A stretch of DNA of 62,829 nt, the filler included, from Basidiobolus ranarum (taxonomy: Eukaryota), in the NCBI GenBank assembly GCA_040143965.1. It is 19 parts of 19 records of this genome, joined end to end, with 100 filler letters (N's around TTAATTAATTAA, not from the genome) between each part and the next. Parts side by side here need not be neighbours in the genome. Positions count along the whole stretch, not along the records: positions 39,800 to 43,008 come from JASJQH010009525.1; 18 more parts are not named here. One strand, written 5' to 3'. Shown piece after piece: positions 1-62,829 of the stretch. The notes under the pieces are model-generated. The model was not told the DNA's origin. It was given only the letters and a program-made list of their open reading frames with translations, and ran no database searches. Each line of letters begins with the position of its first letter. Within the stretch, counting starts at the first letter, position 1. Both the position numbers and the translations under genes were made by a program.

Positions 1-1306
1 CAGTCGCAAAAAGATATAAAATATTGATGTAATAATACACACACAAATAGACTTCAATGCTTCTCTCAACTTTATATATTGACTACCAGGTGTTCGTCAT
101 AATCCCGTCAGACAGAGGATCCGGTGACGTTGATCGTTTTCATAATCCATTGTGGATTACGATTCTTAGTCCTCGTAATTGGAAACAGGAGATAGGTTAT
201 GGAAATTGAACCATCGATGATGATCGTGATCTCCCTGGTGACTGTAGATGATAATGAATTATCAAAAGGAGAGAGCCAACTCAATATTACACAGTGCAAT
301 CAAAGCAGCGTGCTCCTTAATTTATGAAGGGAACTTGAATTATCTTTGAAATTCCAATTTCTGCTCTCAGATGGAGGAAGTTAATTAGGACGTGTGGTAC
401 TTGAATTGATGGGGTTGCTCCTGCTTTATGTAGAGCACAGCAAGTGACTCCATAATAAGCAGCTGCCCTCTATTCACTCAACCTAGTCAATTGGCAGTCA
501 TTCTATTCAAGTCAGAAGGTGCTGTCACCGTGTGAGTACCAAGCAGCAGATTGTATCATCATCTAACCATCATTGCCCAGGACAGGATGTGGAGAGTGTA
601 TTCTCATCCTCAAGCAATGGTGTGTCACATGTACCGCGTAATTAGAAAGCGCCATGGACTCGGTCAACACTAGCTTGCCGTTTTAATTAAAGCAAGTTAC
701 TGCCAGGTTTATGCACCGGAGAGTATTGCCAAGCTATACGTCGCGGCAAACTACTCGGATCTGATCTCATTCAGCTTAATCCACATACAACAAGCGCTGA
801 AACTACCCAATGGTGATGACTCGAATGGATGGATATTGTAAGTTTACTACTTCCATTTATAGCAAAAAGCGGTCAAGTAACCAACCATTCATTAAATTAA
901 CAACGTGACTGGTTCTTGAAAATCTTAAAGCCTGAAGAATGAGGTTGGGAGTAGGCACTTAAGAGGCCAATTGTTCACACAAAGTGGCCAACAACGAAAT
1001 CAGTGAAATATCTATTTAGCTATGATGATACAATAGAGAGGATAAGCATAAGAAGGCGGAAATCTATTGGTAGAAAGTTGGAGGCAAACAGCGATAAAAA
1101 TACTAAGATACAGGTCATGCGAAATTCCTCAACAGACCCCATTGATGGTAGTCCTTGGTAAGATCCACTATGAACAAAATGCATTCCCCGGAACATATCG
1201 ATAAGAGATAAATTCAAATCTGTTGCAAGTAAAATATACAATTTAAGTAACGAAAATTCAATTAAAGCTAGAGTACACTTGGCCATCTCCAGGCGGATAT
1301 GTCTTA

Positions 1307-2215
1307 TCAAATCCCCACAATCTTCTTCGATCTAGGGATCAAGTCTGGCGATGAGGGGGCTGTGGCATTCGAGTTGAATCGAAGATTGGGTAATAATGGA
1401 CTAACTATAGAGCGGCAAGAGATTAATCGACTCTCCAATATCTTAACCCTCTCCATAATTTCTTGAATTGTAGCAATAGGATTCCCCTCTTTTCTGCGAT
1501 GCTCTGAAAATTTATGAGCCGTTGGCAAGGGTGAAGGTGGTGTAGAAGATTGGGAATGTGAATGAAATTCAGTATGATTCGCGTTGTCGCACACATTCTT
1601 ACAGGGAGTAGGTGACGGTGGTGAATTGGAAGGAGTAGGGCTAAGTGCTGGTGATACCGGCGATTTTAAGCGAACTACAGAAAGTTCGTTCTCTAAGTCC
1701 CGAAGTTCGTCTTTAAGTCTTTGCATCTCTTCCTTCATCTGATTACATTTGGCAGTCTCTTGTTCGAACTTCATCTTCCACTCACGAGTCTCTTTGCATT
1801 TTTTCTCCATATCGGCCATTGAGCTGTGTGCCACCCGCTTGAAGCTTTCAAGCTCTTCGTTATCCATCTCCAAGTCAACAGCCTTGCGTTGAATTCTTGC
1901 ATATCCCTCTCGTAGCGTTTCCAGCTCTTTTTGAAGTGAAACTATGCTTTGATTAGAGTCGAGACTAGTAACTTTCTGTTTTTGCTGGAGTACGTCGAGT
2001 TCAAAAACGAGACCCTGATTTTGAATTTTTAACTTTTTATTTTGTACTTCAAGTGTGTGCAGCTCTCGTTCGAGCTCTTCCTCGAGCTCTATCGAAGATG
2101 CCTGGAACTCATCCAGTGCTAATCGCGTATCACTAAGTTCCTTCTCCAACGATATGGTCATATTTCTCCAATATGTAATTTCCTCTTTGGGATTCGGAAA
2201 GGACAACTCTGGCAT
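1307..2215 (-). CDS. nudE: Nuclear distribution protein NudE/NDE1 homologue (coiled-coil dynein regulator), intronless
   Basis: N-terminus EEITYWR...LDEFQASSIELEEELERE, a long coiled coil with LEMDNEELE, and a C-terminal RVKILESRLISCR matching the NUDE_C pattern. Confidence 0.85.
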   Translation of the reverse strand: MPELSFPNPKEEITYWRNMTISLEKELSDTRLALDEFQASSIELEEELERELHTLEVQNKKLKIQNQGLVFELDVLQQKQKVTSLDSNQSIVSLQKELETLREGYARIQRKAVDLEMDNEELESFKRVAHSSMADMEKKCKETREWKMKFEQETAKCNQMKEEMQRLKDELRDLENELSVVRLKSPVSPALSPTPSNSPPSPTPCKNVCDNANHTEFHSHSQSSTPPSPLPTAHKFSEHRRKEGNPIATIQEIMERVKILESRLISCRSIVSPLLPNLRFNSNATAPSSPDLIPRSKKIVGI

Positions 2216-3222
2216 GGTGATATACTAAAGAGTGGGTAACTTTGGAAAAGGTTGTCAGAGACGATAATCCGATTTAACCGTGAGCAAATAGAGGCTACGT
2301 TGTAGTAAACAAATGTAGTGTTTAATCAAGGTGGATTGGTAAAGAGAATTGAATAAAGAATCAACGTAATGCAACAAGAAGAAAGGTGAGTAGTTGCGAT
2401 AAGCAAGGGAGTGGGGAAGTGTTGAAGCTTATATACAGATTGACAGTGAGAAAATGCGCTGATAATATATATATATACATCTATATTTCAGTTAAATTCC
2501 ATAGTTTTAGATATGAATTTGAGATGCGGTCTCAGCAGAGAATCATGTCTACAAGATCGTAACTGATTCTCATGAATAGAATGACTATGTCCGATTGTTT
2601 TTTCTTGATGCATTCATTGACCATTAGAATAAATGCTTGCACCATTCTTTATTATCATAAAAGAAAATCCCACATAACAACGAAAGTAATTGTTTTGTGT
2701 GGAATGCTGTGAACTGGCTGATTTCCTTGCTCCAGATTATTGTAATACTACGCACCTATAGCCTATGAATAAACCTGGTGCCTGGATGCTTCAAACCAAA
2801 TGATGTTTCAGGAAGGTTCAATGAGCAAGGTGACTCGTTACGAACATAGGAGTTTGATGACACAAAACATCCCAGTCAAGAGAAGGATATCGTTTGTATT
2901 TCCAGTATAACCGAGTTTACGCTGCTTGTGATTAGGCCTGTTGACGGTACTGGGGCTGATGCTTGCGCAATACCGCTACTACTTGGGAATGTGGCATAGC
3001 CTTGATAGTCATTAGGATTAGAGTGCACGACTTTTGCTAGTTATTTCCGAATCCTATCCGGGGTAATGCTGGTTACGCCGTTCATCGTTTGGTTAGGACG
3101 TAACATCGTGGACCGGATGGTTGATTGTTTCTGTTGAAATCTGTATCCAATGTATCTAATGAGAAATCTGTTGAGGCTAAAGTCTGATTTCCAAATTACC
3201 GACGCAGTGTGACTCCTTGTAT

Positions 3223-3322
3223 NNNNNNNNNNNNNNNNNNNNNNNNNNNNNNNNNNNNNNNNNNNNTTAATTAATTAANNNNNNNNNNNNNNNNNNNNNN
3301 NNNNNNNNNNNNNNNNNNNNNN
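3223..3322. other. Artificial contig spacer (N44-TTAATTAATTAA-N44); 18 such spacers occur about every 3.3 kb
   Basis: The same 100-nt six-frame-stop linker recurs. Contig lengths fall steadily from 3222 to 3202 nt. Confidence 0.98.
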
Positions 3323-3468
3323 GTTTTCACTTATTGATTTATTGAGTAGAAAGTTGACATTTATAGTTTTGTCAAGATGTAAACAAACTAACGTGTAGAA
3401 TATGTTAAGGAAGGTCCCAGGAACATGTGTGCAGAGTTTGGGGCTTCTAGCACAAGTTTGAAAAATCA
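3323..3468 (-). mobile_element. Internal fragment of copia LTR family A
   Basis: Near-identical to the reverse complement of about 8967-9102 and to 10214-10357. Confidence 0.9.
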
Positions 3469-4170
3469 TTGGGAGAGACCAATTTATTCATGGCATGTTT
3501 AATATCTGTAGATGTGATCGCTAGACAGAAACATAAGTTTAGATCCTTCCTTCCTTCAAGGAGTATAAAGTCTATTAGTACCTGAGAATTTCGCACGATA
3601 TATATTTTTCTTTCTAGATCCATTGGCATTAGAGGCTCGAGAGAGGTTTTTCTTGGTTACTTCGATAACTTCGTAACAAATGTTTTCACCCTCACGGTCA
3701 CAATCTAACCAAAGAACCAGGTAATCTACTCCCTTAGATTCCACTTCCAGGTGTTTACAAATGTGAGACTATTAAAATGAAGATCTTAGCTCCAACCAAC
3801 TATAATTAGTACTTATATTGAGTTGATACCTTCGGATTAGCTTCTAACTTTATAGTGGGAGCGTCAAATAATTTCACCGGTTCAATACCATCCCAGTTAT
3901 TATATTCTCTGGGAAAGTCACAAGTGTAAATATGACCAGTTACAGAGGTGACTTTAAACCTAGCTGGTTTACCGAAAAAAACCCCTTGGTATTCCCAAAC
4001 TGGACAAGTTGCAGAAACAGAGCGTCTTGAGCTTAACTATAACAATAATAAACATGGGTTCAAATCCAGACAATACTTTGTTTACCTACCTGATCATTGG
4101 AAAGAATTTTAGCAATGGCTTGAGCCAGCGAAGGCTTCTCAGCCACCATGAGAACGGTTGGCATCCCCAT
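3468..4170 (-). CDS. TOP3B: DNA topoisomerase III beta, 5' part (TOPRIM domain, 4 exons), truncated at a junction with LTR sequence
   Basis: Spliced translation MGMPTVLMVAEKPSLAQAIAKILS...FKVTSVTGH...LVLWLDCDREGENICYEV...YRAKFSAITSTDI follows Top3-beta. Introns are GT-AG. Confidence 0.9.
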
Positions 4171-4614
4171 ATCTTTAGGAAACGATTTACTGTGGAGCAC
4201 CAACTTTCTCTAACGGTTATTTAATGCTCTGTAGCTATGGTCATCCATATAAAGATTTTATTGGATTTACCTGAGTTGATCGAAATTTCATCATCAATTA
4301 CGGATGTCGTGTTCTAGGCGTATGTACATGTTTGATAGATGACATTACAGCTTTGTGACATATTCTATCATGTGACCATGGTTATATGCAATAAAAGGCA
4401 ACGCTTGAACGCGCAAGTAATGTACGGTGCAATAATCAACCTTCATAGTGACAACAACAATACTCAATAAACTAAGGATAAAGATTATATTTTATAATCA
4501 CATACACTAAATAATATGACTTATTTTTCAACTGAATTTATGAAATTGAGGGAGAATCGAGAAATGAGAATTGAGAAGTGTATTGATATGCTAAAGATTT
4601 ACTAAGATTATCAG

Positions 4615-5225
4615 TTATTCCTTCTTTCCATAAGCTTCATGGAAAGCTTGGGGAAGGGGGTTGGGTGTTTGCTTATATTCAAGTACTTCACCGCGTTCTT
4701 CCATTCTACGTTCTGCTTCACGATAAGCCCAGTTTACAAAACTAAAATGTAGGAGAAAGGTCACATTTAGAATATGAAAAGAAAAAATTCGAGTTCACTA
4801 TTGATACTATGTATGAGAAAGCAAATATTTACCTAGAGTCAGGTTTGTAGTAGAGACCAACTGCGGCGAAAAGGAAACCACCGTACATACCAAAGTACCA
4901 AATGTCTTCCCAGTCTTCTTTAACTCTCTTTTGACCAGCAGCGAGTGGCTATGTAGGGTAAGTAAAAAAAAGAAAAAGTTCCGATTTTAGTTGGGGATTT
5001 TCGAAAAGATATTTGAAGTTTTCTGTGTTAACAACAATAGTTTTCTTGAAGCCAAACAAGGAAGATAATAAAGTGAATATTTCAACAAGTTAAAGTATAT
5101 ACCTTTTCGTTGAAAAGATAACCCCCGGGCTCATTATATTGCGGTCCGTGACCACCTCTGGTGAGACGGGCTCTAACGTTATTACGAAGTGGAGATCTCA
5201 GGAAACAACGAGAAATGGCTGACAT
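4615..5225 (-). CDS. NDUFB11: NADH:ubiquinone oxidoreductase ESSS subunit (NDUFB11-like), 3 exons
   Basis: Mitochondrial-type presequence, then YNEPGGYLFNEKP..GQKRVKEDWE, a TM helix, and YKPDSSFVNWAYREAERRME. Introns are GT-AG. Confidence 0.85.
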
Positions 5226-5500
5226 GATGAACTAGATACAAAAGAATACAAGAAGAGAACCTTTTAAAATACCAAGTATAGCACTGGTTTTACCCTCACT
5301 ACTCCTCGTACAGATTTCAATTTTATCAAGGATTTTTTGGTGGGGTTTGTGGGGCGCCAAAGAATTAACCAATATTTACAGGAAGATTCATATCACAATA
5401 CTACATTAATTGAATTGACCTATCGATCGATCGAATGAATTGAATAATCAATGATTGAATGTTTATTAATCTAATAAATGGTACCAATGGTTAATTTGGA

Positions 5501-6496
5501 TTAATCGGATCTGATGTAACTTCCAACTTTTGCATGGCTAGTCTCTTTTTCCAAGCTAGCTTTCAGTGAGTCGTTTACTTGCATACCGAGAGCCATCTCT
5601 TGCCATACCTCGGATATACCCTCTTCGATATATCCCAATTTGTCCCGGAATAAGGAAATGCTAGCTTCATTCTTCAAAGAGATTTTGGCTTGAAATTTGG
5701 TTACGCCTAACTCTTGGATGCCTGAGATACAAAAGATGTAAGTAACATGGGTGAGCAAAGGACCATCAAGTCTGATTCTGGATTACCATAGTTCATCATT
5801 AATTTCAAGGCTTCTGAGCCTAGACCCCGACGTCTATAGTCCGGTTCTACGATAAATAGGAAAAACTGAATAAATATCCCACCAGACCAAAGAAGCTTCC
5901 GAGACTCGCTTACCTGCTATCATGATCTCTATCTCAGCGAAAGTAGGGTCGTCAATATCATTTAAGAAGAAATTGATGTCTCCGATCATTTCTGAGTAAA
6001 CAATCGATAGGATATAATGGTTATTGTGATGCTATTGAAATAATAGAACAACATTGGTGCTCTTACTTCCTTCTTGAGCTATCTCTTCGGTTGATTTATC
6101 CTGGGAATTTGGTGGCAATGCGAGCAATATAAAAGTGCATTCTTTTCGTGGTGGAATTTTTTTTACGCGTAAATGTGTCGAAATGAAGAGAAATGTTGTT
6201 TAGAATCGTCGTTTAGACTATAGCTCTATCTACAATAAGATAGCTTGAAAAATATTTAGGCTCTTACTATCATCGTCCGTATGCCAGGTACGTTGCATCT
6301 CGTACTCTTCTTCCAAACTTAAAGGCTCCGAGGCAGTCATTTCTGTAAAAATTTCGTATATAAGTTAAAGAACTAAGAGGAAATACTCCTTCAAAGTAAG
6401 CTCTAGGATACCTTGTAAAAAGGGAGATTTCATCCATTCATGATAGCGCTCAACATGCTCTTGTTTGTAAGGAACTAATACCACAGTATTTCCAAC
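5501..6496 (-). CDS. NAT9: GNAT N-acetyltransferase 9 homologue, 5' end off-contig, 6 exons visible
   Basis: Spliced [56 protein letters not shown]...MIGDINFF...AEIEIMIAEPDYRRRGLGSEAL. Confidence 0.92.
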
Positions 6497-6644
6497 CTTG
6501 ACGAGATAGTATTTCAAAATAAAGAAAATTCATAGTTAGGTCTANNNNNNNNNNNNNNNNNNNNNNNNNNNNNNNNNNNNNNNNNNNNTTAATTAATTAA
6601 NNNNNNNNNNNNNNNNNNNNNNNNNNNNNNNNNNNNNNNNNNNN

Positions 6645-8291
6645 CATTATTTGACGGTCGAGTTTTTCAAGCGCTTCGGGTTTGGATTCCTGCTGTAGGC
6701 GAAGTTTAGAGCAAGCCTCATCAATCAAATCAATGGCTTTATCGGGGAGGAAACGATCGGTAATGTAACGATGAGACTGAATAGCGGCAGCGACGATAGC
6801 AGCGTCCGAGATACGGACACCATGGTGGACTTCATAGCGTTCTTTGAGACCACGCAGAATAGAAATGGTGTCTTGAACAGTAGGCTCATTCACCATGACT
6901 TGTTGGAAACGTCGGGCCAAAGCGGGGTCTTGCATAATGTATTTGCGGTATTCATCAATTGGAGTAGCGCCGCCACATCGGAGTTGGCCACGTGCAAGAG
7001 CGGGCTTGAGAAGGTTGCTAGCATCCATGGCACCTTCTGATTTACCAAGACCAAGGAGGGTGTGGATCTCATCGACAAAGAGAATAATTTTACCTTCTGA
7101 TTCGGAGACTTCTTTAAGAACACCTTTAAGACGATCTTCAAATTCACCGCTATGTATGTGTGTGAGAGAACGTATATATTGCACTAAACAATAAGGCGGA
7201 TAGGTTTACTTACCGATATTTAGCACCAGCCACAAGAGCCTGGCATAAGATAAAAAAGTATGTTTTAGTCAGATTACTATTCAAAAAAGGTTTGCATGTG
7301 TATTTTACTTACACCCAAGTCCAAAGCAATTACTCTTTTGCCCTGAATGGATTCTGGAACTTCATTTGCTACAATACGTTGAGCAAGTCCCTGTCAAAAC
7401 GTTAATTTTTTTCTCAGAAAAGCAAAACTTGCATGAATTTATTAACTTACTTCAGCAATAGCAGTTTTACCAACACTGTTCGTTTGAAAAAGCAAGGTTT
7501 GGTTATTGAACAAGCTGTTGAACGTTTGATATAGATCTTACCCTGCTTCACCGATCAATACTGGATTGTTCTTAGTACGACGAGCCAAACTGTTGATTGT
7601 GACGTAATGTGAGTGAAATATAACTTTACTTCGAATGTCAACAACTTACACTGAAATAAAGAGGTAGAAATATCAGTCATTCTTATTCTTTCATAACAGT
7701 TGCAATTAAATTAAGTTACCTTCAAGAGTTCTTCTGATCTCTTCATCGCGACCAATAACCGGGTCTATAGTCAAATGAGTTAATGACGTTCTTGTGTTTG
7801 TTGTAACCGCGACTTACCTAACTTTCCCTTCTCTGCCATGGCAGTAAGATCGATACCCTGCAAATGCATTTGAGTAAGTATTTTCTTGGCCTTTCATAAA
7901 TACATTTCGGGTAAACACTGTACTTACAAATTGCTCGAGCGGTTTTTGCTGCTCCTGTTCTTGGTTAGGATTCAATCTGAAGCCCTGACCACCTTGACCA
8001 GGCGTGCCGCCTAAACACGTATACATATGTGTGTCAATGGCAAGCTACGTAAGCATACACAATCGAACCTTAATTACCATTATAGAGCCTTTTCGATACA
8101 TAGTACAGATTTGCAAGCTTCCAGTTCTGCCGTTGATATTTCAGAGCAGTAGCCATCAACAAGCTCTTGCTAGCTGTGACAGGTTTGACATGAGCGAGCC
8201 CTGATGTTGTCGTTGTCCAATGATGACGCAATTGACTGGACAGTTGCTTTCTCGTGTTGACGTTCAAAGTCTTCTGTGATATTCTCAACAT
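6645..8291 (-). CDS. HSP78: Mitochondrial ClpB/Hsp78 disaggregase, 5' part; exons 8291-8078, 8010-7928, 7857-7818, 7764-7720, 7650, 7589-7542, 7475-7451, 7390-7313, 7239-7214, 7149-6645
   Basis: The presequence leads directly into NBD1 with no N-domain: [20 protein letters not shown], Walker A GEAGVGKT, Walker [23 protein letters not shown]. Confidence 0.93.
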
Positions 8292-8355
8292 GCTATTAAT
8301 AAAGAGAAGAAGCAAAAAAAAGCAGCTTATAAATGTCGCGAGGAGTAATCAGCGG

Positions 8356-8380
8356 TGACTCAACCGAGAACATTCGAGAT
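8356..8380. promoter_or_regulatory. Candidate heat-shock element (GAAcaTTCgaGAT) and adjacent TGACTCA site upstream of Hsp78
   Basis: nGAAnnTTCn with an imperfect third unit, about 80 bp upstream of the ATG of a heat-shock gene. Confidence 0.4.
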
Positions 8381-8819
8381 TTTGACTTTTTCAAACAGCA
8401 AATCAACAGTCACTTTGTCTTTATTTCTGCTTTTGGAAACAGTCGAAATCACCAGATCTCTTATTAAAAACCATATATATCTTGTTTAGCATAGTTAATA
8501 TTTCGTAAGCCAAAATCGTCACATATTTTGGATATATTTGACAAATATCAAAAATGCTCAGAAAAGATAGAAATTTTCAAACTTGTCGAAAACTCCCCAA
8601 ATCTTTACCCCAACTCTCTGAACACCGTAGAAACATATCTCTGCTGCTACTTCTTCTATATACAGCATAAGTATAATTTCTGGAATATCAATTTCATTAA
8701 ACAACGAGTCAAGACTCATATTTCTTCCAGTCATCCTGGGCACTTCCACTTCATCCCAAAAGCTTGCAACAAATCCCACCACAGGAAATCACATTCTAAA
8801 TTTGAAACAGTGATATAAG

Positions 8820-9158
8820 TGTTGAAATTATCATTGCCTAAACACCTATATAGTCATATATAGCTTAGTACTTGGTTATCTCATATTTCACTAAGATATT
8901 ATCCATTATTCTCAATCGGAATATACTTAGAATATTTTTACCCACTTAGAAGTTCTCAGATATATAGATTTTTCAAAGAAGCCCCAAACTTTGCACACAT
9001 GTTCCTGGGACCTTCCTTAAGACATTCTACATGTTAGTTTGTTTACATCTTGACAAAACTATAAATGTCAACTGAATACTCAATAAATTAATAAGTGAAA
9101 ACTACCAATTCCTCTAATTCTCCAAACCACTTCCAACAGGCTCCCAAATATTTTAATA
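8820..9158 (+). mobile_element. Solo LTR, copia family A (about 340 bp, starts TGTTGAAATT); other full or partial copies at about 9215-9534(-, old), 9634-9865(+), 10158-10504(-), 18577-18925(-), 37326-37447(+), 43436-43720(-), 50195-50441(+)
   Basis: Repeated sequence. It is flanked by a PPT at 10505-10513 and by a PBS at 18563-18576 and 37448-37460. Confidence 0.9.
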
Positions 9159-9965
9159 GTAACTAGCTTTTAGGACCATATTCAAGCTCAAACAAGTCAT
9201 TTTCTGCTGAATTATTGTGGGCATTAGTTTGAAGTGGTTTGCAGAACTAAAAGAATTGGCAATTCTGACTTACTGATATATTGAGAAAATATTGATGTTT
9301 GTAGTTTTGTGAAACAATCACATATCATGTGCTACAGATGGTCCCAGAAGCATGTTTGCAAAAGCTACAACTTCTAGGATAGCTTTGAATAATCTACATA
9401 TTGGAGAACATTTACTTTAGTAGAAATATTTTGACTTCCCATTAAAATAGTGGATAATATCTTAAGGAAAGTGGAGTAATGAAATACTAATCCATAGAGG
9501 ACTATGTACAACTCAGCCTACATTAGTTTCATCACCCACCCTCCACCAAAAAGTCAATACACTAACCCTAAGCAATTTCTAAGTATCTCAAATATTTGCC
9601 TACCCAATAGTTTGGTTAGTATATTGCTAACTGTGTTGAAATTAGCATTGCCTAAACACCTATAGTCATATATAGCTTAGTACTTAGTAATCTTATAATT
9701 CACTAAGATATTATCAATTATTTGCAAGCGGAATTTACTTAGAATATTTTTACTAACTTAGAAGTTCTCAACTATTTAGATTTTTCAAAATTGTGCTAGA
9801 AGCCCCAAACTTTGCACACATGTTCCTGGGACCTCCCTTAACACATTCTACACATTAGTCTGCTTNNNNNNNNNNNNNNNNNNNNNNNNNNNNNNNNNNN
9901 NNNNNNNNNTTAATTAATTAANNNNNNNNNNNNNNNNNNNNNNNNNNNNNNNNNNNNNNNNNNNN

Positions 9966-10143
9966 TAGCCAATCATTTGCAACTATTTTGCAAGATCTTG
10001 AAATTTCACTCCTGAAACTGAAAAAATTGATTAAAATCAAATCTAACTTGACAATTTTATGATGGTAAGTAAACAGTCAATCCCAAATGGATTAAAATTG
10101 TGATGGTTTTCCTACAATAACAATCCTCAAATTTCTGTTAGGG
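9966..10143 (-). mobile_element. Left terminus of the CMC/CACTA-type transposon (CCCTAACAGAAAT)
   Basis: Reverse complement of 35379-35560. Ends TTTCTGTTAGGG. Confidence 0.85.
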
Positions 10144-10157
10144 TTTTGGGTAAACTC

Positions 10158-13100
10158 TGTTAAAGTACTTGGCAGCCAGTTAGAATTGGTTTGGAAAATC
10201 AGTGGAATTGGTGGTTTTCACTGATAGATTTATTGAGTAGAAAGTTGACATTTATAGTTTTGTCAAGATGTAAGCAAGCTAATGTGTAGAATGTGCTAAG
10301 GAAGGTCCCATGAACATGTGTGCAAAGTATGGGGCTTCTAGCACAAGTTTGAAAATCTATACATCTGAGAGTTTCTGAGTAGGTAAAAATGTTATAAGAA
10401 AATTCTGATTGAGAATAATGGATACTATCTTGGTGAAATATAAGATAACTAAGTACTAAGCTATATATGCCTATATAGGTGCTTAGGCAATGCTAATTTC
10501 AACACTCTCCCTCAGCTAAATAGTTATATACACTAATCTAACAAAGGTCTAAATTTCTTAAATTTCCATCTAGCTAATGGTCTGGTTTATATATCAGCAA
10601 TCCTGTCTTCTGTAGAACAATAGTTAAGTCACTAAACTTATTCTCCATAATATCTCTAATGAAGTGATGCGTAATATCTATATACTTGCTTCTATTATGA
10701 AACATGGAACTTTTAGCCTATTTGATTTAACTTTGATTATGTTGAAATATTATGATTGGTGATATTTGACAATATTGTAAATCTGTTAAGAGTTTCCTTA
10801 ACCATACTGCTTCTTTTGTTGCATCACAAGTAGCCATAAATTCTGCTTCTGTTTTTGAAAGTTCTATGGTAGGTTGTTTCTTTGAATTCCAAGAAATAGC
10901 TCTATTACAACAAAAAAATATATATCCTGTAGTAGATCTCCTGTCTTGAATATCTCTTCCCCAATTTGCATCTGAATATCCCATTAGATCAAAGTTATTA
11001 AGAACATGTGTATTTTCAGCACAGATTTACAGTACATTTGAAATACTGAAGATTACTTAACTGCTATGATTTGTTCATATCTATAATTTTAAAGAAATTG
11101 GCACATAACTCCCACCAAATATGCAAGATCTTGCCATGTTTCAATCATAATATACCTCAAGCTAACAACCATAGATTGATAAGGAAATTTCTAGCTTATA
11201 TTTGAATCAAGAATGTATGATTTGAGCTATTCTTGGACAAGTTCAGATTTGTCTCCATGAGGGTTGATAATAGATTACCTTCTTCCATTTTAAACTTCTT
11301 TGGTATGTCTAGGATAGACTTAAACTGGTTTAAAGTTATTGTTTTGGTAGTTCTATCTATATTAATTTGAAATCCAATATGGTACATCAGTTCACCAAGA
11401 ACACTCATTTTCAATATGGCAGCTAAGCTGGCTTAGGTTTTCTCCAAAGTCTTCAAGTCATTGGTTACTATATTAAGGTTATCCACATATAAGGCTAATA
11501 AAACTGGGTATGTCTTATCTGGCCTGAAGTAGATACTATAGTCAGTGTTCCACTTTTGAAATTTGAGTGTTTCCAAAGATGCATCTATCTTGCTATTCGA
11601 AGCTCTTGGAGATTGTTTTAAGCCATAGAGTGTTTCCAGAGTCTGCAAACTTTTTTAGGGTTTTCTGGGTCCACAAATCTGTCAGGCTGGTCCATATAGA
11701 TTTCCTCAGCAAGCTCACCATTCAAAAAGCAGTTTAACATCCATTTGATATATAATTAACTGATATTTATCTGAAATTGTTAAAATTAATTTATTTGAAT
11801 TAAACTTTGCTACAGGAGCAAAAGTTTCTTTGTAATATATTCCTGGTGTTTGGGAATAGACTTTGGCCAATAATCTAGCCTTGTACTTTTCTATATTGCC
11901 ATCAGAGCTGAATTTAAATTAAATACCTATCATCAGACAATTGATTTCTACCATCAGGTAAGTTGGTTAAAATCCATATTTGATTATCAATCAAAGCCTG
12001 GTCCTCATCTACCATTGCACATCTCAAAAATATTTTGTGAGGGCCATTGAGGGCCTCTTTTACAGTCTGGGGCTCATGTATTTCCACTGGGTAGGCATAG
12101 ACTGAATTTTGGGACTCATTGCTATAGTATTCAGGGCTATTTCTGATTCAATTTGATATCCTGCTTTGGGATTTAGGTACTACATTATCTGGCATTGTGT
12201 TGGGCACTTTAGTATGCAAAATTTTGGTTGAAGGGTCTACAGGAATGTTACTTTCTTCATTGTTATGATTTGAATCAATTTGAATGATTGGATAAGGAGA
12301 AATTGATATTTGTCATCATATGATGTCATTTTGGGTGAACATTTGGCATTTTCATTGAACAAAATATCCCTGGAGATGATCCACTTGAAAATTTTGGTAT
12401 CATAGAGCCTATAGGCCTTAGTGTGAGTACAATCACCCAGAAATATGCATTTCTTACTTTTTGGATCAAATTTAGGCCATTTATTGGTCATAAATTTAAC
12501 ATAAGCAATGCATCCAAAGATCCCTGAATGTTTTACATCAGTTTTAACTCCAAACCAAGCTTGATATGGTGTGGAGTTATACCAACTTCTAGCAAAACTC
12601 CTATTCTTCAGATATACAGCTGTAGCAACATATTCCACCCAAAAGTTATGAGATAGGTTTTGGGCATTTATCATAGATCTTACCATTTCTATTAAAGTCC
12701 TGTTAGCTCTTTCATCAAATCCATTTTGCTGAGGTGGATAGGGGGCAGCAGTTTCTTGCTTAATTTCATGAACTTTGCAAAAGTGCTTAAGTAGTGTTGT
12801 AGTAAATTCTCCACTATGATCAGTACATATTTTCTTGATTTTAGTTCAAGTTTCATTCTCCACTAGTGTTTTAAAATCTCTAAAGATAGAGAGTGCTTCT
12901 TCTTTCTCTTCCTTAAAGTAGACCCATGTGTAACTTGTCTTGTCATCAATAATTGTGATTGAGTATCTTTTTCCACCTCAAGATAAATTTTGCATAGGTC
13001 CACTCAAATCTGACTGAATTACATCCAATTTTTTGACAGATTTGATTAAACAATGCCTTTTGAATGGTTACCTAGCTGGTTTTCCATATATACAACCCTC

Positions 13101-13185
13101 ACAAATTTCCACTTTGGTTGGGAGGTTAATTTGAATTCCAGATATTGGGTGACTTTCAATCAATTTGCTTGAATAATTGTTGAAG
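10158..13185 (-). mobile_element. Degenerate Ty1/copia element family A: integrase-RT-RNase H, PPT and 3' LTR
   Basis: Motifs KFDPKSKKCIFLG, LYGLKQSPRA, LALYVDNL, GYSDANWG..DRRSTTGY, WNSKKQ, with many stops and frameshifts. Confidence 0.93.
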
Positions 13186-13285
13186 NNNNNNNNNNNNNNN
13201 NNNNNNNNNNNNNNNNNNNNNNNNNNNNNTTAATTAATTAANNNNNNNNNNNNNNNNNNNNNNNNNNNNNNNNNNNNNNNNNNNN

Positions 13286-15579
13286 CTATCTTGTTGTACC
13301 ATGCCCTGGGTGCTTGCTTGAGTCCTTAGAGCAATTCTTGCAGTTTACAGACCATATCAGGATGTTTTGGGTCAATAAATTCATCTGGTTGCTCTATATA
13401 GATCTCTTCTTCTAGATTTCCATTGAGAAAGGACATTTTTACATCCATTTAATGTAGATCAAGGTTATGGATGGCTGAGAGTGCCAGGATTGATCTAATG
13501 AAGCTAAACTTAGCTACTGGAGCAAAAGTTTCATTAAAATCAACTCCTGGAGTCTGGGAATAGCCTTTTGCAACTAATCTTGCTTTGTACCTTTCTATGT
13601 TCCATCAGCTTGGTTTTTGACTTAGTAGACACATTTGCAACCTATTGGCTTTGTTCCTGATTCTCCTTCTGGAGGATCTTCTGGGTACTGAATCATCCTC
13701 TGATGTAATTGGAACTTGAATTTTGGTTGAATAAGGTTCAGATACAGCTGCAATTTCATCAGACACTTCTTCATTAGTGCTGATTGTGTTTTCTTGATCA
13801 AGAACTGTGATTTCAGGTGCAAAGTTTGCTTTTTGATCAGAAATGACATCTCTGCATTTAATTAACTTCTGATTTCTGGTATCAAGCAGTCTATAGGCCC
13901 TAAAACTTTATAGCAATCTTGTTGGGCATCTGTTTTTGATATAGACTGCAGTGCAGACAGATTCAGCCCAATATTGGTAATCTAACTTTTGATCAAGTAA
14001 CCTTGATCTTGCCATCTTCACTCTGGTCCTATTAGCATGTTTTGCAACTCCATTCTGTTGTGCAGTGTAAGGTACAGTAGCTTGTTGCTTAATTTCATGT
14101 TTAGAACAAGAACTAGTAAAGTCTTTTGAGCAGTATTCTCCACCATTATCACTCCTTAGTACCCTTATTTTTTGTGCAGATTCTTTTTCTACCATTGGTT
14201 TGTAGTGCTTCCATGTAGGTAAGGCTTCAGATTATGATTTGTGAAAGAATACCCAAATATATCTTGTTATACCATCAATAAAGGTCATAAAGTACCTTTT
14301 CCCACCTAGTGAGACATTTTCATGGGCACACATAGAGCAGAATGAATCAGGCCAAATTCTGAGTGGATTTAATTGCTCCATAAGTTGAAAATGGCTGTTT
14401 GTGATGTTTTCCATATATGCAACCTTTATACAGATCCAATTGAGTGATATTTCCAATTACTCAGCCTGAAACAAGCTGAGTTTGGATCATTTGGGTCAGT
14501 TTTTGTTCCCAATGTGGCCTAATCTGCTATGCCATGTTTGACAACTTGTTTCACCGCATTTGGCCAAGTTTGCATGCTCAGAAGGCAATATTTTTATTTC
14601 TAGCTTGCATAAGTTTTGAGTTTTGATCTCAGTAGCTAATTTGGTATTATTTTGATCTGTGATAGTGCATCCAGCCTCACTGAACATGAAGTTTAGTCCT
14701 TGAGTTGTTGCCAGGCTTACTGAGGGTACATTCTTAGCTATACTTGGTATATAAAGTACATCATCCAATTTTGCAGATGGTGTAGCTGAATTTTGGTCTA
14801 ATTTGAGTACAACTGTGCCTTTACCAATAGCATCTAGTGCATAGTCATCACCCAAGTAGACTTTCCTTGTTTGGATTAGTTTTAAGCTGGAAAACCAATC
14901 TTTCCTGTTTCACATATGCTGGGAAGATCCTGAATCAATGTACCACATTTCTGAGACTTCTTTAGTAGTTACTGACAGGGCAGACACAAATAGATGCTCC
15001 CTATCAGTTCTTACTTGATTTGGTTGTTCCAATTTTAGCTTTTTGGCAAAAATCCTTTTTCCTCAATCTTAGATATTATAGCCTGGTTTCTTGCAATACT
15101 GGCAGATGATTGATTTCCTATTAGGGCCACCAATATTGAAACCTGTTGGATGTTTTACAGCCCCAAAAAATGCCTGTTCTGCATGATTTTGCTGAGAATT
15201 AGATCTCCTCAATTCTTCATTCAAAAGCCTAGCACCTACATATTCCATTGTCAATGGCTCTGATCTTGATGTGTATTTGTGAATTAGACACTTAAGTTTT
15301 GTTGAATTGAATATGTCCTACTTATAGTTTACTATGCAATGGGACTATTGGATGCACTTAGATCATAACAAATATGCCTGTTAAGCATGGGTGAAAATTT
15401 GGGATGATATGGAGAATATTTAAGAAAGTAGTGAAAATTGGTAAAAGAGATCTAATTGATAGTTCTATGCATTAAAGCATTAAAGTTGTGCTTTTGGATG
15501 AGAGAATTGAGTACTAAATAATCAGAATATGATTAAGCTTACTAGTAAATAATGAGTTGCTATTTACTTTATTTCAACA
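13286..15579 (-). mobile_element. Degenerate copia element family B (5' LTR about 15270-15579, gag, protease, integrase, RT; internal deletions), inserted in a CMC transposase
   Basis: Motifs [41 protein letters not shown]. The LTR starts TGTTGAAAT. Confidence 0.9.
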
Positions 15580-16376
15580 ACAATAACACCAACAATTTCA
15601 CACAGAGAATCATTTCATCACAGGTGTGCTCCATTGGGAACTGCCAGAATTTGTAGCAATGGCCTATAATCTCTAAGCATTGAGAAAAATACATAAGGGA
15701 TTGTATTGAATACCAGCATAGATTCAGCCTATCCTCTTTAAGCCTCTAATAAACTTTTTTATATCCAATTTCAAAATCTTCACACAGTTGATGTATCTTC
15801 CTAAGATCTGCCAATGTGAGTTGATGCCATAAGAATATATTAACAATGTTGACAAACAACTCCCAATGCTTCCAATACTTATCAGGCAGATATCTTTTCA
15901 AGATTCCACTTGAATAAATACAATGCCAATACTTCCAGTCTTTGCATTTGAATAAATGCCTAGATGAGTAGATATTGATGGGAGTCTTGGTAAAATATGA
16001 CAATATCTTGATATTTTCAAGCATTTTCCCAATTAATTCAAACTTTGATCCTATCTCAAATGGCTGTTTCATATTGAATTTCCAATATATAGCTGAGTAA
16101 GTAGTATTGGAATGTTGTTGAATAGTAAGTGCATAATGCCTAATGGGAAGCTCTCGCTCCAGCTGATCCCCTTTAGCAATATAATCTCAGGCTTATGGCT
16201 AATACCATGTTTGAAGTTAGACAGACTATTTGGTCAATTGATATCAGTGATCATGTTGAAATCTGACTGGGATCTTAATGGTAAAATGATGCAGTGTAGT
16301 GTTACATTTGGGTAGTAGTAATGCATATGCTTGTCAGAGTAAATTCCATTGATTTGACAAAATTGACAGCTAGAAA
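15580..16376 (-). mobile_element. CMC/CACTA (Tnp2-like) transposase fragment
   Basis: SFPLGIMHLLFNNI, FKCKDWKYW, LPDKYWKHWELFV; homologous to 56856-58908. Confidence 0.88.
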
Positions 16377-16503
16377 CCCTAACAAAAATAAAATCGATTT
16401 GATCCGGATCGGATCCACCCTCCGAAATAGCAAAACCATCAGAGAACCGTCACAATATTGTTGGCTTGCATTCTGCCAGGGATTTTGATGATGTGACGGC
16501 GGT
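16377..16503 (-). mobile_element. Right terminus of a young CMC copy inserted in the older copy
   Basis: Begins CCCTAACAAAAATAAAATCGATTTGATCCGGATCGGATCC, the same end seen at 58909, 47758 and 33583. Confidence 0.88.
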
Positions 16504-16603
16504 NNNNNNNNNNNNNNNNNNNNNNNNNNNNNNNNNNNNNNNNNNNNTTAATTAATTAANNNNNNNNNNNNNNNNNNNNNNNNNNNNNNNNNNNNNNNNN
16601 NNN

Positions 16604-16767
16604 TAAGATATAATAGATACGTGGGGGAAGAAGACATACTTGATATATAGATATAGAGATATTCCTATTTAGAATATAGGGGCTATAGATATATTGCTTT
16701 CTGTTTCTGATATATGTATCATAAATAAAGTTAACTATGATGTTGAATAAAGATTAATTATCCAACA
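16604..16767 (-). mobile_element. Copia LTR family C (partial)
   Basis: Reverse complement of 19359-19522. Confidence 0.85.
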
Positions 16768-18925
16768 GCAACAGATTCAGCCCAAAAGTTGTGAGATAAA
16801 TTTTGTGCATTTATCATAGATCTTGCAATTTTTATTATAGTTCTGTTAGCTCTATCAGCAACTCCATTTTGTTGAGGTGAATTGGGACAGTAGTTTCTTA
16901 CATAATTCCAACAACTTTGCAAAAGTGCTTAAATAGTGTTGAAGTATATTCTCCACCATTATTAGTATGTATTTTCTTGATTTTAGCTCCAGTATCAGTC
17001 TTCACAAGTGTTTTGAAATCTCTAAAGATAGACAGAGCTTCTTCTTTTCTTTCCATCAAGTAGACCCAAGTACATCTTGTATAATCATCAAACAATCTGA
17101 TGAAATATCTTTTTCCACCTAAGATTGATTTTGCATAGGTCCACACAAACTAAATGAATTAGATTCAATTTTTTGACGGATTTGATTAAACCAGAGCTCT
17201 TGACCAGCTGCCTGGCTTGTTTTCCATATTTACAACCCTCGCAAATTTCCATATTGATTGGGGGGGTTAGTTTGAATTCCAGAAATTTGGCCAAATCTCT
17301 TATGCCATAATTGAATAGTTTCTTGATTGGAAAATCTTACATTTACACATAAATCTCTTGGATTATATGTAAGCTTGTATAAGTTCTTATCTTTTTCTCA
17401 CAAAGCTAAATAATTACCATTTTGATCAGTGATGATGCATCCTGACTAATCAAAATTTAATTTCAGCCCTTCTGAGGTGGCCTCACATACATATATTAAG
17501 TTCTTGGCAATATCTGATACATGTAGTACATCCTTGAAAGTATCTACTTTCTCTCCAGATGCTCTAGTTATAAAAACTTGAATTGTTCCCATTCCAATAG
17601 CATCCAATGTGCAGTCATCTCCCATGAAAACCTTTCTAATTGGGATTTCTTTATAATCCACAAACCAATATTTATCATTGGCAAAAGATTGGGAAGCTCC
17701 AGAATCAGTATAACACATCTGAGAATCTTTGTTGGTAGTGATAGATAGAGCAGATATGAACAAGTGATCTTCTGTTATGACCACATTTGCAGATTCACTA
17801 TGTTTTCCTTCTTTTGCAATTCTTTTAAAGCAATCTTTGCTTAAATGGCCAGTTGTTTTTCAGTAATCACATAATGTGTTACTTCTCTTCTTAAAGTGCC
17901 TTTTACCTTTATAGGAGGGTTTCCCATAGCCTATTAAAGCATTTTCTTCATTCTTTTGGTTGGATCCTGATTTGCATAAATCTTCATCCAGAAGTCTTCC
18001 AAATACATAATCCAGGGTTACATTTTCAGTCCTTAAGCCTAGAGCCATTACAAGGCTCTTAAACTTGTTTGGTGGGCTATTTGGGACTGTAACCATGATA
18101 TCTTGATCAGTAGCAGGTACTGCAATGCATTCCTTTTTATCCACTACAATGGTGACTCTATTAATGAGTGATTTAATGTCATCTCCTGGCTTCATCTTTA
18201 AGTTAAAGAATTGTCTTCTTAGAAACATCTTGCTGGCAGCAGAACTTGTTTGGTAGGTGTCTTCCAACGCTTTCAATACCTTCTTGGCAGTTCTAGCTCT
18301 TGATGTTGAACTAGCAATTGGTCTTTAATATTAAGACAAGTTGTGTTAAAGGCACTTTGTTCTTTTTTAACTTGGAGTAAAATTTTGATTTCAGATAGTT
18401 TTGCATTGTTTTCATCTCCTACCACAGTGTCCAAAAGCCCTTTTTCTTGCAGCAACATTTTCATATTAATTTTCCAAAGATGCTAATTGGTTCCATCCAA
18501 TTTGTCAAAAGAGGGAAAAGTTACATAAATTTATGAAGTAGACATTACCAAGAGTGCAAAATTGGGGCTTGTAACCTGTCAAAGTATTTGGGAGCCTGTT
18601 GGAAGTAGTTTGGAGAATTAGAGGAGTTGGTGGTTCTTCGCTTATTGATTTATTGAGCAGAGAGTTGATATTTATAGCTTTGTCAAGATGTAAACAAACT
18701 AATGTGTAGAATATGTTAAGGAAGGACCCAGGAATATGTGTTCAAAGTTTGGGGCTTCTAGCACAAATTTGAAAAATCAATATATCTGAGAACTTCTAAG
18801 TTTGTAAAGATATTCCAAGTAAATTCCAATTGAGAATAATGGAGAATATCTTAGTGAACTATGAGATAACCAAGTACTAAACTATATATGACTATATAGA
18901 TGTTTAGGCAAAGCTAATTTCAACA
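16768..18925 (-). mobile_element. Degenerate copia family A: 5' LTR (18577-18925), PBS, gag, protease, integrase
   Basis: PBS GGTTACAAGCCCC; motifs MKMLLQEKGL, FFNLKMKPG, YTDSGASQ, CEGCKYGKQ, NNGGEY. Confidence 0.92.
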
Positions 18926-19358
18926 ATTTCAATAGGAACATGGCCAGATACTGCATCTTCTGTGGGAGCTATGTGTTGATATCTTTAAAATTTTGGATTG
19001 GATTAAATAATGGCAATTCAGCAGATTTTCATATATCTGAAAGAAACTGTGGATTTGTGCTTGAAAATACACATATTCTGGATCAGACTTTGATCTGATA
19101 ATATATTCAGAAGCCAGTTGAGAAAGAGATATTGAAGACAGGAAATCTACAATAGTATACTTATTTCTTAGCTGTAATGGAGCTATTTCTTGGAATTCAA
19201 AGAACTAGCCTACAGTAAGACTTTCAGTAACAGAAGCAGAATACATGGTTGTCTGTGAAGCAGCAAAAGAAGTAATTCATTCAAGAATACCAATTACAGA
19301 TTTAGGCTATTCCCAAAACTCACTAATCATAATATTTCAGGATAATCAGAGTTGTTTC
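18926..19358 (+). mobile_element. Copia RT/RNase H fragment
   Basis: ISWNSKN, TEAEYM, IFQDNQSC. Confidence 0.85.
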
Positions 19359-19821
19359 TGTTGGATATTAATCTTTATTCAACATCATAGCTAACTTTAG
19401 TTACAATATATATATCAGAAACAAAGAGCCACAAATATATAGCCCCTATATTCTAAATAAGAATATCTCTATATTGGTACAATAAGTATGTCTTATTACC
19501 CCCACTTATCTATTATATCTTAGTACACAAACTCCTGAATATCTCAAACAATTGATTTACTTTTTTACTATTTAAGTCACCATGTATTCTTAAGAATAAA
19601 GTAACTAAAACACACTATCATAAGTTGCTTCCAATACTCAAAGTCTGCCCCCATTATGTCAGGATCCCCCAACATGGTAGTAGCAAGTGAATTAGACTCT
19701 TCTTCCCAAAAGGAGATTACCCAAATTTCAACATTCAATGGGCAAGATTTCCATGAATGGAAATTCATGATGCAACTTGTGCTTGAAGGGAAACATGTCT
19801 GGGAAGTAGTTCTTCCTGATG
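19359..19821 (+). mobile_element. Copia family C 5' end: LTR 19359-19674 (TGTTGG...CCAACA), PBS TGGTAG, gag start
   Basis: Terminal inverted hexamer; gag N-terminus FNGQDFHEWKFMMQLVL. Confidence 0.85.
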
Positions 19822-19921
19822 NNNNNNNNNNNNNNNNNNNNNNNNNNNNNNNNNNNNNNNNNNNNTTAATTAATTAANNNNNNNNNNNNNNNNNNNNNNN
19901 NNNNNNNNNNNNNNNNNNNNN

Positions 19922-22381
19922 TAACAATATTGACAAACAACTCCCAATGTTGCCAATACTATCAGGCAGAAATCTTTTCAAAATTCCACTTGAAGATATA
20001 CAAATCCCATACTTCCAGTTTTTGCATTTGAATAAATGCATAGATGAGTGGATATTGATGGGAATCCTGGTAAAATATGACGGTATCTTGAAGTTTTCAA
20101 GCATTTTCCCAATTGATTCAAACTTTGATCCTATCTTGAATGGCTCATTTATATTGAACTTTCCATTATATAGCTGAGTAAGTAGTATTGGAATGTTGTT
20201 GAATAGTAAGTGCATGGTGCCTAATGGGAAGCTGCGGCTCCAGCTGATCTCTTTTAGCAATATAATCTTAGGCTCAGGCTAATACTAAGTTTGATGTTAG
20301 ACTGACTATTTGGTGAATTGATATCAGTGTTCATAATGAAATCTGACTGGGCTCTTGATGGTAAAATCATGGAGTTTAGTGTTGTATTTGGATAGTAGTA
20401 AAGTGTATGCCTGTTATAGTAAACTCCATTAATTTGACAAAATCAATAGCAATAGTGCATTGTGCCCGCAAAAAACTCCAAGTTTACTGATGGCAGGAGC
20501 ATCACCAATACATACAATGATATTAGCTTTAATAAAGTATTCACCCTTCTGAACCCCATTAGATAACCATTCAAATTCCACAATCAAAGGCTCCAAGAAG
20601 CTATCATAAGCACCGGTGATTTAGGCCCAGATATGATGGACAGTATCAAATTATTGTGACTCTTGTACCATTCAGAAGAAGGAAGATTTAAGTTGATTAA
20701 AATTCTTGGCCAGCAAGCCTTTCCAGCATTATATATGTGTAGTGAGAAATTGTCCAAAGCCAATGCAAATGGATGATCATACATGTTCTCAAAGAATCCT
20801 TGACTATTCAGATTTTGGTAGGGATATCCATCAAGAATATCAGTAATACAATCAGCTTCACAGTGAGTACCTTGGTATTGGATCAATGATCTATATATGG
20901 GTGATTTCATCAAAACTTTAAGATGGGGAATCAACGGTATGTAAGCCAAATATGAGCAATATTTACCTGATTCCATGATTGCCAATTGTGTGCAAATAGT
21001 ATATGACTTCAGGTTTTTGAGATCACCTGTGAAAGCCAAACAACCATTTGAACATGAAGGTAGTTTAATTACTAAAGCATTATAAGTCATATGATTGATA
21101 AGTGTATTCCACTTGTACCTGGTCTGTGGCAAGCAACAGTTGCAATCAACTATGGTAAAAGTGTAAGAAAACCTATAAACACCTGGTTGATAAGATTGGA
21201 TTGAACTCTCCACTCCTCAACTATCAAAGCTGCTTCCTTTACTATAAGTGTTATGAGTGGACTTATGTTTATCGATAACAAAGAGTCAGTAACAAAACCA
21301 TTGTCTTCTTCTTCAATTTCAGATATACTACCATTGGTACTGGAATAACCAAGGTCAGCATCTAGCAGCAAGTCCTTAAAGTTGTCTGGACTTACTGGTT
21401 CAACTAAGGTTGCATTCTGACATATATTATTCTGGTCATATAACTGTGAGAACTCCACAGTCTCTTGACTCTTGGCAGTTTTACCAAAGCTTTGAGGCAA
21501 ACTACAGTCAGTTTACTCAATGGCAAACCTAAAGTCAATTTAGTGCAATTATTACTGTTTTTGTAAACCAGCTTTGTGGAGCTGGAGGCATTGTATAGTG
21601 ACCATGCATGTGATTATTTTTTCTATGAAGCCTCCAGCTTTCATAGTATAAGAATTTGTGACAATAATAGCAGGGCTTCTTTAAATGTTTGTGTTGAGGC
21701 ATGAGAAGGATATTGTGGAAAAAAGAACACCTTCTAAGTAAGGGTGGTATTCTAGGTGTAGCCCATCAATATCATCAGCTGATTCTGAGATGGTGTCACA
21801 GATGTTTCATCAGGGGATTTACAAGATATTTCTGGTAATGGATGGCAATTTTGGTGTATTATAAGCTGTTTCTAGGCAATTTTATTACACCAAGTTTACC
21901 ATCCAAAAATTTCAATGCCATTCAAAAAGCTTTCAAAATCTAAATCAAAATTGGCTTCCAAGCCAAAGCCTGCTAGCACAAAAGGAAAAAAACCATCAAG
22001 AACAGAGGACTTGATTGATGAGAAGTCTAGCAATCCATTATCCACTTGGGAAGGCTTTAACATGCCGGAAACTAATGGAAGTAATGATGAAGCATTGAAC
22101 AATTTACCAGATGTGTTCATTTCTAGTGATAGTGCAAGTGAAGAGATTGTAATCCCCCAATTCTGTAGTAAATCAATAGTTGAGCAAAGTTCTACCAAAG
22201 CACTGTTAAGACCATCAACTTCCAAAATGGCTACTTTGCCCACTATTGAACAACCCACTGTAGAAAATTTGGATAGAATTATTACAACAAGGGAATTGCA
22301 GGCAGAACACCATAATGATTTGTATGCCATCATAAGTAAAAACTATAAAGTTGCTATAGAGGCCATGACAAGCAATAACTC
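19922..22381. mobile_element. CMC transposon copy: transposase (-, start about 21702) and divergent ORF-A (+, start 21915)
   Basis: CSNGCLAF..C..C, FALALDNF, WP..LINLNLP, SGPKSP; ORF-A starts MPFKKLSKSK. Confidence 0.88.
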
Positions 22382-23138
22382 TGTAGTGGAGCAGCATTGC
22401 TAGTCACTGGCAGGTTGACTTATTTCCACCCCAAGCTCATATCATTACTATAGTACAATTTCTATTTTATTATCCCTATTTGACTTACTCATGTTTTGTA
22501 GCCAATCATTCAACACTATTAGTATTATCCCCTATTATATCAGATTTATCAGTATTAACCCATATTAGCCCTATTATTTTCTGGAAACTGCAACAACCTT
22601 CTGGAACATACCATGAGATTATTGAAATATTTGATGATTGATTAGGTTTTGACTAGTCAAAACTTGATTTTGCCAGATCAAGCCATGACTTTCTGGATTA
22701 TTCTACAACCTTCCGGAACATTCCATGGATTATTAATCATATGAATTAAGATGATTTCATAACCCCAGATCCCCACCAATAGAATTCTCTGGAACTTTCA
22801 GGAAATTCTCATCAGTAATCATATCTACCACCAGAAAAGTATAAATAGGAGCCATATCTTTTCAAATAAAAATCATCCTAGTTTTGAACTTACAATTACT
22901 ACTTGTGATCACCCCATATTTTTGTCACCACTTACAAGACCTTTGAGGAGAAGCTCAAGAGAGACTACTAGAGGCAGTTACAGGCTACTGTATGACTAGA
23001 AAGGACTTTACTAGCTCAAAGGAATTGCTGACAGGTAGGTGTTATATTTCTGATACTTTATATTTTTTCCCTAGCTTTGTCTGCATAGGCAAGGAACTTT
23101 TTCATATCCTTGGATAAATCACTACTAGTGCATCCTTG
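22382..23138 (+). mobile_element. Probable LTR (starts TGTAG, gypsy-like) inserted in ORF-A, with HSE arrays, TATAAATA at 22840 and AATAAA at 22865
   Basis: Interrupts ORF-A exactly at a TG and has a U3/TATA/polyA layout. The 3' end is not on the contig. Confidence 0.6.
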
Positions 23139-23238
23139 NNNNNNNNNNNNNNNNNNNNNNNNNNNNNNNNNNNNNNNNNNNNTTAATTAATTAANNNNNN
23201 NNNNNNNNNNNNNNNNNNNNNNNNNNNNNNNNNNNNNN

Positions 23239-26200
23239 TGTTGTAACAATTCTATTCAATTTTCCTACAGAAGGTTGTTCAATTGTGGGCAAAATAGCCA
23301 ATTTGGAAGTTGATGGTCTTAACAGTGTTTTGGTTGAACTTTGCTCAACTATTGATTTACTATGTAACTGGGGTATTACAGTCTCTTCACTTGCACAATT
23401 GCTGGACAGGAACACATCTGGTATATTGATTAGTGCTTCATCATTACTTGAGTTAGTTTCTGGCAGGTTAATACCTTCCAAAGTGGATAGTGAATTGCTA
23501 GACTGCTCATCAATTAGGTTCTCTGTTCTTGCTGGTTTTTTTCCTTTTGTGTCAGCAAGCTTTGGCTTGGAAGCCAATTTGATTTAGATTTTGAACACTT
23601 TTTGAATGGCATTGAAATTTTCAGATGTTAAACTTGGTGTATGAAATTGCTTAGTAACAGCTTATAATAAACCAAAATTGCCATCCTTTACTGGAAATAT
23701 CTTGTAAAACCCCTTTTGACTCATCTATGACACCATCTCAGAATCAGCTGATGCTATTAATGGGCTATACCTGAAATACCACCCTTATGTAAGCAGTGTT
23801 CTTTTTTCTACAATAGCCTTCTCAAGCCACAACACAAACATTTAAAGAAGCCCTGCTATTATTGTCACAAATTCTTGTGCTATGAAAGCCAGAGGCTTCA
23901 TAGAAAGAATAATCACAAGCATGGTCAATTTACAAAGCCACCAGCTGCACAAAGCCTGGTATTTACAACAGTAAAAAGTGCCCCAAATTGACTTTAGCCT
24001 TGCACATTGAGTCCACTGCTATACTTTGCCTCAAAGCTTTGGTAACACTTCCAAAAGTCAAGATACTGCGGAGTTACCACAGTTATATGCCCAGAATGAT
24101 GTAGGTAGAAATGCAACTTTGTTCAAACCAATAAGTCCAGACAACTTTGAGGACTTGCTGCCAGATGCTGGCCTTAGATATTCCAGTACTGATGGAAGTA
24201 TATCAGAAGTTCAAGAAGAAGATGATTATATTACAGACTCTTTGTTATCAGCAAACATTAGTCCACTCATACCACTTAATTTAAAGGAAGCAGCTTTGAT
24301 TATTGAGCAATGGAGAGTTTAATCCAATCTTAGCAACCAGGTCTTTATTGGTTTTCTTACACTTTTACCACAGTTGATTGGCAATTGTTGCTTGCCACAG
24401 ATGTGGTACAAGTGGAAAGCACTTGTCAATTGTATGACTTATTATTCATCAGTGATTAAAATACCTTCATGTGCAAATGGTTGTTTGGCTTTCACAGGTG
24501 ATCTGAAAAACCTGAAGTCATGTACTGTTTGCACACAATTGGCAATCACTGAATCAGGTAAATATTGTTCATATTTGGCTTACATACCGTTGATTCCCCA
24601 TCTTAAAGTTTTGATGAAATCACCCAAATATAGATCATTGATCCAATACCAAAGTACTCACCATAAAGCTGATGGTATTACCAATATACTTGATGGATAT
24701 AACTACCAGAATCTGAAAAGCCAATTTTCTTTGAAAACTTGTATGATCATGCATTTGCATTGGCTCTGGATGGTTTCTTGCTAAAAAAATATACAGTTGG
24801 AAAGTCTTGCTGGCCAATAATTTTAATCAACCACAATCTTCCTCCTTCTGAATGGTATAAGAGTTATCTTATTTTGATACCAGCCATCATATCTGGACCT
24901 AAATCACCAGTGCTTATAGATAGCTTCTTGGAGCCTTTGATTGCAGAATTTGAGTGGTTATATATTGGGGTTCTAATTGGTGAATATTTTATCAAAACTA
25001 ATATTCTTGTATGTATTGGTGACACTCCTGCCATCAGAAAACTTGGAGGTTTTCATGGGTATAATGCACTATCTTGCTGTAGAGTTTGTCAAATCCATGG
25101 AGTTTACTCTAACAGGCATATGCATTACTACTATCCAAATACAACACTAAACTTAATGACTTTACCATCAAGAGCCTGGTTAGATTTCAATATGATTACT
25201 GGTATCAATTCACCAAATAGTCAGTCTAACATCATACTTGGTATTAGCTGTAAGCTTGAGACTATATTGCTAACAAAGATCAGCTGGAGCCAGGGCTTCC
25301 CATTAGGCACTATACACTTACTATTCAACAACATTCCAATACAAATTACTCAGCTATATAGTTGAAAATTCAATAACAATGAGCCATTCCAGATGGGATC
25401 AAAGCTTGAATTGATTGGAAAAATGCCTGAAAACATCAAGATACCATCATATTCAAGTGTAATTTTGAAAAGATTTCTGCCTGATAGAGATTGGCAACAT
25501 TGGCAGTTGTTTGTCACTATTGTTAATATATTCTTATGGCATCAACTCACATTGGCAGATATCAGGAAAATAGAGCAACTGTGCATAATTTTGTAATTGG
25601 ATATGAAAAACTTTATTACAGGTTTAGAGAAGATAGACTGTATCTATGCTGGTATTCAATACATTCCCTACTGCTTCTTTCACAATGCTTTAAGATTATA
25701 GGCCTTTTCTATACATTCTGGGAGTTACCAATGGAGCACACCTGAGGTGAAATGATGCTCTGTGTGAAATCAACAGTAATACCTTATGCTAGTCTGATAA
25801 CAATGCATCAGCAAAAGCAGTGATGGATGTAATGTGATGGATTAAGGAGACTCCAAGTAAATTAACCTTCTAACAAAGAGCTCTTTTCAATGTGCTCATA
25901 GGTTTTTACATTTTATGTTCACAATAACAGCTACAAGGCCCAATCCATGGACACCAAGTAAGTACCTTGGTAATTTGGACTAATTTGTTTTTGTGATAAT
26001 CTGATGGTATTTTTAGGAAAGCTGCAAGACAGACTTCTTGGTTAGATAGATCAAGATATGCAGTATTATTGTTTTAGCCATAGGGTAATCTATTCAAGCA
26101 ATGACACATCTATTTGTGGCAGGACATTTGATGATGGCAAGTTGGGGATATATTGGCTGAATTATTTATGGACTTTTGTCAGAATCCAAGAGCTTATTCT

Positions 26201-26452
26201 CATTGTTAATGGTAACAAGAGTCAGCTGTTTGCTAAGTGTTGGTTCTATTCAAAATTTCAGATGTTTGACAGTTTTCCACTGTTAGTTTGCTGGTAAAGC
26301 ATATTGATGTTGTTGAGTAATGTCTAATTGGTCATGTATATGCATATGTAGAGACTAAACACAGCAAGATTCTTGTATTGTTTGATTCTCATTATGGCTG
26401 GAATACAAAGCCTAAAATATCTAAATAGAGGCATGCATATTAATTTGAATTC
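23239..26452. mobile_element. CMC transposon copy: ORF-A 5' part (-) and near-complete decayed transposase (+), with probable intron 25958-26016
   Basis: ALDGF, GDTPA, CCRVC, LGTIH, W.LPME motifs. The GTAAGT..CTAAT..TAG intron is also seen in other copies. Confidence 0.9.
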
Positions 26453-26869
26453 NNNNNNNNNNNNNNNNNNNNNNNNNNNNNNNNNNNNNNNNNNNNTTAA
26501 TTAATTAANNNNNNNNNNNNNNNNNNNNNNNNNNNNNNNNNNNNNNNNNNNNGGAAAGTATAGAGGAAAATCAATTTGTGGGCCTCAATCAAAGTTAGGC
26601 AAAGTAGTCAAAATCTTGATTAATTCTCAATACATCCATACTCAAAGATATCCATTGAGAGCTTTAGCCTTAAGACACTATGAATAAAGCTTTCATTATC
26701 TTTTGAATGTGCAATAATGTCTAAAAGTGCTTTTCTTAAACATACCACATAGGTAAAATAAACTGTTTCCAAAATGGTAAATAACATCGTGCCGGATAGT
26801 GCCCAATCATGCCAATTTGTGCTGGCACACTTTTTACCTGGCCTGATCTGGCTCAATAAAATGGAACAA

Positions 26870-29766
26870 GTCTATTTGTGTTTCATTGAATTGAAGATGT
26901 TCTATCTATAGTTTACTATAAAATAGTACTGTTGGACATGCTTAGATTATAAAAAACATGCCAGTACAGCATGGGTGAAAATTTCAAGTGATCAGGAGAA
27001 TTTTTGACAAAATAGTGAAAATTGATAAAAGTGAACTAATACATTTTCTATCTATTACAGCAACATGCTCCTAATTTTGAATGGCAGAATTAGTTGCTAA
27101 ATAATTGGAATATGAATAAACTAACTACTCAATAATGAGTAGCTATTCAACCTTTTTGAGCATTTCCTCCCTACTCATTATTTTGTATTCTTCTTGAATC
27201 TAACATATATCTGAATAACTCACATTGAGCTGTTGCTAATTGCTGATTAGGAGCATTTGTTTACCACAGATCTGGTACCAGTGAAAGACAAATGTTAATT
27301 GGATCAGATATAATTCTTCAGTAATTGAACCAGCTTCAAGTCGAGATGGCAGCTAGGCTCTCACCAGCAATCAGAAAGGCCCATAGTCATATATGCCAAA
27401 AGTGCTTACAGGATTTGGATTTGTGAATTAGAAACTTAATTTAATTGAATTGAATATGTCCTATTTAGAGCTTACTATGAGGTATAACTATTGGACATGC
27501 TTAGATCTTAACAAACATGCCTGTTAAGCATGGGTGAAAATTTGAGGTGGTTTGGAGAAGTTTTGAGAAAATAGAGCAAATTGGTAAAAGCAATCTTGTT
27601 GATATTTCTATCAATTAGAGCAATAAACACATGTTTTTGGATGGCAAAACTGAGTTCTATATAATCAGAATATGATTAAACTAGCTACTAAATAATGAGT
27701 GGCCATTTACCTAAATTTAACATACCCACTCAAGTAATTAGTATATATTTCTCCTAAACCTTACTTATTTCCTGATAATTCCAATTGTACTTTAGCTAAA
27801 GGTTTAGTTATGATGTCAGCAATTATTTCTTCAGTAGGGCAATAGATAAGTTCAGTTACATTATTCTCTATTGCTTCTCTAACAAAATGATGCTTATTAT
27901 ATATATGTTTTGTTCAAGCATAGAGTGTAGGGTTTTTAGCTAATGAAATACAAATTTGATTAACTTCAGGTACAGTAATAGGATGTTTTTGCATGTATCC
28001 AAGGTCTGTAAATAACTTCCCTAACCACATAGCTTCTTGTTTGATAGCAGAGGCAGCCTTATACTGTGCTTCTGTAATGGAAAGTGCAAAAGTTGGTCGC
28101 TTCCTACTATTTCAAGTTATGGCTCCATTACCATAGAGAAGAGTGCACCTAGTTGTTGATCTTCTATCATCAAGGTTTTTTCCCCAGTCTTCAACACTAT
28201 AGCCTTAAACATTTTGTGCATCAGGAGTGGCAGAGTATTCCAGAATTAAATCAACAGTACCTCTCAAATACTTGGATATTTGTTCTACTGGAGTTTTGTG
28301 CTCAGATCCTGGATTTTTTGAGATATTGGCTGACAGTTCACACTTCCATAGCAATGTCTGGAAATGTTCCAAATATTGAATACATTAAACTACCCACCAT
28401 GGGTTCATAAAGGAACTCCTATCTTTGCTTTGAGTCATGTTGGGTCAAATGGGATGAAATTTTGATTAATTTAACATCAAGATCCAGAGGTGTTGATACA
28501 GGCTTGCTGTTTACCATGTTGAAGCATTTTTGCGCTGTAGTTTGGCATTAAGCTGCACAACCAAAGATCCTGAGATGATCCACACTTGGTTTTGATCCAT
28601 ATAGGGCTTCAAATGGAGTGGAATGTTATATCAATCTTGTAATGCATCTGTTTTTAATATAGACTGCAGGGGAGACAGATTCAGCCCAGTATTGGTAACA
28701 TAATTTTTGATGGTGTAACATTGATCTAGCCATCTCCACTATGGTCCTATTAGCACATTCTGCAACTCCATTTTGCTGTGGAGTTTAACGTTTAGTTGTT
28801 TATTGCTTAATTCCATGCCTTAAACAAAAACTAGCAAAGTCTTTAGAGAAGTTTCTCCACCATTATCACTCCTTAGAACCCTTAGTTTTCTGTGCTGATT
28901 CTTTCTCAACCATTCCTTTGTATTGCTTGAATGTTGCTCAGCTTCATAGTTTCATTTGAGAGAGAATATTCAAGTATATCTTGTTTTGTCAGCAATAAAG
29001 GTCATAAAGTGCTTTTTCCCACCTGGTGAGAAGTTTCTGATAGGCCCCTATAGATCAGAATAATCAGGGCAAGATTTGGATTGGATTTGGTCTCTCCTCC
29101 ACTTGAAAATGGTTGTCTGTTATGTTTTCCATATATGAAACCTTCACCCAAATCCAATTTATTGATATTTTTAATTTCTAAGCCTCAAACAAGCAGATTG
29201 TGGATTATTTGGGTCAGTTTTTGTTCTCCAAGGTGGCCTAATCTTCTATGCCATGTTTGACAGCTTATTTCACTGGTTTTGGCCAAGTTTGCATGCTCCA
29301 AATGTAATTTGTTGATTTCTAGCTGGTATAAGTTTGGAGTTTTGATCCCAGTAGCTAATTTGGTATTATGCTGGTCTTTGAGAGTGCATTCAGCCTTGCT
29401 GAACACAAAATCTAGTCCTTGAGTTGTTACTTGGCTTACTGGTACATTGAGTCCATCATCTAATTGTGCAGATGGTGTAGCTGAATTTTGATCTGTATTC
29501 AGTACAACTGTGCCCTTGACAGCTGTATCTGGTGCATAGTCTTAACCTAGGTAGAATTTCCTTGTTTGGATTGGTTTTAGGCTAGAAAACCAATCTTTCT
29601 TGTTTGACATATGCTAAGAAGCTCATGAATCAATGTACCACTTTCCTGAGTCTTCTTTAGTGGTTACTGATGGGCAGACACATTTAGATGATCCCTATCA
29701 GTGCTCACTTGATTTGCTTGTTCCAGTTTTTGCTTTTGGGCAAAAATCCTTTTTCTGGAATCTTTG
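26870..29766 (-). mobile_element. Copia family B: decayed internal region, LTR 27390-27722, PBS, short internal segment, second LTR about 26870-27162
   Basis: WHRRLGHLG plus RT and RNase H remnants. Both LTRs match 62557-62829. Confidence 0.85.
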
Positions 29767-29866
29767 NNNNNNNNNNNNNNNNNNNNNNNNNNNNNNNNNN
29801 NNNNNNNNNNTTAATTAATTAANNNNNNNNNNNNNNNNNNNNNNNNNNNNNNNNNNNNNNNNNNNN

Positions 29867-30155
29867 AGGAATTGGATATGATGACATATGTGAATGGTGT
29901 CAAGAAACTTGCCCAACAACGGAAATCAATAAATTGTGAGCTACCTGAAATGGATATAATTCTTACCATGAGTAGGGGTCTCCCTGAATCCTATTCAGCC
30001 CTAGTACTCACTTTAGAAGCAATTAGGGATCAGTTTGCTTGGCACTATTTTGTTGCTTGTCCATGTCAAGAAAAACTCAAAAGGAAAGACAAAAGTCAGA
30101 TTGCAGATGAAACAAAAACTACACAAGCATTTTATTCTCAAAATAGCCAATCAAA
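29867..30155 (+). mobile_element. Copia gag fragment
   Basis: YVNGVKKLAQQ...IILTMSRGLPESYSALVLTLE (Retrotran_gag_2-like). Confidence 0.75.
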
Positions 30156-31675
30156 TTTTTTGGTTTCAGGAGTGAAGCTTCAAGATCATGCAAAATAGTT
30201 GCACAAGGTTGGCTATAATCTTGGAGAAATATGGATCAACACATGTGCAAAAAACATAACTCAAATTTTACATATTTACCATTTGAATGCTAATTAGTCA
30301 CCTTTGAAATCCCTAGTTTCTTTGATATATTCTCCCATTTATTTTTATAGAGTTCTTCATACTCAAGGTTTAGCTCATATCCAAGATAAGTTTGTATGAA
30401 TATCTCTATCAAAGCCCACTGTTGAATTAATGTTGCCAAATAAATATTCTTCCAGCTACCTGGTGAATACCTGGCAATATTGTGCCACTCTGTATTAAGT
30501 TCTTCCCTGATATCTGCATGATCAATAGCAGACTGAATGTCAAGTATGAAGTTTTTCTTCTGAAGCCACTTCCTGCATACTTGGACCATGTGTTTTCCTT
30601 CATACTTTTGAAAATACTGCTCAAGCACATTTACTATTTTACATGTCTTTGTAGTGTGACACTACTGACAGTGCTTTGTGGTATTCATGTGGCTGTTTGC
30701 TTGCCTTTAAGTCTGGGGCTAGTTTCAACAATTGGAAATGTAGCAGTCGAGGTTGGAGAGCCATGAGTTTTATTATTTGGCTTATTGAGAGGCACCAGGT
30801 GTTGGATTAACATACAAAATTAGCACTCTTCCAACCAGTGTACTGGGTTCAATGGTAAAGTTAAGCCTGTTTGCCAGTATATCTGACTCCGGAAATACAG
30901 GTCTTTGTAATAGTGTGACAAATTTTGGTAAGTGGGACAGTAAAGCCCATAGTCACTGGCTCCTTTACTTCTCCCTTGTGCTTACTTGCTTCCTGCTCCT
31001 TGAGTACTTCTTTAGCTGCTATTCTTTTGTTTCTAGAGCAATTATTGTATACATTTTTGAGATGTTTCATAAATAGGCATATACCAGCCCAATTGCCTTT
31101 TGCTTGCAAAAGCCAAGGACAAGCCACATGAAATAAGTTAAGAACCTTCAGAGTAATGCCTGGTTTTTTTTTCCACAACTTGGGTAAAATCAAGGTGATT
31201 TTGGGCAAGATTCCACAGAGTTTGCAAAATGTTAAATCTCTCACCATCAGAGCAAATGAAGGCAGCTCTGACATTCAGAGTCTTTTGGTATGCTGGCTTT
31301 CCTATGAGATTTCAACTTTCATATGCCTGTCAATTTTGGGTGGTTGTGTGGGCTTAATGGTCCAACACATATTCTGCTCTGCTAGATTGTCACTGTGATG
31401 CTCATATGGGTAATGTGGTATTGATTGAAATCCCATGTGAGAATGGACAGAGGGAGCGGCTTATTGCTGTAGATCAAGTATAGCATTCTGAAGGACTTAA
31501 ATCATTGTTGAGTAACTCTCTAACTGTTGACTAGTAACCTAAGAATGCTGCATTAATTGCAATATTATGGTGTTATTTTTTGTCATATCCTGGATAGCAA
31601 CTTTGCAACTTTTACCTATGATTGCATGCCATTAATTATAGAGTTTTTCCTAAAATACGCTTGTTGCAATATATC
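30156..31675 (-). mobile_element. CMC ORF-A central and C-terminal part plus partial left end
   Basis: Homologous to 61115-62556 and 35500-36275. Ends LGISKVTN*. Confidence 0.85.
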
Positions 31676-32570
31676 TATCCAAATTTTCTACCAAGTGGTG
31701 ATTGATAGTTTTGGCAAGTGTCATTAAACATATTAGATAAGAAGATCTTGGGTTCAGGAGTTGGATTTACAGGATAGTTGTGTAGAGCTGGATTTTGTAC
31801 TTGTGCAAAAGAAGCACACAGTTCTTGATTTTCTTGTTGGAACTGAGCAAGGGCTTGCATGATATTTTCCATTGTGGGGGCTGGTGTAGACATGATACTT
31901 ACTATGCAGGGGGGGATGTTTCAAAGCCCCAAGTTTTTTTAGGAGTGCAAATAACAATGCAATGTTCACATTTCTGCTGAAGAGATGATAGTGACTTGAC
32001 AAAAGAATATGCTGGTACCAATATCATTGGATTTTGATCAAATACCACAGCATCTTGGATCAAAAACAACTCTAAGCTGAACCAGTAGTGTCTTGACACA
32101 GATGCATTTATAGCAATTATCCAAAGATGGAAGGTACCTTTGCCTTAGCAGTAAAGCTTGGGAAAGATGGGTAATAAGAGGGAAGCCAATTTTATGGGGC
32201 TTCAAGGTTGGAGAACTGGGATACAGAAAGGTCAACAGTCAAGTGTAATTAGTCCAATCAAAATGTTGCAATAAGGAACTGGACAAGAACTGGAAGTAGA
32301 GACAAGATGTTAGAAAGCCGGAGAGTACTTGGGTGTAGACCACATATCAAGACAAGACAAGACAGGACAAGCAAGATACTTTGGCCAGAATCTTCATTAA
32401 TAACTTGCATTGATCAGACCTCAGACTGATCAAGGAAAACAGCAAGCTTATATAGATATTGCAGGGTGAAAATTAATACACTGAATAGGGAATATATTGT
32501 TGCAAGTTCAAGTAGCTGGGTGCTGGGGACTACAAGGACAGATGCAAAGGTGGATAGTGTCTGGCTGATG
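31676..32570 (-). mobile_element. Ty3/gypsy 5' region: probable LTR/leader and gag start (31893)
   Basis: MENIMQALAQFQQENQEL...PEPKIFLSNMFND resembles the chromovirus/PEG10-type gag EPKI.LP.KF.G. Confidence 0.65.
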
Positions 32571-32577
32571 GAATCTC

Positions 32578-33024
32578 TCATTTCCTGGGGCAAATGAGGA
32601 TTAAGTAGTTTCTTTTATAATGCTTAAGTATTCCTATGTTGCTGTTAATGTTGCTGGCTACTGCTTCATAGTTTCTGATACAATAAGCTAAAGCAATGCT
32701 TAGGTTGTAAGCAATCTCCAAATCATTGAGTGTAGGTAGGTCTTCATCTTGCTGAAATTCTTTTAAGATAGCTTTTTCTGCATCTGTCCACAACGGTGTT
32801 GCAAGAGACTTGATCTTGAAGCAGTTGAGTGTTCTTAGTTCCTTGGATATTTGGTTCTCTGATATGATGAGAAATAATTGAATTTTTTTCTTATCAGTGA
32901 TTTCCAGAATATCACAAACTTCATTAAATTCTGACAGATGTTGAAGTACATCAGAACCAGTGAATTTGTTGGGCATTAATTGCTGAAAGCAAGAAATGGT
33001 TTCAGTAATTGCTTGTACAGGCAT
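32578..33024 (-). mobile_element. Gag-like remnant of another retroelement
   Basis: KFTGSDVLQHLSEFNEVC...W...K.IL..F pattern; CpG-depleted. Confidence 0.5.
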
Positions 33025-33178
33025 TGTGAAATAAGGAGAGAGATATAAAGTGTTTGACTGATTTAGAATAAGAATGAANNNNNNNNNNNNNNNNNNNNNN
33101 NNNNNNNNNNNNNNNNNNNNNNTTAATTAATTAANNNNNNNNNNNNNNNNNNNNNNNNNNNNNNNNNNNNNNNNNNNN

Positions 33179-36100
33179 GATGTTGTTGAGTTATGTCTGA
33201 TCAGTCAAGTATTTGCATATGTAAAGACTAAACACAACAAGATTCTTGTATTTTTTGATTTTCATTATGGCTGGAATACAAAGGCTGAAATATCTCAATA
33301 AAGGCATGCATATTAATTCAAATTCCCACAGCAGTAAACCCAGTAATTTGCAATTCAAAAATTAGATGTTTGTCAAAGATCCAAGAAATTAAATAATGCA
33401 TGACAAATATGAGGATCAGAAATTTAACATGTATGAATACCAACAAAGTGTGGTCAGGAAACCACCATCACACCATCAAAATACCTGGCAGAATGCAAGC
33501 CATCAATATTGTGACGGTTCTTTGATGGTTTTGTGATCTAGAAGGGTGGATCCAATCTGGATCAAATTGATTTTTTTTTTGGGTACTGGTAGAGTAAACT
33601 CCATTGATATAACAAAATCCACAGCAAGATAGTAAATTGTGCCTGCAAAAACCAACTTTACTGATGGCAGCAGTGTCACCATTAAATACAATGATATTAG
33701 GTTTAAAAAAATAATCACCCATCTAAACCCCTATAGATTACCATTTAAATTCTGCTATCAAAGGCTCCAGGAAGGTATCCACAAGTATTGGTGATCAAGG
33801 CGCAAATATGAGGGATAATATCAAAAAATGATGACTCTTATACCATTGAAGAGGAAGATTTATGTTAATTGAAATAGTGGCCAGCAAGCCTGTCCAATGG
33901 TATATTTGTGTACTGAGAAACCATCTAGAGCCAATGCAAATGAATGATCATGTGTGTTCTCAAAGAAACCTTGACTTTTCAGATTCTGGTAGTGATATCC
34001 ACCAAGTATATTGATAATACCATCAACTTTACAATGACTACCTTGGTAATGCCTCAAGGATCTTTATTTGGGTGCTTTTATCAAATCTTTCACACAGGGA
34101 ATCAACAGTATGCATGCCAAATATGAATAATATTTACCTAATTCAGTGATTGTAAATTGTGTGCAAACAGTACATGACTTCACTTTTTTCAGATCACCAT
34201 TGAAAGCCAAACAACCATTTGGACCCAAAGGTAGCTTAATTACCAAAGATTTATAAGTCACATGATTGACAAGTGTTTTACACTTGTACCAGGTCTGTGG
34301 TAAGCAACAGTTGCCAATCAACTGTGATATAAGTGCAAGAAAACCAATAAACACCTGGTTGCTATGATTGTATTGAACTCTTCACTGCTGAGTAATCAAA
34401 GCTGCTTCCTTTACTGGAGGTGTTATGAGTGGCCTAATATTTGTCAATAGCAAAGAGTCTGTAACAAAACCATGATCTTCTTCTTCATCTTCCTCTTCTG
34501 ATATACTACTCTCTGTATGGGAATAATCATAGTTAACATATGGCAGCATTTCCCCAAAGTTGTCTGGACTTACTGGTTTGACCAAAGTTGAAGTTCTATC
34601 AATATTTTTCCAGTCATATAACTGTGATAAATCCACAGTATCTGAACTTCAAGCAGTTTCACCACAACATAGAGGTAAAGCACAGCTAGTGCACTCAGTG
34701 GGCAAAACTAAAGTCAATCTTGAGCACTTGCTGCTATTGATACTCACCAGGCTCTGTGTAGCTGGTGGTTTTGTACAATGACTGTGCTTGTGATTGTTTT
34801 TCAAAAAGCCTCCAGCTTTCTTTGTGTAATAATATGTGACAAAACTAGCCAGGCTTCTTTAAACAATTGTGTTGTGGCATAAGAAGCATATGTGGAAAGA
34901 AGAAACCTGCTATATCAATGTGGAGTTTTAGATACATCCCATCAATATCAGCAGCTGATTCTGAGATGTCATCTCAGATGAGTCATCAGGGGATTTACAG
35001 ACATTTCTGGAAATGGATGGCAATTTTGGCTCAGCATTAGCTGTTTCTAAACAAGTTCAGTACAGCAAGTTTACCATCTGTAAATCTCAATGCCAGTCAA
35101 AAAGCATAAAAAATTGAAATCAAAATTGGCTTCCTAGCAAAAGCCTGCTAGCACAAAAGGAAAAAACCAGCAAGAACAGAGCACTTAATTAATAAGTGGT
35201 GTAGTAATCCACTATTCACTATAGAAAGCATTAACATGTAGGAATCTAACTCAAGTAATAATGAAGCATATATTGATTTACCAGATTTGTTCCTTTGCAG
35301 CTCCAGTGCAAGTGAAGAGATTGTAGTTTCCCAATTACATAGTAAAACAATACTTCAAAAATGTTCAACAGAAACACCCCCTGACAGAAATTTGAGGATT
35401 GTTATGCTAGGAAAACTATCACAATTTTAATCCATTTTGGATTGACCATTTACTCACCATTGTAAAATCATCAAATTAAATCTGATTTTGATCAATTGTT
35501 TCAGTTTCAGGAGTGAAATTACAAGATCATGCAAAATTGTTGCACATGATTGGCTAAAATCTCAGAGAACTTTGGATCCACAGATGTCCAAAAAACATAA
35601 CTCAAATTTTACACATTTACTACTTGAACACTAATTTGTCACCTTCAAAATCCCTAGTTTCTTTGATATATTCTCTTGAATTTTTTATAGAATTTTTCTT
35701 GCCAAAGGTTTAGCTAAATTCTAATGCAGGTCTGTATCAATATCTCCATCAAAGCCCATTATTGTATCAACATTGCTGAATCAACATTCTTCCAGCTATC
35801 TGGCAGATACCCTGCACTATTGTGCTGCTCTGTATTAAGTTCTTCCCAGATATCTGCACAGTCAAGACAAGACTGAATGTCAAGTATAATGTTCTTCTTC
35901 TGAAACCACTTTCTGATATACTTGCACTGTGCTTTTCCTTTTATATTTTGGAAATTCTCCTCAAGCAATTTTTTTGTAAATCCTTGTGATTTGATACTAC
36001 TGAGAGTGCTTTGTAGTGATTTTGCAGCTTTTTGCTTGCCTTTATGTTTGGGGCCAATTTCAACACTTTGAAGAGGACAAATTAAGGTTCAAGAGCTTTG

Positions 36101-36275
36101 AGTTTTATTTGCTGGTGTTTTGGCTTGGTTTAGGGTGCCAGGTATTGGATAAACACTCAAATTTAGCACTCTACCAACTGGTGTACCTGGTTCCATGGTA
36201 GAATTAAGCCTTTTTGCCAGTATATCTGACTCTGGAAATAGAGATCTGTGCAATGGTGTGTAGAATTTGCTAGTG
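33179..36275. mobile_element. Three nested CMC copies: right end 33179-33583(+), internal copy 33584-35378, left end plus ORF-A 3' part 35379-36275
   Basis: Termini ...TTTTGGG at 33583 and CCCTGACAGAAAT at 35379 interrupt the host copy. Confidence 0.85.
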
Positions 36276-36489
36276 ATCAAAGTGTTTAGGGGATTTGGAA
36301 GTGTTTTGGACAAGATTTGGATTTGTGAATTAGACACTTAAGGTTTATTGAATTGAATATGTCCTATTTATAGTTTACTATGAAATAGANNNNNNNNNNN
36401 NNNNNNNNNNNNNNNNNNNNNNNNNNNNNNNNNTTAATTAATTAANNNNNNNNNNNNNNNNNNNNNNNNNNNNNNNNNNNNNNNNNNNN

Positions 36490-38028
36490 GTGTGGGTGCA
36501 TCCTGACTCATCAAAAATCAATTTTTGCCCTTCTGAGATGGCCTTACTTAGAGATATTAAATTCTTGTCAATATCTGGAACATGTAGTACATCCTTCATG
36601 GTATACACTTTGTTTTCAGAAGCTCCAGTTTAATTGACTTGAATTGTTGCCACTCCATGGCTTCCAATGTGCAGTCATCTCCCATGAGAACCTTTCTAAT
36701 TACAATTTCTTGATAATTCACTAACAAATGTTTTTCATTTTAGAAATGTCGGGAGGCTTCAGAATTACTATATCACATCCAAGAAATCTTGTTGGTGGTT
36801 ATAAATAGAGCAGATATAAGCAAGTGATATTCTGTTGTAAACATAATTCCAGATTCAGAATGTGTTTCTTCTTTTGCAATTCCCTTAAAGCAATATTTGC
36901 TTAGAGGGCCAGTTCTTTTTCAGTTATCACAGAATGCATTACTTTTCTTCTTAAAGTGCTTTTGGCCTTTATAGGAAGGTTTCTGATAACATATCTAAGC
37001 TTTTCTTCATTCTTATGGCTGGATCCGGATTTATGTAATTCTTCATCCAGAAGTCTGCCAAATACATAATTTAAGGTCACGTTTTCAGTTCTTGATTCTA
37101 GAGCCACTACTAGAGTCTGCAACTCAAGTGGCAGTCTATTCAGGACTGTAACTATGATATCTTGATCAGTAGTAGGTACTCCAATGCATTTTATCTCATG
37201 CACAAAAAAGTAACTCTATTAATTAGTGATATGATGGCTTCTCCTGGTTTCATCTTCAACTTAAAAAACTGTCTTCTTTGAAACATCTTATTGGCAGCAG
37301 GACTTGTTTGATAGATCTCTTACAAGATTTGTTTACATCTTGACAATGCTTACAATGTAATCTTTCATATCAATAAATTATCAACTGCAAACCATCAATT
37401 TCTCAAATTTGCAAACCACTTCCAACAGGTGCCCAAGTACTTTGACAGGTTATGAGCCTCAAGCTTGCACTCTTTGTAATGTCTACTTCTCAAATTTGTG
37501 GAACTTTTTGTGCTTCTGAAAAATTTGATGGACTCAGTTATCAAGTTTGGAATATGAAAATAAAAATGTTGCTGCAAGAAAAATGACTTTGGGACACTGT
37601 TATACAATAAGAAAACAATGCAAATCTATCTGAAACCAAAGTTTTACTCCAGGTTAAAAGAGAACAAAGTGCTTTTACAAAATTTGTTTCACTATTAAAG
37701 ACAGATTGTTAGTTCAATGTTCAAGAACTAAAATTGCCAAGAAGGCATGGAAAGCCTTTGAAGACACCTACTAAGCAAATTCTGCTGCCAACAAGATGTT
37801 TCCAAGAAGTCAAATCCTTAACCTGCAGATGAAGCTAGGAGAAATCAGTAAATCCTTATGTAACAGAGTCACTATGTTAGTGGATGAAATGAAATGCATT
37901 GGAGTACCTGCTACTAATCAAGATATCAGAGTTATAGTCCTTAATAGCCTGCAACCCAAGTTTTGGAGAATAGTAATTGCACTAGAATCATGAACCAAAA
38001 ATTTGACCTCAAATTAGATGTTTGGCAG
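36490..38028. mobile_element. Two copia family A gag fragments in inverted orientation: 36490-37325(-) and LTR/PBS/gag 37326-38028(+)
   Basis: Both are homologous to parts of 17450-18700. PBS GGTTATGAGCC at 37448. Confidence 0.85.
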
Positions 38029-39699
38029 TGTTGTGCACCAATATAAAAAGTTTTTTAACTTACACCATACCTATACAAAAGGCTTGAATATAAGCTTAGT
38101 TTATCATCGTTGCTAGCTAGTCACCTGACCTTATCCAGGGACCCTATCATGTGACATATTATATTACTAACTATCCATTCTCTTATCTCTTCTATTAGAT
38201 CTAATCAGTATCAACATCTGAGTTATCTGCCTAGACAGAAGTCAATTTGAGTCACAAGATTCTTAACCAATGATCTTTCACTGCTAAGACTTCAGCTGAT
38301 GCATGACTTACAGATCTATCTATCAATCTATTCAATTGTATTTTCTTTTATCAGAATTTGGCATCTAATATCTATGTACTGACTAATTCACTTTGCTTAC
38401 AAAAAGTATAAATAAAGCTAACTGAACCTTTTAGCTCAGTGTGTGTCCTAACAAATATAGGATCTTAACACTTCTCAATGTTTCTCAACAAATTCAATAT
38501 TTGCCCTAGTTTCTATTCAAGCCTAGTATCCACTAGCACCTACAGAACACCAAGTCTAGCTGCCTAGCAAACCTACTCTGTACCATAACTGCTATTGGAT
38601 CAGTAAAGTTCAAGACTTTTTATCCACTTTTCTCTTGGACACAACATTTTTTTTGTTGAATTCCATTACATTCAACCACCAACCCAACATGGCCTCACCT
38701 ACCAGTACTGTAAGCCTCAACATTCTTGATGATGCCAGAGCAGCCTATGAAAACATATCCCAACAACTTAGGCAACTTATGTCTGAGAAAGATGCACATG
38801 TTTTGGAGTACACTTCCCTTCTTCAATCAAGAGCTGATGAAGAGCAAAGACAAGACCTACAGGAAGTCATTGCTTCTGAAAAGGAAGAAATCACCATTCT
38901 TAAGGAGAGTCTCCAAGATCTTGCCAAAACAATTCTCAACATGGAGAATCCTCCAAACTTCACCCTATTTTCATGAAGAACCACTCTTACATCTGCTGCA
39001 ATTAATCCTACTGGCATCCCTAGAGCAAGTAGAGCCATTGTTCCTAAGTCCTTGCCACCCTGTGCAGAAGGACACAAAGCCATCGAAGATCCCACTAAGT
39101 TTCTTGACAAATTCACCAACATCTTAGTTGCTCACCAACTAGATACAGACACCAACTGGGCAGGAATACTACCACTTTGTCTCACCAAGCAAGATGCTAC
39201 CTAGGTAGAATGCAACATACCAGCTACCAGTTCCTGGAAAGATGCCCAAGACCACTTTTGCAAGCACTTGGATAATCCTCTCAAGAGAGCTCATCTACAC
39301 TATGATCTTTGGAGAATTAGAATACAAAAGGGAGAAACTGTTCAACATTTCTGCAACAGATTTCAAAGACATATGGAAGAAGCTGGAGTGCAAGACTCTG
39401 ACCCTACACTCACTGCCTAGTTTTGCTCCAATTTCAATACCACTCTGCAGAACAACCTGGAAATAATTAAAGCTGCAAATCTAACACATAGCTATGATAA
39501 GGTTCCAGAAGTTGCCATGCTTGCTGCTAGAAGTAATACTACTTACTCTTCTCACCACCACCCTTATCAATCAAGTTCCCAAAATGCTGATTCCGCTAGT
39601 AATAGCTCAAGTGCAAAGTACTGCCACCTATGGAAAAGGTTCCCCTACTACCAATGATTGTAGAACTTTAGCCAACCAAGCAAACAAGTCAAACTCAAC
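38029..39699 (+). mobile_element. Gypsy-like element 5' part: probable LTR/leader (TG start, TATAAATA about 38407) and decayed gag
   Basis: Coiled coil, then EDPTKFLDKF...SWKDAQDHF...IQKGETVQHFCNRF (retrotransposon gag pattern). Confidence 0.7.
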
Positions 39700-39799
39700 N
39701 NNNNNNNNNNNNNNNNNNNNNNNNNNNNNNNNNNNNNNNNNNNTTAATTAATTAANNNNNNNNNNNNNNNNNNNNNNNNNNNNNNNNNNNNNNNNNNNN

Positions 39800-41491
39800 C
39801 CTGTCTAGTTTGTTGCAAACGTTCCTTCTCGTGATTTACGAAGGTACGGAAGGTTCCTACAATCTCTGCTTCAATTGGCTTACCAGGTTTGCCTTCACTC
39901 GATAATTTCTTTGAGGGTTTGGCCCCCAATAAACTAGCAATAGGTTCAGAAATTTTGGAACTTTGGCTGTTGATTGCCTTCACATTTCTACCCGATTCTT
40001 TCGCAACGGTCTCCGATTGTTTAGCCTTGTTTTTGTGTTCATCAATGCTCGAACTAGCTTGCTCAGATTGTTGAGCAGTTACAGTAGAGTTTGAAGTTTT
40101 GCTTTCGTCAGCTTTAACTTTGGTACGCATCGCAGGAGGCTTGTATTTTCCTTGACTATCGTTGCTTAGGCTATTAGCACGAACTACAGAACTATACTTA
40201 TCTTCTTCATCTAATTGGCTATCATCAATGAATTGTCCGCGCTCCTCCGCAATGTGAGGATTTACCGATGACATCTTCAAAAGACAGGTTAGAATGGAAA
40301 GCAAGCAAACATATTGGCATTGTACATACTCTAGCAATTTCATTGGCAATTCTAATTGCTTTCTTTTCCCTTTCTTTGTAATCAGAGCTACTGCGATCTA
40401 GTTTAGTAGTATAGATCTCTTCGTCGAAATCTGTTTGAAGGCCAAAGAGGTGTTCATTTGCGGCAAATTGATCCCACTGATTTTCAGCTCCTCCATCTAG
40501 CTCTGTGAAGAATTGAATTAAGGGTTTTGAATATTTTCAAGAACAAAGAACGATATTTTCCCAAGAAAAAAAGGAGGTTGTAGTGCATAATGAAAGGATA
40601 TTCTAAAGTTTGAAACTCCACGTGATCATCAGGATTCCACTTGTGCAATTCACGTTCTCTAACTGAGCCAGTATGTCCACTAATATGAGTATCAATCTTG
40701 AAAGCTATACGTTTACAATATAAGAGTCAATCATTCTGTTTTTCATAAGCTGAATTAAATTGGGAAATGGTCTCATACTATCTTTTTCGGGTCCCTTCTC
40801 TGATATAGAAAGATCTACTCCGACCGCATTAACCTCCAAACAATCTTTAGCTAAGACAATGAGGGTGGGAACAATTTGACCGGAATTTTCATTTTTCTCC
40901 TCGGTAGCGGACTTAATAACTCGTGCATATTTCAGCACCACTCCTAATTCCCCTTCAGTGGAAGCAGCATGGAATAAACCTTCATATTTGGTTCCACCTT
41001 TGACAACAACTTGAACATTTAGACCCTGTTTTCACAGAAATAATTTTGTTAACGATAGGCAAGAAAGCAGGATTGATATAAAAGTAAATATACATAAGTA
41101 TATATTTAATACAATACCACTAAATGTATAAGAAGGTAAAGCATGCGATCGTGCATGTGTTTTGCGAAAGTGTCATTCTTGACAATAGGAGAATGAGTGG
41201 CGTGTGGAATAGAAGGGCTATGAGACTGGGGAATGCTCTGCTGAGAGGCATTGGAGGACCAGGCTTTTGAACCTCCTCCACGAGGTAGAGTATTGGAATT
41301 TTGACTCCATTTACCCTTACCGCCTCTAAATAAATGATATGTTAGCTCAGTAAAGGTGAGCGGTCATAGTAGGCAACTGAATAAACATGCGGGTCTTTTA
41401 GTACTTAATTTTTACTATACCTTTGGGAAGCAGGTTGAAAAGGGAAATCCTGTCTTCGGGGTTTTTGTTGTCTATCACTCACGGAGGACAT
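39800..41491 (-). CDS. PBP1: Ataxin-2/Pbp1 homologue, 5' part (SM-ATX and LsmAD domains), 6 exons including an AT-AC intron
   Basis: HDRMLYLLIHLVG..YEGLFH; FKIDTHIS..RERELHKW; WDQFAANEHLFGLQTDFDEEIYTTKLDRS; NPHIAEERG; DEEDKYSSVVR. Confidence 0.92.
40505..40601 (-). other. U12-type AT-AC intron (97 nt)
   Basis: 5' ATATCCTTT, branch CCTTAAT, 3' CAC. Its removal restores the frame into LsmAD. Confidence 0.9.
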
Positions 41492-42753
41492 GATTTATTT
41501 GTTGAAAAGGATTTGTTTGTAACGAAGAAGCTTAGTTGGCCACGGTGTGATTGTAGTAGTCAGAGAAACCTTAATATTGTGTGATGATCGATAGAAATCA
41601 AGTAAGCTAGAGACGATTTGATACGTAATTAATGGCGTGTAGATAAAAGAGGAAAACTATAAATTTAGTACAGCAGAAACTTTAATATGAAGGACTGTGA
41701 AAGTGATGTCGAGTGGTGTTGTCCGTGCTCTTCTGGGTTAACGAGTATGTTACTGTCCTCAAATTTAACTTAAAAGGTATACGTTTGTGTTCGAATGATA
41801 CCCTTAGAAAAATTGGATAGGCAAGGTTTGCCCAATTCTATATCTGTTTTATGATATTTCAATGCAATGTCCACGTCGCTCAATCTCGAGTTGTTCTCGA
41901 TCAATTGATCGGCTCTTCTTGATTCCCATCAAAATTCTCCTTGGATTCGCTATGGCTAAGGGTAACTTTCCTCTATAATCATCAATTTGCTGCTTATCTC
42001 ATGATCTTTACATAGATAATAGAAATCAGTGGAGTTTATTGAATTATCCTCTGGGTTGAATTCGATCAAGGCTAATGTTATTCTATCGATAAGAAAATAT
42101 ATATAGATTCGAACTAATTGATGGTTAATTTGATAGTATGAATGCTCATAGATATAAATAAACAACCGTGGTTTAAGTTGTCAGTTTGAGTGACGTAATA
42201 GCCTACCACGCCTCGTCTGTAGGAAAGGTTCTGAGTTATGTTGCTCAAATATGCAATCATTTCTCAAGTAAATGGACACTTGAAATTCTACTAGCAACAG
42301 ATAATGGTCCATAACTGATTGCAAATAAAGATGTGTAGCTACGTGAAACAACAGATTTACCAACTAACCTTGAATTTATCCGTGAAACGCAGCACCATGC
42401 GAATCGCTACCTAAGAATTCACGTATTGAAAGGATGGTTTGGGTTGGTGATAGATGGCTTTAAAGTTCTCTGATATTCGTCAATTGATCTTGAGGTATAC
42501 CTACTCCGTCAAGGTCATACATTTCAGTCCATTGACCAGTTATTGTTGCATACACACATTTTTCAGAGTTTATGGTGTCTATAGCATCAGTATAGGATTC
42601 TATACGTGGTTGTGAATGAACAGGAGACGAGGAAATGCAGGATAAGGTAAATGCAGTGTTTATTCGAAGCGTGGAAAAATAGGCGAGACAAACCCTAGAT
42701 ATGGATTCTGTGATGTTATATATAATGCCTTCCAGTATAACTAATCCCATATA

Positions 42754-43008
42754 TTACTCTTTCGGCTCTGATTCTTTCGTCTTTTTTTGTTTGCTGCGCA
42801 AATAACTATACCGAAGGACGGCTTGCATGTTACTTTTAGTTGCTAGTTCTTGCGATACTCGCGTCCAATCGTGACCATATTTATCAACCAATTCAAGTAG
42901 CAGCTTGCTTTCTTCAGGAGTCCAACGTCCCCTTGTAATAATGGGATTTACATGTGTATCATACCTTGCCTGAACCTGAAATGGTGTTCTATGAGGGCCA
43001 TTCAGGGC
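42754..43008 (-). CDS. Myb/SANT repeat protein, C-terminal part
   Basis: RTPFQVQARYDTHVNPIITRGRWTPEESKLLLELVDKYGHDWTRVSQELATKSNMQAVLRY..*. Confidence 0.85.
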   Translation of the reverse strand, partial: ALNGPHRTPFQVQARYDTHVNPIITRGRWTPEESKLLLELVDKYGHDWTRVSQELATKSNMQAVLRYSYLRSKQKKTKESEPKE

Positions 43009-43108
43009 NNNNNNNNNNNNNNNNNNNNNNNNNNNNNNNNNNNNNNNNNNNNTTAATTAATTAANNNNNNNNNNNNNNNNNNNNNNNNNNNNNNNNNNNN
43101 NNNNNNNN

Positions 43109-43353
43109 GGATTTGAACCTGGGACCTCCTTCACTCTAGCAAGGTGCTCTGACCACTGAGCTACCAGTCCTTGTATGCTATGCCTATATTGCTAGGGAGC
43201 CTTAACCTAGTCTGTCAATGTATGGTACTTTGGCATATCAGCTATACAAGCAACTGATTGGCCTTAGACTTTGTGTTCAGATGCAGTCACCATACTCCAT
43301 ATTTTCCTCTTTGGGAATTACTGCTTGTATCACAAGTCACCAGACTTTCAACA
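43109..43353 (-). mobile_element. tRNA-containing LTR (copy 1); tRNA-like segment 43109-43170; inserted in copia-A gag
   Basis: Starts TGTTGAAA at 43353 and contains GGACTGGTAGCTCAGTGGTCAGAGC...GGTTCAAATCC. Confidence 0.75.
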
Positions 43354-46101
43354 GAAATAATCTCCAGAGGAGGGAAAAGTTCCAGAAAGTTTAGAAGCAG
43401 ATACTACAGAGAGTCTCAGCTTGGGGCTCACAGCCTGTTAAGGTACTTAGGGAGTTTGTTGAAAATGGCTTGGGGAACTAAAGAAATGAGGTGTTCTCAC
43501 CAATTAATTTATTGGGTGGATATATGAGATTTGTAGATCTAACAGGAGGTAAGGAAACAAACATGTAGGAAGTGTTAACAATGGTCTCACAAACAAGTAT
43601 ACAGAGTTTATGGCCACTAGCATATGCCTAAAAAATCCTTCTATCTGAGTACTTCTAAGTTGGTAAAAATATTCTAATTAAATTCCAATTGATTAGAGTT
43701 TGCATATCTTCAATGACTTGTAATATAATACCAGTATTTGGAAGGTTATTGGGCTTTTCAAAATGTCTCCAAGCTGGCAAGCTATTCCAAGGCTTTGATG
43801 AAAAAAAGCAAACATATTGATGTTTTAAGATTATATAGCTAAATAGTTTGGCTATATGTAGCTACCACATGATTATATATTGGTTATACAGGTATAACAA
43901 GTTTGTGAATATAAACAGTGGTTTAGCAGCACTTCTAAATGTTACTAATGGGCAGTAAATTCATATTTGTATCAAACACAATATTTCATCAATTCTACTC
44001 ATTGCATTCAATACAAATAGGTTTCTGGATTGACTATCAAACATTTAACTTTGAACATGATCAAATTTGATGAAACTAAAAACAGAAGTCTCACAACCAG
44101 CTGAAACATTAGTCAAGATTTGTATTTTTAGCTCTCGGTTGATTTAATCTGTTAAGCCCAATTTTTTAATCGAACTCCCTAGCAGTGATGGCACAACTCA
44201 ACCTTTTCTCATCCTGCTCTAATAATATTGATACAAAATATTTAATGCTCTTTAGAAACTCTACAGTTAGAATTTTACATCTGAATATGCAGCCTTTTTG
44301 ATCTGAGAAAAGCTCAATGGTGATAAAATATTAACTTTCCCGGGAACACAAACCACATAATTGGTATGATCATAAAAAAAACATATCTATGCATAGACTG
44401 GTTTTCAATCAGCAATCTCTTACTACAAATGTTAAGAAGAACTCAAAGTTTATGGGTATAATTTTAAACAACATAATTATTGTGATTTTGGGAGATATAT
44501 GTTATTGGATTTAATACTAAGTATCTCTACTTTTGAAGATAAACTAAAAACCAACACGAGGAATAACTAAATAATTAAACGGGCCACAGTGTATTCTCTG
44601 TGAGCTAGTTTAAGTCACATCATGCCAAAGGAGTAATATAGCACTTTCTCAAATAAGATTGCCTGTTGCTCATAGAATGACTAGCTTTTTCCATATGGCA
44701 GCACTAATTTGCCATAGAAAGAACATTATTTCATTCAGGAATTCCATATCATAACATCCATTACTTCGACGGAGTAGAATCAGACTCCTTAGTACCGCTA
44801 ATTAGCGCAGAAGTAAAATCAAATATGCACGCTAGTTATAATTCAATATATGAAGCCTAATAGAGTAGAATTAAGCTTCGATATCAAGTTCATCGTCATT
44901 GAAAGTAATTTGCTTTTATCGGATTAGAATTTCAGAGCATATTGCTACTATGGCACTAACTTGGCAACACCAGCAGACCGGAATTCGAAATTGGTACCAA
45001 TCGATTAACCATTTTAAGTTTAGATGGCCATATAATAGCTACTGCTATAAGGATAGTTGTACAGCATAACTTGAAAGCTGTCTCAGTTACAGCCATGCCT
45101 AAAGGTTGTCTTTCGGTAGATTCCCATTGAAGTTTAGCCTGGGGTAACATGAAGGAAGTCAGACTGGCCTTCAGGTTGCATGGAACATTGTATTTGTATT
45201 ATTGGATTCGCACAGCTATCATATGTGAATCCCCAAGTGTAAAATCAAACAAGGCCTAGCAGCTGAATCAAACTAAGAACCTTTAGCGTCATCTTTTCTA
45301 TCATGACGGATATTGGATACACTTGCTTTGTATTTGCAGGCCTTATTGTATACTGGTGAAATGCGAGATGGTATCCTATAGATTATATTACTCTATCTGC
45401 TAACATATTTCCTAAGTCAGATAATCAGGAATTAGATAGCGGACGGGATAATTCACAAGGGCTTAATTACTATATCTAGCTACTGATATGACATAATTTA
45501 ACGCAAAGAACACTAAGGTAACTAAGGTGTTCTTATAGACTAGTACATTCATCAGAGCATGTGTTAGTTATTGTGAGCAAGATCCCGATATTAGTAAAGC
45601 TGAGACATCACATACCGGTTACTCCTTTCGCAGTTTGTTACGGAAAAATGTGACGTCGAAGATGCTATAGGGCCAAGAGTATGTCACTAATACCAGTGTC
45701 GGAGTCAGGGATTCTTTCTGTTTATTCAAGAACTGCCCTAATTTACATCTGTATACGGCAAATGCTGGATCTTGGGTTCATCCCAGACACCACGGCCCCA
45801 TTCGTCAACAACTCACCTTGATGAGCCAATTTCTTCATGATGATTGGTTGCTACACACAATATGGAATCGAGCTAGACAAGGTGATTTGTTCATTGAAAC
45901 TTCTAGTTTTTCCATTGCTTTGAGATTGACATTAACCTGTCCCAGCCAAGACATTTTGCATACTAGTCATCTTCTGCATTAATAGCTTGAAGATAGCGTC
46001 ATCTAGGTTTGAGAAAGTCAGGACTTTTCATTGTCGAATCAGAGGCATAAATACGCTTGTCCATCCATCTTTCTCAATACATCATTCAATCTTCTATCAA
46101 A

Positions 46102-46298
46102 ATGTACTTTCCCAAGCTTCTCAGCCTAACGCTAGCAACTTTATTGAGCCCGGTCATCTTTGCTGGTAAATATTGATGAAACTTGTGGATCCTAATCCAG
46201 TGCTAACATAAATTTCTATTTCAGACTTCATTACCATCACTTCACCTGCTAATGATACAACCATCAACACTGGTCAACAATTAGCAATCAATCTCAAG
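46102..46298 (+). CDS. Secreted protein N-terminus (exons 46102-46165 and 46225-46298), possibly with a Kre9/KNH-like Ig-fold start
   Basis: Signal peptide MYFPKLLSLTLATLLSPVIFA, then DFITITSPANDTTINTGQQLAINLK. The intron reads GTAAAT..GCTAAC..CAG. Confidence 0.7.
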
Positions 46299-46415
46299 GT
46301 AACTCGCGCGGATCTNNNNNNNNNNNNNNNNNNNNNNNNNNNNNNNNNNNNNNNNNNNNTTAATTAATTAANNNNNNNNNNNNNNNNNNNNNNNNNNNNN
46401 NNNNNNNNNNNNNNN

Positions 46416-47758
46416 ACTAGGATTCCCATCAATATCCACTCATCTAGGCATTTATTCAAATGCAAATACTGGAAGTCTTCAATATGTACATATTCAAGTG
46501 AAATCTTGACAAGATTTCTGCATGATTAATATTGGCTACAATGGGAGTTGTTTATGAACATTGTTCATATATTCTTACAGCATCAACTCACATGGGCAGA
46601 TCTCAGGCAGATACAGCCACTGTGCACAGATTTTTTCATTGGATATAAAAAACTTTATTACAAGTTTAAAGAAGATAGACTGAATCTATGCTGGTATTCA
46701 ATACATTCCCTGCAGCAACTTTCACATTGCTCAGGGATTATAGGCCCTTGTTATACATTCTGTAAGTTCCTAACAGAGCACACCTGTGGTAGAATGATGC
46801 TCTGTGTGAAATTGTCAATATTACCATATGCTAGTCTGATTAACAATGTATCAGCAAAATCAGTAATAGATGTAATGCCATGTGTTAAGGAGACTCTATA
46901 ATATGTTAACCTTACAACAAAGGGCTCTTTTCAATGTGCTCATGGGTTTTTACATTGTTTGCACATAGTAACAGCAACAAGACCCAACCCATGGACATAG
47001 AGTAAATACCTCTATAATTTGTATTAATTTGTTTGTTTGATAATCCAACAATAATTTCAGGAAAGCTGCAAGACAGACTTCTTGGTGAGAGAGATCAGAA
47101 TACACAGTATTATTGTTTTAGCCATGAGGTAGTCTATTCAAGCAATGACATATCTACTTGTGCCAGGACATTGGTTGACTGCAAGTTTGGGATATTTTTG
47201 CTGAATTCTCTATGGAAATTTGCCAAAATCCAAGAGCTTATTCTCATTGTGAATAGTAACAAGAGTCAGCTACTTGCCAAGTGTCAGTGCTATTCAAAAT
47301 TTCAGATGTTTAGCAACTTTTCCACAGTTAGTTTGCTGGTAAAGAAAATTGATGTTGTTAAGTTACATCCAATCAGTCACATATGTGCATATGTGGAGAC
47401 TAAACACAATGAGATTCTTGTATTTTTTTATTCTTATTATGGCTGGAATACAAAGCCAAAACATCTAAATAAAAGCATGCATATTAAATTGAATTCCTAC
47501 AATAGTAAACCCAGTAATTTGTCATTCAAAAATTAGATTTTTGCAAAAATTGCTGCAAATCAAATAACACATGCCAAATATGATGATCAAGATTTTAACA
47601 TGTATGAATACCATCAAAATACTGTCAAAAAACCACCATCACACCATCAAAATCCCTGGCAGAATGCAAGCCACCAATATTATGATGGCTCTCTGACAGT
47701 ATTGCAATCCAGAAGATTGGATCTGATCCGGATCAAATCCATTTTATTTTTGTTAGGG
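46416..47758 (+). mobile_element. CMC transposase 3' part and right terminus
   Basis: YSIHSL.LS...IGP; ends TTTTTGTTAGGG. Confidence 0.9.
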
Positions 47759-49560
47759 CACCATCATGTAATCCTTGGTACCTTATGGCTCATGCAGCAC
47801 AACCTAGTACTCAACTGGAAGAACAAGATTATCATGTTCAGGAAAGTTCCACCTACCAGTCCATATTTGCCAACCTGCAAAGTGTTCAACTCCAGCCCAA
47901 ATCCTCAAAACAGCTATGAAGCCAATATCTATTGACAATGATGCTGAAAAGCTGAAGCCAACAAAACCCACAGTTCCTAAACTCCAACCCAAATACTAGC
48001 ACTTGCTGATATCTTTGACAAGAAGAAATCCAATATACTCCCAACCCACCACCATCATGATAGCCCTATAGTTCTAAAGGAAGGAAAACAACCACCATTT
48101 GGGCCTATCTATGGGCTGACCCAGCTAGAATTCAACATTCTGAAAGATAATATTGTAGAAGATCTGGAGAAAGGATTTATCCAACATTCCAAGTCTCCAG
48201 CAGGCTTGCCAATCTAATTTGTTAAGTAAAAGGAAGGATCCCTCCTTCTCTGCATTGATTATCAAGGCATGAACAGAATTACAGTCAAGAACTGGTACCC
48301 CTTGCCATTAATTAACTTGCTCTTGAATCAGCTTGCTGTGGCCAATGCTTTTACTAAGATAGATTCATAAGCTTCATACAATCTTGTAAGAATCAGATCA
48401 GGAGACCAATGGAAAACTGCCTTTTGAACTTACTGTGGACACTTTGAATATAAAGTCATGCCATTTGGACCTACCAATGCTCCTGCAGTCGTCCACCCTA
48501 GGATGAATGATATCCTCAGAGAGTATCTTGACCAGTTTGTGGTAATCTACCTTGACAATATCTTGAACTTCTAAAACCCTCAAGATAAACATAATGTTCA
48601 TGTTTACCAAGTCCTGTAAAAGTTGAATACCTCAGGCCTCTATGCTAAACTTCAGAAATGTGAATTTAACCAAGCTCAAGCTGCATTCCTTGGATGTAAA
48701 ATCAGTCCATCAAGCATCTCCATGGACCCCAAGAAGGTTGAATCTGCTCTCTCTTGGGATACTCCCAAGAAGGTGAAGGATGCCCAATCTTGCATTGGAT
48801 TTGAAAATTATACAAATGGTTTTTCAGGAACTACTCCAATATATCTGTCCCATCAACAAATCTTACAAAGAAAAAATGCCCAAATGACTGGATTGTATCT
48901 TGCCAAGAAGCATTTGTTACTGTAAAAGAATGCTTTTACCTCAGCACCAATCCTGGCACACCCCAATCAAGATAAACCATTCATTGTTGAAACTGATGCA
49001 TCTGACTTTGCTCTAGGAGCAGTACTATCAAAGTAAGATGATGATAACTTACTGCACCCAATTGCCTTTTACTCAAGAAAGTTCTCTGCAGCAGAAATCA
49101 ACTGTGACATCTAAGTCAAGGAACTGTTAGCAATTATTGCTGCATTTGAACCATGGCAATAGTACTTGGATGGAGTAAAGCATACAATTACAGTCTATTG
49201 CAATCATAAGATTCTTGAGTGCTTTAGTACAACCAAAGCTCTCAACTGCCATAAGGCAAGATGATCATCATTTCTTGCCATTTTGATTTTGTGAATGCAT
49301 ATGGGCTGGGTAGCCAGCAAGAAAAAACTGACACCTTAACATGTAGAGTAGAATATCAGCCTAGAGCAGGACATGAGGCCTTTGGTCAACAAAATATCTC
49401 CCTACTGAAGCCACATTGACTTCACATTAGTACTACAGCTTTTCCTCTGCCTTGTTCAAGCAGATTCCCAGCAAAAGTCCTCAAACTTCAATAAGACAAC
49501 CCATTGGTAATATCAATCAAGACAGCTCAAGATTCCCCCAAAGGCCTCTCAAGTTTGAGC
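47759..49560 (+). mobile_element. Degenerate Ty3/gypsy (Tf1/chromovirus-like) pol: protease end, RT, RNase H
   Basis: [59 protein letters not shown]. Confidence 0.9.
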
Positions 49561-49719
49561 ATGTACTGTTAATGTATGTGGAAGCCTGTTGGAAGTGGTG
49601 TGGAGAATTAGAGGAATTGNNNNNNNNNNNNNNNNNNNNNNNNNNNNNNNNNNNNNNNNNNNNTTAATTAATTAANNNNNNNNNNNNNNNNNNNNNNNNN
49701 NNNNNNNNNNNNNNNNNNN

Positions 49720-52700
49720 TTCAAATTAATGCCAGAAATTTCCTTATCAATGTATGGTTGGTAGTTAGATGCATATCATGGTTGGAACATGTCCAGATAT
49801 TGAATATACTGTGGGAGTTATGTGCCAATATCTTAAAAATTATGGATCTGATCAAATGATAGCAGTTAAGTGGATTTTCAGATATTTGAAAGGTACTATG
49901 GATCTATGCTTAGAATACACATACTTTGGATCAGGTTTTGATCTGATGGGATATTTAGATACATATTAGGGAAGAGATATAGAAGACAGAAGATCTACAA
50001 CAGGATACCAATTTCTTTGCTGTAATGGGGCTATTTCTTGGAACTCAAAGAAACAACCTGCCATAGCACTTTCAACAACAGAAGCTGAATATATGGCTGC
50101 CTGTGAGGCAACAAAAGAAGCAATATGGTTAAGATAACTCTCAACTGATTTGAGTTATTCTCCATTATTTGAGTTATTCTCCATTATTTGCAATTGGCAT
50201 TTACTTAGAATATTTTTACCAACTCATAAGTTCTCAGATATATAGATTTTTCAAACTTGAGCTAGAAGCTCCAACTTTGCACACATATTCCTGGGACCTT
50301 CCTTAACACATTCTACAAATTAGGTTGTTTACATCTTGACAAAACCTTAAATGTAACTTTCTACTCAATAAATCAATAAGTGAAAGCCACTAATTCCTCT
50401 AATTCTCCATACCACTGCCAACAGGCTCCCAAATACTTTACCAAATTCATTGCAATTTCTGATCCAATTTGATCTCCTGGTTTAGGAAGAAGATACTACA
50501 ATTTCTGGCAGTGTTTTGAGAACTTCAGTTGGCTGAATCTTGGTTGCAGGGTCCCCAGGAATGCTATTCTCTTCATCAATTTGGTTTGAATTAATTTGAA
50601 TGGTAGGATCAGAGTGAGATTGATATTTGTTATTATGGGTGAATATTTGCATCTTCATCAGACTGAAAATCCCCAGATACAATTAACTTAAAAATTTCAG
50701 TATCGTAGAGTCTATAGGCCTCAATTTGAGTACAATAACCCAAAAATATTTATTTCTAATTTTTAGATCTAATTTAGACCACATTTGGTCATACTTTTGT
50801 CATAGACAATGCACCCAAAGATTCTCAAATGTTTTACATCAGATTTACCTCAATCATGCTGGATATAGTGTAGAGTTAGACAGACATTAAGTAAAACTCC
50901 TATTCCTCAGATATATAGCTGTAGCAGCAGATTCTGCCCAAAAGTTAGAGATATTTCTTATCCAATTACCAAAGATCTTGCCACTTCTCTTATAATACTG
51001 TAGGCTCTTTTTGGCAACTCCATTTTGACAACATTCCCACTTGACTAATTACTTTGAATTTCTGTTAAACTAAACTTATATCTAAATAATTCAGATTGGG
51101 CTTAAGCTATAGATTTGGTTAAGATGTCCACATTCATATCTTTAGTAGAGCAATAGACAAGTTCAATTGCTTCATTCTCTATAGTCTCTCTAATGAAGTG
51201 ATGCTTGATATCTACATGCTTTATATGCAAATCAAGGTCATGGATGGCTGAGAGTGCCTGGATTGATCCAATCAAGCTAAGCTTAGCTAGTGGAGCAAAT
51301 GTTTCATTAAAATCAACTCCTGGTGGCTGGGAATAACCTTTTGCAACTATTCTTGCTTTGTACATTTTGATGGTTCCATCAGCTTAGTTTTTAACTCTAT
51401 AGACCCATTTGCAACCTATTGGCTTCCTCCCTGATGGTGGGGGACTTAAAACCCATATTTTATTGTCCTGAAGTGAAGGAAACTCATCAAACATTGCTTT
51501 TTCCCATATTTTTAATTCTGGACACTCCAGAGCTTGCACCAGAGTCTGTGGCTTGTCACAGAATACTATATAAGCATATACATCATCATTGGAAGTGTTC
51601 CACCAGTTCCATAGTTTTATTTCTCCTTTAGAGGAACTTCAAGGCCCTGCATCATCTTCTCATGCACTTTGACCAGGAGTTTTGGTAGGGTTGAGCTCAG
51701 ATGCGCCTAGAATTTTGTCAGACACTTTCTGAATAGCGCTCCATGTGTCTTCTGGAGCAAAAATGGTGATTTAATCTCTCCATAGCCTGAGAAGAGCCAT
51801 TTGAGATGTTTTCCGTATATCAAACCTTCTCACAGATCAAATTTAGTGATTGTTTCAATTTCTAAGCCTGAAACAAGTGGATTTTGGATCATTTAGGTTA
51901 GTTCTTGTTCCCCAATGTAGCCTCATCTTCTCTGCTACTTTTTACAGCTTACTTTACCTGTTTGGGCCAAGTTTGAATGCTTAGAATGCACTTTGTTGAT
52001 ATTCTAGATTATCTGAGCTTTGAGTTTTGATCCTAGTAGCTAATTTGGTAACTTTTGGATCTGTAATAGTGCATCCTGCCTTGATGAGCACAAAGTTGAA
52101 AGTGTTTACGTGATTGGCAAGTGTCTTGTATATGATTGGGATTTGTGAATTATACACTTAAGTTTTATTGAAATATAATATGTCCTACTTATAGTTGACT
52201 ATGAAATAGGACTATTGGACATGCTTAGATCATAACAAGCATGCCTGTTAAGCATGGGTGAAAATTTGAGGTGATTTGGAGAAGTTTTGAGAAAATTGTG
52301 AAAATTGGTAAAAGAGATCTAATTGGTATTTCTATCAATTAGAGCAACAAACACACATTTTTGAATGACAGAATTGAGTGCCAAATAATCAGAGTATGAA
52401 TAAATTAACTACTAAATAATGAGTTGCTGTTTATCTAATTTCAACATTTCTACTCTTCTAATTATTTTGCATTTCTCTTAAACCTAACTTTTATTTATAT
52501 AATTCAAATTGTGCTTTAGCTAAAGCTTTGGTTAACATGTCAGCAAACATTTCTTCAGTAGGGTAATAGACAAGTTCAATTATAGCATTCTCTATTGCTT
52601 CTCTAACAAAATGATGCCTAATATATATATGGTTTATTTTGGCATGAATTGTTGGGATTTTAGCTAATGAAATGCAACTTTGATTGTCTTCAAATATCAG

Positions 52701-52923
52701 TAATAGCACATTTTTGCATGTATCCTAAGTGTGTAAATAACTTCCTTAACCACATAGCTTCTTATGCAGTAGCAGAGGCAGCCATATAATCTCCTTCTGT
52801 AATGGAAAGTGGTATGGTTGGTTGCTTCTTACTATTCCAGGTTATGGCTCCATTACCATAGAGAAAAGTGTACCCAGTTGTTGATCTTCTATCATAAAGG
52901 TTTCTTCCCAAGTCTGCATCATG
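49720..52923. mobile_element. Mosaic of copia fragments (RT/RH +, LTR-A, integrase -, RT/RH -, LTR-B about 52100-52446 -, RNase H -)
   Basis: Copia motifs and LTR matches throughout, with abrupt internal junctions. Confidence 0.88.
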
Positions 52924-53024
52924 NNNNNNNNNNNNNNNNNNNNNNNNNNNNNNNNNNNNNNNNNNNNTTAATTAATTAANNNNNNNNNNNNNNNNNNNNN
53001 NNNNNNNNNNNNNNNNNNNNNNNC

Positions 53025-56000
53025 ACAAGTGACTCTCAAATACCAACTGGCGAAAGTACAACTTCCACTAGTGCCACACCATCATCCACTACTGCGACCG
53101 ATTCTCAAGTGCCTACCGAGTCTACCAGTGAAGAAAGTATATCTGGCACTAGTAACTCTTTTACCACTGGCTCCGTAACATCCACTAGTACAAATGACTC
53201 ACAAGTGCCAACGGAGTCTACGAACGAGGATAGTACTACACTCGCTACTACCTCCGACTCCATAAGCTCTACAACATCTACTATTCCTAGCGAGTCTCAA
53301 ATACCAACCGAATCTTCTAATGATGAGAGCACAACTCCTACTAGTAATACTGGTTCTAGTGACTCGCCTACATCCACTACCGCAACCGATTCTCAAATAT
53401 CAACAGAGGAAAGTATAACTCTCTCTAGTAACACTGATTCTACTGGCTCTGCAACAACAACCACTACAAGTGAGTCTCAACTACCTACTGATTCAACCAG
53501 TGTGGAAAGTATATCCATCACTAGCAGCTCTTTCGCTTCTGGCTCTACAATGCCCACAAGTACAAGTGACTCCCATATATCAACTGAGTCTACCAGCCAG
53601 GAGAATACAACTCTCACTGGTACCTCCGACTCCTTAGGCTCGACAACATCCACTACTTCCGGTGAATCTCAAATTCCAACCGAGCCAACAGGCGAGGAAA
53701 GCACTGACTTTCCGACAAGTACAAGTGACTCCCATATGTCAACTGAGTCTACCAGCCAGGAGAATACAACTCTCACTGGTACCTCTGGCTCAACAACATC
53801 CACTACCTCCGGTGAATCTCAGATTCCGACCGAATCAACAGGCGAGGAGAGCACTGACTTTCCGACATCCACTGTCGCAAGTGATTCCCAAATATCAACC
53901 GCATCCACCAGTGAGGAAACTACAGTTGTTACTAGCAACTCCGACAACACAAGCTCTACAACATCTACAACCGAAAGTCATTCACAAACACCAACTGAGT
54001 CACTCAGTGATGAAAGCACAATCCATACTAGTAACAGTGATCCTACGGAGTCTGCAATAACGACTGCAACAAGTACTTCTCAAATACCAACTGAATCCAC
54101 AAGCGAGGAAAATCCAACTCTCACTAGTACCTCCGACTCCATAAGCTCTACAACATCTACTATTCCTAGCGAGTCTCAAATGCCAACTGAGTCTTCTACC
54201 GACTCCACAACAACGATCACTACAAGTGACTCTCAACTACCAACCGGGTCTACGAGTGAGGAAGGCACAACCCATACTAGTAACTCTGACTCCACGGGTT
54301 CCACAATATCAACTACTTCTAGTGAGTCACAAAAGCCAACTGAGTCTACCAGCGACGAAGCCATAACTTCTTCTAGTGACACTAATCCTACTGTCTCACT
54401 AACATCCACCACCACAAGTGACTCTCAAATACCAACTGCTGAAAGTACAACTTCCACTAGCCATACCCATTCTACTGATACACCAATCTTCACTACTACG
54501 ACTGATTCTCAAATGCCTACTGCATCCACCAGCCAGGAAAGTGCATCTCTACCAGGCAACACCGAATCGACAACAGCCACCAATACAAGTGATTCTCAAA
54601 TGCCTACCGAGTCTACCAGTGAAGAAAGTATATCTGGCACCAGTAACTCTTTTACCACTAGCTCCGTAACATCCACTAGTACAAATGACTCACAAACGCC
54701 AACCGAGTCGACAAACGAGGAAAGCACAACTTTTACTAGTGCTTCTGACTCCATAGGTTCGACAATATCAACTTTCTCTAGTAGTGAAGGTACGCCTTCC
54801 ACTAGTAACATTAACTCTAGTGGCTCGCTAACATTCACTACAAGCGATTCTCCACTACCAACCGGGTCTACGAGTGAGGAAAGTACAGCTCATACAAATA
54901 ACTCCAACTCCACGGGTGCCACAATATCGATGACTTCTAGTGAGTCACAAAAGCCAACTGAGTCAACCAGCGACGAAACTACAACTCCTTCTAGCGACAC
55001 TAATCCTACCGTCTTACCACCATTCACCACCATAAGTGATTCTCAACTAACAACCGGAGAAAGTACAACTTCCACTAGTAATGCACCAACATTCACTACG
55101 GCGACTGATTCTCAAATGCCTACCGCATCCACCAGCCAGGAAAGTGCATCTCTACCAAGCAACACCGAATCGACAACAGCCACCAATACAAGTGATTCTC
55201 AAATACCTACCGAGTCTACCAGTGAAGAAAGTATATCTAGCACTAGTAACTCTTTTGCCACTGGCTCCGTAACATCCACTAGCACAAATGACTCACAAAT
55301 GCCAACTGAGTCTACGAACGAGGATAGCACAACTCTGACTAGTAACACCACCACCACAGGCTCTATTTCGGAAAGTCATACTCAAATGCCTACTGGGTCT
55401 ACCAGCGAGGAGGTTACTATCCACACCAGTCATGGTGATGCGACAGAATCTGAGCAAACGACTGACACAAGTGCTTCTCAAATACCCACCGAGTCTATGA
55501 GCGAGGAAATTCCAACTCTCACTAGCACCTCCGATCCTATAAGCTCTTCAACAATCATTACTACAAGTTTGTCTCAAATTCCAACTGCGTCAACCGGTGA
55601 TGACAGCGTAATTCCTACTACCAACAAGCCTACCACAGGCTCCGCAACAACTACATCTGAAAATGATTCTCAAATGCCGACTAAATCTACCTGCGAGGAA
55701 AATCCAACTCTCACTAGTACCTCCGACTCCATAAGCTCTACAACATCTACTATTCCTAGCGAGTCTCAAATGCCAACTGAGTCTTCTACCGACTCCACAA
55801 CAACGATCACTACAAGTGATTCTCAACTACCAACCGGGTCTACGAGTGAGGAAGGCACAACTCATACTAGTAACTCTGACTCCACGGGTTCCACAATATC
55901 AACTACTTCTAGTGAGTCACAAAAGCCAACTGAGTCTACCAGCGACGAAGCCATAACTTCTTCTAGTGACACTAATCCTACTGTCTCACTAACATCCACC

Positions 56001-56225
56001 ACCACAAGTGACTCTCAAATACCAACTGCTGAAAGTACAACTTCCACTAGCCATACCCATTCTACTGATACACCAATCTTCACTACTACGACTGATTCTC
56101 AAATGCCTACTGCATCCACCAGCCAGGAAAGTGCATCTCTACCAGGCAACACCGAATCGACAACAGCCACCAATACAAGTGATGGTGAAATACCTACCGA
56201 GTCTACCAGTGAAGAAAGTATATCT
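53025..56225 (+). CDS. Large Ser/Thr-rich mucin/adhesin-like repeat protein (internal part, open across the whole contig)
   Basis: More than 1060 stop-free codons with roughly 30-aa repeats anchored on SDSQ(I/M)PTESTSEE. Confidence 0.8.
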
Positions 56226-56325
56226 NNNNNNNNNNNNNNNNNNNNNNNNNNNNNNNNNNNNNNNNNNNNTTAATTAATTAANNNNNNNNNNNNNNNNNNN
56301 NNNNNNNNNNNNNNNNNNNNNNNNN

Positions 56326-58908
56326 AGCCATTTTGGAAATTGATGGTCTTGATGGTGTTTTGGTTGAACTTTGCTCAACTATTGATTTACTATATAATTG
56401 GGGGATTACAATCTCTTCACTTGCACTATCACTGGAAAGGAACACACGTGGTAAATTGAATAATGCTTCATCATTTCTTGAGTTAGTTTCCAGCATGTTA
56501 AGGCTTTCCAAAGTGGATAGTGGATTGCTAAACTGCTCATCAATTAAGTCCTCTGTTCTTGCTAGTTTTTTTCCTTTTGTGACTGCAGGCTTTGGCTTGC
56601 AAGCTGATTTTGACTTAGATTTTGAATGGTTTTTGAATGGCATTGAAATTATCAGATGGTAAACTTGGTGTAATGAAATTGCTTAGAAACAGCTTATAAT
56701 AAACCAAAATTGCCATCCATTACCGGAAATTTATTGTAAGTCCCCTGATGACTCATCTGTGACACCATTGCAGAATCAGTTGATGATATTGATGGGCTAT
56801 ACCTAAAATACCACCCTTATGTGGGAGGTGCTCTTTTTTCTACAATATCCTTCTCATGCCACAACACAAACGTTTAAAGAAGCCCTGCTATTATTGTTGC
56901 AAATTCTTGTGCTATGAAAGCTGGAGGCTTCATAGAAAAAATAATCACAAGCATGGTCACTGTACAAAGCCTGGTGTATAACAACAGTAATAAGTGTACT
57001 AAATTGACTTTAGTTTTGCCCATTGAGTCTACTGACTGTAGTTTGCCTCAAAGTTTTGGTAACACTGCCAAAAGTCAAGATATCATGGAGTTACCACAGT
57101 TATATGACCAGAATGATGTAGGTCAAAATGCAAATTTGGTCAAACCAGTAAGTCTAGACAACTTTTGGGACTTGCAGCTAGATGTTGACCTTGGCAATTC
57201 CAGTACCAATGGTAGTATATAAGAAGTTGAAGAAGAAGATGAAGGTTTTGTTACTGACTCTCTATTATTGGCAAACATTAGTCCACTTATAACACTTACA
57301 GTAAAGGAAGCAGCTTTGTTTATTGAGGAGTGGAGAGTTCAATGCAATCTTAGCAACCAGATGTTTATTGGTTTTCTTGCACTTTTACCACAGCTGATTG
57401 GCAAATATTGATTACCACAAACCTGGAACAAGTGGAAAAGACTTGTTAATTGTATGACTTATAATCCTTCAGTAATTAAATTGCCTTCATGTCCAAATGG
57501 TTGTTTGGCTTTCACTGGTGATCTGAAAAACCTGAAGTCATGTACTGTTTGCACACAATTGGCAATCACAGAATCAGGTAAATATTGTTCATATTTGGCT
57601 TACTTACCATTGATTCCCCATCTTAAAGTTTTGACGAAATCACCCAAATATAGATCATTGATCCAATACCAAAGTACTCACCGTCAAGCTGATGGTATTA
57701 CCAATATACTTGATGGATATCATTACCAGAATATGAAAAGTCAAGGTTTCTTTGAGAACATATATGAGCATGCATTTGCATTGGCTCTGGATGGTTTGTC
57801 ACTAAACCAATATACTGTTGGAAAGGCTTGCTAGCCAATAATTTTAATTAACTTGAATCTTCCTATTTCTGAAAAGTGTAAGAGTCATAACACTATGATA
57901 CTATCCATCATATCTGGACCTAAATCACCAGTGCTTATAGATAGCGTCTTGGAGCCTTTGATTGTGGAATTGGAATGGGTATCTAATGGGGTTCAGATGG
58001 GTGAATATTTTATTCAAGCTAATATCATTGTATGTATTGGTGACACTCCTGCCATCAGTCAACTTGGAGGTTTTTGTGGGCACAATGTGACATCTTGCTG
58101 GAGATTTTGTCAAATCAATGGAGTTTACTCTAACAGGCATACACATTAATACTATCCAAGCACAACACTAAACTTCATAATTTTACCAACAAGAGCCCTG
58201 TCAGATTTCAACACAATCATAGATATCAATTCACCAAATAGGCAGTCTTACATCAAACTTGGTATTAGCCATAAGCCTAAGATTATATTGCTAAAGGGGA
58301 TCAGCTGGAGCCAGAGTTTCTCATGAGGCACTATGCACTTACTATTCAACAACATTCCAATACTACTTACTCAGCTATATAGTGAAATATTCAATATGAA
58401 TGAGCCATTTGAGATAGGATCAAAGTTTGAATCAATTGGGAAAATGCTTGAAGACATCAAGATTCCATCATATTTTACTAGGACTCCATCAGTATGCACT
58501 CATCTAGGCGTTTATTTAAATGCAAAGACTGGAAGTATTGAATTTGTATATATTCAAGTGGAATTTTGAAATGATTTCTGCCAGATAAGTATTGGCAACA
58601 TTGGGAGTTGTTTGTCAATATTGTTAATATATTCTTATGGCATCAACTCGCATTGGCAGATCTCAGGCAGATCCAGCAACTGTGCAAAGATTTTGTAATT
58701 GGATATGAAAAACTTTATTACAGGTTTAAAGAAGATAGACTGACTCTATGCGGGTATTCAATACATTCCCTGCTGCATCTTTCACAATGCTTAGAGGTTA
58801 TAGGCCCTTGCTACAAATTCTGAGAGTTCCCAATGGAGCACACCTGTGGTGAAATGATGCTACATGTGAAATTGTCAGTGTTCCCATATGCAAATCTGAT
58901 TAACAATG
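56326..58908. mobile_element. CMC transposon copy: ORF-A start 56643(-), transposase start 56856(+)
   Basis: The ATGs are head-to-head, 212 bp apart. Tnp2-like motifs run through FPMEHTCG. Confidence 0.9.
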
Positions 58909-59527
58909 CCCTAACAAAAATAAAATCGATTTGAACCGGATTGGATCCACCCTCCTAAATAGCAAAACTGTCAGAGAACTGTCACAATATTGTTGGCTTG
59001 CATTCTGCCAGGGATTTTGATGATGTGACAGCAGTTTCTGATATTATCTTAATGGTATTCATATATGTTAAAACATTGATACTCAAATTTGGTATGCCTT
59101 ATTCAATATCCAGCAATTTTTGAAAAAATAAAATTTTTGAAAGGCAAATTACTGGGTTTACTGCTTTAGGAATTTGAATTAGTATGCATACCATTATTTA
59201 GATATTTTAGGCTTTGTATTCCAGCCATAATGAGAATCAAAAAATACAAGAATCTTGCAGTGTTTAGTCTCTACATATGCACATATTTGACTGATTAGAC
59301 ATAACTCAATAACATCAATATGCTTTACCAGCAAACTAACGGTGTAAAAATTGCTAAACATCTGAAACTTTGAATAGCACCAACACTTGGCAAAAAGCTG
59401 ACTCTTGTTACTGTTCACAATAAGAATAAGCTTTCCTAAAAGTACCATCAGATTATCACACAAGCAAATTAGTATGATTATAAAGGTACTTACTCTGTGT
59501 CTGTGGATTGGGCTTTGTTGCTGTTAT
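58909..59527 (-). mobile_element. Right end of another CMC copy inserted in the transposase
   Basis: Starts CCCTAACAAAAATAAAATCGAT. Confidence 0.9.
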
Positions 59528-59639
59528 NNNNNNNNNNNNNNNNNNNNNNNNNNNNNNNNNNNNNNNNNNNNTTAATTAATTAANNNNNNNNNNNNNNNNN
59601 NNNNNNNNNNNNNNNNNNNNNNNNNNNCATAGCATACAA

Positions 59640-59712
59640 GGACTGGTAGCTCAGTGGTTAGAGCACCTTGCTAGAGTGAAGGAGGCCCCAGGTTCAAATC
59701 CTGGCCAGACCA
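59640..59712 (+). tRNA. tRNA-like sequence (pseudo-tRNA) within an LTR (59628-59738, ends TTTCAATA)
   Basis: Cloverleaf with A box TAGCTCAGTGG and B box GGTTCAAATCC. It has a 3:70 mismatch and an imperfect anticodon stem, so its identity cannot be assigned. Confidence 0.6.
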
Positions 59713-59738
59713 ATATTTCTCCCTAAATAATTTCAATA

Positions 59739-62556
59739 CTTTAGAATATATTAATGATATCCACAAACAACTCCCAATGTTGCCAATACTTATCAGGCTG
59801 AAATTGCTTCAAGATTCCACTTGAATAAACATAAATTCAATACTTCTAGTCTTTGCATTTGAATATATGACTAGTTGAGTGGAAATTGATGGGAGTCCTG
59901 GTAAAATATGATGGTAGCTTGATGTTTTCAAGTATTTTCCCAATCAATTCAAACTTTGATCCTATCTCAAATGGCTCATTTGTATTGAATTTCCACTATA
60001 TAGCTGATTAAGTATTGTTGGAATATTGTTGAATAGTAAGTGCATAGTGCCTAATGGGAAGCTCTGGCTCCAGCCAATCCCCTTTGGCAATATAATCTTA
60101 GGCTTACAGCTAATACCATGTTGGATGTTTGACTGACTATTTGCTGAATTGCTATCAGTGATCAACTTCTGATATACTGCCACTGGTATTGGAATAACCA
60201 AGGTCAACATCTAGCAGCAAGACCTCAAATTTGTCTAGATGTACTGGCTTAACTAAAGTTGCACTTCCACCTACATCATTCTGGTCATATAACTGTGGTA
60301 ACTCCATGGTAACTTGACTTATGGCAGTGTTACCCAAACTTTGAGACAAATTACAGTCAGTGGACTCAATGGGAAGACTAAAGTTGATTTTGCATACTTA
60401 TTACTGTTGATATTTGTCAGGCTTTGTGCAGCTGATGGCTTAGTACAGTGACCATGCTTGTGATTATTTTTTCTATGAAGCCTCTGGCTTTCATAGCACA
60501 AGAATTTGTGACAATAATAGCAGGGCTTCTTCAAATGTTTGTGTTGAGGCATGAGAAGGATATTGTAAAAAAAAGAACACCTCCTACATAAGGGTGGTAT
60601 TATAGGTTTAGCCCATGAATATCATCAGCTGATTATGAGATGGTGTCACAGATTAATCATCAGGGGAATTACAAGATATTTCGAACATTGGACAGCAATT
60701 TTGGTTTATTATAAGCTGTTTCTGAGCAATTTCATCACATCAAGTTTACCATCTGAAAATTTTAATTCCATTCAAAAAGTGTTCAAAACTAATTCAAATT
60801 GGCTTCCAAACCAAAGCCTGCTGGCACAAAAGGAAATAAACTAGCAAGAACAGAGGACTTAACTGATGAGCAGTCTAGCAATCCACCATCCACTTTGGAG
60901 GCCATTAACATGCTGGAAACTAACTCAAGGAATGATGAAGTATTCATCAATTTGCCAGATGTGTCTTTCCAGCAATAGTGCAAGTAAAGAGATTGTGATA
61001 CAACAATTATGGAGTAAATCGATAGTTGAGCAAAGTTCAACCAAAACACTGGCAAGAACATCAACTACCAAAATGGATACTTAGCCCAATATTGAACAAC
61101 CCTCCATAGAAAACTTGGATAGAATTACTACAAGGGAGTTGCAGGCAGAACACCATTATGATTTGTATTCAATCATAAGTAAGAACTACAAAGTTGCTAT
61201 ACAGGCTATGACAAGCAATAATGCTGCAATATCACAATTAATGCAGCACTTGGAAGCCGCTAGTCAACAGTTACAGAGTCACTCAACAATGATAGAAGAC
61301 ATTCAGAATACTGTACTTAGCTACAGCAACATGTTGCTCCCTTTGTCCATTCTCATATGGCATTCTAATCAATCCCACACCATACATATGATTGACACCA
61401 TGACAATCTAGCGGAGCAGAATATGTGCTGGACCATCAAGCCTACTTAATGACCCAAAATTGCTTTGGCACATGAGAGTAGAAATCTTACAGGAAAACCA
61501 GCAAACCAAAAAACTTTGAATGTCAGAAGTGGCCATCATTTGCTCTCATGACGAGTGGTTTAATACCTTGGAAACTGTTTGGAATCTTCACCAAAATCAC
61601 TTGGTTTGTGCCGATTGTGGAAAAACCAAGAACCAGGTCTAATTTTGAAGGTTCTTGACTTATTCCATGTGGCTTGTCCTGGGTTTTGGTAGGCAAATGG
61701 GACCTGGACTAGTTTAAGCCTTTGCATGAAACAACTCAAAACTGGGTTTTTTGCAAACAAATGGCAATTGGGCTAGAATAGGCCTATTTATCAAACATCT
61801 CAAAAATGTACACCATTAACAACTTGAATGAGAAAGATATGCAGCAGAAGAAGTAATCAAGGAGCCAGAAGTTAGTAAACCCAAGGGAAAAGTAAAGGAG
61901 CCAGCGAGTTTAGGCCCTACTGCCCCACTTACCCAATTCTTCACACCATTACAAAGATCTGCATTTCCAGAGTTGAATATACTGGCAAAAGAGCTTAATT
62001 TCACCATGGAGCCCAGTTAACCAGTTGGAAAAGTGCTGAATTTGAAAGTTATCCAACACCTGCCACCTCTCAACAAGCCAAAACACCAGCAAATAAAACT
62101 CATGGCTCTCCAACCTCAACTGGTACTTATCAAAGTGTCAAAATTGTCCTCAAATTTAAAGGTAAGCAAGAAGCCACACAGACACTGCAAAGCACCCTTA
62201 GTGGTGTCACACTACAAGTACTTACAATAATAGTAAAAGTGCTTAGGAGTGTTTTCAAAAGTATGAAGGGAAAAATGCAGTGCCATTATGCAGAAAGTGG
62301 CTTCACAAGAGTATTCAACTGGACATTCAGTCTGGTGTTGACCATGCAGAAGTCTAGGAAGGACTTAATACAGAGTGGCACAATATATCAGGATATCCCC
62401 CAGATAGCTGGAAGAATGTTGATTCAGCAACGTTAATACATTGGAGGGCTTTGATGAAGATATTGATACAAACTGGTGTTGGAAAAGAGCTAAACCTTGG
62501 GTATGAGGAACTCTATAAAAATATTCAGGAGAATATGCAAAGAGACTAGGGATATC
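59739..62556. mobile_element. CMC copy: internally deleted transposase (-, start 60552) and nearly complete decayed ORF-A (+, about 60766-62556)
   Basis: MPQHKHLKKPCYYCHKFLC...; ORF-A segments are collinear with other copies. Confidence 0.88.
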
Positions 62557-62829
62557 TGTTGAAATTAGGTAAATAGCAACTCATTATTTAGTAGTTAGTT
62601 TATTCATATTCTGATTATTTAGTACTGAATTCTGTCATTCAAAAATGTGTGTTTATTGCTCTAATTGATAGAAATATCAATTAGATCACTTTTACCAATT
62701 TTCACTATTTTCTCAAATCTTCTCCAAATCACCTCAAATTTTCACCCATGCTTAACAGGCATGTTTGTTATGATCTAAGCACGTCCAATAGTCCTATTTC
62801 ATAGTAAACTATAAATAGGACATATTCAA
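62557..62829 (+). mobile_element. Copia LTR family B inserted near the end of ORF-A
   Basis: Starts TGTTGAAATTAGGTAAATAGC; matches 15270-15579, 27390-27722, 36280-36389 and 52100-52446. Confidence 0.9.

Follow-up and report, generated by a model that had tools for sequence, protein, structure and literature searches.

The window analyzed here, a stretch of 62,829 nt, consists of 19 contigs of a very fragmented assembly joined by spacers, and one of these contigs (3221 nt) carries on its minus strand a gene fragment that begins with a start codon at position 8291 and is cut at position 6645 by the end of the contig. Under a model that includes a one-nucleotide exon, the fragment comprises 10 exons and 9 introns, all GT-AG, with an open frame of 355 codons. 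Pfam identifies AAA and AAA_lid_9 domains in the product, the Walker A motif (GxxGxGKT) of the first nucleotide-binding domain reads GEAGVGKT in the spliced model, and E. coli ClpB (4d2q) is matched with E = 3.2e-106. A protein search covering 120 proteins gave 93 to 95% identity to Mucorales Hsp78. Judging from these sequence comparisons, the gene is a ClpB-type Hsp78, a mitochondrial heat-shock chaperone, and its host is a Mucor-like fungus. The contig end falls inside the first AAA+ module; a full-length close relative (P0018) has AAA_2 and ClpB_D2-small domains according to Pfam. When compared with 19 homologues selected for an intact site at the codon discussed below, the 355-residue product has only one position at which it differs from a residue that 18 or more of them have in common. 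The sensor-1 GATT motif of the first module is GATP here (codon CCA), the position being Thr in 19 of 19 homologues; this may reflect a sequence error or a damaged allele and leaves orthology unaffected. The terminal branch leading to the window's sequence is also longer than the median in the tree (0.041 versus 0.011). The features of the locus are collected in Table 1.

Table 1. Features of the Hsp78 fragment around the proposed single-nucleotide exon (positions along the window).
Feature	Position	Strand	Description
Hsp78 (ClpB-type, mitochondrial) gene fragment	6645..8291	minus	Spliced model and translation, Pfam, homology
Exon 4	7720..7764	minus	45 nt; encodes 14 residues after a D codon shared with the preceding exon; ends in phase 1 with the first base of the Val codon (G, 7720)
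Intron 4	7651..7719	minus	69 nt; donor AAG/GTAACT, CTGAT motif, acceptor TTTATTTCAG
Proposed single-nucleotide exon T	7650..7650	minus	Middle base of the Val codon G-T-T
Alternative acceptor AG (TGTAAG/TT)	7645..7646	minus	Used in public model P0001
Intron 5	7590..7649	minus	60 nt; consensus donor T/GTAAGT, CTCAC motif, acceptor AATCAACAG
Exon 6	7542..7589	minus	48 nt; begins in phase 2, its first base (T, 7589) completing the Val codon
Intron 6	7476..7541	minus	66 nt; partly read through in P0001

The original prediction had proposed that a conserved Val codon is split over three exons, the middle one consisting of a single T, and every base and position it gave on the minus strand is present in the sequence. 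The last bases of the upstream exon are ...ACT CTT GAA G (to 7720), with GTAACT next, from 7719; the lone T at 7650 lies between the acceptor TTTATTTCAG (TTTCAG) and the donor GTAAGT; and AACAG closes at 7590, with the next exon reading T TTG GCT CGT CGT ACT AAG AAC AAT CCA from 7589. The two introns do measure 69 nt (7719-7651) and 60 nt (7649-7590), and the branch-like motifs CTGAT and CTCAC each lie approximately 25 nt ahead of their own acceptor. As had also been claimed, a direct junction of 7720 with 7589 is out of frame and meets a stop 12 codons on, at codon 139, while reading from the T into the second intron gives GTG TAA at once. With the T included, the codon becomes Val (G+T+T) and the conserved peptide is recovered gap-free against homologues; after the Val base, exon 6 encodes 15 residues followed by the GG of the Walker A glycine. 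Of the two pairs of splice sites, the internal one (TTTATTTCAG, which is rich in pyrimidines, and GTAAGT) surpasses the outer one (GTAACT and AATCAACAG) in strength: intron 4 has the best pyrimidine tract in the gene and a donor that is weak at +5, and the intron 5 acceptor AATCAACAG has no pyrimidine tract. At position -1 the internal donor has T, whereas G is preferred.

Splice solutions for the interval were enumerated with canonical GT/GC-AG introns of at least 40 nt and with products required to be in frame and stop-free. Twelve were obtained, and only the removal of 7719-7651 together with 7649-7590 left the conserved protein without an insertion or deletion, no gap appearing at the Val site against the 19 homologues, which had been chosen for an intact site. 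Because the gene's remaining seven introns are 53 to 73 nt long, introns of 69 and 60 nt fit well, whereas a lone 130-nt intron would be about double. The predicted reading is thus the sole canonical solution that yields a conserved, gap-free protein, and both of its introns are typical for the gene. The motif AGNGTAAGT occurs four times in the window, counting both strands, against 1.96 expected from shuffles, and arithmetic from the shuffle counts puts the chance of an AG-T-GTAAGT that leaves two viable introns in a given 130-nt stretch at approximately 2 in 10,000. On the strength of this sequence evidence, together with the comparative data below, we consider it likely, with a probability of about 0.83, that the nuclear Hsp78 gene truly has a constitutive single-nucleotide exon, the T at 7650, and we infer that the mRNA of the host contains this T.

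The public gene models of relatives were tallied by taxon over 120 Hsp78 proteins, a model counting as intact where Val is present at the site. In this tally, whose broken models share species, strains, and pipelines and are not independent counts, 15 of 47 Mucorales models are intact, 30 are broken at the Val codon, and 2 begin later; none of the three Umbelopsidales models is intact (2 broken at the Val codon, 1 beginning later), nor is the single Endogonales model, and all 16 Glomeromycotina models are broken at the Val codon, leaving 0 of 16 intact. Intact models make up 29 of 30 in Mortierellomycotina, where the remaining one is broken upstream of the Val codon, as well as 4 of 4 in Zoopagomycota and 3 of 3 among chytrids or blastoclads. 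The 15 intact Mucorales models either encode the one-nucleotide exon or come from genomes with a simpler structure at this site.

The manner in which these models fail is informative on the phase of the surrounding exons and lends the exon strong, if indirect, support. The motif upstream of the site was found in 171 of the 227 protein identifiers that were checked, 103 of which were intact and 68 not. In all 68 non-intact models, the residue after the motif is G, V, A, E, or D, and since no other residues have codons with an initial G, a phase-1 donor after that G is indicated. Of 14 models whose start codon is an ATG within the intron, 13 show R or S (AGN) just before L[AS]RR, which in turn indicates a phase-2 acceptor. 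Two models print the frameshifted direct join itself: P0035 from Cunninghamella (VWPEEQKIIL) and P0247 from Rhizopus microsporus (AWLDVQRTTQY). Seven models end no more than six residues past the motif, six of them at exactly ...RT[LI][EQ]V-stop (Rhizophagus irregularis, three; R. clarus, Mucor hiemalis, and Absidia cylindrospora, one each), and C-terminal partners adjoin these V-stop models, their accessions being consecutive or their contig equal in length. Such ends fit the G+T+G, TAA that would be read after removal of the first intron, just as the window's own sequence would give. A further form, RT[LI][EQ]G-L[AS]RR, in which Val is replaced by Gly, was printed by 9 of the 120 models (8 Mucorales, 1 Glomeromycotina). 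Two contigs of relatives are intronless and read V-L-A-R-R, namely P0018 (828 aa, 2627-nt contig) and P0039 (801 aa, 3315-nt contig; 96% identical to a Lichtheimia corymbifera model), and these constitute transcript-like evidence for Val. Odd models also occur, for example P0077 (Circinella) and P0155 (the chytrid Spizellomyces).

Searches for genomic DNA or transcripts of relatives were less productive. A metagenome scan with the 168-residue exon returned at least 80 loci, and all of those listed were 67 to 74% identical, below the Mortierellomycotina models (approximately 82%). A degenerate pattern specific for the acceptor matched four stretches in genome contigs, all bacterial or nonhomologous on inspection, and none in viral contigs, while a Rhizophagus transcript search returned gene models only and no intronless Rhizophagus sequence.

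The one-base deficit would also arise if one T of the TTTT run at 7586-7589 had been lost during assembly, in which case a single 130-nt intron (7719-7590) would suffice. That the gene lies on a 3221-nt contig from a very fragmented assembly, and that the same contig has an unusual Pro where Thr is otherwise invariant, would both be in keeping with such an error. However, a homopolymer under-call is highly unlikely, since the phase is off by one base in the same way in models from other, independently sequenced genomes, whether as direct joins (P0035 and P0247), as Val-to-Gly changes (9/120), or as G-initial codons (68/68); moreover, the single intron would be about twice the length of the others in the gene, and a consensus acceptor-T-donor would have to fall in the middle of the gap by a chance of only about 2 in 10,000. 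A related idea is that the gene is a decaying copy, either a pseudogene or the damaged allele of a contaminant, and that the missing base is a frameshift mutation. The Pro in place of the invariant Thr of GATT, the longer terminal branch, and the truncation by the contig end could each be taken as signs of decay, but the 355 codons are open apart from the Val site, all nine introns have retained GT-AG boundaries and typical lengths, only one position has moved off a residue common to at least 18 of the 19 homologues, and the offset shared with relatives points to an ancestral gene structure rather than a new lesion. We therefore regard decay as very unlikely.

The public annotation of this gene, deposited as P0001, offers a different solution, with a 75-nt intron (7719-7645) and an Hsp78 that has an 18-residue insertion before the Walker A strand. 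This intron is canonical GT-AG and keeps the frame open: beyond its acceptor (TGTAAG/, 7645), which did not figure in the original prediction, the remainder of the second intron can be translated in frame without a stop. Yet a 19-codon open frame in AT-rich DNA is, by our estimate, not unusual, and the acceptor has no pyrimidine tract and is overlapped by a perfect donor. In the alignment with E. coli ClpB (4d2q), the 18 residues face nothing but gap, and none of the models of the 103 intact relatives has an insertion there. P0001 also contains a second insertion, of 13 residues and likewise without counterpart in E. coli ClpB, that is derived from an intron and placed inside the Walker A motif, and a model that reads intron 6 residues into the Walker A motif is demonstrably unreliable. 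The annotated structure accordingly strikes us as extremely improbable. The frame might instead be restored without a one-nucleotide exon, through a one-base shift to a noncanonical splice site, producing Gly (GGT) for Val, or through ribosomal frameshifting on the direct-join mRNA. Nine of 120 models do print Gly, as a one-base shift would, but the intronless P0018 and P0039 carry Val in their open frames, and Val or Ile occupies the site in all 103 intact models. Because the bases beside both outer sites are G, a site shift would never yield the T of Val, and there is only the slimmest chance that either route accounts for the data. As a splicing solution, the one-base site shift was rejected on the grounds that it yields Gly instead of Val, and a U12 or AT-AC intron was likewise rejected, both introns being GT-AG.

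Under the preferred reading of the T as a single-nucleotide exon, the arrangement appears to be inherited and common to Mucoromycotina and Glomeromycotina, judging from the failures of gene predictors in relatives, and the Hsp78 exon is probably ancient. The divergence of these two subphyla dates back hundreds of millions of years on fungal time scales. A stronger proposal, for which we see the case as evenly balanced, is that the exon arose before the split of Mucoromycotina and Glomeromycotina and has been kept since, that it would be the oldest and most widespread single-nucleotide exon known, and that it is the hidden cause of the splitting or damage of Hsp78 models in the majority of public genomes from the two subphyla, the Rhizophagus irregularis reference annotations among them. 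Should the inference from relatives hold, a one-base exon can be stably inherited across two fungal subphyla. Hsp78 models are wrong at the Val codon in most Mucorales and in all 16 Glomeromycotina sampled, being split in two, truncated, frameshifted, altered to Gly, or supplied with insertions that stem from introns, so the error passes into any orthologue set or phylogenomic alignment built on them.

The original prediction had described single-nucleotide exons as very rarely reported, a statement that needs updating, as three papers, two of them on fungi, report such exons (PMC4674806, PMC12940212, PMC12230235). Since one-base exons are known from Arabidopsis, Fusarium, and Coprinopsis, the Hsp78 case would be a further instance of a known phenomenon, and, if true, one in a conserved housekeeping chaperone rather than a lineage-restricted gene. 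No report of a one-nucleotide exon in Hsp78 or in Mucoromycota was found in the literature searched. The constitutive one-nucleotide exon of Arabidopsis thaliana APC11 has been proven by means of cDNA and of minigenes carrying mutations (Guo and Liu 2015, PMC4674806); its lone base is an A within a 422-nt stretch, one flanking intron being long, and the authors make a case for intron definition and sequential removal of the two introns. APC11 resembles Hsp78 in its AG/GT flanks, in the need for the base to maintain frame, in having been overlooked by the reference annotation, and in the sequential intron removal that we propose for Hsp78, but it is a different gene, in a plant, whereas both Hsp78 introns are approximately 60 to 70 nt and the Hsp78 exon is predicted from sequence. 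The study of the CYP621A P450 genes of Fusarium (Nelson and Syed 2026, PMC12940212) describes an AG-G-GT exon supported by SRA reads in two species, conserved among orthologues and limited to Fusarium/Nectria, within an apparent intron of 139 nt against a median of 56, which was found by manual curation as predictors fail; CYP621A is presented there as the second example overall and the first in fungi. The two fungal cases share a phase-1 boundary that meets a phase-2 boundary in a conserved motif, a lone base in the middle of a conserved codon, and an apparent intron about twice the usual length. They differ in that CYP621A is an ascomycete P450 gene, whereas Hsp78 encodes a housekeeping chaperone in early-diverging fungi and has the motif AG-T-GT, and the taxonomic spread of the Hsp78 exon is apparently much wider. 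A long-read annotation of Coprinopsis cinerea includes thirteen one-nucleotide exons (PMC12230235) and likewise illustrates that such exons recur in a fungus with short introns and that their omission breaks the frame, although this species, unlike the host of the Hsp78 gene, is a basidiomycete.

Splicing at the Hsp78 site would probably proceed as follows. The upstream exon would stop after the first base (G) of the conserved Val codon, the downstream exon would open with the third, and the middle base would be supplied by the lone T that follows the acceptor TTTCAG and precedes the donor GTAAGT. At 69 and 60 nt, the flanking introns are of a size that fungal spliceosomes would recognize whole, by intron definition. 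With the U1 site and the 3' splice site only one base apart, their simultaneous occupation is implausible, so the introns most likely leave in succession, and removal of either one first would be expected to regenerate a usable site. Recursive splice sites (zero-length exons, AG/GT) and fungal stwintrons also involve two consecutive removal steps, in which no nucleotide is kept. As in those systems, acceptor and donor abut within an apparent long intron, but Hsp78 would differ in keeping one base in the mRNA, where it is needed for frame; a stwintron or recursive site was rejected for this interval, as removal of 7719-7590 without the T, in one step or two, is a frameshift, and one base must remain. 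Folding of a 151-nt region gave no indication of an RNA structure bridging the sites (z = +1.09; 170 of 200 shuffles fold as well). Because skipping of the T, with G joined to TTTGG, would bring about the early stop noted above, the site could, as a less likely addition, serve as a switch through which splicing controls how much product a heat-shock gene yields. The short and well-defined flanking introns make this a convenient locus for studying how the spliceosome copes with a single base between acceptor and donor.

The gene carrying the site lies on the minus strand, starts with its ATG at 8291 and is truncated at 6645, where the contig ends. Its large exon (6645-7148) matches Pfam AAA_lid_9 (E = 2.4e-33) and, more weakly, Pfam AAA (E = 9e-4, just under the cut-off), and is 93-95% identical to Mucorales proteins called Hsp78 by their sources. 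P0001, the public model of this gene and the one database protein that is 100% identical, has 382 aa, comes from a contig of 3221 nt and aligns with E. coli ClpB (4d2q) at E = 3.2e-106. With relatives as a guide, we placed ten exons, separated by nine introns of 67, 70, 53, 69, 60, 66, 60, 73 and 64 nt, all of them GT-AG. The donor is GTAAG in seven cases and GTAATT or GTAACT in the other two, and splicing leaves a frame open for 355 codons. Exons in the 5' third (7214-7857) are tiny, at 40, 45, 1, 48, 25, 78 and 26 nt; in P0009, from a Rhizopus-like genomic contig, the remainder of the gene seems to form a single 676-aa open frame, which points to introns clustered near the 5' end.

Exons of the Hsp78 gene, in window positions
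Feature	Position	Strand	Basis
Exon 1	8291-8078	-	model guided by relatives
Exon 2	8010-7928	-	model guided by relatives
Exon 3	7857-7818	-	model guided by relatives
Exon 4	7764-7720	-	model guided by relatives
Exon 5, proposed 1-nt exon	7650	-	model guided by relatives
Exon 6	7589-7542	-	model guided by relatives
Exon 7	7475-7451	-	model guided by relatives
Exon 8	7390-7313	-	model guided by relatives
Exon 9	7239-7214	-	model guided by relatives
Exon 10	7149-6645	-	model guided by relatives

The original prediction held that the T at 7650 is an exon by itself, and every base quoted for it is present in the sequence: an upstream exon ending ...ACT CTT GAA G at 7720, followed by GTAACT; in mid-gap TTTATTTCAG, the T and GTAAGT; and AACAG to 7590, followed from 7589 by T TTG GCT CGT CGT ACT AAG AAC AAT CCA. 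The observation is confirmed. The T divides the gap into stretches of 69 and 60 nt, joining the outer exons directly leaves them short of one base and shifts the frame to a stop at codon 139, and reading on past the T into the second intron gives GTG TAA. We enumerated in full the removals of one or two introns of at least 40 nt, with a GT or GC donor, an AG acceptor and an open downstream frame. Among the 12 canonical solutions that keep the frame open, only 7719-7651 plus 7649-7590 reproduces the conserved text with nothing inserted or deleted. Aligned with 19 homologues selected for an intact site, the model with the 1-nt exon has no gap at the site and departs just once from a residue common to 18 or more of the 19, reading Pro instead of Thr in GATT. 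Counting both strands, the window holds the motif AGNGTAAGT 4 times, compared to 1.96 expected from shuffles, and by arithmetic from the shuffle counts AG-T-GTAAGT with two viable intron halves would arise by chance in a given 130-nt stretch about 2 times in 10,000. Other AG-N-GTAAGT matches in the window lie at 4955-4963 (+), antisense to an apparent minus-strand exon, 39541-39549 (-) and 59488-59496 (-).

A 1-nt exon at 7650 is the best-supported interpretation, with a probability of roughly 0.83, and the rest is divided among an assembly indel, the insertion of the public annotation, a damaged copy and rescue by non-canonical means. The insertion is what P0001 carries: it starts with exactly the same exons as the ten-exon model, but takes an acceptor ending TGTAAG at 7645, which adds 18 residues. 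Against E. coli ClpB it has exactly two gaps, of 18 and 13 residues, and the 13 are a read into the next intron (7476-7541), inside the Walker A motif; P0001 is best read as a predictor's workaround and not as a protein. As for rescue by a displaced splice site, the base beside each outer site is G, and moving either site would therefore yield nothing but Gly; the middle T of the Val codon, built from G (7720), T (7650) and T (7589), would have to come from inside the gap. Two relatives' proteins from contigs too short for the introns, P0018 (828 aa on 2627 nt) and P0039 (801 aa on 3315 nt, 96% identical to a Lichtheimia corymbifera model), both read RT[LI]EVLARR, indicating that in the mRNA of close relatives an ordinary open frame includes the Val codon. 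With regard to an indel or a damaged copy, the otherwise invariant GATT motif in the first ATPase module is GATP here (codon CCA; ~6920-6935, codons 246-250), with Thr in 19/19 homologues, and C[VI]G close beside it is CGG; either an error in the sequence or damage to the allele could account for these differences.

The public models of relatives are informative precisely through their failures. We sorted 120 proteins into groups by their names. The Val was intact in 15 of 47 Mucorales models, with 30 broken at this codon and 2 starting later, and in none of the Umbelopsidales (0/3; two broken at the codon, one later start), Endogonales (0/1) or Glomeromycotina (0/16). It was intact in 29/30 Mortierellomycotina, 4/4 Zoopagomycota and 3/3 chytrid or blastoclad models, and in 10 of 15 proteins that had no name to group them by. 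Val was replaced by Gly in 9 models; other kinds of failure were insertions, deletion of V-L, skipping or frameshift of the next exon, truncation to an intronic ATG and a split into two genes. Splits into two adjacent genes, exactly at this codon, occur in the annotations of Rhizophagus irregularis, R. clarus, Mucor hiemalis, Absidia cylindrospora and M. velutinosus (P0211-P0214, P0087/P0221, P0190/P0227, P0041/P0316 and P0178/P0229); the C-terminal partners begin in the second intron, and partner models have consecutive accessions or locus tags, or an equal-sized contig. A metagenome scan returned at least 80 loci, all 67-74% identical among the matches listed, under even the Mortierellomycotina models, and an acceptor-specific pattern search gave no eukaryotic match in genome or viral contigs.

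The failures also speak to phase. Among 227 protein ids checked (P0001-P0222 plus P0227, P0229, P0230, P0247 and P0316), the motif upstream of the Val was present in 171, of which 68 were not intact. The next residue in these 68 was G (32), V (18), A (12), E (3) or D (3), exactly the residues with G-initial codons, which places the end of the upstream exon behind a G, in phase 1, in every one of the 68. Fourteen models run from an intronic ATG straight into L[AS]RR, and in 13 of them the Leu is preceded by R or S (AGN), which would be the acceptor AG plus the last base of the Val codon; the 14th (MFELV-LARR) is consistent with a read from ...TTAG, T into the spliced second intron. A naked direct join, frameshifted like that of the window, is found in P0035 (Cunninghamella echinulata) and P0247 (Rhizopus microsporus). 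Of seven models ending no more than 6 residues past the motif, six end ...RT[LI][EQ]V-stop (three from Rhizophagus irregularis, 130 aa; R. clarus, 129 aa; Mucor hiemalis, 120 aa; Absidia cylindrospora, 122 aa), the ending that the window would yield after removal of the first intron (G, T, G, then TAA). Donor read-through would instead give Gly, as in the seventh (M. velutinosus, ...EGKA-stop). Models of relatives share strains and pipelines and so are not mutually independent, and what they say in detail about the underlying DNA is inferred.

As both introns are sized like the others of the gene, recognition of each as a unit, by intron definition, would be the natural mode of splicing. The inner pair of sites (TTTATTTCAG, pyrimidine-rich, and the consensus GTAAGT) exceeds the outer pair (GTAACT and AATCAACAG) in strength, which would favour its use over removal of the whole 130 nt. 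As has been argued for Arabidopsis APC11 (PMC4674806), the two introns would probably be taken out one after the other, because simultaneous binding is hardly feasible for an acceptor and a donor separated by a single base. No unusual RNA structure was found in the region of the site (z = +1.09).

Single-nucleotide exons are a kind already known, to which Hsp78 would add a member. The spliceosomal example in APC11 was proven by cDNA and mutant minigenes (PMC4674806), that of Fusarium CYP621A is supported by SRA reads in two species and described by its authors as the second overall and the first from a fungus (PMC12940212), and a long-read annotation of Coprinopsis cinerea holds 13 one-nt exons in 13 genes (PMC12230235). 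Our full-text literature search found no 1-nt exon in Hsp78 or in Mucoromycota. The interest of the present case lies in its probable depth of conservation and the widespread damage to public gene models. At the same position, P0155 (from the chytrid Spizellomyces sp.) and P0145 (Calcarisporiella) contain an insertion with V first and R last before LSRR. That of P0155 opens V-S, as GTAAGT would give, a hint of an intron at or close to this codon beyond Mucoromycota.

The 62,829-nt window strings together 19 contigs in descending size, from 3222 to 3202 nt (GC 33-46%), separated by spacers of N44 + TTAATTAATTAA + N44; since these are separate joined contigs, genes on either side of a spacer are not genomic neighbours. 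The Hsp78 locus is on the contig at 6645-9865, and its sole identical public protein, P0001, is labelled a Basidiobolus ranarum hypothetical protein by NCBI. In a FastTree phylogeny of 81 rows (83 of the 120 matches, hand-picked for coverage of all groups, less 2 without the anchor motif), the Hsp78 nests in a Mucoraceae-like clade of 25 rows with support 99, its nearest relative being Parasitella at 95%. This position suggests that the contig, one of the window's 19, behaves as Mucoralean despite the assembly label.

What the first reader, a model, noticed from the sequence alone, without database searches (positions are those of the whole stretch)
40505..40601. Minor-spliceosome AT-AC intron in fungal ataxin-2/Pbp1
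Seen on the minus strand: ...ACT TTA GA|ATATCCTTTC...AAACCCTTAATTCAATTCTTCAC|A GAG CTA GAT GGA... The 5' end matches the U12 consensus ATATCCTTT, the branch CCTTAAT lies about 12 nt from an AC end, and removing the 97 nt restores LEELDGGAENQWDQFAANE. I found no plausible GT donor nearby, and retention shifts the frame. Established: U12 splicing is absent from Dikarya model fungi but retained in some early-diverging fungi. Inference: this organism has a working minor spliceosome, and standard annotation would mis-model this gene.
Basis: partly seen in the sequence, partly recalled or inferred. Interest (0 to 1): 0.72.

Follow-up and report, generated by a model that had tools for sequence, protein, structure and literature searches.

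The report
Ancient minor intron, fungal ataxin-2
A 97-base intron of the rare minor-spliceosome (AT-AC) type really does interrupt the ataxin-2/Pbp1 gene of a Basidiobolus fungus and is shared with a distant mycorrhizal-type fungus, but this genus is already known to be rich in such introns; the odder by-product is a catalytic U6atac RNA that does not match these introns fully.

Summary
Confirmed: a 97-nt, phase-2 U12-type AT-AC intron at 40505-40601 (-) in a Pbp1/ataxin-2 gene. The genome's paralog keeps it at the same site with only the signals conserved, and so does 1 of 80 metagenome loci, a glomeromycete-like one. All four minor snRNAs and two minor-spliceosome protein families are in the genome. 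The deposited model already splices it, so 'annotation would mis-model this gene' fails here. The tool labels that model Basidiobolus, a genus published as the fungus richest in minor introns (PMC10639083, PMC11347168); this scan has noted other such introns in this genome. No RNA reads could be examined. By-product: the only U6atac found has GUCGA where AAGGA normally pairs with the donor, leaving +6/+7 unpaired, while the introns stay canonical. It resembles the unexplained 'CC variant' of PMC2396436, whose five fungal rows are all of the other type. Real, old, largely expected.

The parts
40505..40601 (-). Intron 4 of the Pbp1/ataxin-2 gene: 97-nt U12-type AT-AC intron, phase 2
40593..40601 (-). 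U12-type 5' splice site (ATATCCTTT); pairs with the 5' end of the genome's U11
40514..40523 (-). Branch-point sequence (CCTTAAT plus TCA-side flank); pairs with the genome's U12, one A bulged; 13 nt from the last branch A to the end
40503..40506 (-). 3' splice site AC (40506-40505) followed at once by an exonic AG (40504-40503), an out-of-frame competitor
41421..41491 (-). Exon 1 (coding part)
   Evidence: model identical to P0002
41326..41420 (-). Intron 1, GT-AG, 95 nt, phase 2
41118..41325 (-). Exon 2
41026..41117 (-). Intron 2, GT-AG, 92 nt, phase 0
40779..41025 (-). Exon 3, SM-ATX (Lsm) domain PF14438
40705..40778 (-). Intron 3, GT-AG, 74 nt, phase 1
40602..40704 (-). Exon 4, holds the conserved ELxxW motif; ends two bases into a Glu codon
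40330..40504 (-). Exon 5, first half of LsmAD domain PF06741
40275..40329 (-). Intron 5, GT-AG, 55 nt, phase 0
39800..40274 (-). Exon 6, second half of LsmAD; cut by the end of the contig (G000:C9525), so the gene is partial here

Best explanation
The stretch is a genuine U12-type AT-AC intron removed by the fungus's own minor spliceosome. Shown: the signals, the frame, the conservation and the genes for the machinery. Inferred from the established pathway (PMC3584512): U11 pairs with donor positions +4 to +9, U12 pairs with the branch site and bulges an A, U4atac/U6atac.U5 joins, U6atac replaces U11, and the AC 13 nt past the branch is chosen over the AG two bases further on. Without this step the protein stops before LsmAD, so full-length Pbp1 depends on the minor spliceosome. 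The intron is old: it sits at the same codon and phase in Basidiobolus and in a glomeromycete-like locus, and is missing from the other fungal loci sampled, most simply by loss. In this organism the U6atac-donor helix can form only at +4, +5 and +8 to +10, with +6 and +7 unpaired (inferred from sequence), so catalytic-stage recognition of the donor probably leans on protein contacts.
For: Exact U12 donor, branch and AC; model identical to deposited P0002. Paralog L008 has an 87-nt AT-AC intron at the same site with donor ATATCCTTT and branch CCTTAAC, while the intron interiors align no better than shuffles (110 of 300 as good). L055 has an 85-nt AT-AC intron at the same site and phase; its four best protein hits are Glomeromycota. 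U11 84.6 bits and U6atac 66.3 bits pass Rfam's cut-offs; U12 49.4 and U4atac 46.6 are full-length but under the cut-off of 53, the same pattern as published for B. meristosporus. Branch x U12 duplex -8.0 kcal/mol, donor x U11 -4.9, U4atac 5' end x U6atac 13 contiguous pairs at -24.1. RTCCCA lies 63-68 nt upstream of 4 of 4 minor snRNA genes. CCDC84/CENATAC and Ubiquitin_4 (the U11/U12-25K family, link recalled) pass Pfam cut-offs. Canonical donor-branch pattern 193 matches against 44 for the reversed control. Optimal branch-to-end distance 11-13 nt and AT-AG disfavoured (PMC3584512 section 4).
Against: No transcript was seen; what evidence the deposited models rest on is not visible. U12 and U4atac score below Rfam's cut-offs. 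The own U6atac pairs poorly with this donor (best duplex -5.3 kcal/mol and out of register, against -11.4 for the Rfam consensus box). The whole U4atac/U6atac duplex beats shuffles only modestly (11 of 300 as good). The window's branch has T where the consensus has C. Only 1 of 80 metagenome loci holds the intron, so its age rests on one outside locus whose lineage is assigned by best hits only. Twenty in-frame GT/GC-AG alternatives exist on paper.
Confidence: 0.94

Rival explanations
1. The major spliceosome removes a longer GT-AG intron (donor at 40653, acceptor ending 40503) and the U12 signals are idle relics.
For: The pair is in frame, the donor looks usable, and an equivalent pair exists in the paralog.
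Against: It deletes 18 residues including R193, L195 and W198, which are at least 90% conserved in 16 homologs. That donor is explained by the Arg-Glu codons it overlaps. The alternatives that spare the motif (40621, 40551) have no counterpart in the paralog. The U12 signals are kept while the intron interior is scrambled.
Confidence: 0.02
2. It is an AT-AC intron handled by the major (U2) spliceosome.
For: U2-dependent AT-AC introns exist (abstract start of PMC1557818 in the listing); the own U6atac fits this donor poorly.
Against: Donor +4 to +9 and the branch match this genome's U11 and U12 and differ from the gene's four GT-AG introns; the defining features of the class are exactly these two signals.
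Confidence: 0.02
3. Add-on, not exclusive: the intron is a regulatory bottleneck; retention or use of the AG two bases downstream yields truncated, decay-prone messages and tunes Pbp1 levels.
For: Both outcomes stop before LsmAD; both paralogs have AC followed by AG.
Against: The AG is forced by the Glu codons and is absent in L055. PMC10639083 reports no cell-cycle-regulated minor splicing in Rhizophagus (passage). Most fungal loci sampled lack the intron (78 of 80).
Confidence: 0.12
4. For the U6atac oddity only: a second, canonical AAGGA-type U6atac exists but is missing from this fragmented assembly, and the copy found is secondary.
For: The assembly has 13,754 contigs; the Rfam search scored only 45 of about 2,894 candidates.
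Against: Two exact-pattern searches over the assembly found no other copy: 2 matches, 1 of them the known gene, and 3 matches against 1 control, none with a U6atac hit. B. meristosporus is listed with one U6atac. PMC2396436 found either type but not both in each species. The copy pairs over 13 bp with the genome's U4atac and has the shared upstream box.
Confidence: 0.12

Closest known systems
Minor (U12-type) introns of Basidiobolus meristosporus (249 in PMC10639083; 237 in PMC11347168)
   Same: Same genus by the tool's label; same signals; same snRNA scoring pattern, with U11 and U6atac above and U12 and U4atac below Rfam's cut-off; the ortholog P0004 has a linker of the same 21 residues.
   Different: Different species. 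Whether this very intron is in those catalogues could not be checked: the per-intron lists are on FigShare and MIDB, not in the files held.
U12-type introns, AT-AC subtype (PMC3584512)
   Same: Donor, branch, AC end, short branch-to-end distance, non-zero phase.
   Different: Host gene is not among human or mouse minor-intron genes; no paper found placing a minor intron in ataxin-2.
U6atac 'CC variant' (Davila Lopez et al. 2008, PMC2396436)
   Same: C instead of G opposite donor +6, with canonical introns. The downstream CCUCGA seen in 8 of the 9 CC rows and 0 of the 14 AG rows displayed is also present here.
   Different: U rather than C opposite +7 (GUCGA against [GU]CCGA). Found in a fungus, whereas the five fungal rows of that alignment (three Mucorales, two chytrids) are AG type.

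Membership tests
U12-type intron | 5' splice site RTATCCTT, complementary to U11 | tested here: met
   ATATCCTTT; duplex with own U11 -4.9 kcal/mol
U12-type intron | Branch sequence complementary to U12 with a bulged A | tested here: met
   Duplex -8.0 kcal/mol with one bulge; paralog has the perfect CCTTAAC
U12-type intron | Short branch-to-3' end distance (optimum 11-13 nt) and matched termini | tested here: met
   13 nt here, 11 in L055, 17 in the paralog; AT with AC
U12-type intron | Removal restores a conserved reading frame | tested here: met
   Identical to P0002; linker length 21 against 21-27 in 14 of 17 sequences compared
U12-type intron | Genes for U11, U12, U4atac and U6atac in the genome | tested here: met
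   4 of 4 found full-length; 2 of 4 above Rfam's cut-off
U12-type intron | Full pairing of donor +4 to +9 with the U6atac AAGGA box | tested here: not met
   C-C at +6 and U-U at +7. This concerns the snRNA, not the intron, and has precedent in CC-variant species
U12-type intron | Spliced in vivo at these ends, dependent on U12/U6atac | not testable with these tools
   No reads available for this window; deposited models are indirect support only
Ataxin-2/Pbp1 family | SM-ATX (Lsm) plus LsmAD domains | tested here: met
   PF14438 E 1.7e-17; PF06741 E 8e-15 and 1.4e-7 on two exons
Ataxin-2/Pbp1 family | C-terminal PAM2 motif | not tested
   The gene is cut by the contig end at 39800
U6atac CC variant | [GU]CCGA in place of AAGGA | tested here: not met
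   Reads GUCGA, 4 of 5 positions; works like the CC variant but is not literally it
U6atac CC variant | Sole U6atac of the genome, able to pair with U4atac and U12 | tested here: inconclusive
   No other copy in three searches, but the assembly is fragmented; pairing with U4atac strong, with U12 drawn but only -1.7 kcal/mol

The most novel reading that the evidence does not exclude
Basidiobolus splices well over a hundred canonical minor introns, this one included, with a single U6atac whose donor-binding box (GUCGA) cannot pair at +6 and +7. That would be a fungal member of the unexplained CC-like class, would favour that class as ancestral with AAGGA arising repeatedly, and would imply that most of the U6atac-donor helix is dispensable or replaced by protein. 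A culturable, minor-intron-rich fungus would make the 2008 puzzle testable. The ataxin-2 intron itself would date from before the Zoopagomycota-Mucoromycota split.
Probability: 0.6. Interest if true: 0.5.

Novelty: new member of a known kind. Interest (0 to 1): 0.3.

Why it matters
The intron itself adds one more host gene, an RNA-granule regulator, to a class already catalogued in this genus, and gives a dated marker of minor-intron loss across fungi. It may explain three oddly short glomeromycete Pbp1 models. The U6atac variant matters more: pairing of U6atac with the donor is held to be required for minor splicing (title of Incorvaia and Padgett 1998 in a reference list), yet PMC2396436 called the CC variant difficult to explain, and a fungus with a related variant and many canonical introns is a handy system to resolve it.

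Tried and rejected
Co-evolved donors: a pattern complementary to the variant U6atac (RTATCGAY plus branch) gave 35 matches against 98 for its reversed control, so no such intron class. Second U6atac: L006, L132, L133 and L134 are chance matches. Mammalian orthologous minor intron: ATXN2/ATXN2L 0 hits in 8 supplementary files of PMC6717393 (control ATXN10 present), 0 in PMC11347168's held file, 0 in 4 files of PMC6865273 (no control term used). Ataxin-2 gene-structure papers gave no intron class or position. Plant and non-mammalian animal genes were not examined. An intramolecular helix between the U6atac box and the stem-loop region appears in the minimum-energy fold but is weak (z -1.74, 11 of 200 shuffles as good); kept as an idea only. 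The donor table (19 unique donors from the 30 loci fetched out of 193 matches) is fixed at +1 to +8 by the search pattern and is no evidence. The upstream box was tested on one independent gene, U2: core TCCCA present at -58 but with T in the first position, a partial pass. RNA reads were not available, so the junction is untested.

Full report
Observation. The 97 bases at 40505-40601 on the minus strand begin ATATCCTTT, hold CCTTAAT 12 bases before the end and finish in AC; removing them joins two exons in frame. The window is a string of contigs of about 3.2 kb joined by N spacers; the gene lies on the piece 39800-43008, which is G000:C9525, and is cut at 39800. Exon 3 matches SM-ATX and exons 5-6 match LsmAD, so the host is ataxin-2/Pbp1. 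A donor-branch-AC pattern occurs once in the window against 0.02 expected, with 2 of 100 shuffles giving a match; the pattern was shaped on this intron, so that figure is generous.

Annotation. A search with exon 5 returned 82 proteins; the top one, P0002, is 100% identical, lies on a 3,209-base contig and is labelled Basidiobolus ranarum by the tool. My six-exon model with the AT-AC junction equals P0002 at all 426 residues. The paralog's model P0003 and the B. meristosporus protein P0004 carry the same 21-residue linker. I cannot see what evidence those models rest on.

Alternatives. Enumerating every in-frame donor-acceptor pair between exon 4 and the WDQF motif gave 21 in the window, 20 of them GT/GC-AG, and 8 in the paralog, 6 of them GT/GC-AG. 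The three GT/GC donors shared by both paralogs all delete the ELxxW motif, whose R193, L195 and W198 are at least 90% conserved in 16 homologs. The donors that spare the motif are not shared. Retention stops translation after residue 248 and the AG two bases past the AC after residue 215, both losing LsmAD.

Conservation. The paralog (L008, G000:C7043) shares all five intron positions; its fourth intron is 87 nt, AT-AC, with the same nine-base donor and a perfect CCTTAAC branch. The interiors of all five intron pairs align no better than shuffles (for this one 110 of 300 as good), so the kept signals point to selection. A metagenome scan confirmed 300 of 383 candidate stretches and kept the best 80. 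In 78 of 80 the linker reads through in one frame, 1 (L074) is cut by its contig end, and 1 (L055, 33% GC) has an 85-nt AT-AC intron at the same codon and phase, with a U12 donor and branch. The four best protein hits of L055 are Glomeromycota; a Mucorales-like locus, L065, lacks the intron. The 80 loci include duplicates and look mostly basidiomycete by eye, so this is a biased sample. The simplest reading, an inference from one outside locus, is an intron older than the Zoopagomycota-Mucoromycota split and lost repeatedly. Human and mouse ATXN2 and ATXN2L are not in the minor-intron gene tables of PMC6717393, where ATXN10 is; plants and other animals were not examined.

Machinery. Each minor snRNA is found once and full-length: U11 84.6 bits (cut-off 39), U6atac 66.3 (33), U12 49.4 (53), U4atac 46.6 (53). 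PMC11347168 lists the same above/below pattern for B. meristosporus. The branch pairs with U12 at -8.0 kcal/mol with a bulged A and the donor with U11 at -4.9; the U4atac 5' end makes 13 contiguous pairs with U6atac at -24.1. Read against the Rfam consensus lines, one of those pairs swaps G-C for A-U and two change on both sides to make new pairs. The whole U4atac/U6atac duplex beats shuffles only modestly, 11 of 300 as good. RTCCCA lies 63-68 nt upstream of 4 of 4 genes; the motif was picked after seeing shared words, resembles the plant snRNA upstream element (recalled, no call), and passed only partly on U2. CCDC84/CENATAC and Ubiquitin_4 domains pass Pfam's cut-offs; that Ubiquitin_4 marks U11/U12-25K is recalled. 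Genome-wide, the canonical donor-branch pattern has 193 matches, redundant at their 3' ends, against 44 for the reversed control.

The U6atac oddity. The box that should pair with the donor reads GUCGA, not AAGGA. In register this leaves C-C at +6 and U-U at +7; the best duplex with this donor is -5.3 kcal/mol and out of register, against -11.4 for the consensus box. U11 is canonical, and donors complementary to the variant are not enriched, 35 against 98. No second U6atac turned up in one Rfam and two pattern searches, though the assembly has 13,754 contigs. PMC2396436 describes a [GU]CCGA 'CC variant' in Trichoplax, cnidarians, a sponge, amoebozoans, moss and oomycetes and calls it difficult to explain. 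In its alignment the five fungal rows are AG type, and 8 of 9 CC rows but 0 of the 14 AG rows displayed share the downstream CCUCGA that this RNA also has (two further matching places and non-matching rows were not displayed). I found no fungal example in searches; subscription papers and Rfam's own sequence lists were not searched.

Mechanism. Shown: signals, frame, conservation, genes of the machinery, predicted pairings. Inferred from the established pathway (PMC3584512): U11/U12 recognition, exchange to U6atac, choice of the AC by distance from the branch (13 nt; optimum 11-13) with AT-AG disfavoured. Inferred and weaker: that a short U6atac-donor helix is held by protein; PMC11874965 says SCNM1 contacts both the donor and U6atac in the human complex. 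Splicing in the cell was not observed.

What is known. PMC10639083 gives B. meristosporus 249 minor introns, the highest fungal density, and none in Dikarya; PMC11347168 gives 237. The scan's own notes show 8 similar AT-AC introns elsewhere in this genome among 87 notes fitting the words; none on ataxin-2 or the U6atac box. No paper placing a minor intron in ataxin-2 appeared in searches.

What I read. PMC10639083: passages and section 34. PMC2396436: passages, sections 12 and 16, supplement hits (file 6 not searched, file 1 cut). PMC11347168: passages and supplement hits. PMC3584512: passages and section 4. PMC11874965, PMC5435706, PMC12730607, PMC4105795: passages. PMC6717393, PMC6865273: supplement searches only. 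PMC1557818: listing only. The per-intron catalogues on FigShare and MIDB were not available and may already list the orthologous intron.

Verdict. Real, well supported, old, and expected for this genus: a new member of a known kind, interest 0.3. Most of that score comes from the shared glomeromycete position and the mismatched U6atac.

Noticed in passing
L001:1501-1634 (G000:C89:21836-21969): The only U6atac found has GUCGA in place of AAGGA and shares a downstream feature with CC-variant U6atac RNAs; the genome's minor introns remain canonical.
   Followed up: yes
L001, L002, L003, L004, 63-68 nt upstream of each snRNA; L135 at -58: A shared RTCCCA box upstream of all four minor snRNA genes, and a near match upstream of U2, probably the snRNA promoter element of this fungus.
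   Followed up: partly
P0008, P0010, P0011: These three glomeromycete models have a 16-residue linker and lack the Leu-Glu (or Ile-Glu) seen in 14 of 17 sequences compared, exactly where the AT-AC intron sits: possibly mis-modelled, or shifted to major splice sites. No DNA available.
   Followed up: partly
L055:1082-1166: AT-AC intron at the same site in a glomeromycete-like metagenome contig; it ends in three tandem AC dinucleotides 7, 9 and 11 nt past the branch, of which only the last is in frame.
   Followed up: yes
window 40503-40506 and the paralog L008: In both paralogs the AC acceptor is followed at once by an exonic AG; its use would shift the frame.
   Followed up: partly
L001:1414-1423: A 10-base word covering the U6atac donor-binding box is repeated 97 bases upstream of it; unexplained, may be chance.
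   Followed up: no
L049 (G000:C7013): [quoted passage not shown]
   Followed up: partly
window 21713 (-), 56845 (+), 60563 (-): Three copies of a dispersed repeat that contains ATATCCTT; none matched the donor-branch-AC pattern.
   Followed up: no
window, 19 spacers such as 39700-39799: The window is about 20 separate 3.2-kb contigs joined by artificial N spacers, so neighbouring pieces are not genomic neighbours.
   Followed up: yes
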